A stretch of 64,000 bases of DNA from Promethearchaeota archaeon (GTDB lineage Archaea; Asgardarchaeota; Lokiarchaeia; Sigyniarchaeales; SOKP01), in contig JBHLOI010000008.1 of NCBI GenBank assembly GCA_048940645.1, positions 28,926 through 92,925 of the forward strand, in the 5' to 3' direction. Below the pieces are notes generated by a model. It saw only the letters and a program-made list of their open reading frames with translations, ran no database searches and was not told where the DNA came from. Each line of letters starts with the position of its first letter. Within the stretch, counting starts at the first letter, position 1. Made by a program: the position numbers and the translations under genes. Positions 1 through 64,000 of the stretch are shown piece by piece.

Positions 1-146
1 AATCAATCCAACAATAATTTATTTAAAAAAGAATAAAAAGACCAAGATTTTTTTCAGATTTGTATAAAAGACTTTATAAACACTTGCAAATATTTAAGAT
101 TTTTACTGTCTTTTCCATTATAAATTTATCCTAAATTAAAATAAAT

Positions 147-1049
147 ATGGACGACTTTATTCACTTAATTTCAGCTGAGTTTCCAGAAATATATTTCATT
201 GAGGGAGCAAGAAATGGTAAATATCCCTATTCTCACTCTCTACTTATTGAAGATTTTATAATTGATACCGGTATCTCAACTAGATTGTTAAGAAAATTAA
301 AAAGAAAGTTCCAGATAAATAATGTATTATTATCGCATTGGCATGAAGATCATACTTCTGGAAATAGAATACTTCCCGATGCGAACTTCTTAGTACATTT
401 AAATGATAAATATTTGATTGAAAACGTTGATAAATTCAATGAATATTATGGTATTTTGAATACCCCTGCTGTTGAGACGTTTGCTTGGTTAGAAGAAGGT
501 CTTAGATTAAAAAATACTAAAATTCAAAAAACTTTTGAAGATAATCAGGTTATTAAGATAGGAGATCATTTAAATTTAAAAGTTATTCATACTCCAGGAC
601 ATACGGCAGGACATTGCTCTTTTTATGAGTTGAATTCAAAATTAGCATTTTTAGCAGATATAGATTTGACTAATTTTGTATTTTATGCCGGAATTGATTC
701 GGATTTGCTTGATTTCGAAAAATCTATTGAAAAGCTTTTACAATTAAATATAGATATTGTTGCTACAGGTCATAGAGGGATTATTGAGGGTAAACAGAAG
801 ATAAAAGAAGAATTAAAAAAGTATAAGTCAATAATCTATAAACGAGATGATCGGCTTTTATCTCAATTTTCAGAGATTAAACCAATAATTGTAAATGATT
901 TCAAGGGTAAAAACCAGATATATAAGTATTATAGTGAGTTTAAGGATTATGAGATTGTAGCCGAATTAATAATGATTCAAAAGCATTTTGACAAATTTTT
1001 GATTCAAAAACTCATTTCTCCAAAAGATAATGGATTTATTCTGAGTTAA
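147..1049 (+). CDS. MBL-fold metallo-hydrolase
   Basis: SHWHEDH (HxHxDH), TPGHTAGH and TGH motifs. Confidence 0.85.
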   Translation: MDDFIHLISAEFPEIYFIEGARNGKYPYSHSLLIEDFIIDTGISTRLLRKLKRKFQINNVLLSHWHEDHTSGNRILPDANFLVHLNDKYLIENVDKFNEYYGILNTPAVETFAWLEEGLRLKNTKIQKTFEDNQVIKIGDHLNLKVIHTPGHTAGHCSFYELNSKLAFLADIDLTNFVFYAGIDSDLLDFEKSIEKLLQLNIDIVATGHRGIIEGKQKIKEELKKYKSIIYKRDDRLLSQFSEIKPIIVNDFKGKNQIYKYYSEFKDYEIVAELIMIQKHFDKFLIQKLISPKDNGFILS

Positions 1050-1155
1050 AAAATTTGACAACTATAAAAAAAAGAAAAAAATTTAATCTTTTTCTTTAGC
1101 TAATCTATCAACTTTACTTGGAATTCCTTCATTAATCGAAACTGATTCAGGGAGT

Positions 1156-1368
1156 TTGCTCATAATTTCTTTAATGTTAACACCGGAAGAAAAAATTTTT
1201 CAATGTTGGCAATTCGCAGAGTGTCCAAAAAATATAAGAGTAGAATGTCCTGCATATCTGAATCATAAATATAGGTTTTGGAAAATCACAGATTGTAAAA
1301 TATCCCCGGAGAAACACGCAGAAATAAAAGAAAAAGTTAGTAAAATTATTCAATTAGAAGATACTTAA
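1156..1368 (+). CDS. small Cys-rich protein, possibly a degenerate two-CW domain; may be a remnant
   Basis: CWQFAECP...CPAY pattern; second CW appears as FW; start uncertain. Confidence 0.3.
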   Translation: MLIISLMLTPEEKIFQCWQFAECPKNIRVECPAYLNHKYRFWKITDCKISPEKHAEIKEKVSKIIQLEDT

Positions 1369-1389
1369 ATTTTGATTTTGTTAGCTAGT

Positions 1390-2913
1390 CTAATTTTTTA
1401 GCTTTGAAAAGTTTAGTAAAATCTTGATTAGTATTTCATAAATTATTCCAACATCCACAATTTTTAATTTTTCATTAGGCGTGTGTTCACCGTCAACAGT
1501 AGGACCAATTGAAATCATTTGAATTCCAGGAATCTTTTGGCTTATTCTTCCTGTTTCTAAACCTCCATGAACAATACTAGATTTAACAGGTCTTTGTAAA
1601 ATTGATTCATATTGTTCTTTGGCATATTTAAGAAATTTTGATTCAGGTTGGGGCGTCCATTCTGGTAATATATCACGTAATTCCATCTGCCAACCTCCTA
1701 GTTCCCCCAGTTGAACCATAGATTGTACAAATGAATTCAATTCAGATCGAATAATACTTCGAGGATAAAGTCGTATAATAATTCTATTATCTTTTGTCCA
1801 GACTATCGCAAAATTATTAGATGATTCAGGAAAGTTTTCATAGAATGGTGAATATCTTAAGACTCCTTGTGGAAAAAGGCTTGTAGTGGAAATGATAAGT
1901 TTTGTATCCTCAGCTGATAGAAATCTTTCTGGTTTTCCTTTTTTACAAGTAATATTTATATGAGGTTCTAGTATTGGAAATCCTACTCTTGAAGCTTTAT
2001 AATAATCATATATTATTGTTAATTCATCTTGAATCAAATTTTCAAAAAACGCTTTATCTTTTGAATTTATAGCAAATTTTATTTCAGCATTTCTAGTAAT
2101 GACATTAGATACTGTACCTCCATTCCATCTGCATAAATAGAATTCAATATGTTGGCTTATATTTGATAAAATTCTACTGATTAATTTATTAGCATTTGCC
2201 CTAGGTAAATGAATATCGCCTCCAGAATGTCCTCCTAATAAACCATCAATAGTTAATTCAAAGAATAGTAGATTTTTCAAAGTATCTTGTTTTAACCATT
2301 CAAATTCTTTTCTAAAATACGTTCTCCTTCCACAAACGGAACCAATTGTAATTTCTCCAATTGGACCACTGTCTAAATTTATCATGTAGTTACTTTTAAT
2401 ATCAAGTGTTTTAACATCCAGATTTGTAGCTCCAGTAAACCCATCTTCTTCATTAACAGTAAAGAGCACTTCAATGGGTCCATGCGAGGTGACTTTTTTA
2501 TTATCTATTAAAATTGCTAATGCTAATGCCACCCCTATTCCATCATCTGCTCCCAAAGTGGTTCCATCAGCATCAATCCACTCACCATTATCTTGTATTC
2601 TTAGGGGAATTCCACTTTCATCAAAGTTATATCCCTCTGGTCTATCTGTTTCACAAACCATATCTAAATGAGCTTGAAGAAGAAGGGGAGGTACTGATTC
2701 CATCCCGTTTGTAGCCGGTTTTTTAATTAAAATATTACCTACCGTATCTTCAGAAATATTAATTTCGAGTCTTTTTAGTTCTGCTTGCTCAATCAACCAA
2801 GATTTAATCTTATTTCTAATTTTATCTTCCTTTTTAGAACGACGCGGTGTTTTAGCAATTATTTCTTCAAAAATATACCATACAATTTTTGGTTCTAATT
2901 TTTCTAATACCAT
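1390..2913 (-). CDS. pepD: aminoacyl-histidine (beta-Ala-His) dipeptidase, M20C
   Basis: LQAHLDMVCE, GTTLGADDGIG, TVNEEDG, GGHSGGDIH, VHGGLETG. Confidence 0.9.
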   Translation of the reverse strand: MVLEKLEPKIVWYIFEEIIAKTPRRSKKEDKIRNKIKSWLIEQAELKRLEINISEDTVGNILIKKPATNGMESVPPLLLQAHLDMVCETDRPEGYNFDESGIPLRIQDNGEWIDADGTTLGADDGIGVALALAILIDNKKVTSHGPIEVLFTVNEEDGFTGATNLDVKTLDIKSNYMINLDSGPIGEITIGSVCGRRTYFRKEFEWLKQDTLKNLLFFELTIDGLLGGHSGGDIHLPRANANKLISRILSNISQHIEFYLCRWNGGTVSNVITRNAEIKFAINSKDKAFFENLIQDELTIIYDYYKASRVGFPILEPHINITCKKGKPERFLSAEDTKLIISTTSLFPQGVLRYSPFYENFPESSNNFAIVWTKDNRIIIRLYPRSIIRSELNSFVQSMVQLGELGGWQMELRDILPEWTPQPESKFLKYAKEQYESILQRPVKSSIVHGGLETGRISQKIPGIQMISIGPTVDGEHTPNEKLKIVDVGIIYEILIKILLNFSKLKN

Positions 2914-3054
2914 TTTTTTATACCCGCTTCATTTTAGTATTAATTAAGAGCCTTTACTTTAAACCCTTTTTAAAAAAGGATAATAAAATTTTTATTCCGA
3001 AATATATTGAACAATTCAAATTATTATTAAAATTAAAAAAATATTGAGGAGAAA

Positions 3055-3825
3055 TTGATTTTGGAAGATATTGTATTATATGAAAAAGAGGGTGATATAG
3101 GTAGAATAACCTTGAATAAACCAGACCAACGAAATGCTATTGATTTGAATGTTCTTAAAAATTTAATTGAATCTTTTAAATTAAGTGCGAAAAATGAAGA
3201 TGTATGTGTAATTTATGCAGCTAATGGTAAGCATTTTACAGTTGGAGCTGATTTAAAATATGGATATGAATTATTAACGACTAAAAATAGATTAGGCGAA
3301 GCTGTTGAATTTCTGGAATCATGGCAAATTTTAACAAGAGCTATGATGGCACATTCCGGCATTATAATTGTTGGATATCATGGTTGGGTTATAGGTGGAG
3401 GATTTGAGCATACTCTTGCGTGTGATATAAGAATAGCTGCTTCAGATACAAGGATTATGCTTCCTGAAGTTGGAATTGGTCTTTTCTTTTCAAATGCTTC
3501 TACTAAATTGTTACCGCGAATTATTGGAGAAACACGGGCCAAAGAATTAATGATTTTGGGTAAAGAAATTACTGCTGAAGAAGCATTGAATATAGGCTTA
3601 GTTAATCAGCTCTGTCCACTTGCAAGTTTAGACAGAATTTTGAAGAAAACTGCTAATATGATTATATCTAAAGATCAATTAGCTTTAAGATATACAAAGT
3701 CGCTCATTAATGAAAATCAAGATTTAAATATTGAATCCGTTTTAGCTCGCGAATCTATTGCAATGATTACTACTGGACAATCTGATGATGTTAGAAAAAG
3801 ACTTAAAAAGTTTGTAAAAAAATAA
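3055..3825 (+). CDS. enoyl-CoA hydratase/isomerase family protein
   Basis: FTVGADL, GGGFE..LACDIRIA, LPEVGIG crotonase motifs. Confidence 0.9.
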   Translation: MILEDIVLYEKEGDIGRITLNKPDQRNAIDLNVLKNLIESFKLSAKNEDVCVIYAANGKHFTVGADLKYGYELLTTKNRLGEAVEFLESWQILTRAMMAHSGIIIVGYHGWVIGGGFEHTLACDIRIAASDTRIMLPEVGIGLFFSNASTKLLPRIIGETRAKELMILGKEITAEEALNIGLVNQLCPLASLDRILKKTANMIISKDQLALRYTKSLINENQDLNIESVLARESIAMITTGQSDDVRKRLKKFVKK

Positions 3826-3841
3826 GAGGGAGAAATAAGAA

Positions 3842-5008
3842 ATGAAAGTTAATTATAAAGCAATCACTTCCCCTCCAAACAAAAAAGAATTAATTAGTCG
3901 ATTAGAAAAAGTAAGAATTTTAATGGAAAGAGAAAATTTAGATTATTATATTTCTTTCGATCCAGTTAATATCTATTATTTAACTAATTTTGCTTTTTAT
4001 GTTCATGAAAGACCCTTTATTTTAATTATTCCAAAAGAAGGGTTTCCTCAAATGTTGATTCCTCTTTTAGAAAAAGGACATTTTGAACAACGAGCAATAT
4101 TAGAGCTTGATTTTATAATTTATTATGAATTTCCTGCTCGTGAGGGTAAGAATTGGTTTGATTTCTACCAGAAATTAATCAATAAAGATGCTACTGTAGG
4201 AATTGAATCTATGATGCCGATGGGTATAGTAGACAAAACTCCTGGTAAAAAAATCATAATAGATCTTATTGAAGAGGTACGAATCATTAAAACAGATTAT
4301 GAAATAGGGAGAACAATTCACGCATGTAAAATTGTTAATAAAGGACATAGAGTTTTACTTAAGAAATGTCGACCAAAAGTTCTTGAATTTGCTCTTTATA
4401 AAGAAGTCACAAATGCTATGACTTCAAAGATTGTACAAGATATTCCTAATGCTAATTTTAGAGCTACACAAACAACAGCTGCAGTTTGGCCACCTTCAAT
4501 TTCTCATGACCCACATTTAGTTCCTCATATATTTACCGAGATGGAAGAAGGAGGGCCCCATGTTTCTATAGTCCAAGCCCAAGTTGATGGTTATGGTGTT
4601 GAGCTGGAACGCACTTTTTTCTTAGGACATGTTCCAGAAAAAGCAAAAGAACCATTTGAAGTTATGATTAGTTCAAGAGCTTTGGCTTATCATCTTTTAA
4701 AACCAGGTAGCGTTATGAGTGAAATTGATAAAAAAGTAAGAAAATTTATATTCGAAAAGGGTTATGCTGATTACATAATTCATCGTACTGGTCATGGTTT
4801 TGGAATAACTGGACACGAAGCTCCATATATCGCTGAAGGATATGATCGAAAACTTGAACCAAATATGATAATTAGTATCGAACCAGGAATATATATTCCA
4901 GGATTAGGAGGGTTCCGCCACTCCGATACAGTGTTAATTACTCAAGAGGGGTATCAAAAATTAACTAAAGCTCCAGAAACAATTGAAGATCTAACAATAA
5001 CGATTTAA
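3842..5008 (+). CDS. Xaa-Pro peptidase family protein (M24)
   Basis: creatinase N-domain, HRTGHGFG..HEAP, SIEPGIY..GGFRHSD. Confidence 0.9.
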   Translation: MKVNYKAITSPPNKKELISRLEKVRILMERENLDYYISFDPVNIYYLTNFAFYVHERPFILIIPKEGFPQMLIPLLEKGHFEQRAILELDFIIYYEFPAREGKNWFDFYQKLINKDATVGIESMMPMGIVDKTPGKKIIIDLIEEVRIIKTDYEIGRTIHACKIVNKGHRVLLKKCRPKVLEFALYKEVTNAMTSKIVQDIPNANFRATQTTAAVWPPSISHDPHLVPHIFTEMEEGGPHVSIVQAQVDGYGVELERTFFLGHVPEKAKEPFEVMISSRALAYHLLKPGSVMSEIDKKVRKFIFEKGYADYIIHRTGHGFGITGHEAPYIAEGYDRKLEPNMIISIEPGIYIPGLGGFRHSDTVLITQEGYQKLTKAPETIEDLTITI

Positions 5009-5020
5009 AGAGAGTTATCT

Positions 5021-5524
5021 TTAAATTTCCTTAGCGATTTTTTCTAAGGATTTTCTATTTTTAGGTTTTGGAATTTCACCTTCAATATAACCCATTGGTA
5101 AGACAGTTAGTACAAAATCATTTTTCCCAAGTTCAAGAATTTCTTTCGCTTTCTCACGATCCATTGAACCAATCCAACAAGTACCTATTCCTAAAGCCCA
5201 AGCCATCAACATCATATTCATCGATACTAAAGAGGTGTCTTGAATATACCATTTTGGATTTTGATTTTTTTTTCCTACAATAGCTATAATCAGAGGAGCC
5301 TTTCCCAAAAATTTACCATATGTAGCTACCTTTGCTAATTCTTGCTTCTTTTTTTCGTTCTTGACTACAATAAATTCCCAAGGTTGTCTATTCGAAGCGC
5401 TAGGAGCCCACCTACCTGCTTCCAATATCATTTTAATTTCCTTATCTGAAATCATTTTTCCTTGAAAATTACGAATAGTTCTTCTATTTTTTAGGAAGTG
5501 CAAAAATTTTTCAGGATCAATCAA
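5021..5524 (-). CDS. nitroreductase family protein
   Basis: RRTIRNF, APSASNRQPWEF, GIGTCWIG. Confidence 0.9.
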   Translation of the reverse strand: MIDPEKFLHFLKNRRTIRNFQGKMISDKEIKMILEAGRWAPSASNRQPWEFIVVKNEKKKQELAKVATYGKFLGKAPLIIAIVGKKNQNPKWYIQDTSLVSMNMMLMAWALGIGTCWIGSMDREKAKEILELGKNDFVLTVLPMGYIEGEIPKPKNRKSLEKIAKEI

Positions 5525-5642
5525 TTTTCCTCAAGTAAAATTATTTTATTTTATAAGATTTAATTATTTAGTAATTAATTAAAAATTGCTATCTAGTAAT
5601 AGAAGTAAGAAATTGAATATTAACATTTAAAGCAAAAAAAGA

Positions 5643-6890
5643 TTAGACTTTATTAAAGTATTCCGAATCGAGGTTTGGATATATTTTCTTCTTTCTTCCA
5701 TCCTTTTTAAAATTGATTAACTCGAGTTCTTTTAATTTATTAACATGATATTGAATAGTTTTATGATCTACCTTAAATCGTTTAGTAATCAGATTACTCC
5801 AGAGACCAGGTTCATTTTCTATCATTTCCAAGATTTTTAAAGTTAATTTACTCTTGCTTAATTCAATATCTAAATTTGAAATAGGATTTTTTTGATAATA
5901 TGGGAAGTAAGCTATAAATTTACTAATTCTTTTTTTACCTATTATTTTATATGTTTCTAAGATGTCTAGATGCCATACTAAATTTCCAGCAGCAAGTCCT
6001 GTTTGCCTTAAAAGCTCATTAAAGTGTATTCCTGGCTGTTCAAGTATTAAATCTATAATTTTATTTCTATTCTCATTTTCTAATACTTCTTCTAAAGTTA
6101 ATCGGTGTGCTCCTTTTTCTATTGGAGTTTGTCTTGTTCTTAGATAATGGAAATAATCTTTTTTTGAAATTAGAATTATGATTGATCCAAATGCCACAGC
6201 AAAAATAATTATCAAAATTACCCAAAACCAACTATCAAAAACTTCGCTTAGCTCAAAAAATGTAATATAATAATCAGTCCCAGCTTCAAGATTTGAGAGA
6301 GAACTTTCTAAATAATATTCAGAGCTAGACTCATTAAATTTATCAAATGTTTCTACAAATTGCCAAGAATCTTGGGATGGTTCAAATATAACCATGGAAT
6401 ATTGACTATTTGGACTGAAACCATAAAAAGTGTTTTTTTTGCTATGGAATGTGACATTTTCGATGGTCACATTAGATTTCACTTGGTAAATACAGTTATA
6501 TCTGTATTGAAATTGAAAACCTCCTCTTCCAGGAGTTTCAGGTTGTTTTGATAAGTTAAATCCTCCCATATTAATTTTACTGGTGATATTTAATGAAATT
6601 GGGAAACTATTATTAACTATTAAAAAAATCTCGCGATTTGCTATTCTATTCTCATAATTGATCCTAATATGTATAAAAGTGTCAGTAGAAACTCCTAAAA
6701 CAATATTATTAGGGAATTTATAAATAACTGTTTCATTTGGATAGATTTGATCTTCTGTAGAAAAACCAGGAATAATTTCCGTTCTTGCGGAAACTTGATA
6801 TATGAAGAATGTGAATTGCAGTATGATAACTGATAAGATTAAAATACTAAAGATGCGAGTCTTCCTCTTTTTAATATTCCAAAAAAACAA
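5643..6890 (-). CDS. membrane-tethered transcription regulator: signal peptide, ectodomain, TM helix, tandem winged-helix domains
   Basis: N-terminal hydrophobic signal; TM WFWVILIIIFAVAFGSIIILI; LENENRNKIIDLILEQPGIHFNEL..L.WHL wHTH plus a second wHTH. Confidence 0.8.
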   Translation of the reverse strand: MFFWNIKKRKTRIFSILILSVIILQFTFFIYQVSARTEIIPGFSTEDQIYPNETVIYKFPNNIVLGVSTDTFIHIRINYENRIANREIFLIVNNSFPISLNITSKINMGGFNLSKQPETPGRGGFQFQYRYNCIYQVKSNVTIENVTFHSKKNTFYGFSPNSQYSMVIFEPSQDSWQFVETFDKFNESSSEYYLESSLSNLEAGTDYYITFFELSEVFDSWFWVILIIIFAVAFGSIIILISKKDYFHYLRTRQTPIEKGAHRLTLEEVLENENRNKIIDLILEQPGIHFNELLRQTGLAAGNLVWHLDILETYKIIGKKRISKFIAYFPYYQKNPISNLDIELSKSKLTLKILEMIENEPGLWSNLITKRFKVDHKTIQYHVNKLKELELINFKKDGRKKKIYPNLDSEYFNKV

Positions 6891-6968
6891 TTAAGCTCAA
6901 TTTTATGTTTTATTAGTAATTTTTATTAAAATTAAAAAAAAATTATTTTAAAATATACCTATAATATT

Positions 6969-7664
6969 CTATTTTCTTTTTTTATAATAAATGATAGCAA
7001 CAACTACAACACCGGCTACTACAGCTCCACTAACACCTATAATTACGTATAGTGTATTGTCGGGGATTAATATCGTCCAATATGAGAAATGATCAACAGT
7101 TGCGGTTAGATATCCATCTTCAACAGTTGTTGGAACTGAAACCCATTCACTCGTTGCTTCATCATAATAGGCCCATGCTCCTACTCTGTTTTCATTATTA
7201 GCTTGAATTCTTAATCGTGCTTGTAAAAAAGTACCATTGCATTGCATATAAACACAGAAGCCTTCTTCATATCGGTAAGTATTACGATTTCTTATACGAT
7301 AAGTATTCCCCATCTGTAGACCTAGTTGAATTTCTTCTCGTGTACAAATCATATTCATCTGAAGATCTTGATTTCCTTCAATTTCTACCATAAAATCTTT
7401 GGTGCCTATTCGAACAAAGTCACAATCTATATTTAACTGTAGGGCTACATTAGCGTGGAATGTTAATTGAGTTTGGTGTTGGAATCGAAACATTGTTCTA
7501 TTTTGTGCCTTAAGTGAATAATCATTAACATATGGATCATTTGTATCTATAATTTGGTCTGGTGACTCAACAGCAACAACATTAAATGAACTAAATGCAG
7601 AAAAGAGCATCATCAAAACAATTGTGCTTAGAACTATTTTACTTAATTTTTTCATTTTTTTCAT
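6969..7664 (-). CDS. single-pass surface protein with juxtamembrane HFS motif
   Basis: signal peptide from MKKMKKL (7664); TATVDHFSYW immediately before a C-terminal TM helix and KKRK tail. Confidence 0.75.
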   Translation of the reverse strand: MKKMKKLSKIVLSTIVLMMLFSAFSSFNVVAVESPDQIIDTNDPYVNDYSLKAQNRTMFRFQHQTQLTFHANVALQLNIDCDFVRIGTKDFMVEIEGNQDLQMNMICTREEIQLGLQMGNTYRIRNRNTYRYEEGFCVYMQCNGTFLQARLRIQANNENRVGAWAYYDEATSEWVSVPTTVEDGYLTATVDHFSYWTILIPDNTLYVIIGVSGAVVAGVVVVAIIYYKKRK

Positions 7665-7933
7665 CTGATTTATTTTAAATATTACAAAAGAACTTAGTAT
7701 AAAAAGCATTGAGGAATAATCTTTCCCATTAAAGTGTAGATTAATGAAAATTTGATGGTTTCAGAAAACGGCTAAAAATTTTAGGAAGTCAAAACTTAAG
7801 TTTTAATATTATAATTTAGAAATAAATATTATACACTTTAAAAAATAATAAAATTATTGAAAAGGAATTCATTTTTTATAAAAAGTAATTATATTTTTAT
7901 TATATACTAAATTTGAAAATTGGAGAAAAGCTT

Positions 7934-10189
7934 ATGTCTCTAAAAGAAATTACAAAAGGAATTTTTACTCGCTACGGATTTACTGAAGAGCAAATCCTTG
8001 TATATTTGGTTTATTTAAGAGTACCAAGAGCTACTGCTTCGGAGGTTTATTTAACATTAATTGAAGAACATGAAACTTTTACCTTTGAATCTGTTTTACA
8101 AATTACTGAATGGTTAGTTGAAAAAGGATTTCTTAAAAAAGTAACTGGGATTGTAGACCGATTTATCCCTCTTGAACCCTTCTTTGAATTATATATTGGT
8201 GAATCTGAGGTTTTTAGAGGTGAAATCGCTAAAATTAAAGATAATATACTAGCCGACCAAGCAAAACGATTTGAAAAACTTGAAGTAATTCAAGATAAAA
8301 GTATAGATGAGGTTGTTACTGCCGTTGATAACCAAATTAAGGCTTTTTTTGAGGATTCTGACACAAAAAACAACAATAAACGAGAACGGATTAATAGCGC
8401 AAGAAATCGATTCACAGACACCTCTAAAACCTTAGAGGAAAATCTTCATAAGATTATTGATACATTAAATTCAGATGTAAAAAATATTAGCGATAATAAA
8501 ATAAAGGAAAATGAGACTGCAATCAATAGAACAAAAGATAATTTAACAAGCCTTATTTCGGATTTATTAAGTGATTTTTCAAAACGAGTTGAGGATCTTG
8601 AAAAAGAATTAAAAAAGGATTTAGATGATCATGTAGAGAGACATAAAACCATTGCAAGTGATTTAAAACCAAGAATGGAACAAATTCTTGAAAAATATTT
8701 AGAAAGAATGGATAAAATTATTACTGATTTGAAAGAGAGAATTTCGCGCCTCTTAAAAGAACATCTTAATCATTTAAAGAACACAACAGATACATTATCT
8801 ACAAACCTAAAGGCAACAGTGGATGAAAGACAACGAATTTTAACTGACCAAACCAATGAATTTAAGAGTATGACATTAACTCTAATTGATAATCTCTTAG
8901 AGCATGCAAATCGATTCACGGATTTTTCAGCAGACATGGCTAAAAAAGGTTTCTTCTGGATGGGAAAAAAGAAAAAATATAAAGCACGACATGAAACAAC
9001 AATCCAAAACATTTTAACTTATACAGAACCAATGAAAGATGATTTCACAAAAGTAAGTGAAGATTACATTAAAGATACAAGAGATACTACAGATACTCTA
9101 AAGAGTGATATAACAGACACAATGACTAAAGAGAATGATAATGTTGTTACCGAGACAACTGATCTTGATCAGAAAGCGCAAGAAACAATTAATGTTCAAT
9201 TAGAAACTTTAGCGGCGGATATGGCAGGTGAAATTGATAATACCCTAACAAGTGGAGTAAAGGATTGCTCAGATACGAATATAAAATTGAAAGATTCTTT
9301 AGAAAATACATTAAAACAACATGAAAGACAATATGATGAGGCTATCAATAGACATAAAGAAGATGCATTAAAACATTATACTGGATTTGATACAGAAGTT
9401 AAGCAAATAAAAGAAAATTGGATTCGAGATGTTGATGATAAATTTATTGGTGGTAAAAGAGATTCATCTGAAAAAATAACTTCTGAAATTAGTTTATGGG
9501 GTGATGAATCGGCAGATCTTGATAGAATGTTAAGTGAAATGCTCACAGACCATAAATCAAAATATGAGCAAAATGCTAAAACTCTTCAAAGTAGTTTGTC
9601 AAACACAACGCGAGATACAACGCAAAACATTAAGGATGCAATAGCAGATTTTACCTTACAGTTTATGAATTCTATTGATGATGCAACAGAATTAGCTGAA
9701 AGTAATGAAGGAAAATTAAGAGATATTTTCAATAGCTCTGCTTCAATTCCTGAATTAGCAGAAATAACCACGTGGCCAGTATTTGGAAAAGATGCTATGG
9801 TTGCTGCAATTAAGGATGCTGTTTTTAGGACAAAATCTTCAATTATTATTGTCATGCCCTATGTCATCCCAGAAGTTTTGCAAGTAATAAGTGAATTTGC
9901 ATACCAGAAAAAAGCAGCAAGATTTTTACTTACTAGTCATTTTGATATGAATCAATATGGAGATATAATAAGAAAGATGATGGCTCTTGGAAATATACAA
10001 TTCAGACAATTAAGTGGTGCTGGAGAATTTTTTGCTGTCACACGAGATGCCGAAGAGGTAATATTGGGTCCAGCAACTGATAAAGAAAGTGAAATGATAA
10101 CTATTGTCTCTAATCAAATGCAGTACAGCGTACTGTACTCCCAGTTCATCGGTCCGATTTTTCAAGCGAATTCCCGCCCGATTAAATAA
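7934..10189 (+). CDS. TrmB-like protein: N-terminal wHTH, ~500-aa coiled coil, C-terminal TrmB/PLD-like domain
   Basis: YGFTEEQILVY..RATASEV..EKGFL..FIPLEP; long helical centre; TWPVFGKDAM..KSSIIIVMP..RDAEEVILGP; ATG at 7934 preferred over TTG at 7913. Confidence 0.7.
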   Translation: MSLKEITKGIFTRYGFTEEQILVYLVYLRVPRATASEVYLTLIEEHETFTFESVLQITEWLVEKGFLKKVTGIVDRFIPLEPFFELYIGESEVFRGEIAKIKDNILADQAKRFEKLEVIQDKSIDEVVTAVDNQIKAFFEDSDTKNNNKRERINSARNRFTDTSKTLEENLHKIIDTLNSDVKNISDNKIKENETAINRTKDNLTSLISDLLSDFSKRVEDLEKELKKDLDDHVERHKTIASDLKPRMEQILEKYLERMDKIITDLKERISRLLKEHLNHLKNTTDTLSTNLKATVDERQRILTDQTNEFKSMTLTLIDNLLEHANRFTDFSADMAKKGFFWMGKKKKYKARHETTIQNILTYTEPMKDDFTKVSEDYIKDTRDTTDTLKSDITDTMTKENDNVVTETTDLDQKAQETINVQLETLAADMAGEIDNTLTSGVKDCSDTNIKLKDSLENTLKQHERQYDEAINRHKEDALKHYTGFDTEVKQIKENWIRDVDDKFIGGKRDSSEKITSEISLWGDESADLDRMLSEMLTDHKSKYEQNAKTLQSSLSNTTRDTTQNIKDAIADFTLQFMNSIDDATELAESNEGKLRDIFNSSASIPELAEITTWPVFGKDAMVAAIKDAVFRTKSSIIIVMPYVIPEVLQVISEFAYQKKAARFLLTSHFDMNQYGDIIRKMMALGNIQFRQLSGAGEFFAVTRDAEEVILGPATDKESEMITIVSNQMQYSVLYSQFIGPIFQANSRPIK

Positions 10190-10334
10190 ATCTCGTTTTT
10201 TTCCTCTATTTTTTATTTTTTTGTATAAGTTAGTTATTAAAAGTAGAAAATTAATAGAAATAATGATTATAGGTCCCTAGCCACGATTTACCCTTATATA
10301 CTTAAACATTTTTGCTCCCTTAAATGATGGTGAT

Positions 10335-10433
10335 ATGAAAAAGTATCAAACAACTAAACGAGGGGAGGAGGTATTAAAACGATTTTATACCCTAATAAAT
10401 GATTATTTTGATTTAAATCAAGGTAAAAAATAA
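10335..10433 (+). pseudogene. C-terminal fragment of a winged-helix protein
   Basis: MKKYQTTKRGEEVLKRFYTLINDYF matches the Y.xT.KG..xL wing and terminal helix; no HTH upstream (in-frame TAG at 10278). Confidence 0.45.
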
Positions 10434-10501
10434 TAGTAACAATAATAATAAAAAATCAGGTTTAATAGAGTGTTAGGTAAAAAACTAGGATTAAAAAAAT
10501 T

Positions 10502-11785
10502 TTAATTCCATGTAGGTTTCTTCACAGAGGCATCATCGTCTTCAGTGTGAATTCTTTTTAAATCAATATCAGAATAGCCTGGTAATATATTAATAAAGTT
10601 TCTCATCGCATTCTTGATATCTTTACTGGAAGCTATGTATCTTCCTACTATTAGAATATCTGCACCTTGTCCGAGGGCGTATTTCGCAGTTTTTGGCTCA
10701 ATTCCTCCTGCAACAGCAACTAATACCCGATCTCTACCTGAAGCTAATTTTCTATCTTTGTATAGTTCCTTAATTTTTGGTACTAAAGCCCATCTAGCTT
10801 TTTGTGCTGCGTCTGGAGATTGAGTTCCTGTAGCTTGCTCAACGTCAATAGCTCTATGTAAGATTACTACATCTGGAGTTTGTTTTAAACTACTTAATTT
10901 CCCAATAGGATCATCAACTTCCATAGTATCAACAAATCCATAAATTCCAAGACGTTGAGCCTCTAATATGAATTTATCAAGTGAAGAAGAAGATGCTAGT
11001 CCACTAGCAACTACAGCATCTGCAGTTGCATCGAATGCAAAATCGACTTCTAATTTACCCACATCAAGAGTTTTCAGGTCAGCGACAATAAATTTCTGCG
11101 GAGCAAGTTCACGAATTTTCTTAATTGATTCCATGCCATATTTCTTCAAAAATGGTGTTCCAACTTCTAAAAGAATTCTATCACTTTTAGGTAATTGTTT
11201 AACTACTCTCATTTGGTGTTCTAAAGCTGGATGATCTAGCGCTACCTGTATGTAGGGAGGACGCCATAATCTAGGAACCCTTATTCCAGCCACAGGGTGT
11301 TTTGCTCGATCTTTATCATAAAAGATTTTTTCTATTGGAGGATAATTTTTTAATGCTCTTTGAATTGCTAATTTAGTAGCGCCATAATTATACTGATAGA
11401 TTTTTCGGTAATCAGTCGCTTCAGGATGAATAAATACACTTACAATTAACACCCATTCATCAAGTTTATTCATTGGTATAAGATTTTCTTCAACAGAATC
11501 AGCAATTGCTTTTGCCACAGCAGCTTGAGCTGGACCAAATATCTTATTAGCCTCTGCCATTTTAGAGACTGTGACTTTTGGAATAACTAAACTTATTGGT
11601 TTAGATAATAGATTTGGTCTAATGCATGCTAAAAGTCCACCATGTCCTACAGAAGGAGAACTAAGCGCGTTTGCAAAAGAAACTCCAACAGGTCCATCTT
11701 TGGAGCCAATAATCAAGTCAATATGGGCAAGATCAGGAGCTTCACCAATGAGCGCCTCTCCAATATAATATTCCGGTTTTGCCAT
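10502..11785 (-). CDS. fae-hps: bifunctional formaldehyde-activating enzyme / 3-hexulose-6-phosphate synthase
   Basis: Fae GEALIG..AHIDLIIG..GPAQAAVAKA..YNYGAT; HPS QVALD, EVGTP, ADLKTLDVG, LHRAID, VAGGI; likely start MAKPEY at 11785. Confidence 0.92.
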   Translation of the reverse strand: MAKPEYYIGEALIGEAPDLAHIDLIIGSKDGPVGVSFANALSSPSVGHGGLLACIRPNLLSKPISLVIPKVTVSKMAEANKIFGPAQAAVAKAIADSVEENLIPMNKLDEWVLIVSVFIHPEATDYRKIYQYNYGATKLAIQRALKNYPPIEKIFYDKDRAKHPVAGIRVPRLWRPPYIQVALDHPALEHQMRVVKQLPKSDRILLEVGTPFLKKYGMESIKKIRELAPQKFIVADLKTLDVGKLEVDFAFDATADAVVASGLASSSSLDKFILEAQRLGIYGFVDTMEVDDPIGKLSSLKQTPDVVILHRAIDVEQATGTQSPDAAQKARWALVPKIKELYKDRKLASGRDRVLVAVAGGIEPKTAKYALGQGADILIVGRYIASSKDIKNAMRNFINILPGYSDIDLKRIHTEDDDASVKKPTWN

Positions 11786-12043
11786 ACCAAAACACAGTGT
11801 TTGTTTTCTTAATATTTTATTGTATGTTATGGATAATATAAATAATACAATATCCACATTAAATTAGAGTTAATTCTCTCTTATTAAAATTATCTAATTA
11901 TTCCTCTGAAAAATAATATTGGCAATCTAATTTTAGATACTGGAAATTGTACGATTTTAGTTAATTATAAATATGAAAATTGTTTTGAATATAAAGATAA
12001 GATTTTAATAATAATAAATGAAGTAATAAATGGGTGAACGATA

Positions 12044-12490
12044 ATGAGTAAAGTAATCGCTAAAAATTTTGTACTATCGATGGAAAAAGATCCTAAAGAC
12101 CCGAGAGAGGGTAATTATTTAGATCTTTGTTATAAAGATTTTAGAAACTTCAAAGAGAAAAATGGAAAGGATATTATAGAATTTCTAAGTAAATTAATTA
12201 AAGAACAAGAAGGAAGGGACAATAGACCAGATTTAATTCGTAACCAAAAAAATAATTTAGTAAACCTACTGAAATTGATAAGAGAAGGAAATGAGATTAA
12301 GGCATTTTCAAATTTCCATAGGACAGTTCCATATCCCAGAGATCAAGAAGTTAGGGGTATTAAACCTACTGTATTAATCCAACAAAAGGAAAATCTAAAA
12401 AATGTTAGAAAGTTAATCAATGAAGGTAAAGAAAGAACGGCTTTTTCATTATTTCATCGAACGTTTCCTTATTGTATGCCTTATAGGTGA
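12044..12490 (+). CDS. hypothetical protein with an internal ~45-aa duplication
   Basis: GGTGA SD; two copies of QK.NL.N..KLI.EG.E..AFS.FHRT.PY. Confidence 0.7.
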   Translation: MSKVIAKNFVLSMEKDPKDPREGNYLDLCYKDFRNFKEKNGKDIIEFLSKLIKEQEGRDNRPDLIRNQKNNLVNLLKLIREGNEIKAFSNFHRTVPYPRDQEVRGIKPTVLIQQKENLKNVRKLINEGKERTAFSLFHRTFPYCMPYR

Positions 12491-12533
12491 ATTTAAAGAA
12501 ACTTAATAATAATAGACATTACTTAAAATACAA

Positions 12534-13874
12534 TTAATTGTTACTAGCTTTTAGATTATAGTTTTCAATTTCTTTAGCAGTTTTTAATAATTTTTGGAGC
12601 GTATTAAGATTAAGATCCTCAGTTTCAAAAATAACATGTTGACAGTCATATTTAGTAAAATCATTTTCAATAATATTTATGTTGAATATTTGTTGTTCTT
12701 CCCATAATCGAGAGCCGGGATATGGAGTTGCTACAAAATAGTTAATTGTATCATTCTTATCGAAAGGTAACCTTTTAATGAAATCAATCGTTTTATAAAA
12801 AGTTTCCTCAGTTTCCCCTGGTAAACCAAGCACAAAATAAGCCTGAATTGGAATCTGATACTTTTTTAAATTAATAATACCTTCTATTACTTCTTTTGGA
12901 TCCTGATACTTAAAGTTTTTCTTTAAAACTTCAATGCTAGCTGATTCTATCCCTGTTGCAATTAATTCGCATCCAGCAGTTTTTAACAGCCGAGCATCTT
13001 CTTCAGTTATATTATCTACTCTTAATTCACAACCCCAAGGAATTTTAATATTATTTTCAATGAACATAGTACAAAATTTCTTGAAGAAATCCTTATCAAT
13101 ATTGATATTATCATAGAAGTTAATGTAATAATAATTTTGGAATGACATAATATCCCTGATTTCAGAAAGAATTGAACCTATACTTCTAATCCTAACTTGT
13201 CTAAATAAATTTTGTCTGGAGCAAAATGAACACTGGAATGGGCATCCTCGGTTAATAATAACATTGGCTACTCTATAATAATGTTGAATATGTTCTAATT
13301 TATGGCGTGCAGGTAAAGGAATAGTTTCAAGATCAATAAGTTTAGGATTGCCCGTAAAAATTAGTTTTCCTTCAGAATTGATAAAAGCTATTCCTTTAAT
13401 TTTTTGTAAATAGGATTCATAATTTCGATTTTTCCCCCTAGTATTTATAATTGCTCTTAATATCTCTACTAAATGTAGGAATGAATTTTCAGATTCACCA
13501 ATACAAATAAAATCAATGTTATTTTGGGATTGTAAAATTTCCTCATAAAGGAATGAAACATGAGGCCCTCCTAATATAACATACTTTCGATCATCATATT
13601 GCTTAACAATATTAGTAATTTTAAGTGCCAAAGTAAAGGTATTTGTCAGTGAAGTTATCCCTATTATTTCATAATTTTGAATTTTTTCGATTATTAATTC
13701 TTCTAAGTTAGATCCTTTCAAATCAGAAAATTGTTCTAAATCTAAAATATCTACATCTAGATTATTCTGATCTAATACTGCTGCTAAGTATAGTATACCT
13801 AAACTTGGTTCCCTAAAATATTCACTCTGGGACTCTGTAGATTTAGTAGTTTTAGGATTAATTAATAAAATCAT
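12534..13874 (-). CDS. B12-binding radical SAM protein
   Basis: PSLGILYLAA, ILGGPHVS, RGCPFQCSFC. Confidence 0.9.
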   Translation of the reverse strand: MILLINPKTTKSTESQSEYFREPSLGILYLAAVLDQNNLDVDILDLEQFSDLKGSNLEELIIEKIQNYEIIGITSLTNTFTLALKITNIVKQYDDRKYVILGGPHVSFLYEEILQSQNNIDFICIGESENSFLHLVEILRAIINTRGKNRNYESYLQKIKGIAFINSEGKLIFTGNPKLIDLETIPLPARHKLEHIQHYYRVANVIINRGCPFQCSFCSRQNLFRQVRIRSIGSILSEIRDIMSFQNYYYINFYDNINIDKDFFKKFCTMFIENNIKIPWGCELRVDNITEEDARLLKTAGCELIATGIESASIEVLKKNFKYQDPKEVIEGIINLKKYQIPIQAYFVLGLPGETEETFYKTIDFIKRLPFDKNDTINYFVATPYPGSRLWEEQQIFNINIIENDFTKYDCQHVIFETEDLNLNTLQKLLKTAKEIENYNLKASNN

Positions 13875-13884
13875 ATCAAACTGG

Positions 13885-14715
13885 TTAATTATTTTTACTT
13901 TGATCTAAGTTACTACCCTGATTTAATTTCTCCTCATCCGGAATTTTATCTGGAATATTGAAAGATTCTATTAATGATTCAATTTTTCCAGGTCTACTAA
14001 ATTTTTCCTCAGGAATTACTGGAACTTTCAATTTTATACTGTCATATTTTTCATAATCTGGAGTAAAGAGCTCAATACCTTGTATTGCGCGATCTTTAAC
14101 AATAACGCGGATAGAATAGTTACGATCATTAAAAAAAGTAAATCCATTGTTTAACCGCCCCATTTTTACAAATTCTTTTTTTACCTTTTCTTCTTTTAAG
14201 AATAATTCCGTTATATCTTCTTCTGAGTATAAAATTCCACCAATAATCGCAAAAATTCGTTTATAATTCTCAGGCAAGGGATATTCATTTATGGTTTCAA
14301 TTACTTTTTTCAACCGAGGATTATGAATGACAAGATCTCCAGTAGTTGAAATTGTTTTAGGATCTGGAAAATCACTTTTGTCAATTGATCTAGCCCTTCC
14401 TTCTCCCAATGGTTTATCTAAAATTTCTTGAAATTCAAGGTCTTCTCTAGAGTATATATTTAAGGAATATATTCGATAAAACAATCTAAGTTGCTTACGA
14501 AGCATACTTGCAAGTATTCCCCCAAATATTTGTAACTTTAAAGAACTATTTGGACCATTATATATTAGAATTTTCTTAGTATCATGATCTACGAGTAAGT
14601 AAACTTTATGGCTATTGTAATCATTTAATGTATCTCTTACCGTTTCTCCTTCAGTAACCTCCACTGTCAAAAAATAGGGATATTCTCGTACTTCAAGGAC
14701 TTCAAAAATTTGCAT
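13885..14715 (-). CDS. gelsolin-like domain protein with C-terminal extension (Asgard GelX-like)
   Basis: SHKVYLLVDHDTKKILIYNGPNSS..F.G...A..LR..EDLEF resembles the gelsolin repeat pattern. Confidence 0.6.
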   Translation of the reverse strand: MQIFEVLEVREYPYFLTVEVTEGETVRDTLNDYNSHKVYLLVDHDTKKILIYNGPNSSLKLQIFGGILASMLRKQLRLFYRIYSLNIYSREDLEFQEILDKPLGEGRARSIDKSDFPDPKTISTTGDLVIHNPRLKKVIETINEYPLPENYKRIFAIIGGILYSEEDITELFLKEEKVKKEFVKMGRLNNGFTFFNDRNYSIRVIVKDRAIQGIELFTPDYEKYDSIKLKVPVIPEEKFSRPGKIESLIESFNIPDKIPDEEKLNQGSNLDQSKNN

Positions 14716-14882
14716 TTAACCAAATCCTAACTATTCTATATTTTTATAGGTAATGATCTTCATAATAAATTTTTTTGTTTTTGACTTTTTGCCAGAGAAA
14801 TTGTAAAGCTTATGAAATCAATAAAATTTTTAAGTTTTAGGAGATTTTTCATAGTAGTTCTCTCTTTAAAAGTTTGATAAAC

Positions 14883-15290
14883 ATGAGCTCAGAGAAAAGG
14901 ATATATAAACTAAATATTTCTGGTGGGAATACAGGTCCCGGTAAAGGATTGACTAAACTAATTGAGATTGATGAGAAAAAATTCAGATTTGAAGGCATGA
15001 AAATTGGCGATACTATTAAGGGAGGTCTAGTAGGATTTCCAAATTATGAATTTAAAATCACTGGCGGTTCAGATTCAAGTGGATTTCCAATGAGAAGAGA
15101 TGTCCATGGACCTGTTAAGAAAAAGATTTTAGTTTCTAAACGTGGAACGGGCTATAAGCCTAAAAGAAAAGGGCAGAAGAGAAGAAAAACAGTACGAGGA
15201 AATGAAATAACTTTCGATATGACGCTGATTAATCTTAATGTGGTCAAGTATGGTGAAGCTGAACTATTTAAAGCTAAAAAAGAGGATTAG
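14883..15290 (+). CDS. rps6e: 30S ribosomal protein S6e
   Basis: ITGGSDSSGFPMRRDVHG, RRKTVRGN. Confidence 0.97.
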   Translation: MSSEKRIYKLNISGGNTGPGKGLTKLIEIDEKKFRFEGMKIGDTIKGGLVGFPNYEFKITGGSDSSGFPMRRDVHGPVKKKILVSKRGTGYKPKRKGQKRRKTVRGNEITFDMTLINLNVVKYGEAELFKAKKED

Positions 15291-15321
15291 GTATTTCAAC
15301 TAGTTTTGAGATGAAGAATGA

Positions 15322-15504
15322 ATGGTTAAAGTAAAAAAGTGCTCATTTTGTGGATGGGATATCCCTATCGGAAGAGGACATATGTTTGTGAAAAAAGATG
15401 GAACTATTCTTAATTTTTGTACGCAAAAATGTCGCAAAGCTATGTTGCTTTATAAGAAAAATCCACGTAAAACACGCTGGACCGTATATTATGGGAAGCA
15501 GTAA
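15322..15504 (+). CDS. rpl24e: 50S ribosomal protein L24e
   Basis: CSFCG.DI..GRG.MFVKKDG..FC..KC..PRK..WT. Confidence 0.97.
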   Translation: MVKVKKCSFCGWDIPIGRGHMFVKKDGTILNFCTQKCRKAMLLYKKNPRKTRWTVYYGKQ

Positions 15505-15584
15505 TATAAACAGTCAATAAGACCTTATTTTGAAAACTTAAATTAACCCAAAAAATTTTAAGTTTTCTATCCCCTCTTAAATAT

Positions 15585-16082
15585 GTGAAAAAGCGAAATT
15601 ATCTTTATATTTTTTATAATATTTGTTTATTTTTCAGCCTGTTTATTATAGAAGGGTATGCTGATCCTATTGTTCCATATCCTTCAGAAGATCCTATAAT
15701 ACGTACAATTATTTTAACAAATATGTTCTTTATTGGTACCACTATTGAATATAAAATCTTTAAGCAGGGTGTGGTAAAGAGACCTCGTAATAAAAGATTA
15801 TTTTCAACTTGTGTTAAAGTAAATTTGGTGACCTTTCCTCTCACTCAAATCTTGGCTTATATCATATATATTTATTTATCCTCTTACTTTTGGTTTTATG
15901 TTTTGGCAATAGAGATTTTAGTAATAATAATTGAATGGTTGCTTTTTCGAATTGAATTTAATAAAATTTTAATGGAATCTATGACCTCTAAACATATTTT
16001 ACAATATACGACAGTGGCAAATTTTGTTTCATTTCTACTTGGATTATTGGCTTTCGCTATTCCTACTTTTACTTACTCTTAA
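15585..16082 (+). CDS. hypothetical membrane protein
   Basis: several TM segments; VNLVTFPL, EILVIIIEW, ANFVSFLLG. Confidence 0.7.
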   Translation: MKKRNYLYIFYNICLFFSLFIIEGYADPIVPYPSEDPIIRTIILTNMFFIGTTIEYKIFKQGVVKRPRNKRLFSTCVKVNLVTFPLTQILAYIIYIYLSSYFWFYVLAIEILVIIIEWLLFRIEFNKILMESMTSKHILQYTTVANFVSFLLGLLAFAIPTFTYS

Positions 16083-17492
16083 AATAAAAATTATCGCAAT
16101 AATCGAAATAATACTCGTAATTCCCAGAAATGAAAAGATGTAAATATCACGATAATCAATTTGCTGATACGGAGGAGGTTTCCCATTAGGTTTGGGATTT
16201 TTTACAAAAACAATTCTATCTTCATGAATATTCCAATCAGTTACATACTCACATGTGCATAACATATAGAAATTATCTTGAGAATCAATAGCAATAGCGT
16301 TAATATAATCGTAATAAGATCCACCCCAAAAGTAGTTCGTAATTATTTGTCCAGAACTATTTAACTTTAATACTCCAATATCTCCGCTTTCTCTATAAGT
16401 ATTATAAATAATACAAATATCTTGGTGAGACGTGACTCCTATATCAAGAGATAATGGAGTGACATAGGCACCCCACCTAACATTATAATCAGCTAGCGAA
16501 AAATTCCAACAAAAGCTTAAATTAGGATCGAATTTTAGTAAAAATTGTTCAGAATAAATTATGTAATTTCCCTCCCTAATTAAAGGGATGTCTGTATAGA
16601 TGTATATATTATCGAAAAAAAATATTTGAAAATTTTGAAGCGAATTATGTCCTGTATTATTCAAAAAATTAGTTTGATAAGTTATATTTCCTAAGCTATT
16701 AAGCTTTAAAAGCCATAAATCATATTTATGATCTGGTAGTTCTGTATATCCATTTACAATAATATTCTCATCAGAATATACTTTTAAACCGTAGAATCTA
16801 GCAGTTATATCCAATTGTTTATACCATATCATTGAACCGGAACTATTATATTTAAAAAGATATCGAGAGCCACAAAGATAGACACAATTATTAGAATCTA
16901 TCTCTATCTTTGCGAAATTTGTCTTATTATAAGCATCTAACGTTTTATTCCATACTAAATTCCCAGAAGGGTTAAATTTTAAGAGAAATGCCTTTGGATT
17001 AGTGTAATTAGTCCCAGAAATATATATAGAATCATTTAAATCCACTTTAAAAGAATATATCTCATAACCTGAATCCAATATTTTAGACCATAGTAATTCC
17101 CTTAAAATATTAAATTTCAATAGAATATAATTCCTATCAATCAATTTAGCAAGCACATAAAGATTAGATTTTGAATCGAAATTGAAATCAAGTAAATCCA
17201 CATCAGTTAATCTATTTTCCCATAAATTTGTACCTGATTCGTCATATTTAGCTACATAAGCGATATCAGAAGAATATATACTATAGCCTATGTAAAAACT
17301 ATCATTTATTGTCTTTAAAATAGGAAAGGCTGGTGATTCATTTGGTTTTATTAATACTGACCATGAATCTTCATTTTCTAAATCTATATCTATACTATCA
17401 GAGTAATTTGAGGATAAAATTAGTTGTTTTAAATTAAAATTAGACAACAACAAAAGAGAAATTATAAGAATGTATCCTTTTGGGCTTTTCAT
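16044..17492 (-). CDS. secreted beta-propeller protein with C-terminal membrane anchor
   Basis: repeated LLK(F/Y)(N/D)xxGxxxW and IDSxxNxY blades; C-terminal TM; 3' end overlaps the convergent gene. Confidence 0.8.
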   Translation of the reverse strand: MKSPKGYILIISLLLLSNFNLKQLILSSNYSDSIDIDLENEDSWSVLIKPNESPAFPILKTINDSFYIGYSIYSSDIAYVAKYDESGTNLWENRLTDVDLLDFNFDSKSNLYVLAKLIDRNYILLKFNILRELLWSKILDSGYEIYSFKVDLNDSIYISGTNYTNPKAFLLKFNPSGNLVWNKTLDAYNKTNFAKIEIDSNNCVYLCGSRYLFKYNSSGSMIWYKQLDITARFYGLKVYSDENIIVNGYTELPDHKYDLWLLKLNSLGNITYQTNFLNNTGHNSLQNFQIFFFDNIYIYTDIPLIREGNYIIYSEQFLLKFDPNLSFCWNFSLADYNVRWGAYVTPLSLDIGVTSHQDICIIYNTYRESGDIGVLKLNSSGQIITNYFWGGSYYDYINAIAIDSQDNFYMLCTCEYVTDWNIHEDRIVFVKNPKPNGKPPPYQQIDYRDIYIFSFLGITSIISIIAIIFILRVSKSRNSESQ

Positions 17493-17581
17493 CTATTTAA
17501 AGGTGGAAATAGATTTTCCTTAGATGAATTTGTTTTTGTAAATTTATATTTTTAACTCTATATATCGAAAAGTTTCTTTTC

Positions 17582-17782
17582 TTATTGGAGTCGTGAAAAT
17601 TTAAGTAAATCATCAATTAGATCCACGTGGCCCACGATCATTCTACGGCAGCAGAATCTCTCAATTCCAAGCTGTTTAAATGCGCTTTCTGAACTTTCCC
17701 CTTTCTCTATAAGTTCTAAATATGGTTTATAAACATGTGCGATTAATTTACCACAGCTAAAACAACGGATTGGAATAATCAT
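17582..17782 (-). CDS. rpo10: DNA-directed RNA polymerase subunit N (Rpo10)
   Basis: MIIPIRCFSCGK...RFCCRRMI. Confidence 0.97.
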   Translation of the reverse strand: MIIPIRCFSCGKLIAHVYKPYLELIEKGESSESAFKQLGIERFCCRRMIVGHVDLIDDLLKFSRLQ

Positions 17783-17968
17783 AGTTTATTCACATTTTAA
17801 ATTATTTACAAATGATAAAATATTGAAAATTAAAAAAATTTTTCGGAAATTGAGGATAAAAAAGCCAAATTAAGCAAAAATTTTTTTTATATCCATTATT
17901 TTTGATCTCATTACAAATCGATGATTTATGATAATATATTAAAAATTATATATTTGAAGGAGAACAAT

Positions 17969-18340
17969 ATGAGTTATGTAAAATTTAAAGTTCCTGATAA
18001 TTTAAAGAACGAATTAAAGAATGCATTAAGTACAATAGCAGAATCTCGAGATTCTAAAATACGAAAAGGAATGAATGAAGTGACTAAATCTATTGAAAGA
18101 AATAATGCTAAGATTGTAGTGATGGCTGAAGATGTAAGCCCTCCAGAGATACTTTTTCATGTACCATTACTATGTGAAGAAAAATTAATACCTTATGCAT
18201 ATTTATCTTCAAAAAAAGAATTAGGAAATACAGTTAGAATTAATGTAGGAGCATCTGCTATCGCTATAGAAAATCTAGGAACAGGCAATGACAATGTTTT
18301 AGATACTGTAATTAAGAAACTAGAAGATTTAAAGAAGTAA
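17969..18340 (+). CDS. rpl7ae: 50S ribosomal protein L7Ae
   Basis: KIRKGMNEVTKSIER, AEDVSPPEI..H.P.LCEEK; GGAG SD before ATG 17969. Confidence 0.97.
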   Translation: MSYVKFKVPDNLKNELKNALSTIAESRDSKIRKGMNEVTKSIERNNAKIVVMAEDVSPPEILFHVPLLCEEKLIPYAYLSSKKELGNTVRINVGASAIAIENLGTGNDNVLDTVIKKLEDLKK

Positions 18341-18355
18341 GTTGGTGGAAAGAAG

Positions 18356-18601
18356 TTGGCCAAGTTAGATAAATCAAAAGCATCTCACTTTGAGGATTCA
18401 TCTATTCCTGCAGAGGTTATCCAAATTGTTGGTAGAACTGGATTAACTGGCGAAATTAGTCAAATTAAAGTAAGAATTTTAGAGGGGCCAGACAAGAATC
18501 GTATTTTAACGAGGAATGTTAAGGGTCCTGTACGAGAAAATGATATTGTAGTTTTAAGAGAAGTAGAAAGGGAAGCTAGAAAAATAAGAAAAAGACGATA
18601 A
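18356..18601 (+). CDS. rps28e: 30S ribosomal protein S28e
   Basis: [31 protein letters not shown]. Confidence 0.97.
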
Positions 18602-18620
18602 AGTTGCTTTTTTTTAAACT

Positions 18621-18821
18621 TCACTCATCAAAATAGCCAAGAAGTTTTAAGTTCTTATATTCATTGTGTAAAAATTCTCGTAATGCAGTTCTAATTGCTT
18701 CAGAGCGACTTGGCACAATCTTCATCGCTATTAATTTTTGAATATTTTTATCATAACATTCAGGAATATTGATAGTAATATTTTGCATTGATGGTTTTTT
18801 CTTTTTCTTTTTATCTGACAA
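18621..18821 (-). CDS. ribbon-helix-helix (CopG-like) protein
   Basis: NITINIP...SRSEAIRTALREFL. Confidence 0.85.
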   Translation of the reverse strand: MSDKKKKKKPSMQNITINIPECYDKNIQKLIAMKIVPSRSEAIRTALREFLHNEYKNLKLLGYFDE

Positions 18822-19088
18822 TTCTCCTTACTCCTGTCCTGTTATTTTTTTGAAATAATAGCCGGGATCTATCTTAGGAGGAAAAATGATAACAAAAATA
18901 ATCGTTATCCTTAACTTATTCCAACTTTTTGATAATAAATTATAAGTAAAACTTGTTTATAAAATTATCTTTCCCTATTTAAAGTATTTAAAGCATTCTA
19001 TATCATTAGTAAATTGTTTTGATAAATTTAATTAGAATATGAACGATTATTAGGGTATTTATATATTTAAATTGAAAATGTTTTACTA

Positions 19089-19763
19089 TCATAATCGATT
19101 TTCTTTTTTTACATATCGACCTCTAGTTTCTATAATAGAGATATTTTTTATAATATCATTATAAATATTACTTCCTCTATCTCTATACTCTAATTCATAA
19201 CCCTCAAGAAAAGCATTAAAACATAATTTAAAATCATCTCCATGTGAGGAAATTAATACTCTTTTTAAGAGATGTAAATCGACACTTTTATCTTCGATAG
19301 AATCCGAATAATCATGAAGTCCAAAATCAATAATGAAAATATCTTCGCTTGATGTTAATATTATATTACTTGTGGTAATATCACCATGAATATGTCCATT
19401 AATATGTAAAATTGCGATAATTCGACCCAATTTAGTGAAAATTTCTTTTTTTTTAGAAATGCTTAGAGTTTTAATCAAATTTTTTAGCTTAGAACCAGAG
19501 ATATATTTCATAATTATTATAGAGTTTTCTGTATCAATCTCATATACTTGTGGTGTATTAATTTTATATTCTTTTACCTTTATAAGGGCTCGAGCCTCAT
19601 TTAATGTTCTTATTGTACGAATTTTTTTATCAAGCTGGTCAATTCTATAATTCTTAGTAATCCTGTGTTTGAAGATAACTTCTTTACCAAACCAGTGACC
19701 ATAAATTAAACTTGCTTCCGCACCTTTATGAATCAATTTTTCCTTTGTGATATTTTTAGTCAT
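19089..19763 (-). CDS. bud32: KEOPS kinase Bud32
   Basis: KGAEA, RTLNEAR, IHGDITTSN, IDFGL, DKSVDL, RGRY; follows kae1. Confidence 0.95.
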   Translation of the reverse strand: MTKNITKEKLIHKGAEASLIYGHWFGKEVIFKHRITKNYRIDQLDKKIRTIRTLNEARALIKVKEYKINTPQVYEIDTENSIIIMKYISGSKLKNLIKTLSISKKKEIFTKLGRIIAILHINGHIHGDITTSNIILTSSEDIFIIDFGLHDYSDSIEDKSVDLHLLKRVLISSHGDDFKLCFNAFLEGYELEYRDRGSNIYNDIIKNISIIETRGRYVKKENRL

Positions 19764-19777
19764 TCCTAATATATCAC

Positions 19778-20800
19778 CTAGCTTCTCCAAGGAATGGTAA
19801 TATTATCCATTCTTTCTTTTGGATTTATAAGTGTTTCTGCGAGGCAAAATTCTCCTTTACTCTTATACCTTAATATCCCTGTCCATGCAATCATTGCACC
19901 ATTATCCCCTGCGTATTTTAGGGGTACAACTTCGAACTTTGCATTGTGTTCATCGCTAATAGAATTAATCATTTCTTGTAATCTTTTATTTGCTGCAACC
20001 CCTCCAGTTAATAAAACTTCTGTCTTTTCTGTATGGGCAAGGGCTCTTTCTGTAACTTCAGTAAGCATTGCAAATGCAGTCTCTTGAAGAGAATAAGCAA
20101 TATCACATAAATTATATTCTTTTTCATATTTTTCAGATTCTAATAATTTTTTAGCTGACGTAAAAAGTCCTGAAAATGATAGATCCATTCCTTTAACTAT
20201 ATAAGGTAAAGGAAGATATTTATTTGATTTTTTAGCCAACTTTTCTATTTTGGGACCACCGGGATGAGAGATTTCTGCTTCTCTGGCAAATGAATCCAGT
20301 AAATTACCTATAGGAATATCTAATGTCTCTCCAAATATTTGATATCTTCCAGATTCATAGGCACTTACAATGGTATTTCCACCAGACACATAAAGAGAGA
20401 GAGGATCATCAATATTACACACTAATCTTCCTATTTCTATATGGGCAATACAATGGTTTACTCCAATTATAGGGATTTTTAAAAGTTGACCCAGCATACG
20501 TGCTACAAGTGCTCCTATTTTTAAGACAGGTCCTAAACCAGGACTTTGACTAAAAGCTAATAAATTAATATCTTTAATTGAACATTTAGCTTGAGTAAGA
20601 GCTTTATTAATAACTTCCATGAAATTATTCAAATGCTGCTCCCTAACCAAAGCAGGATGAAGCCCTCCTTTTTTAGGTATAAATACATCATTTACTAGAC
20701 TTAGGACCTTTCCTGTAAAATCAACGAGTCCAACACCCCATGTATGCGCAGTTGATTCTATACCAAGGGCTATTTTATTAGATTTCATTATATTCGCCAA
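19778..20800 (-). CDS. kae1: KEOPS tRNA t6A threonylcarbamoyltransferase Kae1
   Basis: GIESTAHT, VNHCIAHIE, LYVSGGNT, GETLD, DNGAMIA. Confidence 0.97.
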   Translation of the reverse strand: MANIMKSNKIALGIESTAHTWGVGLVDFTGKVLSLVNDVFIPKKGGLHPALVREQHLNNFMEVINKALTQAKCSIKDINLLAFSQSPGLGPVLKIGALVARMLGQLLKIPIIGVNHCIAHIEIGRLVCNIDDPLSLYVSGGNTIVSAYESGRYQIFGETLDIPIGNLLDSFAREAEISHPGGPKIEKLAKKSNKYLPLPYIVKGMDLSFSGLFTSAKKLLESEKYEKEYNLCDIAYSLQETAFAMLTEVTERALAHTEKTEVLLTGGVAANKRLQEMINSISDEHNAKFEVVPLKYAGDNGAMIAWTGILRYKSKGEFCLAETLINPKERMDNITIPWRS

Positions 20801-20852
20801 TTTTGTTTATTAGCGAGAATTCAAGAAAAAAAATAGATTAAGCTCAAATAAA

Positions 20853-21102
20853 TTACTTTGATTTCATCCGTCTTCTTGGAGTTCTTTTTGTGGCTACTCT
20901 TTTTGCTCCTTTAGTTCCCTTTCTTTTAAATATTGTATAGCCACATTTCCCACAAGATGATCTTTTATGGATAATGAGTTTAATCTCATCATCTATCATA
21001 GTGGTCCGCGAGAAAATAGGCAGGTCCACACTTTGGACATGTGCGATGGGTTCTAACTAATTTATCTCCTTCAATTTTATATAAATTTGATATATTCGTC
21101 AT
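20853..21102 (-). CDS. rps27ae: 30S ribosomal protein S27ae, split: join(21102..20995, 20963..20853), 72 aa after removal of a 31-nt insert
   Basis: exon 1 [36 protein letters not shown]; exon 2 [36 protein letters not shown]; canonical position between rps24e and kae1. Confidence 0.93.
20964..20994 (-). other. putative bulge-helix-bulge (BHB) intron in rps27ae mRNA, 31 nt
   Basis: UAUG/CAUA 4-bp helix, AUA and AAA 3-nt bulges, 9-bp intron stem GAUGAUGAG/CUCAUUAUC; cutting after the second nt of each bulge restores the frame. Confidence 0.82.
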
Positions 21103-21129
21103 TTTTCCTTCAATTTCAAAAATATTTAC

Positions 21130-21486
21130 TTATTTATAATCAAAAAGATGTTTATAAGGTTCTTTCCTCTTTTTCAATTTATAGATTTCTGTTCTTTTTT
21201 CTTTTTCTAGATTCCTTGCTTGGATATGAAAGGGTTCAAAATATTGTAATTCATCTGCGTTTTCATATATATGAGCAGTACCTATATCGTGAGCGGAACC
21301 AAATTGTGTCTTAATATCACTGATTATAGTTAATTTTTCATTTACTTTGCTCATTTTAGCAATTTTCTTTTTTATTTCTAACCTATTCGGAGTTCCTTCA
21401 GCAAAATGATCGATTTTAAATCTTAATTCAATCCTCTTTATCAACGGATTTTTCTTCTCTTCTAAAATTTCAATATTTAGCGGCAT
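21130..21486 (-). CDS. rps24e: 30S ribosomal protein S24e
   Basis: KKNPLIKRIE..GTPNR.EI..KTQFG..G.AHIY. Confidence 0.95.
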   Translation of the reverse strand: MPLNIEILEEKKNPLIKRIELRFKIDHFAEGTPNRLEIKKKIAKMSKVNEKLTIISDIKTQFGSAHDIGTAHIYENADELQYFEPFHIQARNLEKEKRTEIYKLKKRKEPYKHLFDYK

Positions 21487-21664
21487 AATGAACCTTTTAA
21501 GTAGTTTAATTCTGAATCAATCAGTTAATTTAAAGATGTTTCTAAGTTATTTAAGATCAAAGCACGATAAGAATTAAAATTTTGGTTTTTTTGAATAGGC
21601 TATAGCACAAATTAATGCTTTTAACTGGAAAATTAAGATTTTATTATGGAATGAAGTAATAATA

Positions 21665-22393
21665 TTGATAATTACTATGTTAAGCTTTTTCTGGCTGAAA
21701 AATGTTTTAGCAGGAGTTTTTTCTATTATTTTCATAAGCAGTATATTCTTATGGTTAACTTTATTAGTACTAAACATAACTAAAAATAAAATTGAAGATA
21801 AGGAAATGCATGAAAATCTTAAAATCCCCGAAAAAGCGAGGCATAAATTTACCCAGCCTTTAGGAAAATTAATTGCAGGGACTAGGTCAGAAACAATTCC
21901 TAAGGTAGAGAATTTAATAAAAGAGTTATTAAATTCTGGTTTTGAAATTAATGTATATCTTGTTGGGGATATTGTCACTAATGATTTTCTTATAAATCAA
22001 TTTTTAAGAGAGTTTATTAAGTTATGCATTGTTGACGAGAAAACTCAGAGAAATCAAATTAAAATAAAAAATGAAGAATATTTTGAGGAAATAATAGAAT
22101 TTAAGAATCCAAAAGGTACAATACCTATGGAAAGTTTTACTTTATTAAAACAAATAATAATGTCGAATAAAAGAATTTTATTAAAAATAATCGAAGGAGA
22201 AGAAGATTTATTAGTACTTCCTCTAGTTATGACTTTCCCTCTTATTCAAAATTTAAAAAGCTTAGTGTTTTACGGACAACCTCCCATAACAGATTCTAAA
22301 AATCCCATTCCAGAAGGTATTGTTATGGTTGATGTAAATAGAAGAATTCAAAAAACAGTTAAAAAATTTTTATCGACTATGCTAAAGGAATAG
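21665..22393 (+). CDS. GTP-dependent dephospho-CoA kinase (DUF359), possibly with N-terminal TM extension
   Basis: PLGKL, VGDIVT, VDEKTQR, NPKGTI, GEEDLLVLP, YGQP..EGIV; catalytic core begins near M at 21806; start uncertain. Confidence 0.88.
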   Translation: MIITMLSFFWLKNVLAGVFSIIFISSIFLWLTLLVLNITKNKIEDKEMHENLKIPEKARHKFTQPLGKLIAGTRSETIPKVENLIKELLNSGFEINVYLVGDIVTNDFLINQFLREFIKLCIVDEKTQRNQIKIKNEEYFEEIIEFKNPKGTIPMESFTLLKQIIMSNKRILLKIIEGEEDLLVLPLVMTFPLIQNLKSLVFYGQPPITDSKNPIPEGIVMVDVNRRIQKTVKKFLSTMLKE

Positions 22394-22401
22394 ATTGTTT
22401 T

Positions 22402-22593
22402 TTAACGGACTCTTAAAGCATACTTTCCAGGAAAATGAATCTTCAAATATTCTGCAAATTTTGACTCTTGAGGTTTTATTATTATAACTTCTCCTGTAAA
22501 ATCATCACTTAGACTATGGGTTTTACATTTAGGGCAAATTTGTTCATTTTTAGTTATTAAATGACAGTTTTTACATGCTCGGTCTTTTGAAAT
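22402..22593 (-). CDS. spt4: transcription elongation factor Spt4 (RpoE''), probable ATT start; absent from ORF track
   Basis: (I)SKDRACKNCHLITKNEQICPKCKTHSLSDDFTGEVIIIKPQESKFAEYLKIHFPGKYALRVR*; GAGGTGA SD 7 nt upstream of ATT. Confidence 0.92.
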   Translation of the reverse strand: MSKDRACKNCHLITKNEQICPKCKTHSLSDDFTGEVIIIKPQESKFAEYLKIHFPGKYALRVR

Positions 22594-22614
22594 ATGTAAT
22601 TCACCTCATTTTCT

Positions 22615-23211
22615 TTATTTTTTATTCTCTTTTTTACTAGCAGTTACTTTTTCTTCCTTTTCTGTATACTCATCCTCAATATCTTGTTCGATCCACTCTT
22701 CTTTTCCTAAAAATTTTTGTCTCATAGTTAAACCCAATTTTCCACTCCTTCCAGTTCCTAATGATACTGCTATGATTTTAGCACGCACAATATCATTTAC
22801 TTCAAGTATTTTTCCTGTTTCTTTCCCTATAAATCGATTGCCTACTTGTTCATATGATATATAATCATCACATATCTGTGAAACATGAACCAATCCATCA
22901 AGTGGTCCTAACCTTATAAAAGATCCGAAATCGACAATTTCTACTACCTCTCCTTCCACTACTTCAGATATCACCGGTTTAAAAGAAAGGATTGTAAATT
23001 CAACCTCATGAAATGTGTTTGCATTCCCAGGAATTATTATTCCAGGGCCCACGTCAACAACGTCGACTATTGCAATTATAAATCCATAATCTCTAGTAAT
23101 AATCCCCTCATAATCCTCAGATAGAATTATACGGGCAGAAACATCCTTCGGTTGGTCAAATAAAAACGGTGGAATCTCAATTTTCCCTTGAATTTGAAAA
23201 AGTTTGAAAAT
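22615..23211 (-). CDS. rpo7: DNA-directed RNA polymerase subunit E' (Rpo7), probable ATT start
   Basis: frame extends upstream of the ORF-track GTG as (I)FKLFQIQGKIEIPPFLF..YEG..GFIIAI; S1 domain GSFIRLGPLDGLVHVSQI, GLTMRQ. Confidence 0.93.
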   Translation of the reverse strand: MFKLFQIQGKIEIPPFLFDQPKDVSARIILSEDYEGIITRDYGFIIAIVDVVDVGPGIIIPGNANTFHEVEFTILSFKPVISEVVEGEVVEIVDFGSFIRLGPLDGLVHVSQICDDYISYEQVGNRFIGKETGKILEVNDIVRAKIIAVSLGTGRSGKLGLTMRQKFLGKEEWIEQDIEDEYTEKEEKVTASKKENKK

Positions 23212-23416
23212 GACTATACACCAGTTAAATAGATGAAGTATAATTGAAATTTTAAATGTAGCATAAAATTAATAATTTTTGGTTTTCCTACAATAAGAGA
23301 ATCAATTTTAAGATTTTCAAAAATCAAATATTTTTAATTAATAATTTCCTAGTTATTAAATGAATCTTCTCGAATTTATTTGGTTTTGGATTTGATTAAA
23401 AGCCCAAGCAACAAAG

Positions 23417-24556
23417 GTGGAAATTTTGAGACTCATAATTAAATATTATTGGATGTTTCAGATAATTGCTTTTCTTCTCCCCTTGATAGGGCTTCCATTT
23501 CCTGTTGCAGTTTTTAAAATACCTGATAATGATTCTTACATAATAGACGGGTCTATGACACTATGGGGTACACAATCCGGTATTTTTCCAGACACCTTTA
23601 GTATTAATACGTTGATATACATTTCTTCAATTGTATGTTCATGGATTGTAATAATCAGTTCCTTTTTGCTTCCTATTTTTTCTGCTCGCTCCATAAAGAG
23701 GAAAGAGAGGTTAGAAAAACGCATTTTAATTATTTGGATATTTATTGCATCCTTATTAGTGGGGATATTATTATTTTGGACTACAATGATAAATAACACA
23801 ATTGGAGCGTTAATGCCTCCCGCACTTCAAGACACCAATTTTTGGGAATTTTTTACCCCAGGCTTTGGTTTTTTTTCCTTACTTATAAGTGCTGGCTGTG
23901 TATATGCAGGTGCACTTCTATATTGGAAGCGACGTAGCGAAGAAACTTTAAGAAGCGCTAAAATTCCCATTGCAGAATCCCTTAACAACCGTAAGGAAAA
24001 GTTTGAAATTAAAGAAGATTTAGAGATTGGTGCTTTTTGGATTACGTTTATACTAGCGATCGCATTAACGTTTTGGATATTAATAACTATAGGAATATTT
24101 TTAATGCCTAATATGTCCCCTTTATTTTATATCTTAATCCCTTTAATGTTTTGGGGGGGTTTCTTCTTTATTTTAAATATAATTATAAAATACACGCGAG
24201 GCGCCACAAAAGTAAGAACTCTTACAATTACAGAAGAGGAAATTAGGCTTCAATTCCCTAATAAGCCTTTTTTTCAAATCAATTGGGAAACATTTGATAA
24301 AATTCTAATTAATGAAAGAACCGAAAATCTCCCGTTAGTTCGACGTTATGGTAAAAGCTTTAAAATTAATTATTTTATTCTTGTATTTGAAGGAAATTCT
24401 GGTCTTGTAAGTAAATTTGAAATATCTACAATGGAATTAAACTATAATAAATTAATATCCTTCATTTACAAATTAAATGAATTTGCCTTGAAGAAAGATA
24501 AAGAAGTAATAATTAATTCTGCAAACATCAAGATAAGACTAAAAAGATCTATTTAA
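23417..24556 (+). CDS. hypothetical multi-pass membrane protein with C-terminal soluble (PH-like?) domain
   Basis: about 6 hydrophobic segments; C-terminal ITEEEI..INWETF pattern. Confidence 0.7.
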   Translation: MEILRLIIKYYWMFQIIAFLLPLIGLPFPVAVFKIPDNDSYIIDGSMTLWGTQSGIFPDTFSINTLIYISSIVCSWIVIISSFLLPIFSARSIKRKERLEKRILIIWIFIASLLVGILLFWTTMINNTIGALMPPALQDTNFWEFFTPGFGFFSLLISAGCVYAGALLYWKRRSEETLRSAKIPIAESLNNRKEKFEIKEDLEIGAFWITFILAIALTFWILITIGIFLMPNMSPLFYILIPLMFWGGFFFILNIIIKYTRGATKVRTLTITEEEIRLQFPNKPFFQINWETFDKILINERTENLPLVRRYGKSFKINYFILVFEGNSGLVSKFEISTMELNYNKLISFIYKLNEFALKKDKEVIINSANIKIRLKRSI

Positions 24557-24605
24557 AATTCATTCCACTTACTATTTTGGCGAAAAAGTAAATAGCTTTT
24601 TACAT

Positions 24606-24998
24606 TTAAATTAGTTGAGCTATTTTTTCACATGTCCGCCTGCAGTCTAATAAAATTAAGCCTAGTCGTACATCCTTATCTGCAGACACCGTTAATACGG
24701 CATTGGGACCAGCTTGTAGGATTAAAAGATAGCCATCTGAGCCTTTTATGTACAGCTGATCAAAATCCCCTTTATTCATCTCTATAATAGCTCTTTCAGA
24801 TAAGGAGAGTAAAGCTGCGGTCATTGCGGCGATTCTTGTTTCATCAACATCACGTGGAAGAGCTGAAGCAATTGGAAGCCCTTCAGCAGAAACTATTGCT
24901 GCAGCTTTCACTTCCGGAATAGCTGCAAGGAGTTTTTTTAATAGGTCATCAAGTGTTTCTGGGGTACTAGCATCCATTTGGCTCAATTTCTCCTTCAC
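24606..24998 (-). CDS. roadblock/LC7 (MglB-like) protein
   Basis: AAAIVSAEGLPIASALP..RIAAMTAALLSL.ER..G..GY..AG..AVL. Confidence 0.93.
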   Translation of the reverse strand: MKEKLSQMDASTPETLDDLLKKLLAAIPEVKAAAIVSAEGLPIASALPRDVDETRIAAMTAALLSLSERAIIEMNKGDFDQLYIKGSDGYLLILQAGPNAVLTVSADKDVRLGLILLDCRRTCEKIAQLI

Positions 24999-25256
24999 TT
25001 TTGGTTAATATTAAAAGAAGTTGATATTTTATTAGATAATAATTATCTTAAACCATATTTATATTTAAAGTAGATTGTGGTATTTATTTTTTTTTATTCG
25101 TTTTATATATAAAAATGTTCTTTATTATTAGTTTATTAACTTGTATAATATCTGGATAAAGGTACTTTTTCTTAATGAGGTATTTCTTAAATTTGCATTT
25201 TAATCTGTTTGGTATAGATTAAAGATTGGTTTTAAAGTCAATTATAAATTTTGAAC

Positions 25257-26312
25257 CTAGAAATTGTAACTTTTTACGGTTTCAATCATAGTTCTAATAT
25301 TTTCAGGTTTAGCAATTGCATTTATTTGTTGAGTAGGGCTAACAATAAGAGGTGTTGTAGTTTCTTTTGCTTTTGATAATAATTTAATAACATAATTTTT
25401 AATTTGAACAGGAGTTCCAAAGGCTAAAAATGAAATATCTAGGTTGCCAATAAAACATATTCTATTCATAAATCTCTTAAAAAGAGAAAAAATATTCACT
25501 CCTGCAGAAGGCTCCAAACTTTGAATTCCATCAAATCCAATTTCAATAAATGTATCAATCAAATTAGATATATAGCCATCAGAGTGTAATATAACTAATT
25601 TATTATGGTTATGAATAGAATTAACGATATCATAATAATTTTCAAAAAACAATCTCTTCCACATCGATTTTGGAATGAATTCATTATTTTTGTAGCCACA
25701 GTCGTCAGCAACAAGAAATAATTCCACTCCAATGTGTTCTAGAGTTGAAATTAAGCTCTTTATATAATCTGAGAAAAAGTCTACCACTTTTTGAATGAAA
25801 GATAAGTTATTCTTTTTTACACATTTTGAGAAATAAATAAAACCCATTGATTGCCATGTTTTTTCAAATAATCCAGGCAAGGATAAAGCAATGCTTAATT
25901 CATGTTTTAATTTAGGTAAAAATTTTTCTAAAAGTCTTAAGCTTTCCTTAGATGGAAGTTTTAGGTGTTCCCAATTATCGATTGTTTTTTCATCTTTGAA
26001 AACACCATCCCAAAAATACCAGTCATTTTTATATATTCTTCCCCAACCATCTACCCTGACTTGCTTATTTATTTGATAACCTCCTTTTCCCCGTCTGAAA
26101 TCCCATAAAGAGATAGCATCAAAGCCCATTTTTTTAATTATATCATAATCCTTCTCAATAAGAATAAACTTTGTAGGATCAATTTCGATATTGTAGAGAT
26201 CTTGATAACTTTTTAAGAAATCCAATTCTGGGTATCCTGGACAGTAGATTGGAACTGAATCTGTTGTTTCTTTTTTTAAAGTTTTGACGAAATCTGTTTC
26301 TAATTGGTTCAT
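25257..26312 (-). CDS. uroporphyrinogen decarboxylase / MtaA-like family protein
   Basis: VDGWGRIY, ADDCGYK, ILHSDG, GFDGIQSLEP, FIGNLD. Confidence 0.85.
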   Translation of the reverse strand: MNQLETDFVKTLKKETTDSVPIYCPGYPELDFLKSYQDLYNIEIDPTKFILIEKDYDIIKKMGFDAISLWDFRRGKGGYQINKQVRVDGWGRIYKNDWYFWDGVFKDEKTIDNWEHLKLPSKESLRLLEKFLPKLKHELSIALSLPGLFEKTWQSMGFIYFSKCVKKNNLSFIQKVVDFFSDYIKSLISTLEHIGVELFLVADDCGYKNNEFIPKSMWKRLFFENYYDIVNSIHNHNKLVILHSDGYISNLIDTFIEIGFDGIQSLEPSAGVNIFSLFKRFMNRICFIGNLDISFLAFGTPVQIKNYVIKLLSKAKETTTPLIVSPTQQINAIAKPENIRTMIETVKSYNF

Positions 26313-26398
26313 TACAAGGATCTTTAGAAACCAAAGAATAATTATTTGATTATTAATTATAAAAATAATTAAACTGATATTAACAATAAGTTATTTAA

Positions 26399-27577
26399 TT
26401 GGTAACTATGGATCTTTGGACTCTTGTTAGTATTGTATACACTATTGGATTATCCCTGATTCTCTTTATTTTTGCTTTTTTAACGTTTTTTATTGGATAC
26501 GGAGGTCATAGAGCAAAAAACCGATATGGTGCAATTTCTACGATTGTTACTGGTTCTTGTTTGATTATTTTTGGATTATATAATCTTTTTTTTAGAGATT
26601 CTTCTCATATGGGATTCTTCCCATATCCATATAACGGATTCATGGTATGGTGGGTAGGAATTGTTCTCCTTATTAATGGTGTTTTTGTTATGATTATTAA
26701 ATTAAAAATGAATAAAATGGATTTACAAGTCAAAAATTCAAGCAATAGCGCGGATATATCGAAAAGAAAATCCGGTTTGAGAAGATATGTTGAAAAAATG
26801 ATGATAGAGGATCCATATAAAGAAGAAATTCCATTTAAAATGGAATTGGTAAGAAAGAGTTTTCATTTAATGGGCATACTTGTCGTTATAGGCTATTTTG
26901 GATTTTTCTTTTTACTCCCTTTAACTCAATTAATTAGCGATGGAGTAATAATGTTAATTAATCAAGTTGAACCCGCATATGAACTTTTATGGGGTGATGT
27001 CTCTCTTTTTCCTTATATAATAGGGGAGTTTCAGGCAGTTATCGATCTCACTATGATGGGCTTATTAGGAGCTTTAATATTTGCGCTTATATCTGATTTA
27101 TTTCGAATCCTCAAAGGTCCTGAATATTCACTTCTAAACTTCATTAGTCGTTCCATTCTGAGAAATAAGGAAAAAAATGCCTTGGGTCCACAAATTTATA
27201 TTATGACGGGAATTGTTTTTTCTTACATGCTTTATATGGCAGGAATTATGCATATTCGTGCTTTTTTCGCGGGTATACTCATTGCGTGTTTCTCGGATGC
27301 GGCTGCCGCTCTAATAGGTAGAAAGTACGGCAAGCATAAGATTACTTTAAGAAGTAAAGATACAAAATCCGTTGAGGGTTTTATTGCTGGGGTTGTTGTA
27401 GCATACATAGTTGGTCTGATTTTTGTTGGTCCAATTTATGCCATAATTGGAGCATTAATCTTCTTTTTAACTGATTATTTTCCTGCTGTAACTGCTGATA
27501 ATATTTTGAACCCAATTTTCATTCCAATAGGAATTCAACTTTTTATTTTGCTATTAGGTTTACCTGTAGGATGGTAA
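26399..27577 (+). CDS. CTP-dependent phytol/dolichol/diacylglycerol kinase family membrane protein
   Basis: ELVRKSFH, LRNKEK, DAAAALIGRKYG..KSVEG, DN. Confidence 0.85.
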   Translation: MVTMDLWTLVSIVYTIGLSLILFIFAFLTFFIGYGGHRAKNRYGAISTIVTGSCLIIFGLYNLFFRDSSHMGFFPYPYNGFMVWWVGIVLLINGVFVMIIKLKMNKMDLQVKNSSNSADISKRKSGLRRYVEKMMIEDPYKEEIPFKMELVRKSFHLMGILVVIGYFGFFFLLPLTQLISDGVIMLINQVEPAYELLWGDVSLFPYIIGEFQAVIDLTMMGLLGALIFALISDLFRILKGPEYSLLNFISRSILRNKEKNALGPQIYIMTGIVFSYMLYMAGIMHIRAFFAGILIACFSDAAAALIGRKYGKHKITLRSKDTKSVEGFIAGVVVAYIVGLIFVGPIYAIIGALIFFLTDYFPAVTADNILNPIFIPIGIQLFILLLGLPVGW

Positions 27578-27584
27578 TTTAAAT

Positions 27585-28424
27585 ATGCGTGAAATAATCG
27601 AAGAACTTAAAGATATTGAATTAGCAATCTTTGACTTAGATGGAGTTATTTATAGGGGAGATAAATTACTCCCAGGAGTAGATGAAGTTATCCAACAATT
27701 AAAAGAACTTTCAATAAAAATCGTCTACAATTCAAATAATTCTACAGCAACTAGGCAGATGTATGTTGATAGATTAAAAAAATTCAAAATCTCAAGTGAA
27801 ATTGGAGATTTCTACACCAGTGCTTCAATTACAGCATCAGAAATTTCTAAACTAAAAACAAAGGCTAAAATCTTTGTGATAGGTGAAATTGGCTTAAGAG
27901 AAGAACTAAAAGCTTGCGGACATGAAATTATAAAAGAGGAATCAGAGTATAAGACTGTTGATTTTGTGGTCGTAGGATTAGATCGTGATTTTAAATACAA
28001 AAATTTAGCATTAGCTCAAAAATGTATTTTAGATGGCAAAGCTCAATTCTATGCTACGAACGCAGACGCAACATTACCAGTAGCTAGTGGTTTTTTACCA
28101 GGTGCTGGTGTTATGGTAAAAGCTCTAGAAACATGTACTGGGATTAAACCTATAAAAATCTTTGGAAAGCCTCAACCTTATGGTATAGAACTTATTCTGA
28201 AGGAGGAAAATGTTCCGATTAAAAATGCTGCTATTTTTGGAGATCGCTTGGATACAGATATTTTAGCAGGCAATTTAGCAGGCATTAAAACAGTGTTAGT
28301 GTTAACTGGAGTTTCTCAAATGAAAGAAGTTAAACAATTAAAGTTAGATGATTCAAATGAGGTTAATCTCAACCAAATACCTGATCTCATTTTAGATGAA
28401 TTAAATAAAATATTTACTAATTAA
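27585..28424 (+). CDS. HAD-IIA (NagD-like) phosphatase
   Basis: FDLDGVIY, SNNS, ATNAD, GKP, GDRLDTDI. Confidence 0.92.
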   Translation: MREIIEELKDIELAIFDLDGVIYRGDKLLPGVDEVIQQLKELSIKIVYNSNNSTATRQMYVDRLKKFKISSEIGDFYTSASITASEISKLKTKAKIFVIGEIGLREELKACGHEIIKEESEYKTVDFVVVGLDRDFKYKNLALAQKCILDGKAQFYATNADATLPVASGFLPGAGVMVKALETCTGIKPIKIFGKPQPYGIELILKEENVPIKNAAIFGDRLDTDILAGNLAGIKTVLVLTGVSQMKEVKQLKLDDSNEVNLNQIPDLILDELNKIFTN

Positions 28425-28555
28425 ATATCTGATTATATTCTTTAATAAAAAATGGATAGTACGCTCCTCACGTAATTGTCTAAAAATCCTATTTTTTTAA
28501 TTCTAGATTTTTTATTAATTATTCGAGTAAAAAGTAATTCTATGGGGTTGTTGAT

Positions 28556-28891
28556 ATGGAAAAATGTAATATAGAAGAATTGGAAGAATTAAATACAATT
28601 GGAGAAATCAATTTAGTTCTAGAGGATAATTGTACAAATTTTGCAAAAGAATTAGAACAAGAAATAAATAAAGCTCGAGCTCACCATAAAAAGATTGAAT
28701 ATTATTCTGATAATCTAGCAATTTACTCTTATAAAAAAGATCTAAATATGGGACGGGATATTTTGATTTTTGAAACTATCTACAAAAATAGAAATGATAA
28801 TAAGGCTGAATTATCATTTATCGCAAATAAAAATATGTATGGTTCTCATTTACTTTATTTAATCAACAGAGCAGAATTAAAATCTAAATAG
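28556..28891 (+). CDS. hypothetical protein
   Basis: 111-aa ORF filling the gap, typical codon use, SD-like GGGG. Confidence 0.65.
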   Translation: MEKCNIEELEELNTIGEINLVLEDNCTNFAKELEQEINKARAHHKKIEYYSDNLAIYSYKKDLNMGRDILIFETIYKNRNDNKAELSFIANKNMYGSHLLYLINRAELKSK

Positions 28892-28925
28892 GCTAAAATA
28901 AATCTAAGAATTCAGAAAAAGAGAA

Positions 28926-29462
28926 TTAAATTATTCCTGATCTATGCAACATTATTTTGGCAATTTCAATAAAGATTTCTTCAATGTTACGTCCATCTTT
29001 TGAAGAGCATTCAATATATCCATATAAATTATAATTCCTTGCTAAATCATACGCTTCTTTGGTCGATACTGTCCTTTTATATTGTAAATCTAATTTTCCT
29101 CCAACCATTATGACTGGTAATTGCCTATTATCCCCAATGAAACCTCTTTTGAAAATTTCAATCCAATCTTTAAAATTTTTCAAGCTTGAGTATCGTGTGA
29201 TATCATACATAAAAATCCCACCCGATGCTCCAACTACATAACTAGGTAAAAGAAATCTAAAGCGATCTTCTCCAGCAAAATCCCATATTTGGAGTGATAC
29301 CTTTTTTCCTTCAATTTTTAATTTTTTAACATGAAAATCAACACCTATAGTTATGGTAGAATTTCCCTTAAAAATACCAGTAAGATATCGCTTGATTAAA
29401 GTCGTCTTGCCCACTCCACCATCCCCGAATAGACAGACTTTATACATAGCATCGCTTTCCAT
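28926..29462 (-). CDS. Rab-like small GTPase
   Basis: GDGGVGKT, TIGVDF, LQIWDFAGEDRFR, YDIT, GGKLD, ECSSK. Confidence 0.95.
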   Translation of the reverse strand: MESDAMYKVCLFGDGGVGKTTLIKRYLTGIFKGNSTITIGVDFHVKKLKIEGKKVSLQIWDFAGEDRFRFLLPSYVVGASGGIFMYDITRYSSLKNFKDWIEIFKRGFIGDNRQLPVIMVGGKLDLQYKRTVSTKEAYDLARNYNLYGYIECSSKDGRNIEEIFIEIAKIMLHRSGII

Positions 29463-29619
29463 TTTCAGTACACCAAATTAATTAATTTCTTTTCAAACTA
29501 TTTTAAAAATTTTAAATTTAAAATAGATTCATTTTTAGATTTGTTAATTGTTAATATTAAGAAAGTTCTATTTTAAAAATAATTTGTTTTAGAAAGATTT
29601 TAAAGGTTTACCAAATTTT

Positions 29620-31089
29620 TCAAAAATTCACCTTTAAATTATTGTGAGTATAGTTCTTTAAAAAAAAGTAATTTGAAAGGCGCATGTTTAATATTGAATC
29701 AATCTGAATAAATTCATTTGGAGAGTGTGCAAAACCACCAATACCCAAACCACCAACAATAAAATTTAATCCTAATTCTTTTTGAATTTTGCTTAGGGGA
29801 GCTGCTGCTGCGCTTAATGGCCAAATTTCTGTTTGGGCATTTAGTTTTTCAAAACTCTTGATAAGACTTCTAACAAGGTTTGAATCTTTTAAAACCCGAG
29901 AACCTTCATAACCAATCTTTTTAGTTAATTTAATATCTAATTTAGAGCGTTTAGCATAATTTTCTACAAAAATTTTAATTTCTCTATAGAGCTCAGTAAT
30001 AGAAATATCATGTGCAAATCTTATATCTATATTACATTCTGCATTATTTGGAACTATGTTTTTTGTACCTTCTTCCAAATAGCCTGATTTTAATGTGGAT
30101 ATATTAAATGTAGGATTAAACAAATAATTCATTAAACTTTCTTTTGTATCCTCTTTAAGTATCTGAGTTATACCTGCTTTTTGTTTTATATTTTCAATAT
30201 CGATTTGATTAAATAAATCTTTAACTATCTTTTCTTCCTGTTCGGAGGGAATATAGGGATTTTTTAATGAAGTAATATTAAATTTATATTCTGAATACAT
30301 TAAGTTTATTAAATTTACCAAGCTTATTGCTGGATTTGGAATCATTGAACTATATGCAGAATGAGTTTCCTTATTTTTTGATAAAATCTTTATTTTGAGT
30401 GAAAGAATACCTTTGTAGCCTAATTTAAGAACAGCTCTACCATTTAAATCTTGCTTAGCTGCTGGATAGTAGGCGTCTAAACAAGATTTCAAAATTTTCT
30501 TCTTCTTATCCAAATATTGTAATAATGAAGGTGAGCCTATTTCTTCTTCTCCATCAAATAATAATAATAGAGAAATTGGTAATTTTTCATTTTTTTTTAG
30601 AATTTTTAGTATATTCAAAAAGCATAATAATGGAGTTTTTGAATTATATGCCCCTCTTGCTATAATACATTTTCCTAATTTATCTAATGGTTCCGGAAGG
30701 ATTTTCTTCTCAGCGTTAAAAGGATTAGATATCCATTCTGTTTCATTAGTAATTGGTTGTGTATCATACATCATATAAATTAATATTGAGTCTTTAATTT
30801 GTCCCTCTACTTTTGCTAAGATTAGGGGATTAATTTCTCCCTCAAATTCCATAAGTTCCCCACAAATATCCGAGATATAAGAAAGTAAAAAATCTTTTCC
30901 TTGTTGAATTCCCTCTTTATTAAGAGTATTAGTGGGAATTTTTAAAAAAGTAATTAAATCTTTTTCAATAAATTCAGAGTTTGTTTTTTTAATTATCTCT
31001 TCTACTTTTTTATCAAATTCAACTTGCTCCATATAATAAACATTTATAGTGTTATTAATTAATTTATTTATTAGCATATCTTCTTGCAC
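29620..31089 (-). CDS. M20/ArgE-DapE family peptidase-like protein
   Basis: YDTQP, ARGA, DGEEEIGSP, AHSPNE; true start probably near 31032. Confidence 0.85.
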   Translation of the reverse strand: MQEDMLINKLINNTINVYYMEQVEFDKKVEEIIKKTNSEFIEKDLITFLKIPTNTLNKEGIQQGKDFLLSYISDICGELMEFEGEINPLILAKVEGQIKDSILIYMMYDTQPITNETEWISNPFNAEKKILPEPLDKLGKCIIARGAYNSKTPLLCFLNILKILKKNEKLPISLLLLFDGEEEIGSPSLLQYLDKKKKILKSCLDAYYPAAKQDLNGRAVLKLGYKGILSLKIKILSKNKETHSAYSSMIPNPAISLVNLINLMYSEYKFNITSLKNPYIPSEQEEKIVKDLFNQIDIENIKQKAGITQILKEDTKESLMNYLFNPTFNISTLKSGYLEEGTKNIVPNNAECNIDIRFAHDISITELYREIKIFVENYAKRSKLDIKLTKKIGYEGSRVLKDSNLVRSLIKSFEKLNAQTEIWPLSAAAAPLSKIQKELGLNFIVGGLGIGGFAHSPNEFIQIDSILNMRLSNYFFLKNYTHNNLKVNF

Positions 31090-31095
31090 TTAAAA

Positions 31096-31491
31096 ATGAA
31101 TAATATAGACCTTACTAAGGAACAGAAACTGGAAATACTGAACCAGATTTTAAATGAATTAAAGCAAAAAGGAAAGTTAAAGGGAGTAATATTTTCTTAC
31201 AGAGAGGGAGGGATTATCGCTGAAAATTTAAGTGCGAATTATTTAGAATTTAATAGTGATGAATATTCCTCAATGTGTGCCTCCGTTTTAGAAAGTGCTT
31301 TAGGTTTAGGAAGGACAATAGCAGGAAAAAAGTTTAATAAGATTATTGCTGAGCTGGATAAAGATACTATCATACTAATTGAATGCGATGATAAGACGTT
31401 TCTTTCATTCATTTTAAACGATATATCTAAAATAAATCCCATATTAGATGAGATTGAAAGATATATTCAAAAAATAATCTTTTTATATTAA
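31096..31491 (+). CDS. divergent roadblock/LC7 domain protein
   Basis: GVIFSYREGGIIA..YSSMCASVL..LG..IIAEL. Confidence 0.75.
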   Translation: MNNIDLTKEQKLEILNQILNELKQKGKLKGVIFSYREGGIIAENLSANYLEFNSDEYSSMCASVLESALGLGRTIAGKKFNKIIAELDKDTIILIECDDKTFLSFILNDISKINPILDEIERYIQKIIFLY

Positions 31492-31494
31492 ATC

Positions 31495-32766
31495 TTATCT
31501 GGAATCTATAAACTTCAAATATTCCATACAGATTTGAACAGCTTGTCCTAATGCTTCCTCTTCAATAACTTTAGGAGTATCATTTCTTGTGTGATAATAA
31601 GGAGCAAGTTCTTCTTTAAGATTTAATCCTCCCAAACAAGTGGCAGGAATTTCTTTTTTGCTAAATGCTGCTGCATCAGTTGCCCCAAATGGAAGTGAAG
31701 CCATCTTAGCTTTATTGTTAATGTCTTTGGCTATTTTATATAACGATTTAACAACTTCAGGATTATGTTTTGCACCAATTCCAGATTCTTTATCAATAAC
31801 TATGATAATATCTTTTTTTGCTAATCCATCCATATTGATAACAATAGCTTCAGTTTCTTTAAGTTCTTTAAAATGAGACTGAATATATCTTTTTGAACCT
31901 CTTAATCCAGCTTCTTCACCAGCAAAGGATATCAGATGAATTCTAGTGTGTTTGGGAAAGATCTTATCATTAGTTTTATTCTCATTCAAATACCTCCCAA
32001 TCCCCAAGACCACAGCAACACCAGATAAATTATCAAAAGCTCCTAGCACCGGGCGATAACTATGAAAAAATATATAAACAAATGCTATTGGGGTAAAGAT
32101 TAAAAATAAAATACCAAAAGAAAAGAAAATGACTACGAAATCAACAATATTAGTTAGCAAATGAAAGATAATTTTTACAATAATTACTATAAATATAATT
32201 ACAACAGCTAAATAGCCCAGATTAATAATTACTTGTCCAGTACGTCCCAAATAATAAAAGGTATTAAATTCAAAGGCAGAATCATGATGTGCAGAAAAAA
32301 TTATCGTATTTTTTATTTTTCCAGAGGGATTTATTGTACCAATTATATTCTTTGATTCTCTCTTTGGGAAAAGGAAATCAAATACTTCATGATATTTCAT
32401 CACATTCAAGATAAAATAGCTAATTGTAAGAGTAACTATGATAAGAGCAATGATTATCAGTAATAAACCATAAAATGATTCTAATTGTAGAATATTAAGA
32501 TCGATTAATAGAGAAAGCCAATACAAAATAATAGAACCTAATGCCAATATAGCACCATATCTTATACCTCCAAGAAAAGCATGAGGATGGCTAATATATT
32601 CTTCTTGATGGGTCTCATCACAATATTTTTTCAATTCTTCTTCAATTTTATTGCCAGCAAGAATTTCTTGTTCTGTTCCAGATTCTCGGGGTCCTATTGT
32701 AGTACACACATCTTCAATGAATTTATGCATATATTTAATTAATGTCTGATCCATTTTTTCTATCAT
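31495..32766 (-). CDS. M28 family peptidase with inserted TM helices
   Basis: SAHHDS, GAFDNLSG, GEEAGLRGS, INMD, TDA, YHT..D. Confidence 0.9.
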   Translation of the reverse strand: MIEKMDQTLIKYMHKFIEDVCTTIGPRESGTEQEILAGNKIEEELKKYCDETHQEEYISHPHAFLGGIRYGAILALGSIILYWLSLLIDLNILQLESFYGLLLIIIALIIVTLTISYFILNVMKYHEVFDFLFPKRESKNIIGTINPSGKIKNTIIFSAHHDSAFEFNTFYYLGRTGQVIINLGYLAVVIIFIVIIVKIIFHLLTNIVDFVVIFFSFGILFLIFTPIAFVYIFFHSYRPVLGAFDNLSGVAVVLGIGRYLNENKTNDKIFPKHTRIHLISFAGEEAGLRGSKRYIQSHFKELKETEAIVINMDGLAKKDIIIVIDKESGIGAKHNPEVVKSLYKIAKDINNKAKMASLPFGATDAAAFSKKEIPATCLGGLNLKEELAPYYHTRNDTPKVIEEEALGQAVQICMEYLKFIDSR

Positions 32767-32879
32767 CTATATCTTCATATAATTATATAGAGAAAAAATA
32801 ACACTAAAATAAAAGTTCCCAAAATTGAAATTGATGGAATAAAATTTCCCCAAAAAAGTCTAAGCGTTAAAAAAACCAG

Positions 32880-34307
32880 TTAAATTAGATTTAGCCAATT
32901 CGGTTCGATTTTATTTAAAGTAGTTTCAATTTCTTTTCTGATTTCGAACTGATCATCTCCTAAGGCTTGGACAAGCAAATTCATAGCTTTTTTATTTCCG
33001 ATTTTTCCTAATGCTTTTACAGCTGACATTCTTATTTTTGGATTTTCATCTTTTAATTTAACTTCTAATGCTTCAAATATTTTATCGCTTTTAAGATTTC
33101 CAAGTGCTTTAATAGCCCAACTTCTAATATAAACGTCTTCATCATTAAGGCTTTTAATTAGTGGATCTATTGCTTCCTCAGTTCCAATTTTTCTTAAAAG
33201 ATCAACAACAGACCTTCGAATTCTCCAATCTGGGTTTTCTAAAAATTTTATAGAAATTTCAATTATCTTTTTCCCACCAAGCTTAGATAATGCTTCAATT
33301 GCAGCTCTTCTAACTGAGCCTTTCGTGTTTTTTAACAGTTTAAAAAGAGAATTAATATTTGAATCATCACCAATTGTTCCTATAATTCTCGCGCAATATC
33401 TTCTAATTTGCCATTCTTTGGCTTCCAAACCTTGAAGAATTGAGTCATCTATTATTTTCTTAGCTTTTGAAATCTTTATTATAACGTTAAAGGTTATTCT
33501 TCTAATTTTAGTGTTTGTGCTATTAAGTAATCTAATTAAATATTTAATAGAATCAGGATTTTGTATCAATCCAATTAACTTTATAACCTCTAAACGCAAG
33601 ATAGAATTTTTACTTCTTAGAATACTATAAAGAATTCTTAAAGATTTTTCATTTTTTAAAATTCTATATAGAGCTCTAACGGTACGTGTTCTTATTTCTG
33701 GTTCTGGATCTTTCAACAATTCTAATAATGGTTTAACTGTGCTTATATCACCTAAATTACCTAAGACTCTAATTATGGTCTTCCTAACATCAAGATTTTC
33801 ATCATTTAATTTTTTTATTAGATGGTTTAAATCTTTTGGTTCAATTAAATTTTGTAAAGCCTTAATAGCATTTTTTCTAACAATGGGGCTCTTATCATTT
33901 AACTGCTTAATAAGAATTTTTACAGCATTTTTATCTCCTATTCTACCTAATATTATAGGAATAGATTTTTTTACATTGATATTGCCCTTATCATGGAATT
34001 CAATAATTTCTTCCAAATCAGCGTTTTTAGCAATTTTGACTATATTCGAAATTAAATCATCATAAATTTCTAATCTATATTGGGTTAATTCTATTAAAGG
34101 TTTTAATGCTTCAACGACACTATTTTGTCCCAAATACCTAATAGCAAAAATTTTATTCTCAACATCAGGATCCTTTAAAGCTTCTATATAAAGAGGAACA
34201 TATTCTTCTATATTTTGGTCTTGGGCACTTTTAAGAATTTCTTTTCTAACTTTACCATCCTTTTCGTGAGTATATTGATATAATAAGTCATTTTCATTTA
34301 AAATCAA
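32880..34307 (-). CDS. HEAT-repeat (PBS lyase-like) protein
   Basis: more than 12 LxDxxxxVRxxAxxALGxIG repeats. Confidence 0.92.
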   Translation of the reverse strand: MILNENDLLYQYTHEKDGKVRKEILKSAQDQNIEEYVPLYIEALKDPDVENKIFAIRYLGQNSVVEALKPLIELTQYRLEIYDDLISNIVKIAKNADLEEIIEFHDKGNINVKKSIPIILGRIGDKNAVKILIKQLNDKSPIVRKNAIKALQNLIEPKDLNHLIKKLNDENLDVRKTIIRVLGNLGDISTVKPLLELLKDPEPEIRTRTVRALYRILKNEKSLRILYSILRSKNSILRLEVIKLIGLIQNPDSIKYLIRLLNSTNTKIRRITFNVIIKISKAKKIIDDSILQGLEAKEWQIRRYCARIIGTIGDDSNINSLFKLLKNTKGSVRRAAIEALSKLGGKKIIEISIKFLENPDWRIRRSVVDLLRKIGTEEAIDPLIKSLNDEDVYIRSWAIKALGNLKSDKIFEALEVKLKDENPKIRMSAVKALGKIGNKKAMNLLVQALGDDQFEIRKEIETTLNKIEPNWLNLI

Positions 34308-34423
34308 ATGCCTTAACCCTTTGGTTTGTATGTTTAGAAATGAAAATAGCTAAGCAAGAATATTATAAAACTAAATTTATTTATTCTTTTATTTTTCAAA
34401 AAATCAGACTAAGGAATTTATTT

Positions 34424-34960
34424 TTAAGTAACTTTAGCAAAATTATATTGATTATCCTTTTTATCAACTAATTTGAATAAACCTTCTGAAGTTAGATTCT
34501 CTAGTATTTCATTTTCTTTCATATGATGATCATCAAAAGAAAGAATTGACTCCGGTTTTAAAACTCGATGAAATTCTTTTAAAATACAGTTTTTATCTTC
34601 AATACCATGTAACATATCAAAACAAATAATAACGTCAATACTATTAGGGTCTAATCCGGTCTTGCAATCTGTTTGAATGGTGTTAATATTTTTTAGATTT
34701 TTTTTCAAAGCTCGTTTATTCACTTCCTTGATTGCAGAAAGGTGAATATCAGCGGCATAAATCTTTCCAGACGACCCCACAATTTCAGAAGCAGCTATAG
34801 AGTAACTACCTGGTCCGCAACCATAATCAAGGACAACATCCCCAGGCTTTATTTCTGCTATTTCTACTTTTTTGATAGGCGATTTAAAAAAATCACGAAT
34901 TTTAAAGAGGAATGACATAAATTTAAAATCTAATTTAGATTTTTTTTTATTTTGACTCAT
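34424..34960 (-). CDS. class I SAM-dependent methyltransferase
   Basis: VLDYGCGPG, YAADI, EFHRVLKP. Confidence 0.9.
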   Translation of the reverse strand: MSQNKKKSKLDFKFMSFLFKIRDFFKSPIKKVEIAEIKPGDVVLDYGCGPGSYSIAASEIVGSSGKIYAADIHLSAIKEVNKRALKKNLKNINTIQTDCKTGLDPNSIDVIICFDMLHGIEDKNCILKEFHRVLKPESILSFDDHHMKENEILENLTSEGLFKLVDKKDNQYNFAKVT

Positions 34961-34961
34961 T

Positions 34962-35219
34962 TTAATTCTCTCCATTTTTACTTTTTCTTAATTTATTATT
35001 GCTATCTAATTCAAATGCTTCAAAAAACTTCATAGCAAAATTCTTTAACTCTGTAGCTTTCATTATTCCAATTCCCTTATTGATATCTCCAAAAACAAGT
35101 AATTGATCTCCTGGTTCTATTTTAAAAACTCTTCTTGCTTTTGATGGAATAACTATCTGGCCTCTTTCACCTACTTTTACAGAACCAAAGAAATATTTAT
35201 CTTTTGTAAACTTGCTCAT
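34962..35219 (-). CDS. AbrB/MazE/SpoVT family DNA-binding protein
   Basis: SVKVGERGQIVIPSKAR..F.I.PGD. Confidence 0.92.
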   Translation of the reverse strand: MSKFTKDKYFFGSVKVGERGQIVIPSKARRVFKIEPGDQLLVFGDINKGIGIMKATELKNFAMKFFEAFELDSNNKLRKSKNGEN

Positions 35220-35348
35220 TTTAAATGATCCTTTTTATCATATAATTCATGTTTTTCATATTAATTGAATTAATCATGTATATTTAAATTTTATTAAATT
35301 TGAAATTAATTAGAAAATTATTTGAATATTTGCTTAATTGGAATTATT

Positions 35349-35792
35349 ATGAATAAAATCGAAAAGGCTATTTCCTTATTTAGTCAAGGACATAATTGTG
35401 CTCAAGCTGTCCTTAAAGCATATGGTACCCAGTATGGTCTTGATGGAGATTTAGCATTTAAAATAACAAGCACACTGGGAGGCGGTTTAGCTAGATCTGG
35501 AAATACCTGTGGAGCAGTTACAGGAGCATTGATGGCTTTAGGTTTAAGATATAGAAATTTGAATGTTGAGGATAAAGAAAATAGAGAATTAACATATGAA
35601 ACAGGTATGAATTTTATTAAACAATTCAGAAGTATTTATGGAACAATTAAATGTAAAGAACTCCTTGGTTGTGATATAAGTACTCTTGAAGGACGAGAAA
35701 AGGCTAATAATAACAATCTCTTTGAAGAATTATGCCCCAAATTTGTTAAAAGTGCAGCTGAAATTTTGGAAACCGTTCTAAACATGAAATAA
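35349..35792 (+). CDS. C-GCAxxG-C-C family putative redox protein
   Basis: NCAQAV, GGG..G.TCGAVTG, C.ELLG, C..FV. Confidence 0.9.
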   Translation: MNKIEKAISLFSQGHNCAQAVLKAYGTQYGLDGDLAFKITSTLGGGLARSGNTCGAVTGALMALGLRYRNLNVEDKENRELTYETGMNFIKQFRSIYGTIKCKELLGCDISTLEGREKANNNNLFEELCPKFVKSAAEILETVLNMK

Positions 35793-35810
35793 TTAAATCT
35801 AATAAAGCTT

Positions 35811-36281
35811 ATGTCAAATAATAGGAATTCCTCCTCAAAAGATATGGTAACCGGTTATATCAAGGATTTACATATTGTTTATGACAATAAAGAAAAAGTT
35901 GGAATATGTTTTAAACTTCAACGTGATGGAAATCCTTTGGATATCCTAGGTGTGTTAGATTTTTTAAAGTACAAAATAAAAAAATGGAGAAATACGAATA
36001 TATTCAGTTACCAAGGAAAACTCTTTAATGAAGAAATCATTCTTGTTATAGGATCAAATACCATTGAAGAAGCGAAAGATATTGTAGTATTCATCTTTTT
36101 AAATGATATTTTAAACAAAAAAAAAGATATTTTAAGGATTTTAGATGATTGGGATTCTAATAATGACCTTGAGCAATATTTGATTAATGAAATTTTAAAA
36201 AATTTAGAAAAAGGTTATCCTTATGATCCTAATGTAGAGAGCGAGATTAGCAATCATATTGAGAAATTAATGAAAGATTAA
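35811..36281 (+). CDS. hypothetical protein
   Basis: 156-aa ORF in a co-directional run. Confidence 0.7.
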   Translation: MSNNRNSSSKDMVTGYIKDLHIVYDNKEKVGICFKLQRDGNPLDILGVLDFLKYKIKKWRNTNIFSYQGKLFNEEIILVIGSNTIEEAKDIVVFIFLNDILNKKKDILRILDDWDSNNDLEQYLINEILKNLEKGYPYDPNVESEISNHIEKLMKD

Positions 36282-36310
36282 TCAAATGCTTTTATTTTTA
36301 TTGAAAAAAT

Positions 36311-37168
36311 ATGATAAAATATAACATTAGAGAACCAAGTAATATAGAAATTTATAAAAGTATTGGGGTTCTATATTCTTCTTTTGGAAGAACTCTTAAT
36401 AAGAGGACTAATGAAGAGGAAGAGAAAGCTTGGAGAGCAGTAATTAAAAATAATATTGGAAAATTTCTCATTTCTGAAGAAAATGGAAAGATATTTGGCA
36501 TTGGTGGAGTGTTTATATTCGGAGATGTATGTACTTTTGGCTATATGGGTGTACTACCAGAATATAGGGGGAAGGGAGTTGGTAGTAAAATTTTTGGTGA
36601 ACTACTTAAATTAGCAAAGGATTTGGGGTGCACAACAATGATACTTTATGCCTCAAAATTAGGAGAGCCAATATATAAAAAGTTTGGTTTTAAAAGAAGT
36701 TTTTATGGAGTAATGTATCAATTACCAGTAAATTTACCAGAATTACGAATTACTAATAAAGAGGTTAAGGTATTAAGTGATTTTCCAAATTGGTTATTAA
36801 GCTTAGACAAAGAAACCATGGGATTTGAGAGATCACGATATTTATACGTGAAACAAAATCTTGGAAGTAAAATTCTCGCACTAGAGGGTGAGGCCTATGG
36901 ACTGTTATCTCAAATTTCTTCAAAAATAAGAATAGGACCAATAATCTCGACAAATTTGGATGGTGCATTGCTAATTATTAAAAAGGGCATAACTTTAGGT
37001 GCTACTCAAATTATCATCACTAAACATCAATCTTTGTCAAAGGAAATATTCGAATTAATTGAATTGACTGAAATTGAGAATGGCGCAAGTTTAAAAATGA
37101 CGTACGGAAAAAATCTTTCAGAAAATTTAGATTTATTGTACGCAATAGGTACTTTTGCAAAAAGTTAA
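36311..37168 (+). CDS. GNAT family N-acetyltransferase
   Basis: VLPEYRGKGVGS, LYAS..G..IY.KFGF. Confidence 0.9.
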   Translation: MIKYNIREPSNIEIYKSIGVLYSSFGRTLNKRTNEEEEKAWRAVIKNNIGKFLISEENGKIFGIGGVFIFGDVCTFGYMGVLPEYRGKGVGSKIFGELLKLAKDLGCTTMILYASKLGEPIYKKFGFKRSFYGVMYQLPVNLPELRITNKEVKVLSDFPNWLLSLDKETMGFERSRYLYVKQNLGSKILALEGEAYGLLSQISSKIRIGPIISTNLDGALLIIKKGITLGATQIIITKHQSLSKEIFELIELTEIENGASLKMTYGKNLSENLDLLYAIGTFAKS

Positions 37169-37182
37169 ATGGGGGGAAATTA

Positions 37183-37803
37183 ATTAACAAATCGGGATTT
37201 AATGAACAATTAGTATTTTTCTTAAAAATCACGTGTATTTTTCTAGTAGTACCTGTTACTGGCACACTCCTCCATGAATTGGGGCATTATCTTGCAGCCA
37301 TAATCAATGGGTTTGATGCTCAAATCCATTACTCCTATACGACTTCCACAATCAATCCTACTAGTGAAGCAGCCATTTATTTTTATTACATTTTAGCAGG
37401 TCCGATATCAACTTGGGTTCAATGTCTAATCCCTTTTTTCTTGCTATTGATACTTTATAATAAAAATAGAATAGAGAAAATGATTGGAAAGCAATTTTTC
37501 GACAAGTTTTTTACATTATGCTTGTTTTTCATATCAATGGCGGGAAGGTTTCTTTTTAACGCAATGACCTATATATTTACTCACTCAAAATCTATTGACG
37601 AATATAAAATGGCTGATTATCTAATGATACATCCAGAAATATTTTTAATTCTATTTGCGGCAATTGCATTAATTATACTTTTTATTGTTATCTATAAAAT
37701 TCCTAAGAATAGAAGGGTATCTACAGTAATAGGAGCTATAATTGGCTCTTTTATCGGATATTCTTTATGGAATTTCATTTTAGGGCCAATAATTTTACCA
37801 TGA
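37183..37803 (+). CDS. M50-like membrane zinc metalloprotease, probable ATT start
   Basis: frame open upstream of the ORF-track start giving TM + LLHELGH (HExxH); later ILAGP and a distal Asp. Confidence 0.75.
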   Translation: MNKSGFNEQLVFFLKITCIFLVVPVTGTLLHELGHYLAAIINGFDAQIHYSYTTSTINPTSEAAIYFYYILAGPISTWVQCLIPFFLLLILYNKNRIEKMIGKQFFDKFFTLCLFFISMAGRFLFNAMTYIFTHSKSIDEYKMADYLMIHPEIFLILFAAIALIILFIVIYKIPKNRRVSTVIGAIIGSFIGYSLWNFILGPIILP

Positions 37804-37862
37804 AATAATTAGTTATAGTACATAAATATAATTTTTAAAGTCTATTAAATCAATATAATATT

Positions 37863-38129
37863 ATGAGTGAAGAACAAAATCGATTTAATCCTGCTGAAAA
37901 GGTAGTATTGGTTACTGGCATCATCTTAATCATTTTAGCCTTTATAAGTGAATTTAATTTCCATTATTTTCAAGGATTTATGCCTGAAGCAATGGATCCA
38001 GATATTTTTTGGAGAGCAGAAGCTGCTGAAGTATTTAATTCCATGAGTTTTCTTACTTTAGGTTTTATTTTGATTATAATTTCTTTTAAGCTTTCAAAAA
38101 AAAGAAGAACTCTCCAACCAATTGAATAG
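37863..38129 (+). CDS. small two-TM membrane protein
   Basis: two hydrophobic helices, basic tail. Confidence 0.65.
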   Translation: MSEEQNRFNPAEKVVLVTGIILIILAFISEFNFHYFQGFMPEAMDPDIFWRAEAAEVFNSMSFLTLGFILIIISFKLSKKRRTLQPIE

Positions 38130-38259
38130 AATCGATAAATTAGTGTATATAATACCCGTATAGTCGAAACGGCTTGTTCTAAATTTTTTATTTTCAAAAA
38201 ATTTTTATATTTTTGTATATACATTTCTGTAATCACTAAAAAATTTCAAGAGTCACATT

Positions 38260-38892
38260 ATGGAATCCAAAAATGAGATAAAAAAAACAACTGATTTTAA
38301 AAAAAAATATTTTATAATACCTTATGCAGTTATCTGGGTTATTATTATAGCTTTAAATGCAGTTATACTACCCTTAATATTAATGGTATGGTTAGATTTT
38401 ATTCCTTTGTCTGAATCGATTTTACTCTTTCGATTTGCATATTATATATTCATTATATCTCCAATCATAAAAATAGGCTTTGAAGCATATGAAATAGTTA
38501 GATTTGGTTTATTTTTAAAATCGGATAAAAAAGATAAAGAAAGTGCTAATAAAGTAGCCAGGGGATTTATTGTGACTAGAATATTTAGAAACTATTACCT
38601 CGTAGTTATAATAACATTAGTTGTAATATCGGAAATTTTCGAATTTATTGCAAAAGTTCCGTTCGCCAGTTTCCCTAGGGAATACGAATTCTTAATGTTT
38701 TATATGTGGTTTGCGATCCTACTCATTATTGATATATTTCTTATGGCTGCTGGTCCACATTTGATCAAATTCTCGATAGATTATACAGATAAAATAAAAA
38801 AAGTTAAAGCAATAGTATGGCCAATTGTTTGGATAATTGTATTAGTTATCATATTCAACATTGATTTCTTTATACCGTTCTTTGCACCGTAA
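38260..38892 (+). CDS. hypothetical membrane protein
   Basis: about 5 TM helices. Confidence 0.7.
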   Translation: MESKNEIKKTTDFKKKYFIIPYAVIWVIIIALNAVILPLILMVWLDFIPLSESILLFRFAYYIFIISPIIKIGFEAYEIVRFGLFLKSDKKDKESANKVARGFIVTRIFRNYYLVVIITLVVISEIFEFIAKVPFASFPREYEFLMFYMWFAILLIIDIFLMAAGPHLIKFSIDYTDKIKKVKAIVWPIVWIIVLVIIFNIDFFIPFFAP

Positions 38893-39098
38893 ATCATAGT
38901 GTAAATTAATATAGATATTTTTTACATCTATTTCAACTCTTTTTTTTCATTACTATTTTATTATTAATTTTATGAATTGTATATAATACTTGTTTCTATT
39001 CAGAATTAAGCTTTATTTTTAAAAAAGAAATATTCAATAGTTTAATGAATTTATAAAAAATATACTAAAATCATAACTTTACTAAAGTTTATTTGAGT

Positions 39099-40553
39099 AT
39101 GGCATATAAGGAAAAAATCATTAATAAATTGAGAAAAGGTTATTCTCCCATAGAATTAAGCCCAAAAGATGAGCTAACCTCTATTTATAAACAAGCTTTT
39201 AAACCACTAATTGATAAAAAAAGTTTGGACATTTTTTTTGAGCTTTATGATACTAATGAAGTAATATTGAGAGCTTGGGGTTTTTTAGGCTTATATCATA
39301 TTCTGAAAGAAAATATAATTAGAGACGAAGAGAAGATATTAAAAGTTCAAAAAATAATATTGGAAGTGTTAGGCGATAAAAGAGAAATTAATTATTATGG
39401 GGGTATGACTGAAGTTCGAACATCATTAAGAGAACACCATGTAAGAAGAATTTGTGAGCTAGATACTTCTTTAATATTTGAACCTGTTTTTGAATACTGT
39501 AAATCCTTTGAAGGTGAAGTAGATGAAGTTATTGTGGATTTACTAGAAAATGTATTATCTAAGGTTTCAAATCCAGCTTTAGAATCGCTTTTTTTAAACC
39601 ATGCTAAAAATATTAGCAAAGGAGAATTCAGTATGAAAATTCATATAGTAAATGCCTTTGAGAACCTAGGCCAAATAATTGAATTAAAGGAAATAGATGT
39701 TATTACAGAATTATTTAAATTCTTTTTAAATGAGATTAAACAGAGTAAAAACAATGACCAAGAGAACCTTAATAAAAAAAAACAGCTCCATAAGGATATT
39801 CTTAGGGTTGCAGCAATCATCGATCTTGATCTTGAACAAGAAACATTGGAATTTGTAGATTCATTAAAATATCCTTATAATTCATTGAACCAAATTGCTA
39901 AGAAATATAAAACCAATAAGGAATTTAAATCAATTCTTTTAAGAAAGTTAAAAGAAAGCGACAATCCACGTTTTATTACAGATATACTAAAGGCAATCTT
40001 AGTTTTAAAAGAGAATATTGAAAATTGGAAAGATTTAGTAATTGAACAAGTAAAAAAGTACCAATTAACCGACGGAGCCCTCATTACTGAAATGCAAGAA
40101 TCCAATCTTATAAACGTAGATATGATCTTAAGTTTTTTAAGCAAAGGGGAAAATTGGTATTTGGATTTTATCCGAGAATATCTTATATACCATCCTGAAG
40201 TTCTGGATGAATGGCAGGGGTTAAGAGATGAATTTATAAGAGTTTTAGAATTATTTGATTTTCCAGAACAAAGTTCCGATAATTATCAAATTATTAAAGA
40301 TAAAAAAGAGTTAATCTTAAAGCTTATTATTGATTTAAAAAGAGAGGATTTAGTCAAATATTGTCTTGAAAACTTTAAAAATTTAGATGATGAAAAGTTG
40401 AAAAAATTGGCACTTTTTCCAATCCTTAAATTCGGAGAAGAGAGTCTATTAGTTAAACTAAAAGAATTAATGAAGAATAACGAGGAAACTGCGAAGTTTG
40501 TGAGAAGATTTTGGAGCAGATTAGAACGAAATGATTGGAGATTTTTTTATTAA
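39099..40553 (+). CDS. hypothetical all-alpha (solenoid-like) protein
   Basis: long helical ORF, no recognised motif. Confidence 0.7.
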   Translation: MAYKEKIINKLRKGYSPIELSPKDELTSIYKQAFKPLIDKKSLDIFFELYDTNEVILRAWGFLGLYHILKENIIRDEEKILKVQKIILEVLGDKREINYYGGMTEVRTSLREHHVRRICELDTSLIFEPVFEYCKSFEGEVDEVIVDLLENVLSKVSNPALESLFLNHAKNISKGEFSMKIHIVNAFENLGQIIELKEIDVITELFKFFLNEIKQSKNNDQENLNKKKQLHKDILRVAAIIDLDLEQETLEFVDSLKYPYNSLNQIAKKYKTNKEFKSILLRKLKESDNPRFITDILKAILVLKENIENWKDLVIEQVKKYQLTDGALITEMQESNLINVDMILSFLSKGENWYLDFIREYLIYHPEVLDEWQGLRDEFIRVLELFDFPEQSSDNYQIIKDKKELILKLIIDLKREDLVKYCLENFKNLDDEKLKKLALFPILKFGEESLLVKLKELMKNNEETAKFVRRFWSRLERNDWRFFY

Positions 40554-40621
40554 TAGAATTCTAAATATAGAAAATCTGACTTGAAAAACTATTTATTTTT
40601 ACTTGACATTATAGTCAATGA

Positions 40622-41254
40622 ATGAAATCGAATAGTAAAAAGATAATTAAAGTTGTTTATTGTATCTCGATATTCTGGTTAGGGTTTTTTATTAGCATTT
40701 TTCCCCTAAAAACTAGTAACTTTTCTGAAATTAATTTAACACATGAATTTTCACTGTTATTGAGTTATGGGCATTATACTTATTCTTATGATGATGGTTA
40801 TTCATATAATAGTGTACAATGGTCATTTTCAAGTAAAAATGGTTCCAAAATAACAGTTTTGGCCATGGATCACTCAAATTTCCGTAAATTTGACATAAAT
40901 GATTCATCAGCAAAACTTTATATTTTGTCTGATGGAAAAAGGACAAATGATAATGGAATTTTTAATATTCCCTATGATAATTATTGGTTTATATTATTTT
41001 TCAATAATGATCCTGATTTTTCAAGCTCAGAAGTAATAATCAGTGTAGAATTTATAATCAACCCATTTTTGATTACAATTTTACCCATTATGGTAGTATC
41101 TATAGTCGTTTCGCTATATATTATAATTTCGATTTACTTTAAAAAGAAGAAGAAAGAAAATATTGCTACCTGTTTTTTCTTCTTCTTTATTATATTTCTA
41201 ATGATGTATTTATATATTTCTTCGAGTTTGAATGCTTTTATAGAGCTTTTTTAG
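40622..41254 (+). CDS. membrane protein with beta-sandwich ectodomain
   Basis: signal peptide, V.W.F.S..I.V.AMD..G.F..P...W..LF.N, two C-terminal TMs. Confidence 0.7.
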   Translation: MKSNSKKIIKVVYCISIFWLGFFISIFPLKTSNFSEINLTHEFSLLLSYGHYTYSYDDGYSYNSVQWSFSSKNGSKITVLAMDHSNFRKFDINDSSAKLYILSDGKRTNDNGIFNIPYDNYWFILFFNNDPDFSSSEVIISVEFIINPFLITILPIMVVSIVVSLYIIISIYFKKKKKENIATCFFFFFIIFLMMYLYISSSLNAFIELF

Positions 41255-41264
41255 AGAGTTTAAT

Positions 41265-42437
41265 ATGCGAATCCAAAATGGTGAAAAATTCATTGGTATA
41301 TTATTTGCTGTAATTGTTTTTTTATCTATGGGATTTTTAATCAGTTTGTTGGTTATTCCATTCTTTCATCAAGAAGTTGAAAGAACAACCTTTTCAATTT
41401 ACATAAGTGAAAACAGTGATTTTGAAAAATACAATTTTCCTGGCTCTGGAACTGAATTTGATCCATACATTATAGAGAATTATACGTATTTTGAGCATGG
41501 AATTGTTAGAATAAGGATTTATGGAGTAAATAAACATTTTGTTATAAGAAATAATCAGATTCATGCGGCAAGGGGAAGAGATGGAATATCTATTGGTTCT
41601 ATATCCGTTGAGACTACAAAAATAGTAAATAATAAAATTTATGGCTCTGCTTATGATAGAGATTACCAAATAGGTATTTATGTCTACAATATGAATGGGT
41701 GTTATATCTTTAACAATAGTGTCTATAATAAAGATATGGGTATAAGAATTCTTAGCTCATCAAATTGTGTAGTCAAAAATAACAGTTTAATCAATACTGG
41801 ACGAAATATTGAAATTATTGATTCTTCAGAGACTCAAATTGAAAATAACATTATGATTCTTGATAAAGAAAAAACGCGCTATATTTCAGCTGCGGCAGTT
41901 TATATCGATGAATCGGCAAATATTTTATTGAAAAATAACCAACTCATAAATAGCGGAATATGGTTTTCAGATTCTTCAGCTAATTCTATAGTAATCCAAA
42001 ATAATACAATTAATGATCTAGAAATAGGATTTTATAAAAACCAAACGGATTTAGTTTTTAATTCCTCAGAAATTTATGGACAGTTATTTTTGGTAAACTG
42101 CACAAATTGTTTAATCTATAATTTAACTATTAAAAATAGTAATATTGGCATAGCATTATACCAGTGTATTTATTTTAATTGTTCCGCTTGTAATTGTAGT
42201 TATAACCTTTACTCTGGTTTATATCTATCGAACTCACTTAATATCATCGTCCAAAATGGAACCTTCACAAATAATCATGTAGGCAGTAGAGTACGATATT
42301 CCAATTCTGTTGAATTCAAATCAAATCTATTTCAAAATAATTCATATGGAATTTATATGAGCAATTCAAATTGTACTTATCTCTATAATACATTTGAAAA
42401 TAATAAATTTGAAGATATCCACATATACGATTATTAA
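41265..42437 (+). CDS. NosD/CASH parallel beta-helix surface protein
   Basis: GSGTEFDPYIIEN, repeated GI.L..S.N..I.NN. Confidence 0.85.
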   Translation: MRIQNGEKFIGILFAVIVFLSMGFLISLLVIPFFHQEVERTTFSIYISENSDFEKYNFPGSGTEFDPYIIENYTYFEHGIVRIRIYGVNKHFVIRNNQIHAARGRDGISIGSISVETTKIVNNKIYGSAYDRDYQIGIYVYNMNGCYIFNNSVYNKDMGIRILSSSNCVVKNNSLINTGRNIEIIDSSETQIENNIMILDKEKTRYISAAAVYIDESANILLKNNQLINSGIWFSDSSANSIVIQNNTINDLEIGFYKNQTDLVFNSSEIYGQLFLVNCTNCLIYNLTIKNSNIGIALYQCIYFNCSACNCSYNLYSGLYLSNSLNIIVQNGTFTNNHVGSRVRYSNSVEFKSNLFQNNSYGIYMSNSNCTYLYNTFENNKFEDIHIYDY

Positions 42438-42484
42438 TTCATAATATTCAATCCTTGAATTCCATGTATCTTAAAAATTAAGTA

Positions 42485-43135
42485 TCATTTCTGATGGATA
42501 ATCACAATTTCAGGAACATCTGAAGGATAAATTACTCCTAATCGTTTCCAAAAGTCAATAAATACCCATTCATTTCCAAGGGGATATTTATCATCCATGT
42601 GAGCTTTCTTAGCTTGATAATTTATTCTATTTTCTGAACTGAATTGAAATAAGTATGGTTCGATTATTTGCTCTTCGATATCAAAATAGAAAGCAATTTT
42701 TTTCACATTGCCCTTAAATAAGTACCAATCTTCTTTTTTCTCATATTCTTCAGGGTAAGAACAAAATTGATCCACTTGATTACCGTTATAATATAGATAA
42801 TGATACCATACATCAGAATCATACACCTCAATTAAGGAAATGAGGGTTTGTAATTGAACCGATAAAAACTTGCTGATTTCTTTTTCTTCAAAATGACAAT
42901 CATTATAAATTACAATTGACCACCTATTTCGCGGTGAGTAAATACTCGTCATGGAAATTGATAGGGTGATTATATCATGCAGATCTATTCCTTTATTTTG
43001 CCTAGAAGTTCTCCATTGAGAAAATGATTTCACATCAGCAATTACATCTTTATGGATTAAATATGATTTGATTGCTGTTGCGATTTCAATTGGAGACTTA
43101 TTTTTAATTGCAGAAACAAAGAGAAATAACCCCAT
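42485..43135 (-). CDS. hypothetical protein
   Basis: DSDVW.Y.LY.NG..VD.F..YP.Y motif, terminal F..RLG..YP. Confidence 0.7.
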   Translation of the reverse strand: MGLFLFVSAIKNKSPIEIATAIKSYLIHKDVIADVKSFSQWRTSRQNKGIDLHDIITLSISMTSIYSPRNRWSIVIYNDCHFEEKEISKFLSVQLQTLISLIEVYDSDVWYHYLYYNGNQVDQFCSYPEEYEKKEDWYLFKGNVKKIAFYFDIEEQIIEPYLFQFSSENRINYQAKKAHMDDKYPLGNEWVFIDFWKRLGVIYPSDVPEIVIIHQK

Positions 43136-43172
43136 AGTACCAAGATCTATATACAATTACAATCTTATATAA

Positions 43173-43266
43173 ATTGCTTATTAATTAGGATAAAAAATTT
43201 TGAAATTCATAAATCTTAAATACAAAATCAGATCAATTTGTTTACAATGCATTATATAAGATTTTA
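43173..43266 (+). repeat. copy 1 of a ~80-95 bp direct repeat (promoter-like)
   Basis: attgcttattaattag..aaaaaatttt..ttaaatacaaaatcagatcaatttgttt.caatgca.ta.ataagatttta shared with 46226-46303. Confidence 0.8.
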
Positions 43267-43335
43267 TTATAAATAATATTTTCAAACTAATAGAAATTCA
43301 ATTGATTTGAAGATTTATGACAGATGTAAATTTTT

Positions 43336-44157
43336 TTACATATTCTCTTTAATAAAATTCCACATCAGTTCATTTACTTTTTCAGGCATTTCTATAATAA
43401 AAGCATGACCAACACTCTTGAGAATTTCTAATTTTGAGTTCGGAATTTTTTCATGCAAGAATACTTGATGGGGAGAAGGTATTATTCTATCTTTATTTGC
43501 TCCAAATATTAAAGTAGGAATTCTAATTTTATCTAAAAATTCACGTGTATCATGTGTAAACATAGCATTAGCTTGATTCATGTAATCTTGAAAGTGTGTA
43601 GGATCCTTCATCGGAGTAATACAAAGTGTATCTTCTTTAATAGAATCAAATAGCTTTTGATCGCTTTTTAATTTTCTAATAAAAGCTCTTGAATATGTAA
43701 AAGGTAGTAAAGCTTCAACTCGTTCTTCTAAATCCAATTCTTTTATTAGCTTAAAACTCTCAAGTAAAGGTCCAGGATGATAATAAGCTGACGTAGCACA
43801 AAGAATTAGAGTTTTTGTTATCTCTGGATATTTTAATACAAAATTTTGAACGATCATTCCTCCCAAACTAATACCACATAAATGAATTTTATCTTGAATA
43901 TTTAAATGATCTAAAAGAGCTTTAATATCTTCTACGAACATATCCATTGTATAATGATAATTTGGTCGTGAGCTTTTTCCTACTCCACGATTATCTAATG
44001 CAATAACTTTCATCTTTTTTTCAAAATAGGAGATTTGAAAATTCCAGCCTTGATACTTTGTACCAAATCCATGTACAAGTACTAAAGGTTTACCTTTTCC
44101 TTTCATTATATAATTAATTTCAACATCATTGTGTTTGAATATTGGTATTCTCATCAC
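43336..44157 (-). CDS. alpha/beta hydrolase
   Basis: LVHGFG, DNRGVGKS, GISLGG, D, GH. Confidence 0.92.
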   Translation of the reverse strand: MMRIPIFKHNDVEINYIMKGKGKPLVLVHGFGTKYQGWNFQISYFEKKMKVIALDNRGVGKSSRPNYHYTMDMFVEDIKALLDHLNIQDKIHLCGISLGGMIVQNFVLKYPEITKTLILCATSAYYHPGPLLESFKLIKELDLEERVEALLPFTYSRAFIRKLKSDQKLFDSIKEDTLCITPMKDPTHFQDYMNQANAMFTHDTREFLDKIRIPTLIFGANKDRIIPSPHQVFLHEKIPNSKLEILKSVGHAFIIEMPEKVNELMWNFIKENM

Positions 44158-44342
44158 CCATTTAGATTTCTAATAAATTAATAAATACGAATATTTCATC
44201 TGTTATAAAGTTATCCCTTTAGTTGTTTCCCCAATTTCATGCAATTCAATGGAGCTCTAGCCTCAATATTCTTCGCATTACCATTTTGGATCTGAGAAAA
44301 TTATATAATGGACGAGAATTATTTTTAGATGAATTTTAAATC

Positions 44343-45446
44343 TTAATTTATTTTTATAGGATAATGCCCATATTTCTCAATCGCTTTTGGAATTGCTAAG
44401 ATATTGGGAATGGGGACTCCCCATGGTAAGCTACAAACAGGGCAACAAATATATCTACCCCCCGGAGCCAAGTTTAAGATATTTTCTTTTACCTTTTTTT
44501 CTACATCAGAAGGATTTCCTGTAAGCATTTCTCGACTTACGTCAATATTAGCACCTATAATTGCAATTTTTGGAAATTTCTTTTTAAAATCAATCCAATA
44601 TCCAATATCTAGCGGATGACTACCATTAACCGCAATAAAATCAATTTCCTTTACGACTTCCGTAAAATATGGCGAAGTTCCACAATTATGAAGCATAAAA
44701 GGAACTTTTATTTTATTCATCATCCTTTTTATAAACTGTCCTTCATAACGCATAGAGTCTTGAAAACTCATCATATGATGGTTAAATGAGTATCCTGCAA
44801 TAAAAACATTGGGAGGCATACCAACAATTTCAAGCCAATTCTCATAAATATCCATCTGGGATTCATAAATTTTTTCACACAGTTTTAATAACAAATCCGG
44901 ATTTCGGCGTATATCCTTATAAGCTTCTATACCACGCAACTCCTGCACAACAGACCAAATGCTTAAACTGATTACTTGTGGAAATTTAGTTTTTTCATTA
45001 ATCATTTTTGCAGCTAATAGGGAAGTTTTCCATAGATCATTCTTACCATGATTTGGAATTTCCAACTTTTCAATATCTTCTTCAGATTTACATATCTCTC
45101 CTTGTTTACACATTAAGGGTTGATAATCAAACCATTTAATTGCATCTAATTTATTGTTGGCTTCTGCAAATGCTAATGCTTCACTTGGTCCTGCGTAGGC
45201 ACTTGGAACGTTTATAGAATCGGCATTTAGAAACTCAAAAGTGGTTATAATAGCATTAGCATAAATCTTTGGGGAACTGTATAATTCTTTCACTGTTTTT
45301 CCGGTTACACGACAAATCATTTGTTCTCCAGCGAATGCAAGAAACGGAACTTTATCAACTCTTTTTGATCCTGATATAGTCCTAAATATTCTATCTACAG
45401 AAGCCACCCAGTCTTTAGCCAATTTATTTACACCTCTTTGATTCAA
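44343..45446 (-). CDS. MtaA/URO-D family corrinoid-dependent methyltransferase
   Basis: Zn ligands LHNCG and CSLP; overlaps the adjacent corrinoid protein gene. Confidence 0.85.
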   Translation of the reverse strand: MNQRGVNKLAKDWVASVDRIFRTISGSKRVDKVPFLAFAGEQMICRVTGKTVKELYSSPKIYANAIITTFEFLNADSINVPSAYAGPSEALAFAEANNKLDAIKWFDYQPLMCKQGEICKSEEDIEKLEIPNHGKNDLWKTSLLAAKMINEKTKFPQVISLSIWSVVQELRGIEAYKDIRRNPDLLLKLCEKIYESQMDIYENWLEIVGMPPNVFIAGYSFNHHMMSFQDSMRYEGQFIKRMMNKIKVPFMLHNCGTSPYFTEVVKEIDFIAVNGSHPLDIGYWIDFKKKFPKIAIIGANIDVSREMLTGNPSDVEKKVKENILNLAPGGRYICCPVCSLPWGVPIPNILAIPKAIEKYGHYPIKIN

Positions 45447-46078
45447 ATTAAATTATTTATTTTTTTGACTCCTTCCCAGCCATCTTTAGCAAAATCATCT
45501 GCTCCAATCATTTCACACGATTCTTTCGATAAAATTCCACCACCAACGATTATTCGAGATGTTATATTCTCATTCTTAAGTAATTTGACTGTTTCTATCA
45601 TTTTAGAGATACTCATTGTCATTAATCCACTTAAACCTATCAGAATGGGATTTATTTCTTTTGCTTTTCGAAGAAACTCTTCCGGTGGTACATCAGATCC
45701 TAAATCAATAACATTATAACCTTGCCCTTTTAATAGAGAGATTACCAGAGTTTTGCCTATGTCATGGATATCTCCTTCTACTGTTCCAATTAATATAGTG
45801 CCTTTTGATTCTATTTCAGATTTTTCATTTAATGAATTCTTTATTATTTCAGTAGCAGCGACAATGGCATCGCCAGTCATCAGCAAGTCAGGAAGGAAAT
45901 ATTCATCATTTTCGTATAAATTCCCAGCTTCTTCAGCACCTTTAAGAATTGCTTTATTAAAAATCTCTTTGACTGGTATTCCCGTATTAATAGATTTATT
46001 TACCCAATCAATTGCTTTAAGTGAATCTCCTTCCAAAATTGCTTTTTTTAATTTTTCTAACGATTCTTCTTCAGTCAT
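45443..46078 (-). CDS. methyltransferase cognate corrinoid protein (MtbC-like)
   Basis: EYFLPDL, GTVEGDIHDIGK, DLGSDV, SGLMT, VGGG. Confidence 0.93.
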   Translation of the reverse strand: MTEEESLEKLKKAILEGDSLKAIDWVNKSINTGIPVKEIFNKAILKGAEEAGNLYENDEYFLPDLLMTGDAIVAATEIIKNSLNEKSEIESKGTILIGTVEGDIHDIGKTLVISLLKGQGYNVIDLGSDVPPEEFLRKAKEINPILIGLSGLMTMSISKMIETVKLLKNENITSRIIVGGGILSKESCEMIGADDFAKDGWEGVKKINNLI

Positions 46079-46225
46079 AATTAATATAATATTAGTTCAA
46101 TCGTTTAGTTTAAAAATATTATGTTCTGTCATAAGTGGTATCAGAGAAATGGAATTTACTTTACAAGTACTGATTTTTTAACAGTTACAAATTTTATTAA
46201 TGAGTCATAAAGCCTTACTAATGAG

Positions 46226-46303
46226 ATTGCTTATTAATTAGAACAAAAAATTTTAAATACAAAATCAGATCAATTTGTTTGCAATGCAATAAATAAGATT
46301 TTA
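46226..46303 (+). repeat. copy 2 of the direct repeat, immediately upstream of a beta-helix gene
   Basis: near-identical to 43173-43266 apart from an internal indel. Confidence 0.8.
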
Positions 46304-46308
46304 ATGAA

Positions 46309-47385
46309 ATGAGAATGAAATCAAATCGAAAAATAAAAACACTAATTTTAGGAATCCTCTTCTTTGTCTTACCTATTTTTATGACTAATCTTTATTTTAA
46401 AAATGCAGAATTTAGCAATGAGATAAGATTAGATAATGATAATTTGAAAATCTCAAAGCTATCAGGAAAAATTCATATTGATGATACAAATCCAGCTATG
46501 AATTGGACTGTTGCGAGAGATGCGGGAATATGTACTGGAAACGGCACTTACTCCGATCCTTATGTTATAGAAGATTTGATAATAAATGGCGGAGGTTCAG
46601 GAGATTGTATTTTAATCGAAAACTCGGATGTATATTTTAGGATTGAAAATTGTATGGTCTACAATTCTGAGATTTACCCTGTTGTTGAAAACTGGTGGAA
46701 TCATTTTGCAGGAATCCGATTATTGAATGTAAACAATTCTTTATTACTTGATAATGATTGTTCTTCTAACAATGATGGGATACTTGTAGTTGGTTTTAAT
46801 AACACCATTTCTGGAAATACTGCAAATAACAATATTAATGGGTCTGGGATATATGTAGGGGGCTATAATAACATATTTGAGGGAAACACTGCAAACAATA
46901 ATGATCTTACCGGGATATGGTTAGGTGGGTATAATAATACGGTTTCAGGAAATATTGCAATGAATAATAGTTTTTTTAGTATTGATATAATGTTATGGTC
47001 TAGTAATTATAACAATGTTTCGGGAAATATCGCAGGTATATATTTGCTTCAGAGTGATTATAACACTGTTTCGGGAAATAACGCAACTGGAATAGCCTTA
47101 CTTCTTAGCGATAATAACACTATTTCAGGAAATACTGGTAACTTTAGGATATATTTACAAGAGAGTGATTATAATATCGTTTCTGGGAATGATGCATGTT
47201 GGATAGAAAATGGTGATGACTGTGATGGAAATGTATTTAGCGACAATTATGGGCCTTGCCCGCCAACTGAGGGAGAACAACTTCCAATTGAACTAATTAT
47301 TCTAATTTCGGTTATTAGTGGAGGTGCAGCGATAGGGGTGGCAACCATTCTGTTAATTAGACGTAAAAGGAAAAGAAAAGAATAA
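46309..47385 (+). CDS. NosD/CASH beta-helix surface protein with C-terminal TM
   Basis: CTGNGTYSDPYVIEDL, N..SGN repeats, TM + RRKRKRKE. Confidence 0.88.
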   Translation: MRMKSNRKIKTLILGILFFVLPIFMTNLYFKNAEFSNEIRLDNDNLKISKLSGKIHIDDTNPAMNWTVARDAGICTGNGTYSDPYVIEDLIINGGGSGDCILIENSDVYFRIENCMVYNSEIYPVVENWWNHFAGIRLLNVNNSLLLDNDCSSNNDGILVVGFNNTISGNTANNNINGSGIYVGGYNNIFEGNTANNNDLTGIWLGGYNNTVSGNIAMNNSFFSIDIMLWSSNYNNVSGNIAGIYLLQSDYNTVSGNNATGIALLLSDNNTISGNTGNFRIYLQESDYNIVSGNDACWIENGDDCDGNVFSDNYGPCPPTEGEQLPIELIILISVISGGAAIGVATILLIRRKRKRKE

Positions 47386-47443
47386 TTAATAATTTCTATA
47401 TTTTTAATATAAATTTTGTAGGAAAAAGACTCATTTTTCAAGC

Positions 47444-48076
47444 TTACTTTGGTTTTCTTAACATACACCAAAGAGGTATATCGGTTTCAGGGATTATCCT
47501 ATATTCAAGAATTTCGAATCCATATTTCTGGTAAATCCTCATAGCTTTTTCTGTATTAGTTTCCACATAAATCGGTAATCCATCGCTCTCAATTGTTTTT
47601 AGCATACTAGTTATCAATAATCCCCCATATCCTTTTCCTTGTTCTTCTGGTTTAACGGCAATATTTTGAAAATACCAATGGTCACAGGGTGCAAGTTCTT
47701 TATGTCTCTCTTCCTCATACTTAAAAACTGCCATAGTTCTTTTCATTGCTTTTAGTTTTAAACCTACTTTACGCATTGTATAAAAACCACCATATCTCAT
47801 CATAGCCCAAGTAGATGGATACACCTTATTGGGGGGAAGCCATATTGTAATTCCTTCTAAGTTCATAGATGTAGCATAAGCTAGTCCATATTTTATTCCG
47901 TAGTTATAGAGCATATAAAATCCATATTGTGACTTTTCTTTTCTTTCTTTCTCATCGGGATATACAAATACCATAATAGGATCATCTTGAAAAGCATTAC
48001 CTGCCACCTTACATGCTTCTTTAGCATACCCTGGTGTTAATTTAAAAAGATTGTCTAAATTATTACTCACATTCAT
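47444..48076 (-). CDS. GNAT family N-acetyltransferase
   Basis: AF.DDP, HWY..IAV.PEEQGKGYG, IYVET, Y.KYGF. Confidence 0.9.
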   Translation of the reverse strand: MNVSNNLDNLFKLTPGYAKEACKVAGNAFQDDPIMVFVYPDEKERKEKSQYGFYMLYNYGIKYGLAYATSMNLEGITIWLPPNKVYPSTWAMMRYGGFYTMRKVGLKLKAMKRTMAVFKYEEERHKELAPCDHWYFQNIAVKPEEQGKGYGGLLITSMLKTIESDGLPIYVETNTEKAMRIYQKYGFEILEYRIIPETDIPLWCMLRKPK

Positions 48077-48246
48077 ATAAAATTTTAAAAAGGAATCTGT
48101 TATAAAAAATTTGTAGACCATTATTTATAGAGATCTTATAATTTCTTGTACTTATTTTAAAAAAGCATTATAAGTATAAATCACTATTTACCACTATAGT
48201 TAGAATTTTATTGAAGCTTTTAATAATTTCTCTGATGCTCTAAATA

Positions 48247-49983
48247 ATGAGTTTAATAATAAAGCTAGCTTATTTATTTAGTCCTTTTATTAGATTAGTC
48301 AATTTGATTAAAAGGATTGTCTCTCCCTACATTAGTCATTTTCGCGAACTAGAGCCATCTAATACAACTTTTAAACTAGGTTCATGGAATGATGATATTC
48401 TTGTCCAAACGAAGTATGGTTTAGTATCTGGTTTTTCAGATAAAGGATCTTGGTGCTGGAAGGGGATTCCCTATGCAGATCCTCCAATTGGTCCTCTTCG
48501 TTGGAAAGCACCATTTGATCCTACACCATGGATTGGGATTCGCAAAACAAGAAAGTTTGGTAATTCTGCAGCTCAATTTATGCCTTTTTTGGGTCCAATT
48601 GGTTCAGAAGATTGCCTTTATCTTAATATTTGGCGTCCCAAAACCCCAGAGAACAATTTACCAGTTTATTTGTATATTCATGGGGGCGGAAATTCAATCG
48701 GATCATCTGCGGAGGTTGGTTATTATGGTAATGCAGTCGTTGAGAGATCTAATTTATTATATATCTCAGTTAATTACCGTCTTGGACCAATGGGTTGGTT
48801 TATACATCCTGCAGTAACAAATAATGGTTCTCCTGAAGATAAAAGTGGAAATTTTGGCACCCTTGATCTGATAAAAGCCTTAGAATGGGTACGAGATAAT
48901 ATAGAAGCATTTGGAGGAGATGCTAATAATGTTACAATAGCAGGGGAATCTGGAGGTGCATTTAATGTTCTTTCACTCCTTATTTCGCCACTCGCAAAAG
49001 GACTCTTCCATCATGCTATAGTTGAAAGCGGATTATCACTCATTTCTAGTACTAACATTGCAGGGTCTCAAAGTACCGATCTTCTTATCACTCTTCTCAT
49101 TAAGGATCATAAAGCAAAGAATCAAGTAGAGGCAAAAAAAGTCATAGATAAATTGTCGGAAAAAGAGATTAATGAGTTTCTTCGTTCAAAATCTGCATTT
49201 AAAATTTCGAAATGTATACCCAAAATGGATTTTGGTATGGCTGAATGGCGCACAATCTTCACTGACGGTATAGTAATACCAAAAGAAGGGTATGAGATAT
49301 TTTCATCTGGAGATTGGGCAAATAAAGTACCAATAATTATCGGTTGCACAAAAGATGAATTGAAGCTCTTTGGCAGCTTTAGAAAAGACCCTCCCAAGAA
49401 TACAAGAAAGTATGATTTAGTTTGGGGTTATCGATCTCTACTGTGGCGCGTGAGTGGTCTTGATTCCTTAGTAACTAAAATGAATTCAAATACGAATGTA
49501 CCTATTTATGCTTACCGATTTGATTGGGGTAGCCCAGATAAAAACGGTATGAGTGTTCTGCCTAAAGCGATGGGTCGAAACTTAGGTGCTCATCATGCAG
49601 CAGAAATTCCTTTCTTTTTAGGAATGGGTAAAAGTTCTATATTCATGCTGATCGGAAAAACGCACACTAAGCGTAATCGATTTGGTCGGGAAAAATTGAC
49701 AGACTTATCCATGAATTATCTTGCCAATTTTGCACGAACCGGAAATCCAAACGGAGAAGGTTTACCTAATTGGTATTCTTGGAGTAATATTAAAGGAAAA
49801 GATAAAATTCTTGTTCTTGATGCTGATCTTGATGATTTAAGGATTTTCTATTTAAATGATATACTTACTGTGAAGAGCGTTATTGACCTCATTAATAATG
49901 AACTTAGAGAACCTGAATTAGGAACAATCCTCTCCTATCTCGATGAGTTGATACCATTTGGTGTAAAAGAATCTGAATCATAA
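48247..49983 (+). CDS. type-B carboxylesterase
   Basis: KGIPYA.PP.G.LRW, SEDCLYLNIW, HGGG, GESGG, GAHHAAEI. Confidence 0.95.
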   Translation: MSLIIKLAYLFSPFIRLVNLIKRIVSPYISHFRELEPSNTTFKLGSWNDDILVQTKYGLVSGFSDKGSWCWKGIPYADPPIGPLRWKAPFDPTPWIGIRKTRKFGNSAAQFMPFLGPIGSEDCLYLNIWRPKTPENNLPVYLYIHGGGNSIGSSAEVGYYGNAVVERSNLLYISVNYRLGPMGWFIHPAVTNNGSPEDKSGNFGTLDLIKALEWVRDNIEAFGGDANNVTIAGESGGAFNVLSLLISPLAKGLFHHAIVESGLSLISSTNIAGSQSTDLLITLLIKDHKAKNQVEAKKVIDKLSEKEINEFLRSKSAFKISKCIPKMDFGMAEWRTIFTDGIVIPKEGYEIFSSGDWANKVPIIIGCTKDELKLFGSFRKDPPKNTRKYDLVWGYRSLLWRVSGLDSLVTKMNSNTNVPIYAYRFDWGSPDKNGMSVLPKAMGRNLGAHHAAEIPFFLGMGKSSIFMLIGKTHTKRNRFGREKLTDLSMNYLANFARTGNPNGEGLPNWYSWSNIKGKDKILVLDADLDDLRIFYLNDILTVKSVIDLINNELREPELGTILSYLDELIPFGVKESES

Positions 49984-50008
49984 AAAAATTTATGGTTCTA
50001 AAACCTAA

Positions 50009-50042
50009 TTTTCATTGAAACCAGACTCTGGATTTACCTTTC
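50009..50042 (+). repeat. dispersed hairpin repeat, copy A
   Basis: ttttcattgaaaccagactctggatttacctttc. Confidence 0.85.
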
Positions 50043-50060
50043 AATATATTTGAGTAGAGT

Positions 50061-50576
50061 GTGAAATTAAAAGTGGATCAAGAGCAATTAAAAGATTTTT
50101 TTAGATATGCTCTCTCAAGGCTTGATGTTGCTTGGTTCCGCATGACGGAAAAAAAATATGGAATCAATATAGCATATGAAATTGATTCAGATGTAATGGA
50201 AGATTGGTACATGAGAATGGCTAGATACGTTAAAAAAATGCTAAATCTTGAAGACTTCAACCTTGATACATATTTCAAGACATTTAAAAAAGCTGAGGGA
50301 GCATTAAACGAATTATTTGAAGCGAAAGGGGAGGAAGAGTTTAAGAAGAATAAGATTATTACCAGAACTACTCAATGCTCTCAATGGGATGAGATTCAAA
50401 AAGCGGGTTTTGCAGATTATGCAAAAGCAGGTAAAATGTGTACCACAGCTCATATTGCTGCTCATAGAGGTATGTTGAAAGGTTTGTTCCCAAATAAAAA
50501 TTTTAGATTCAATCTTACTAAGAGAATACCTGCGGGAGATAATTGTTGCGAAATAGAAATTGAATTAGAAGAATAA
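50061..50576 (+). CDS. DUF6125 / V4R-like (ATC hydrolase-like) protein
   Basis: LD.AWF..E.KYG, C..W, C, KRIP.GD.CCE. Confidence 0.7.
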   Translation: MKLKVDQEQLKDFFRYALSRLDVAWFRMTEKKYGINIAYEIDSDVMEDWYMRMARYVKKMLNLEDFNLDTYFKTFKKAEGALNELFEAKGEEEFKKNKIITRTTQCSQWDEIQKAGFADYAKAGKMCTTAHIAAHRGMLKGLFPNKNFRFNLTKRIPAGDNCCEIEIELEE

Positions 50577-50669
50577 TTAACCTGATAAATAAGCCTAATA
50601 ATATTACTATAGAATTTTCTATTCTTTTTTTTTAGAGTAAAGTAAAAAAAAGAGTGAAATTCATATGCT

Positions 50670-51146
50670 TTATTCAGATTTAATCAGATTCTTTTTCTGA
50701 TCTATTTTATATTTTTCACGAGCAAAAAAAATTAGTAATGGAATTAATAACTCATATAAACCTTTTCCTAAATCTGTTAGTTCATAACTGACTCGAATGG
50801 GTTGTGTATTACTTACTGTTCGAGTTACAACATGATTTTTTTCAAATTCTTTCAAGCGCGTTGTTAACGTGCGTGAATTTATATTTGGTAAAGCCCGACG
50901 AATATCATTGAAAAATGGTTTTTCTTTAATTCTGATGATATATATTAGATCCATTGTCCATTTTTTTTGTAAAAAATTTAGTGCATCGTTGAGAAAAAGT
51001 AACTCTTTTTGTATATGAGCATCATCATGCTCAAAAGTTTCGAAATCCTTTTTAAGTCCCTTCATTACCGCTTCACGCATTAAAGGTATTTGTTCATCCA
51101 TCTCTTTCCATATAATGGAAAGCTCTTTAATCAATTTAATTTCCAT
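50670..51146 (-). CDS. HxlR family winged-helix regulator
   Basis: KKWT..I..FNDI..LP.I..RTL..RLKE..P..V.Y.LT..G. Confidence 0.9.
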   Translation of the reverse strand: MEIKLIKELSIIWKEMDEQIPLMREAVMKGLKKDFETFEHDDAHIQKELLFLNDALNFLQKKWTMDLIYIIRIKEKPFFNDIRRALPNINSRTLTTRLKEFEKNHVVTRTVSNTQPIRVSYELTDLGKGLYELLIPLLIFFAREKYKIDQKKNLIKSE

Positions 51147-51163
51147 AAAGTCTCAACTCGTTT

Positions 51164-52087
51164 CTATGATAGACTATCTACGAATTTCTTCACATTTTTC
51201 AAAGCTTTTCTAAATTCAGGTGTTAGTTTTCCTAGTACTGGAATTGCTGCAAAAATCAGAAATGCATGAAACATTCCTTCCCACAGATCAACAGTTACGG
51301 AAACTCCCTGTTTTTCCATTTTTTCGGCAATAATTAGAGAATCATTGAGTAACATTTCTCTTGTCCCCACTTGTAGAAATATCGGAGGAAATCCATTGAA
51401 GTCAGCAAAAATAGGTGAGATTTCCGGATTTTCAGGATATTCCGCTTGTAGATAAGCTTTAGCACTAGTTTCCAGATTTTCAATATTGAAAAAAACATCT
51501 TGCTCAACTTTCGTATTCAAAGTTTCACTTGTTAAGGTTAGGTCAGTCCAGGGCGACAAACATATAGCTGCTTTTGGTTGAGGTAAATTTTGTATTCCAA
51601 TTCGATAAAGCAACGCTAAAGCCAATCCACCTCCTGCAGAATCACCCATGATAATTATTCTATCTGCCGGAATGGATTTCTCTTCCAATAACCATTTATA
51701 TGCAAAAAAGGCGTCATCTAAACCAGCGGGGTAAGGATCTTCTGGAGCAAGCCGGTAATTTATACTGTATGCATTAAGATATAACTTTTTGCACAATATC
51801 GATACGAACCTTCTGTGAGATATATAAGATCCGCTAAAATATCCTCCCCCATGAAAATATAGCATGACTGTTGAAACTGAGTCTTCTGAATTTAAAGAAT
51901 ATTTTTCTGCGGAAATATTTCCTATTTGAATTTCTTCAAGAGTAACACCTTTGGCAGGCTTCATCTTTAAAAACATTTTTTCAAATTCTACTCTAAATTC
52001 CTTTACATTCTTCATATCAAAGATAAAATCCTTTTGTACTTCCATCTTCTTCATTATCATATTCGCAAACATACTTACCATTTTCAA
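51164..52087 (-). CDS. HSL-family esterase/lipase (alpha/beta hydrolase fold 3)
   Basis: HGGGY, YRLAPE, GDSAGG, SPWTD, GMFHAF. Confidence 0.93.
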   Translation of the reverse strand: MKMVSMFANMIMKKMEVQKDFIFDMKNVKEFRVEFEKMFLKMKPAKGVTLEEIQIGNISAEKYSLNSEDSVSTVMLYFHGGGYFSGSYISHRRFVSILCKKLYLNAYSINYRLAPEDPYPAGLDDAFFAYKWLLEEKSIPADRIIIMGDSAGGGLALALLYRIGIQNLPQPKAAICLSPWTDLTLTSETLNTKVEQDVFFNIENLETSAKAYLQAEYPENPEISPIFADFNGFPPIFLQVGTREMLLNDSLIIAEKMEKQGVSVTVDLWEGMFHAFLIFAAIPVLGKLTPEFRKALKNVKKFVDSLS

Positions 52088-52162
52088 ATCACCTTATATT
52101 AAATTTTATTATACTTTTCATTATATTATATTTAGACTATTTTTTCCACTTGATGTATTGAA

Positions 52163-52193
52163 TACATTAGGTTTAAAAATTAAACCTAATGTA
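52163..52193. promoter_or_regulatory. perfect 14-bp inverted repeat, candidate operator of the esterase-hxlR operon
   Basis: tacattaggtttaa-aaa-ttaaacctaatgta between a minus-strand TTTAAATA box (~52210) and the esterase start. Confidence 0.6.
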
Positions 52194-52304
52194 CAATAAA
52201 CATACTAAGTATTTAAAGATATAAGTGTTTTGAATTCAACTAAGTGAAGTAAAATTCACCTACTTACTCTCATGATTGTATGTCGTAACTTGATCCAATT
52301 AAAA

Positions 52305-53273
52305 TTAATCCCATATATTTGAAGGCTCAAGTATATTTGGACAATAAGGTCGTAGAAATTTCTGCGCACTATAACACACATGGCATTTATCGGCATATCT
52401 CTCTAATGGTTCATACCCTTTTTCAATGGCCAGCTCAAGGAGACTACCCACCCCTCCTTTACCCATGACTTTGCCTATTATAGGATGTTTTCTAGGCTTA
52501 AACTCACTAATTATTTTTAATAATGAATCTTTTTTTGCATTTCCCAAACAAATACCTTGACATCCTTGGCTGAAAACCCATCCGTTAGGATCTATCATAT
52601 ACATAGGCGCCCTAAAAATAGAGCACTTTTCTGAAGGTACGGAATTTATAGGGTAATATTCTAAAAGATTTTTTATGGCTCGTCCTCTTACTTGTAATGG
52701 ACTTTTTATTATTTGACAGAATTTAAACTCATTAGAGATGTTTTTACATATCTTGTTTGTTTCGTTATTGAAAGAATTTGATTCATTTGGAGCACCTATA
52801 GTTTGGGCAATAATAAGTATGGTTTCTATCTCTGCTTTATGAGCTGCTTTAATTGCTCGCTTTACATTTTCAAGAGGAATAAACTCTTGGTGGAACGCGT
52901 CAGCACTAAACCCAATTAAATTAACTCCAACCTCCTTTAGTTTTAGAGCGTATTTTTTGGCAGTCTCCTCATCTTTACCCCAATAACCGTTCGTTGGTAG
53001 TCCTATTTTCGGAATATCAAACTTTTTTGCCTCTTCAATGAGACTTATCAGTAAATTATAATTTAATAGAGGTTCCCCTCCAAAAAAATTAACTTCACTG
53101 ATATTATAATTTTGAGTAATATTTTCCAAATACGTTCTTACATCTTCTGGTTGAACCGTAATATCTTCTTGATTCGGAGATGCTTGAAGCGCACAATGTT
53201 TACATTCGTTTGTACATTTATAAGATACTAAAAAAGTAAGCATATTAATTGTTTTTTTCGTACTTTCACTCAT
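52305..53273 (-). CDS. radical SAM protein
   Basis: CTNECKHC, FFGGEP, TNGYW, SADAFH, C-terminal C..C. Confidence 0.9.
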   Translation of the reverse strand: MSESTKKTINMLTFLVSYKCTNECKHCALQASPNQEDITVQPEDVRTYLENITQNYNISEVNFFGGEPLLNYNLLISLIEEAKKFDIPKIGLPTNGYWGKDEETAKKYALKLKEVGVNLIGFSADAFHQEFIPLENVKRAIKAAHKAEIETILIIAQTIGAPNESNSFNNETNKICKNISNEFKFCQIIKSPLQVRGRAIKNLLEYYPINSVPSEKCSIFRAPMYMIDPNGWVFSQGCQGICLGNAKKDSLLKIISEFKPRKHPIIGKVMGKGGVGSLLELAIEKGYEPLERYADKCHVCYSAQKFLRPYCPNILEPSNIWD

Positions 53274-53280
53274 ATTTATA

Positions 53281-53862
53281 TCACCTTTTTTTCTTCATTT
53301 CCTCCTTAATTTTCAAAATGGTTTCGTCAAAATCTTTAATATAACCATTCATTCTGTCTATATTTTCTTTAATTGAAGCTCTCATATCCTCGAGTAATTT
53401 AAGTCTTTCCTGAAGTGTTAAATCTCCCGTGAACTTGTCTGGTTTCATAGCAGTTGGTAACATTTGTATATTTGGCACATCTTCGTAATGTTCAAGCTCT
53501 TCAATATCAATTGAACCTCCATTTTGTATGGCAGATGACAAAAAGCGACGATAAGTTTTTCTTATTTTTCTTTGAGATTGTTTCATGAGCTTAAGCGCTT
53601 GTTTCCCCATATCCGTAATTTCATATATTTTTTTGTTCTTTTCTTCTTCTTTTATTCTTATAAATCCTTTTTCCCTTTGATTATTTAATATCCAATATAA
53701 GGATGATGCAGTAGGTTTCCACATTCCTAAAGTACGTTTTTCAATCTCTAATCCTATTTTATATCCATGAGAGGGGCTAATCTCAAGAATAGTAAGAACA
53801 AAAATATTTACAAAATTCTTTTTCAACACTTTTTCGAAGTTTTTGTGATAATTTTCAACCAT
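53281..53862 (-). CDS. PadR family transcriptional regulator
   Basis: HGYKI...W.P...SLY..L...KK.Y.IT..G. Confidence 0.9.
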   Translation of the reverse strand: MVENYHKNFEKVLKKNFVNIFVLTILEISPSHGYKIGLEIEKRTLGMWKPTASSLYWILNNQREKGFIRIKEEEKNKKIYEITDMGKQALKLMKQSQRKIRKTYRRFLSSAIQNGGSIDIEELEHYEDVPNIQMLPTAMKPDKFTGDLTLQERLKLLEDMRASIKENIDRMNGYIKDFDETILKIKEEMKKKR

Positions 53863-53904
53863 TTTTACTCAAACTCAGAATTAAATTATATATGGTGAAA
53901 GTAT

Positions 53905-53934
53905 TATTACAGTAACCGTATTACAGTGACTGAT
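53905..53934. promoter_or_regulatory. tandem imperfect palindromes upstream of padR, candidate auto-operator
   Basis: tattacagtaaccg tattacagtgactg. Confidence 0.5.
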
Positions 53935-54020
53935 ATATTTTTTTTAATATTTAAAATTTGCCCACTAGTTCTTCTATCATCCCTATCCCTATCTAAAAAA
54001 TTATAATTTTTTCAAAGTAA

Positions 54021-54093
54021 TTTTCATTGAAATCAGACTCTGAATTTACCTTTCCATTCCAATTTCATAGGAAATTGGGACAAAATTTAAAAA
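54021..54093 (+). repeat. dispersed hairpin repeat, copy B (long, two-hairpin form)
   Basis: ttttcattgaaatcagactctgaatttacctttccattccaatttcataggaaattgggacaaaatttaaaaa. Confidence 0.85.
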
Positions 54094-54188
54094 TCAAAAT
54101 GTTTAAATGAAGAAGGCATCTGATCTTTGCTAATAATCTATTTATATATCTTCGATGAAATAGATAATAATAGAAAAAAAAGATTAGA

Positions 54189-54725
54189 ATGATTATGGTA
54201 GATTTCAACTACTTTAAGAAAAATTTATGGCTTTCTGCTTTACTAGGAGGAATCGTTGGCTTAATTGCTTTTTTCACGCCAGCATGGAGTTATTCAGCGT
54301 TATTAACCGAGGCTGCGGTTGTATGGCTATGGAATATGATATATTATATCAATGATGGTCTAGGTGTGATGAGTGGTCAAATAGTATTTATTCCTACTGA
54401 AGAAGCTATATTTTCTCTCGGAATTATTTGTACTCTTATACTTATTATTGGAGCTGTAATTCTTTTAGTACCAGCTATATTGGGGAAACGGAAATCTGTA
54501 AGGATCTACAACATCTTATGGCTTATAGGAGGGATATTATCTATCATCAGTCCAATTATCTATTTAGTTGGATCTGAGGTTTATTCTAGTGGTTTCTGGA
54601 CTCATTATATTGTAAGTGCTGGTTTAATATTACCCTTCATTGCTGGTGCATTTGGTCTCTCTGCAGGAATAACTGGCATATTAAAACAACGTGAACAAAA
54701 GGATGAAATAGATAAAAAATTTTAA
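54189..54725 (+). CDS. hypothetical four-TM membrane protein
   Basis: four hydrophobic helices; FTPAW, W.W, G..LPFIAG. Confidence 0.75.
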   Translation: MIMVDFNYFKKNLWLSALLGGIVGLIAFFTPAWSYSALLTEAAVVWLWNMIYYINDGLGVMSGQIVFIPTEEAIFSLGIICTLILIIGAVILLVPAILGKRKSVRIYNILWLIGGILSIISPIIYLVGSEVYSSGFWTHYIVSAGLILPFIAGAFGLSAGITGILKQREQKDEIDKKF

Positions 54726-54739
54726 AGAATTCTTTTTTT

Positions 54740-54889
54740 TTATAAATACAAGGTAAATTTATAAATATCTTCTTTAATTTTGGATATTTGCTTAACTTTT
54801 TTTTCTACTTCATCCATTCCTTGTATATCTTCCTCTGAAGCTGCTTGTTCATCCATATATGCCTTTTGTACTTTAACATTTTTTCCAAT
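54740..54889 (-). pseudogene. truncated gene fragment abutting repeat copy C
   Basis: IGKNVKVQKAYMDEQAASEEDIQGMDEVEKKVKQISKIKEDIYKFTLYL*; open frame begins at the repeat edge. Confidence 0.4.
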
Positions 54890-54892
54890 GAA

Positions 54893-54927
54893 TTTTCATT
54901 GAAATCAGACTCTGAATTTACTTTTTC
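54893..54927 (+). repeat. dispersed hairpin repeat, copy C
   Basis: ttttcattgaaatcagactctgaatttactttttc. Confidence 0.85.
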
Positions 54928-55103
54928 ATACTATTTATAAGCACCTTCAGTTTAACTCTCACTACTAGTATAGTCATTTTTTTAAAAGATATTTAGATGA
55001 GATAAGAACTATCTTTTCTTGAATATGATGCGAAAAGTAAATTTAGATTACATCTTCTTCGAAATCCAATTCTTAAGATCTCCCAATTTCTTTGGGATAT
55101 AAA

Positions 55104-55859
55104 TTAAGATAATTTGCTAATCATTTCTTTAGCAGTTTTGTTATTCGGATCAATACTTAAGATTTCATTGAAACATGTGATTGCTTTCTGCTTTTTTTTT
55201 AAGTCTGAAAAAGCATTACCTTTGTTTAATAGAAATTTAATTTTCATAGATTTTTGAGGATTCAAGGATAATCCTTCATCAAGTGCCTTTATTGCTTCCT
55301 TACTTTTCCCGCATCTCTGAAGCGCCGTACCTTTATTATACCATAATGTATTATCCTTGGGATTAAGCGATAATGCCTCATTTGTAAATTTAATACTCTC
55401 ATCATATTTCTTGAGCATTGTCAATAAATATCCAAGACTATGTAAAGTAGAAAATCTTTGTTCCTTAGTTATATCCATTTCCAAAACTCTTTTATAACAT
55501 CTAACACCTTCTTCAAAATTCCTTATCTTAGTACAGATTGAGGCTTTTAATCCATATAAATTAGGGATATTAGGAGCAATATTTATTCCTTTATCCAAAA
55601 ATTCTAATGCGGGCTTGAAATTCCCTTGTTTGTATAATAGATATGCCTTTTTTAAATAAGAATTAATAACACCCGAGATATATTCCCATTCTCTTCCTTG
55701 AGCAGCTAAATTTGCTAAAAAGTTAGCTCTTAAGCTTTTAAGATCAAGATCATCTGGTTTAATTTCTTGTGCTTCGTCATACACCCACATCGCTTCAACA
55801 ATTTTGCCCTCTCTGACAAGCGCTTCAGCTTTTTTAATCAAACTTTCAAAAGATTCCAT
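55104..55859 (-). CDS. tetratricopeptide repeat protein
   Basis: WYNKG..L..G...EAI...D..L.LNP repeats. Confidence 0.9.
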   Translation of the reverse strand: MESFESLIKKAEALVREGKIVEAMWVYDEAQEIKPDDLDLKSLRANFLANLAAQGREWEYISGVINSYLKKAYLLYKQGNFKPALEFLDKGINIAPNIPNLYGLKASICTKIRNFEEGVRCYKRVLEMDITKEQRFSTLHSLGYLLTMLKKYDESIKFTNEALSLNPKDNTLWYNKGTALQRCGKSKEAIKALDEGLSLNPQKSMKIKFLLNKGNAFSDLKKKQKAITCFNEILSIDPNNKTAKEMISKLS

Positions 55860-55982
55860 AGTGATACACCACTTTAATCTCGTTATTATTAATATGAACG
55901 AAAATATCGAATTATTATCTTTTTAATTTAGCCAAAATTAATGATAATATAAAAATACTCTTTTTTATCAAAGAAAATCTCT

Positions 55983-56029
55983 TTGAAATCAGCCGCTGAA
56001 TTTACCTTTCCATCCAATTGATTAGGAGA
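55983..56029 (+). repeat. dispersed hairpin repeat, copy D
   Basis: ttgaaatcagccgctgaatttacctttccatccaatt. Confidence 0.75.
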
Positions 56030-56169
56030 AAGAACCATTCTTCAAGTTGCTGAACATTTTAATATGTTTAAAAATCGAACCCAGGAGAGCGCTCTTTTAA
56101 TTACAAAAATGTTAAAAATATATTTATAATTTTATATAATGCAATCTATACATTTTAGGTAACCGTAAT

Positions 56170-57189
56170 ATGAAATCTAGCGTAAAATCAAAAATAATAA
56201 TTTTAATTACTTTAGGGATCATTTTCGCTTTTTCACCCATAATTACCACTAATCTAAATCCTAACGCGGGAATTATTGACAAAAATACAGAATTTTGCTT
56301 TGATTTTGAAAATTTGAAAATCTCAAAGATATCAGGAAAAATCCATATCATCGGTAATTCGGGGTGGGTTGATTTTAAAAACGATGGAAATTGTATAGGT
56401 TCAGGCACTTACTCTGATCCTTATGTAATAGAAGATTTAATAATAGATGGTGAAGGTTCGGGAAGTTGTATCTTAATTGAGAATTCCTATGTTTACTTTA
56501 GGATTGAAAATTGTACTCTGTACAATTCATTAGGATGGAAGGAGGCAGGAATTAAATTAATGAATGTCAACAACGCCCTCTTAATAAACAATACATGTTC
56601 TTTTAATTATAATGGAATTTATTTAGAGTCTTGTGATTATAACACCATAACGAAGAATACAGTACAAAATAGTTTACATAATGGAATAATATTAGAATTT
56701 GAGACTTTGCCAATAAGTTATTGTAACTTCAATATAGTGTCAAAGAATATTGTAAGAAACAATACTGATCATGGGATAGTTATTTTTGGGGATTATAACT
56801 CTGTTTTAGAAAATATCGTATGTAAAAACGATCAGTATGGTTTACATTTAAAATACTGTGACAATAGCATTATTTTGGAGAACTATGTAGGCGACAATCG
56901 TTTTTACGGGATATATTTGGGTGAAACTGATAATAACAATATTGCGGGAAATTCTATAAAAGAAAATCATATAGGAATCTATTTAGAATTTAGTAATTAT
57001 AACAATGTCACGGGAAATATTTTAATCAGAAATGATGTATGTATTGTTGAAAATCATTGTGAAGGTAATATTTTTAAAAATAACTATTGTATTAAAAAAG
57101 GAGTAATTTCAGGATATAATCTAATCTTTCTGATTGGTATTCTATCCGCTGTAGCAATCCTTGTATGTAAAAAAGTAATGAAATCTTAA
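56170..57189 (+). CDS. NosD/CASH beta-helix surface protein with Loki-CTERM-like sorting signal
   Basis: CIGSGTYSDPYVIEDL; C-terminal ISGYNL + TM + KK. Confidence 0.88.
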   Translation: MKSSVKSKIIILITLGIIFAFSPIITTNLNPNAGIIDKNTEFCFDFENLKISKISGKIHIIGNSGWVDFKNDGNCIGSGTYSDPYVIEDLIIDGEGSGSCILIENSYVYFRIENCTLYNSLGWKEAGIKLMNVNNALLINNTCSFNYNGIYLESCDYNTITKNTVQNSLHNGIILEFETLPISYCNFNIVSKNIVRNNTDHGIVIFGDYNSVLENIVCKNDQYGLHLKYCDNSIILENYVGDNRFYGIYLGETDNNNIAGNSIKENHIGIYLEFSNYNNVTGNILIRNDVCIVENHCEGNIFKNNYCIKKGVISGYNLIFLIGILSAVAILVCKKVMKS

Positions 57190-57276
57190 ACTTGAATTAA
57201 AATTTTTTAGTTTTTTCTATCTTGTGTTAACCTCTTTAAAATAGATATTTTATTGAGTTCATAATTAGCGTTTAGT

Positions 57277-57349
57277 TTTTCATTGAAATCAGACGTTGAA
57301 TTTACCGTTCCAACCCAATTTCAAAGGAAATTGAAACAAAATTTAAAAA
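57277..57349 (+). repeat. dispersed hairpin repeat, copy E (long form)
   Basis: ttttcattgaaatcagacgttgaatttaccgttccaacccaatttcaaaggaaattgaaacaaaatttaaaaa. Confidence 0.85.
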
Positions 57350-57493
57350 AGCTCGAAGCTGATATCTTCTAAAACGGAGGAAAATACAAATGGGTAAAAA
57401 ATCCAAATTACTCTTTGATTTTTAATGAAGACAAAACTTTTTTAGTAATCTTAATTCAATAACAAGTTAAAAAAAAAAAGGTGGTATATAACG

Positions 57494-58306
57494 ATGGGAG
57501 TAGTCAAAATGCTAATAGGTAAGGCTAAATTTAACGCATGGAAAAAAAAGAATATTGTTGAAGATTATGTTGATATCGGAGATATCAAAATATACTATGC
57601 TATATTTGGTACTGGAGAGCCCGTTTTTTTATTACACGGTGGTATGGTGGATTACACTAGTTGGTTTTTCCAAATCAAAGAATTAGCAAAATATTTTAGG
57701 ATCATCACTCCGGATACTCGAGCACATGGAAGGACAACAGATTCAGATAAACCTCTAAGTTATCAGCTCTTTGCTTCAGATATTTCTAAATTGATGGAAA
57801 AATTAGATATAAAAAAAGCGAGCTTCATTGGTTGGAGTGATGGGGGTTGCACTTCATTGGTTCTCGGTCTAGATTATCCCGAATTAGTAAATAAGCTAGT
57901 ATTAATTGGTACTCCCTATAATATATCTAATTATTATCCAGATATCTTTGAACAATTTGGTAATGTTGATCCTAATAATTTACCTAAAGGTTATAAATTT
58001 ATTAAGAAAGCATATGAAAAAGTAGCGTCTAATCCAGATAATTGGCCAAATCTACTCAAAAAAGGAATGGATATGGCATTAAAAGAACCAAACTTCACGT
58101 TAGAACAATTGAAGAACATTGAAAACCCTTCACTTATAATTGATGGAGAAAAAGAACAACTTTACCCATTAAAAGCTATTCAAGAAATGGCTGATGCTAT
58201 ACCTGATGCGCGACTCGAAGTTATCCCAGGTGGAACACATTTAGTTCTCATGGAGAAACCTAAACTAGTAAATCAACTGATTGTAAGCTTTTTAAAGAAT
58301 GATTAA
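57494..58306 (+). CDS. alpha/beta hydrolase
   Basis: LLHGG, DTRAHGRT, GWSDGG, terminal H. Confidence 0.92.
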   Translation: MGVVKMLIGKAKFNAWKKKNIVEDYVDIGDIKIYYAIFGTGEPVFLLHGGMVDYTSWFFQIKELAKYFRIITPDTRAHGRTTDSDKPLSYQLFASDISKLMEKLDIKKASFIGWSDGGCTSLVLGLDYPELVNKLVLIGTPYNISNYYPDIFEQFGNVDPNNLPKGYKFIKKAYEKVASNPDNWPNLLKKGMDMALKEPNFTLEQLKNIENPSLIIDGEKEQLYPLKAIQEMADAIPDARLEVIPGGTHLVLMEKPKLVNQLIVSFLKND

Positions 58307-58550
58307 ATTGTTCAATGGAATTCAAGAGAGTGTAAAATGTCTCTTAGATTTTCATTCGCATTGGTGAAAATGCTAATACGAATCCGATGATCATCTTTAA
58401 AAACCGAAAGATGTATACTTTTAACCTTAAAAATTCCTGTTGATTTAAATTCAATAACACTCTCATAAGCAAGTGTTCCATCTCTTTTTTATCCAAAAAA
58501 GTCATTAATTAGAGAGAAGCTATTTATATATCGTTGTTTAAATACACTTT

Positions 58551-60131
58551 ATGAAGAAAAAAGGATTTATAGATCCACAAGGAAGAGTTTGGAGAACAAA
58601 TAAGGATAAAATTAATGAATTAGTTGAGCTCATGAACAAAGAATCGCTTTATCCTATGCAAAGTACCGATGAGTTGCTTTATGTGTTCGATGCAGTTCTT
58701 GATCCCGAGGAGATTAACTTTATGCTTGAAATGGGTGGTGGAAATCATACACTTAAAAGTATTCGAGATAAGATTGATTTACCAGAAAAAGAAATTAAGA
58801 ATCTTATTGATTCTTTAGTGCATAAAGGACCAATAGTGATTATAAAAGACAAATCTGGAAATAATAATTATCATTTAATGTCAATTTTCGTAGGCTGGTT
58901 TGAATTGTACTTAATGAGGGGTAAAAAAAACAAGGATACAAAACTTTTTGCACAAAGATTAGAAACTTTTATTAACTTTCCTTCAAAATTAGACCCAGAA
59001 ATGGTAAATGAACTTATGAAAGATGCTAAACCATTTTTCAATGTACTTGCTGCGGGTAAACTTCAACCTAAAACTATTCAAGTTGACCAAGAGATAGAAC
59101 CTGGCGAAAATATTGTTTTTCCAACTAAAAGAGTATTATCTATTTTTGAACAATTAGATGAAGATGAAATAATCACTGTTGGTAATTGTTTTTGTCGATT
59201 TCAAAAGCAATTAGTAAAAGATAACTGCCGTGTTGATTTTTCATTAGAAGCATGTATCTCTATTGGTCCTGCTGCTCAATACCTCAGAGATCAAGGCATT
59301 GCTAAACAAATTAGCAAAGCAGATGCTATTTCAAGAATAAAAAGATTTCAGGAAATGGGTGCGATACATCAAACTACACCTACTATTCCCATTAAAGATT
59401 TTCAACTAAAATATCCCTATGATAGATTCTGCAACTGTTGTTGGGATTGTTGCACATTAATAGGTGCCTATAATCGTGGACAGATGCCTTATTTGCTCAA
59501 GAGATTTCATAAAGTTGTACTTCCAGATCCTGGAGTATGTACTGGTTGCGAAGAATGTATATCTTACTGTCCTACTAGTGCAATTAGCATTAATACTTCA
59601 GGAAAAGCTGAAGTTAAAGATGAATTTTGTATTGGATGCGGTCACTGCTATTATCACTGTAATACTGGTGCTTTTGAATTAATTGAGGATGAACGAACCC
59701 TCTTTCTCCCAATTTTAGAAAAATCACAAGTAAGAATTAAATCAACATTGATAGAAGAAGATAAAGCTGAAGCTATAAGTATTGATGAAAATACGGTCAG
59801 CGACAAGAATGAAGTTCTTGAAGCCTTAAATAAGTTCCGTCAAAGATTTCTATCTGAAGAAAATGTCGAAACTTTTAAAAATTGGACTAAGACATTTCAA
59901 TTTCATTTCAAAGATATAGATGAGCATTGGTATTTCGAGGTAAAAGAAGGAATTCCCAGTGAACTTAAAGAAGGAAAAGCAGATAATCCAGATATCATTG
60001 AGGAAATGTCAGGAACAACCTATATTAAGCTTGTTCGAGGAATGATTGATTTTATGAAGGCAAAAAAACAGAAGTTAATAAAAGTAAATGCAGCTCTTAA
60101 AGATTTGATTAAATTGGGAAAATTAGTCTAA
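58551..60131 (+). CDS. Fe-S protein (CxC, CxCC and 2x[4Fe-4S] dicluster) fused to a C-terminal SCP2 lipid-binding domain
   Basis: CFCR, CNCCWDCC, CTGCEECISYCP, CIGCGHCYYHC; C-terminal FQF.F.D...W..EV..G....EG....PD......G..D...A....KV. Confidence 0.82.
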   Translation: MKKKGFIDPQGRVWRTNKDKINELVELMNKESLYPMQSTDELLYVFDAVLDPEEINFMLEMGGGNHTLKSIRDKIDLPEKEIKNLIDSLVHKGPIVIIKDKSGNNNYHLMSIFVGWFELYLMRGKKNKDTKLFAQRLETFINFPSKLDPEMVNELMKDAKPFFNVLAAGKLQPKTIQVDQEIEPGENIVFPTKRVLSIFEQLDEDEIITVGNCFCRFQKQLVKDNCRVDFSLEACISIGPAAQYLRDQGIAKQISKADAISRIKRFQEMGAIHQTTPTIPIKDFQLKYPYDRFCNCCWDCCTLIGAYNRGQMPYLLKRFHKVVLPDPGVCTGCEECISYCPTSAISINTSGKAEVKDEFCIGCGHCYYHCNTGAFELIEDERTLFLPILEKSQVRIKSTLIEEDKAEAISIDENTVSDKNEVLEALNKFRQRFLSEENVETFKNWTKTFQFHFKDIDEHWYFEVKEGIPSELKEGKADNPDIIEEMSGTTYIKLVRGMIDFMKAKKQKLIKVNAALKDLIKLGKLV

Positions 60132-60190
60132 AAATTGAAGGCTAATTAAAGTTCAGATATTAAAATTGTAAAAATAGGTGATTAGAAAAA

Positions 60191-60682
60191 GTGGCAAAGT
60201 TATCTTTAACAAGTCCAGTATTCAATAATATGGGTGAAATACCTCTTAAATACACCTGTCAAGGAGAGGAAATTAATCCTCCTCTTAGAATTTCAGGGGT
60301 TCCACCTAACTCAAGAAGTTTAGTTTTAATAGTAGAGGATATTGATCCCCCAATTCCATTTGGAATTACCATTACTCATTGGGTAATATGTCATCTTGAT
60401 CCGAATACTACAGAAATACCAGAGGGTGCTTCTCTAGATGATGCTATTATTGGAAAAAGAACGGGAGGAAGGCATGAATACATGGGACCTTGTCCTCCAT
60501 TCGGTACTCATAGGTATGTGTTCAAATTATTTGCTTTAGATAAGAAATTAGCTCTAAATTCAGATAGTAGAAAGAAGAAAGTTTTGAAAGCTATGAAAGG
60601 ACATATTATTCTGCAAACAACTTTAACGGGAGTATATAAAAAACATAAATTAGAAAAAAAAAGTAAAGATAAATCAAAATAA
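60191..60682 (+). CDS. YbhB/YbcL (PEBP/RKIP) family protein
   Basis: IP.KYTC.G..INPPL, DIDPP..THWV, Y.GPCPP.GTHRY.F.LFALD. Confidence 0.93.
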   Translation: MAKLSLTSPVFNNMGEIPLKYTCQGEEINPPLRISGVPPNSRSLVLIVEDIDPPIPFGITITHWVICHLDPNTTEIPEGASLDDAIIGKRTGGRHEYMGPCPPFGTHRYVFKLFALDKKLALNSDSRKKKVLKAMKGHIILQTTLTGVYKKHKLEKKSKDKSK

Positions 60683-60701
60683 ATTTCATTAACATCTTTT
60701 G

Positions 60702-62078
60702 CTAATTTAAGATAAATTTTAAATATATTTTTTCAAAAAGAGATTTTTCTTGTTCTTTCCATTTTTCAAATGAATTGACGCTATTAGGATAGTTTTTGTA
60801 GAGATTAATGACTTTATTCATATATTTTGTCAGGGACTTTAATTCGAGTAGTAATTTTGGTCGAGTGATTCCTTTAAGGACTTTCTTAATAATTGCTTTA
60901 TAATTTAAATCTAATTCTCCATGAAACCAAAGTTTACTAATATCAGTGTCAGTTAAAATATTCTTTTTAATGATAAAATTTAGATCTTTTGAAGGTTTAT
61001 ACTGAAAGAAGAGTCTTATGATGTCTGAAACAGCATGTTTTGCACCAAAATCTGACATAATGATGGAATTGTAGTCCCATAAGGTATTTAGGGAGTAATC
61101 ATTTGCATAAATAGCCTTTTTAGCTACTTGAGCAGCATAGTATCCTGCTCTCATTCCAACATCAATACCCCCGCCATTAGCAGGATCTACATGACATGCA
61201 GCATCTCCAACAAACATGATACCATTATCAGCGCAGGAGAGCAATGGTCTTCTTAACGGTACTACGCATCCTGCTGAAGAGATTATATCAAAGTTAGTTT
61301 GGGTAATAAAGTAATCAAAAACATACTTTTGAAAGTATTCTTTAATTGATCCTTTATATTGTATGAAAGTACCTAAACCGATGTTAATAATCGTTTCACT
61401 TTTAGGAAAATACCAAATAAATCCTCCTGGTGATCGTTTATCGGGATCAATGATTAATGTACAATAATCAAGGTCTTGAATTAGTTTCGATTCAGATGGA
61501 AGCTTCACTATGCTACGAAAGCATAATACTAAGTCCCTCTTAGGAATTTCGTTTATTATGAGAGTGCTTTTTATTGTTCTTCTTAATGTAGAATAACAAC
61601 CACTCGCATCGATAACAATTTTCGACTTTAAATCCACTTTTGAACCATTTTTTAGCCTAACTTTAATACCATCAACACCCTCCTTATTATAAGTTAGATT
61701 TATAGCCCTTGTTTTATCTAGAAATTCGTCGATGCCGGAATCAATCGCTTCATTAAGTAATCTCTGGCCAAATCTTAACCGATCTACAAAATATAATGGT
61801 ATTTTTATCGTTAATGAGCTTTTTTGATCAGGTGAATAAAGCCGAAAACCACGCTTAAGGCTTAAAAGTTCATCTCCTTTGGGTGGACTAATCTGCAGAA
61901 AATCGAATATCGTTGCAAGAACACCATCACCGCAAACCTTATTACCTATTTCACTTCTGGTATTACTATCAATTAGGCAAACTTTTAAGCCTTGCTGAGC
62001 AGCAAATCTGGCTGCTATAGCCCCTGATGTACCCGCACCAACGACAATTACATCGAAATTAAGCTTTGCTATTTCCAT
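60702..62078 (-). CDS. geranylgeranyl reductase family FAD oxidoreductase
   Basis: VVGAGTSG, KVCGD, WYFPK, VGDAA..V.P..GGGI. Confidence 0.9.
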   Translation of the reverse strand: MEIAKLNFDVIVVGAGTSGAIAARFAAQQGLKVCLIDSNTRSEIGNKVCGDGVLATIFDFLQISPPKGDELLSLKRGFRLYSPDQKSSLTIKIPLYFVDRLRFGQRLLNEAIDSGIDEFLDKTRAINLTYNKEGVDGIKVRLKNGSKVDLKSKIVIDASGCYSTLRRTIKSTLIINEIPKRDLVLCFRSIVKLPSESKLIQDLDYCTLIIDPDKRSPGGFIWYFPKSETIINIGLGTFIQYKGSIKEYFQKYVFDYFITQTNFDIISSAGCVVPLRRPLLSCADNGIMFVGDAACHVDPANGGGIDVGMRAGYYAAQVAKKAIYANDYSLNTLWDYNSIIMSDFGAKHAVSDIIRLFFQYKPSKDLNFIIKKNILTDTDISKLWFHGELDLNYKAIIKKVLKGITRPKLLLELKSLTKYMNKVINLYKNYPNSVNSFEKWKEQEKSLFEKIYLKFILN

Positions 62079-62564
62079 GCTATTTAATATAAACCCATAT
62101 CAAAAATAAATAACTTAAGAATAATTTATTAAAATATGGAATTTCAATACCTTAATCAAATAATTCGGGTTTTCCTATATAATTAGAAAATTTTTGTTTT
62201 AAAAAATCTTTTTTACTTTTTAAAAAAGATAAAATTACTACCCAAAAAAATATTATTTTCGAATTTTTAGAGAAGTTTTATAAGCTCTCCCTAGGAGAAT
62301 TTCACCCCAATTATGAAAAGTTCCAAACTCTGGAATTATGAAAAGTTCCAAACGACTGATATGATTTATTATTACAACTTTAAAAGCTACCTTAGTAAGC
62401 TAATTAAAATGGTCTATACCATAACTGACTCCGTACGAAATAAATTAATATTACCAAAATACTATAAAATGAATATTAAGGAATTACATGAAAAGCTTCA
62501 TATATGATAGGGCAATATATAAGCTTAAGATCCAGTTGTTATTCTCTTAGAAAAAGATAGAGAA

Positions 62565-63833
62565 ATGCAGAATAAAAAACAAATAAGTATAGTATTAATT
62601 GTTATCATTTGTATTATTGCTCCCATTTTAACGATCATAAGTATTGGTATACATAGAAATAGCGAAGAATACTATTTTGAAGGAATTAAAATTTCGATTG
62701 AACTGGGAGATCTTACAGAGCCTATAGAGATCTTGAATCCAAAAGGTTTCAATGTATTATACAAAGATAGTGATAATATCATTTTCAATTATAGAACCGC
62801 AGAGAACGTTATTGCAACAGAATATGTTTTAGATGGATTATCACCTCAACCAATTCCAGATACAAATGTGATACCAAAGCCAGAGGTGGGAAATCATTCC
62901 TTAGTGTTATTGGGAATTAATGGCACGGATGAATCGTGTAATTCAATAATAGTCTATTTTTACATTAGTAATAAACCCCCGGGTATCCTAGGAGCAGCAG
63001 CAGAGGTAAATGATGAGACGGATAAAGGTAGTTTATCAACTGTTTCATTTGGTGGCACTGAAAAAGGACTAAAGGCTAGCTTACCTTATACTACTCAAAT
63101 CTTCCTTGAAGGACCACAGAGAACAATTTTGGATGGATCTCTTACAAATATTCCCTACACAAAAAACATTGACTTGAAATTTGAGACCTTGACAGTTTAC
63201 ATACCTTTAATGATATGTAGAAGCGAACCATGGTATAATCATACTGTTAATGTTACATCATCATTTACTATAAGTTCAATTACGGGTACTTGCGGTTGGA
63301 TTGAGTATGTTAAAGATGGTGAAATTATGGTAATATATTTTTCAACTTTCTTGTTTCACCTCTTTGGATCTGTATTATATTGGAATAATGAGATCAGAAA
63401 ATATGACGTTATTGTTGTTGAAGGAATTGATTTTTGTAATACTTATTCAATGAAATATAAATCTAACGAGTCAATTTTAGAAATACCTTTAACTCAGAAT
63501 ATTACTTATGAAACAGGATTTAATGGCAAACCAACTGAATATTATGATAAAATGATATCCCATGGTAGCGAGATAGGTGTTTGGAGCAAGGAAAGAATTT
63601 GGATAGAGAATCAGGGGTATGAGGGAGAAGTATTTCTAGGAAAATATGATCACGACGAATTTAGTCCGGTTCCAATCAGATTTTCAATTCCTCGACAATG
63701 TAAATCAGTCGAAGAGCTGTTACTAAATACCATCCAACACACCTTCATCCGAACTCACGAGGATCCCAATAACTACAATCATAATTATCGGGGTTATGAA
63801 AATGCATTTAGTTACAATCTTTATTCAATTTAA
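62565..63833 (+). CDS. hypothetical secreted/membrane-anchored protein with N-terminal Ig-like segment
   Basis: N-terminal TM; I.I.NP..Y....Y.LDG...P..G.H.L. Confidence 0.7.
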   Translation: MQNKKQISIVLIVIICIIAPILTIISIGIHRNSEEYYFEGIKISIELGDLTEPIEILNPKGFNVLYKDSDNIIFNYRTAENVIATEYVLDGLSPQPIPDTNVIPKPEVGNHSLVLLGINGTDESCNSIIVYFYISNKPPGILGAAAEVNDETDKGSLSTVSFGGTEKGLKASLPYTTQIFLEGPQRTILDGSLTNIPYTKNIDLKFETLTVYIPLMICRSEPWYNHTVNVTSSFTISSITGTCGWIEYVKDGEIMVIYFSTFLFHLFGSVLYWNNEIRKYDVIVVEGIDFCNTYSMKYKSNESILEIPLTQNITYETGFNGKPTEYYDKMISHGSEIGVWSKERIWIENQGYEGEVFLGKYDHDEFSPVPIRFSIPRQCKSVEELLLNTIQHTFIRTHEDPNNYNHNYRGYENAFSYNLYSI

Positions 63834-64000
63834 ATTCAGTCATTTAAATATATTTAATATTGCGATGTTTTTGTTAGAACTACAATCATTTGAAATTTTA
63901 TTCTCTGATAAAGAAGCTGTAGATAATTTTCGAATAAATTAATTGTATTATTTTGATATTTTTTTATTGAAATTAAACAAAAAATGGTCTATATAAGTTT

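Follow-up and report, generated by a model that had tools for sequence, protein, structure and literature searches.

The minus strand of the DNA analysed here (a stretch of 64,000 nt, the window) carries rps27ae, the gene of ribosomal protein S27ae (eS31), between positions 21102 and 20853, in two exons with a 31-nt insert between them. With high probability, this insert (20994–20964) is an archaeal bulge-helix-bulge (BHB) intron that sits inside the coding sequence of the sole rps27ae found in the host genome (G000), and the rps27ae mRNA very probably has to be spliced. An essential and universal ribosomal protein gene would then depend on non-spliceosomal mRNA splicing, in the phylum nearest to eukaryotes.

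The minus strand reads ...GAC CAC TAT GAT^A GATGATGAG ATTAAA CTCATTATC CATA AA^AGA TCA TCT TGT GGG, where the carets mark the two ends of the insert. Exon 1 starts with the ATG at 21102 and exon 2 ends with the TAA at 20853. The insert carries three stops in the frame of exon 1 (TGA, TGA and TAA) and also shifts the frame, and the sequence AGA TCA TCT TGT GGG AAA TGT past the insert is one base out of the exon-1 frame. In the ORF listing the gene appears as two separate ORFs, a 37-aa ORF that ends with ..FLADHYDR and a stop, and the exon-2 part in a second frame. The unspliced mRNA encodes only the 37-aa fragment, which is without the second Cys pair of the C4 zinc ribbon; CPKC comes from exon 1 and CGKC from exon 2. 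Exon 1 alone scores 45 bits against the Ribosomal_S27 profile (PF01599), for which the cut-off is 22.3. The gene lies after rps24e, which is the conserved position of S27ae, and the two genes are presumably in one operon. Downstream of rps27ae, the Pfam profile search finds a RIO-type kinase gene (bud32) in addition to kae1. The initial annotation of this DNA had given the same sequence, coordinates, stops, frame shift and S27ae halves, and all of them are as described in the minus-strand reading, the ORF listing and the Pfam search (Table 1).

The two halves could also be separate translation products that come together on the ribosome, making S27ae a split protein, and each half does contain one CxxC pair. 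However, exon 2 is without a nearby in-frame start in any allele, and the sole ORF of the window that covers exon 2 starts in another frame inside exon 1. We regard a split protein as barely credible and turn to the features expected of a BHB intron.

Table 1. Positions of the rps27ae exons, the candidate intron with its predicted structural elements, neighbouring genes, and the second candidate intron of the host genome
Feature	Position	Strand	Basis or remark
rps27ae (eS31) exon 1	20995..21102	-	36 codons; first zinc-ribbon CxxC; Pfam PF01599 E=8.6e-12
Candidate BHB mini-intron, 31 nt	20964..20994	-	Inserts of 30-31 nt at this site: 13 species, 5 metagenome contigs
rps27ae exon 2, 36 residues and stop	20853..20963	-	Second zinc-ribbon CxxC; intron-less relatives continue ...HYD^RSSCG
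rps24e	21130..21486	-	PF01282 E=8.1e-26; 27 nt upstream of rps27ae
kae1 (TsaD family), downstream of rps27ae	19778..20800	-	PF00814 E=3.5e-76
Central helix H, 5' strand UAUG, exon side	20997..21000	-	Pairs with 20969-20966
Central helix H, 3' strand CAUA, intron side	20966..20969	-	Covariation counts, 17 alleles
5' bulge AUA; predicted cut 20995/20994, after second base	20994..20996	-	BHB rule; restores HYD^R in every allele
3' bulge AAA; predicted cut 20964/20963, after second base	20963..20965	-	AAA invariant in 17 alleles
Inner helix h', 9-bp stem GAUGAUGAG/CUCAUUAUC, loop AUUAAA	20970..20993	-	Folding; 99.3% paired
Distal exon-exon helix, 5' strand UUCUCGCGGAC	21004..21014	-	RNAalifold; 85% of cells paired
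Distal exon-exon helix, 3' strand	20947..20958	-	RNAalifold; allele counts
30-nt candidate BHB intron, VWA_CoxE-like gene	G000 C72 plus-strand 6691-6720 (L062:692-721)	- in L062	PF05762 E=1.3e-8
VWA_CoxE-like gene exons	L062:724-1659 and L062:400-690	-	Flank the 30-nt insert

Bulge-helix-bulge structure and cut register

In the pre-mRNA, UAUG of the exon would pair with CAUA of the intron and form a 4-bp central helix, flanked by the bulges AUA and AAA, by the 9-bp intron hairpin, and by a weak proximal and a longer distal exon-exon helix. Archaeal EndA cuts a BHB after the second base of each bulge. The predicted (alpha-beta)2 EndA of the host would make these two cuts, cleavage of a relaxed motif being assumed, and RtcB would ligate the exons, ...CACTATGAT to AGATCATCTTGT, and probably circularise the intron. 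Removal by the BHB rule leaves CAC UAU GAU^AGA UCA UCU and an S27ae of 72 aa, the zinc-ribbon protein into which the ligated mRNA would be translated.

This structure is assessed on 17 distinct aligned alleles, with the BHB model and the distal helix making 25 pairs in all. The central 4-bp helix is paired in 100% of the cells. Its third pair is UA in 12 alleles, UG in 3 and CG in 2, so that where the exon has a synonymous Tyr change from UAU to UAC, the intron has G in place of A; this covariation comes from 5 of the 17 alleles and could in part be explained by an RNAalifold alternative. Seven of the nine pairs of the inner stem are changed on both sides, and both bulges are 3 nt in all 17 alleles. 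The proximal outer pair beside the 3' bulge, made in the window by C 21001 and G 20962, is C-G or U-G and is always paired (100%). Taking all 25 pairs together, 93% of the cells are paired, compared with 41–46% when the partners are slid by 1–3 columns. Both partners have changed in ten of the 25 pairs. The covariation score of 0.366 compares with 0.193 in shuffles, and 0 of 500 shuffles reach 0.366. Many of the pairs are G-U and would be C-A mismatches on the opposite strand, indicating that the structure is kept on the mRNA-sense strand. The fold first proposed, with a G-U pair that works on the mRNA strand only, is thus found again across the 17 alleles with its compensatory changes and frequent G-U pairs, and the inserts of the relatives keep the BHB geometry rather than lose it.

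The outer helix had been described as a single C-G pair. This is correct for the proximal helix, which is one pair, but RNAalifold finds a further 11-bp distal exon-exon helix, separated from the proximal pair by a 2x3 internal loop. The strict hBHBh' form needs h and h' of at least 2 bp. Here h' is 9 bp and proximal h is one pair, which suits the relaxed HBh' class better than the strict form. We do not claim selection on the distal helix, as intron-less relatives are about as complementary: its covarying third-codon positions are complementary in 12/22 and 15/22 intron-less genes vs 13/17 and 15/17 intron-bearing ones.

The exon segments UUCUCGCNGAY and RUCN-UGYGGGAA are complementary even without the intron (window 20947–21014, minus strand; intron-less loci L004–L031), and the site may have been hairpin-prone before the intron arrived.

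All predicted folds share the 9-bp stem as their core. The fold energy is only modestly unusual (z = -2.2), thermodynamic folding favours other pairings around the bulges, and about 4000 compact BHB-like shapes occur in the host genome, which has a GC content of 29.8%. Because such shapes are common and the energy is modest, the case is placed not on shape but on position, empty-site alleles and covariation. One may ask whether the insert is removed from the RNA by some other nuclease and ligase, or whether the BHB has another role, such as cleavage-dependent decay or operon control; the proximal outer helix of just 1 bp would be in favor of removal by other enzymes. Yet the 4-bp helix, the two 3-nt bulges and the cut positions together make the geometry of an EndA substrate and predict the very register that restores the protein, EndA and RtcB are both encoded, and with the BHB in another role the gene would be without an alternative route to a functional product. 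We consider these options quite unlikely compared with splicing by EndA and RtcB.

The product predicted at the outset, HYD^RSSCGKC in a protein of 72 aa, equals the junction of the intron-less relatives, which read CAYTAYGAY^AGR NNN NNN TGY GG at this site. An AGAT repeat at both junctions was initially taken to allow several cut registers with the same product. That is true of the window, where several registers are equivalent, but the g16 alleles are without the repeat and their register is unique: in GAT^TAAC...CATAAA^AGATGG only the cuts of the BHB rule give H-Y-D-R-W, and cuts displaced by a single base, in either direction, lead to HYE or a stop. The 30-nt inserts are in frame yet contain stops (TAG and TAA, or TAA alone), so the insert cannot simply be translated, which argues for removal and not for read-through.

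A ribosome might still pass the insert by translational bypassing, as in phage T4 gene 60. It would leave at AGA before UGA, skip the hairpin and land on the AGA 31 nt further on, giving the same protein from an unspliced mRNA. The window has elements suited to this: AGA and a stop open the insert, a second AGA matches the first at the far end, and a stable hairpin separates the two. In G004 the insert starts with AGG TAG and ends with AGA. The g16 inserts, in contrast, start with UAA right after GAU, their sole matching GAU is out of frame with RWACG, and no pair of take-off and landing sites restores the protein; in G097 there is an AGA without a stop after it. Bypassing, which also leaves the covarying 4-bp exon-intron helix and the invariant 3-nt bulges unexplained, seems to us very unlikely, and excision of a BHB intron stays the preferred reading of the locus.

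Distribution among relatives and state of the gene

Of 147 species of the order, 13 have an insert of 30–31 nt at this site. All 13 belong to one family and are spread over three genera (5 in g1, 2 in g16 and 6 in g22), and no carrier is found in the other three families of the order that were searched. The survey covers this order only, with 154 genomes of which 147 have a PF01599 match. In the genus of the host (42 genomes) there are 5 carriers, G000, G019, G045, G004 and G056, all with the insert at the exact codon boundary, and the other matched rps27ae loci read in this genus are uninterrupted. A pattern scan of metagenomes, in which the exon bases were fixed and any insert of 20–50 nt was allowed, gives 5 further contigs with the insert, and four of these are new variants. 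Same-position inserts with covarying BHB pairs, which the initial annotation had suggested looking for in other Asgard genomes, are therefore at hand in 13 species and 5 metagenome contigs, with compensatory changes.

The tree of Kae1, the product of the neighbouring gene, serves as a stand-in for the species tree. In this tree three carriers of a 31-nt intron and two intron-less species make a well-supported clade of five members. G004, with its 30-nt intron, is sister to the intron-less G008, and one metagenome carrier is sister to the intron-less G011. As carriers are sister to intron-less species, the presence of the intron changes on very short branches. On the sequences compared, the candidate S27ae intron is passed on within a single family of Promethearchaeia, with repeated gain or loss among close relatives. 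The coupling of ribosome synthesis to splicing capacity that was initially proposed finds no support here; a neutral or selfish element would better account for the patchy occurrence among sister species, and it is likelier that the S27ae intron is tolerated than that it regulates.

In the g22 species G134 (L057:315-393, minus strand) the 31-nt intron is closer to the 31-nt form of g1 (G019, L033:453-531, plus strand) than to the other g22 introns. It shares the stem GAUGGUGAG/CUCAUUAUC with the g1 form, while the other g22 S27ae introns have a different stem, GAUUUUAAG. The flanking exons are not especially similar. This likeness hints at lateral movement of the intron or at an ancient polymorphism.

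The profile search finds one PF01599 locus in the whole assembly of the host genome (3.83 Mb, 89.6% complete) and one locus each in G019, G045, G004 and G056, which have a listed completeness of 83–100%. An intact paralog of rps27ae, the presence of which would change the picture, was thus looked for in all five of these genomes, and no second copy was found. The predicted splice gives a full-length S27ae with both CxxC pairs in 18 of the 18 intron-bearing alleles. The exons are intact in all 18, in agreement with the early view that both S27ae halves are undecayed, and the ratios of synonymous to non-synonymous differences among intron-bearing exons are 10:3, 9:2, 5:1 and 18:11. The insert itself is single-copy, with no further copies in the 64-kb window or in the genome at up to 6 substitutions, and an origin from a repeat or MITE is rejected on this ground. 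No Rfam match for the insert region is found at E≤1. When the 58-aa ORF of exon 2 is used in a protein-database search, the matches are the exon-2 ORF of G019 and one 71-aa Logan protein, 79% identical, which is probably the product of an intron-less relative.

These data bear directly on a different reading, in which the locus is a decaying pseudogene, an assembly error or the target of a small DNA insertion element and eS31 comes from elsewhere. A second copy could sit in a gap of the incomplete host assembly, and degenerate S27ae-like second copies do exist in G098 and G142. However, 13 species and 5 metagenome contigs, assembled independently, have the insert at the same site, the exons are intact and differ mostly at synonymous positions, and G019 and G056, both listed as 100% complete, have a single rps27ae locus each. 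An insertion element is further disfavored by the single-copy state of the insert. We judge this reading extremely unlikely, and a functional gene with a BHB intron is preferred.

The second copies of G098 and G142, two g22 species, are at L060 (G098:C82) and L061 (G142:C4). They contain CPKCG...ANNYYRWTCVKCG, with upstream stops and one internal TAA, and look like decaying paralogs that are unrelated to the intron.

Splicing enzymes and a second candidate intron

The host genome encodes two EndA-family paralogs of 201 aa and 205 aa, on separate contigs. Their genes are in the regions 15412–15636 of contig C2 and 9420–9668 of contig C25. The catalytic residues Tyr/His/Lys are present in the 201-aa protein, for which the best match among PDB structures is the splicing endonuclease of Aeropyrum pernix, chain B (3p1z_B, E=5e-34). 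The 205-aa paralog is without the His. RtcB is also encoded, on contig C7 (E=8e-171). Asgard archaea have an (alpha-beta)2 EndA with an L1 loop, and inserts of this kind in the enzyme are tied to cleavage of relaxed BHB motifs (PMC5829648). Judged by eye and with the help of that work, the host EndA appears to be of the two-subunit alpha-beta type with the L1 loop. ARAGORN reports 29 tRNA genes in the 3.8-Mb genome, 13 of them with introns, several of these calls being dubious. This low count fits an earlier statement on Asgard tRNA sets, whose prediction is difficult because genes are disrupted (PMC5829648); non-canonical introns probably conceal the tRNA set.

A scan of the host genome for strict BHB shapes whose removal fuses ORFs gives 2399 hits, vs 2293–2410 in frame-shifted controls, and 160 compact hairpins vs 162–183. 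With no enrichment over the controls, shape and ORF fusion are not discriminating alone. Addition of an outer-helix filter leaves one convincing extra case, on contig C72, where a 30-nt insert with TAA and TGA stops interrupts a VWA_CoxE-like gene (Table 1). The motif is a canonical hBHBh', with outer helix GAGACGC/GCGUCUU, central helix AGCA/UGCU, bulges AUA and AAG, and an inner stem of 10 bp. About 19 relatives have an empty site, GCN GCN ATG^GCN TCN TGG GA (...GDAAM^ASWE...), and variant introns with compensatory changes are found in G019, G016, G057, G004, G056 and G051. In G045 the S27ae intron is present and the VWA_CoxE intron is absent.

This second candidate suggests that the S27ae intron is likely one of a population. 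We lean, if only slightly, towards the view that Loki-type Asgard archaea contain a population of uniform 30–31-nt BHB mini-introns in unrelated protein genes, with fast turnover between sister species. If true, mRNA splicing by tRNA-splicing enzymes would be routine in the closest archaeal relatives of eukaryotes.

Relation to known splicing systems

The mechanism is of a known kind, and the gene and the phylum are new within the searchable literature. Its precedent is the BHB intron in the cbf5 pre-mRNA of Crenarchaeota (Watanabe 2002; Yoshinari 2006; Yokobori 2009, PMC2738675; summarised in PMC10485636 and PMC7714728). The reviews consulted know of just two archaeal mRNAs that EndA splices, cbf5 of Crenarchaeota, in its coding sequence, and HVO_1309 of Haloferax, in its 5' UTR (PMC10485636, PMC7714728). 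Our full-text literature search found no report of Asgard or of rps27ae as an mRNA substrate of the archaeal splicing endonuclease, which agrees with the initial belief that cbf5 is the coding precedent and that the Asgard rps27ae case is unreported. Like the cbf5 intron, the rps27ae insert is short, is located in an archaeal coding sequence and has exon-intron junctions that form a relaxed BHB. Hosts of the cbf5 intron have an (alpha-beta)2 EndA, and the host here appears to have one too; the genes belong to the ribosome and translation apparatus, and the patchy occurrence among relatives points to gain and loss. Unlike the cbf5 intron, it is in rps27ae/eS31, in the phylum Promethearchaeota (Asgard), it has a uniform length of 30–31 nt, and the host genome contains more than one such candidate intron, in unrelated protein genes (rps27ae and VWA_CoxE). 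For the rps27ae insert, splicing is predicted from sequence comparison.

In Haloferax volcanii, HVO_1309 has a BHB intron of 46 nt in the 5' UTR, which is cut by the splicing endonuclease and recovered as circular RNA (PMC7714728). It shares with our case a BHB located in an mRNA. The differences are its place in the 5' UTR, its length of 46 nt and the alpha2-type enzyme of the host, whereas the rps27ae insert is in the reading frame.

Non-canonical archaeal tRNA introns with hBHBh' and HBh' motifs were reportedly described by Marck and Grosjean in 2003. The rps27ae insert resembles the non-canonical tRNA introns of Thermoproteales and other archaea (PMC5829648) in its motif, cut rule, enzymes and small size. 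It differs from them in that the substrate is an mRNA and that the exon side of the central helix is bound to codons (His-Tyr-Asp).

In eukaryotes, the HAC1/XBP1 mRNA is cleaved by Ire1 on stem-loops and ligated by tRNA ligase or RtcB, and this splicing is stress-regulated. The likeness to rps27ae lies in the splicing of a coding mRNA without a spliceosome, in the change of frame or the removal of a translation block, and in the use of tRNA-splicing ligases. Unlike that system, in which Ire1 cleaves at stem-loops, rps27ae would have EndA as its nuclease and a BHB as the cut site, and it shows no sign of regulation.

The 17 natural structure variants, the empty sites of sister species and the second candidate intron in the same genome form a comparative series. 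This series could address how a broad-specificity EndA recognizes an mRNA, and how introns are gained and precisely lost. It could also address whether gene callers make a systematic error with Asgard genes, recording them as frameshifted or split.

In the sister family f2 (G032, L002:1207-1659, plus strand; also G025 and G028) the S27ae ORF is about 150 aa long. Its N-terminal part of about 75 aa ends with ...KIAGGG and in Pfam matches SAMP2 and ThiS weakly, below the cut-off (E about 0.002). This part resembles a beta-grasp domain of the ubiquitin-like kind, and its apparent fusion to S27ae recalls the ubiquitin-eS31 fusion of eukaryotes.
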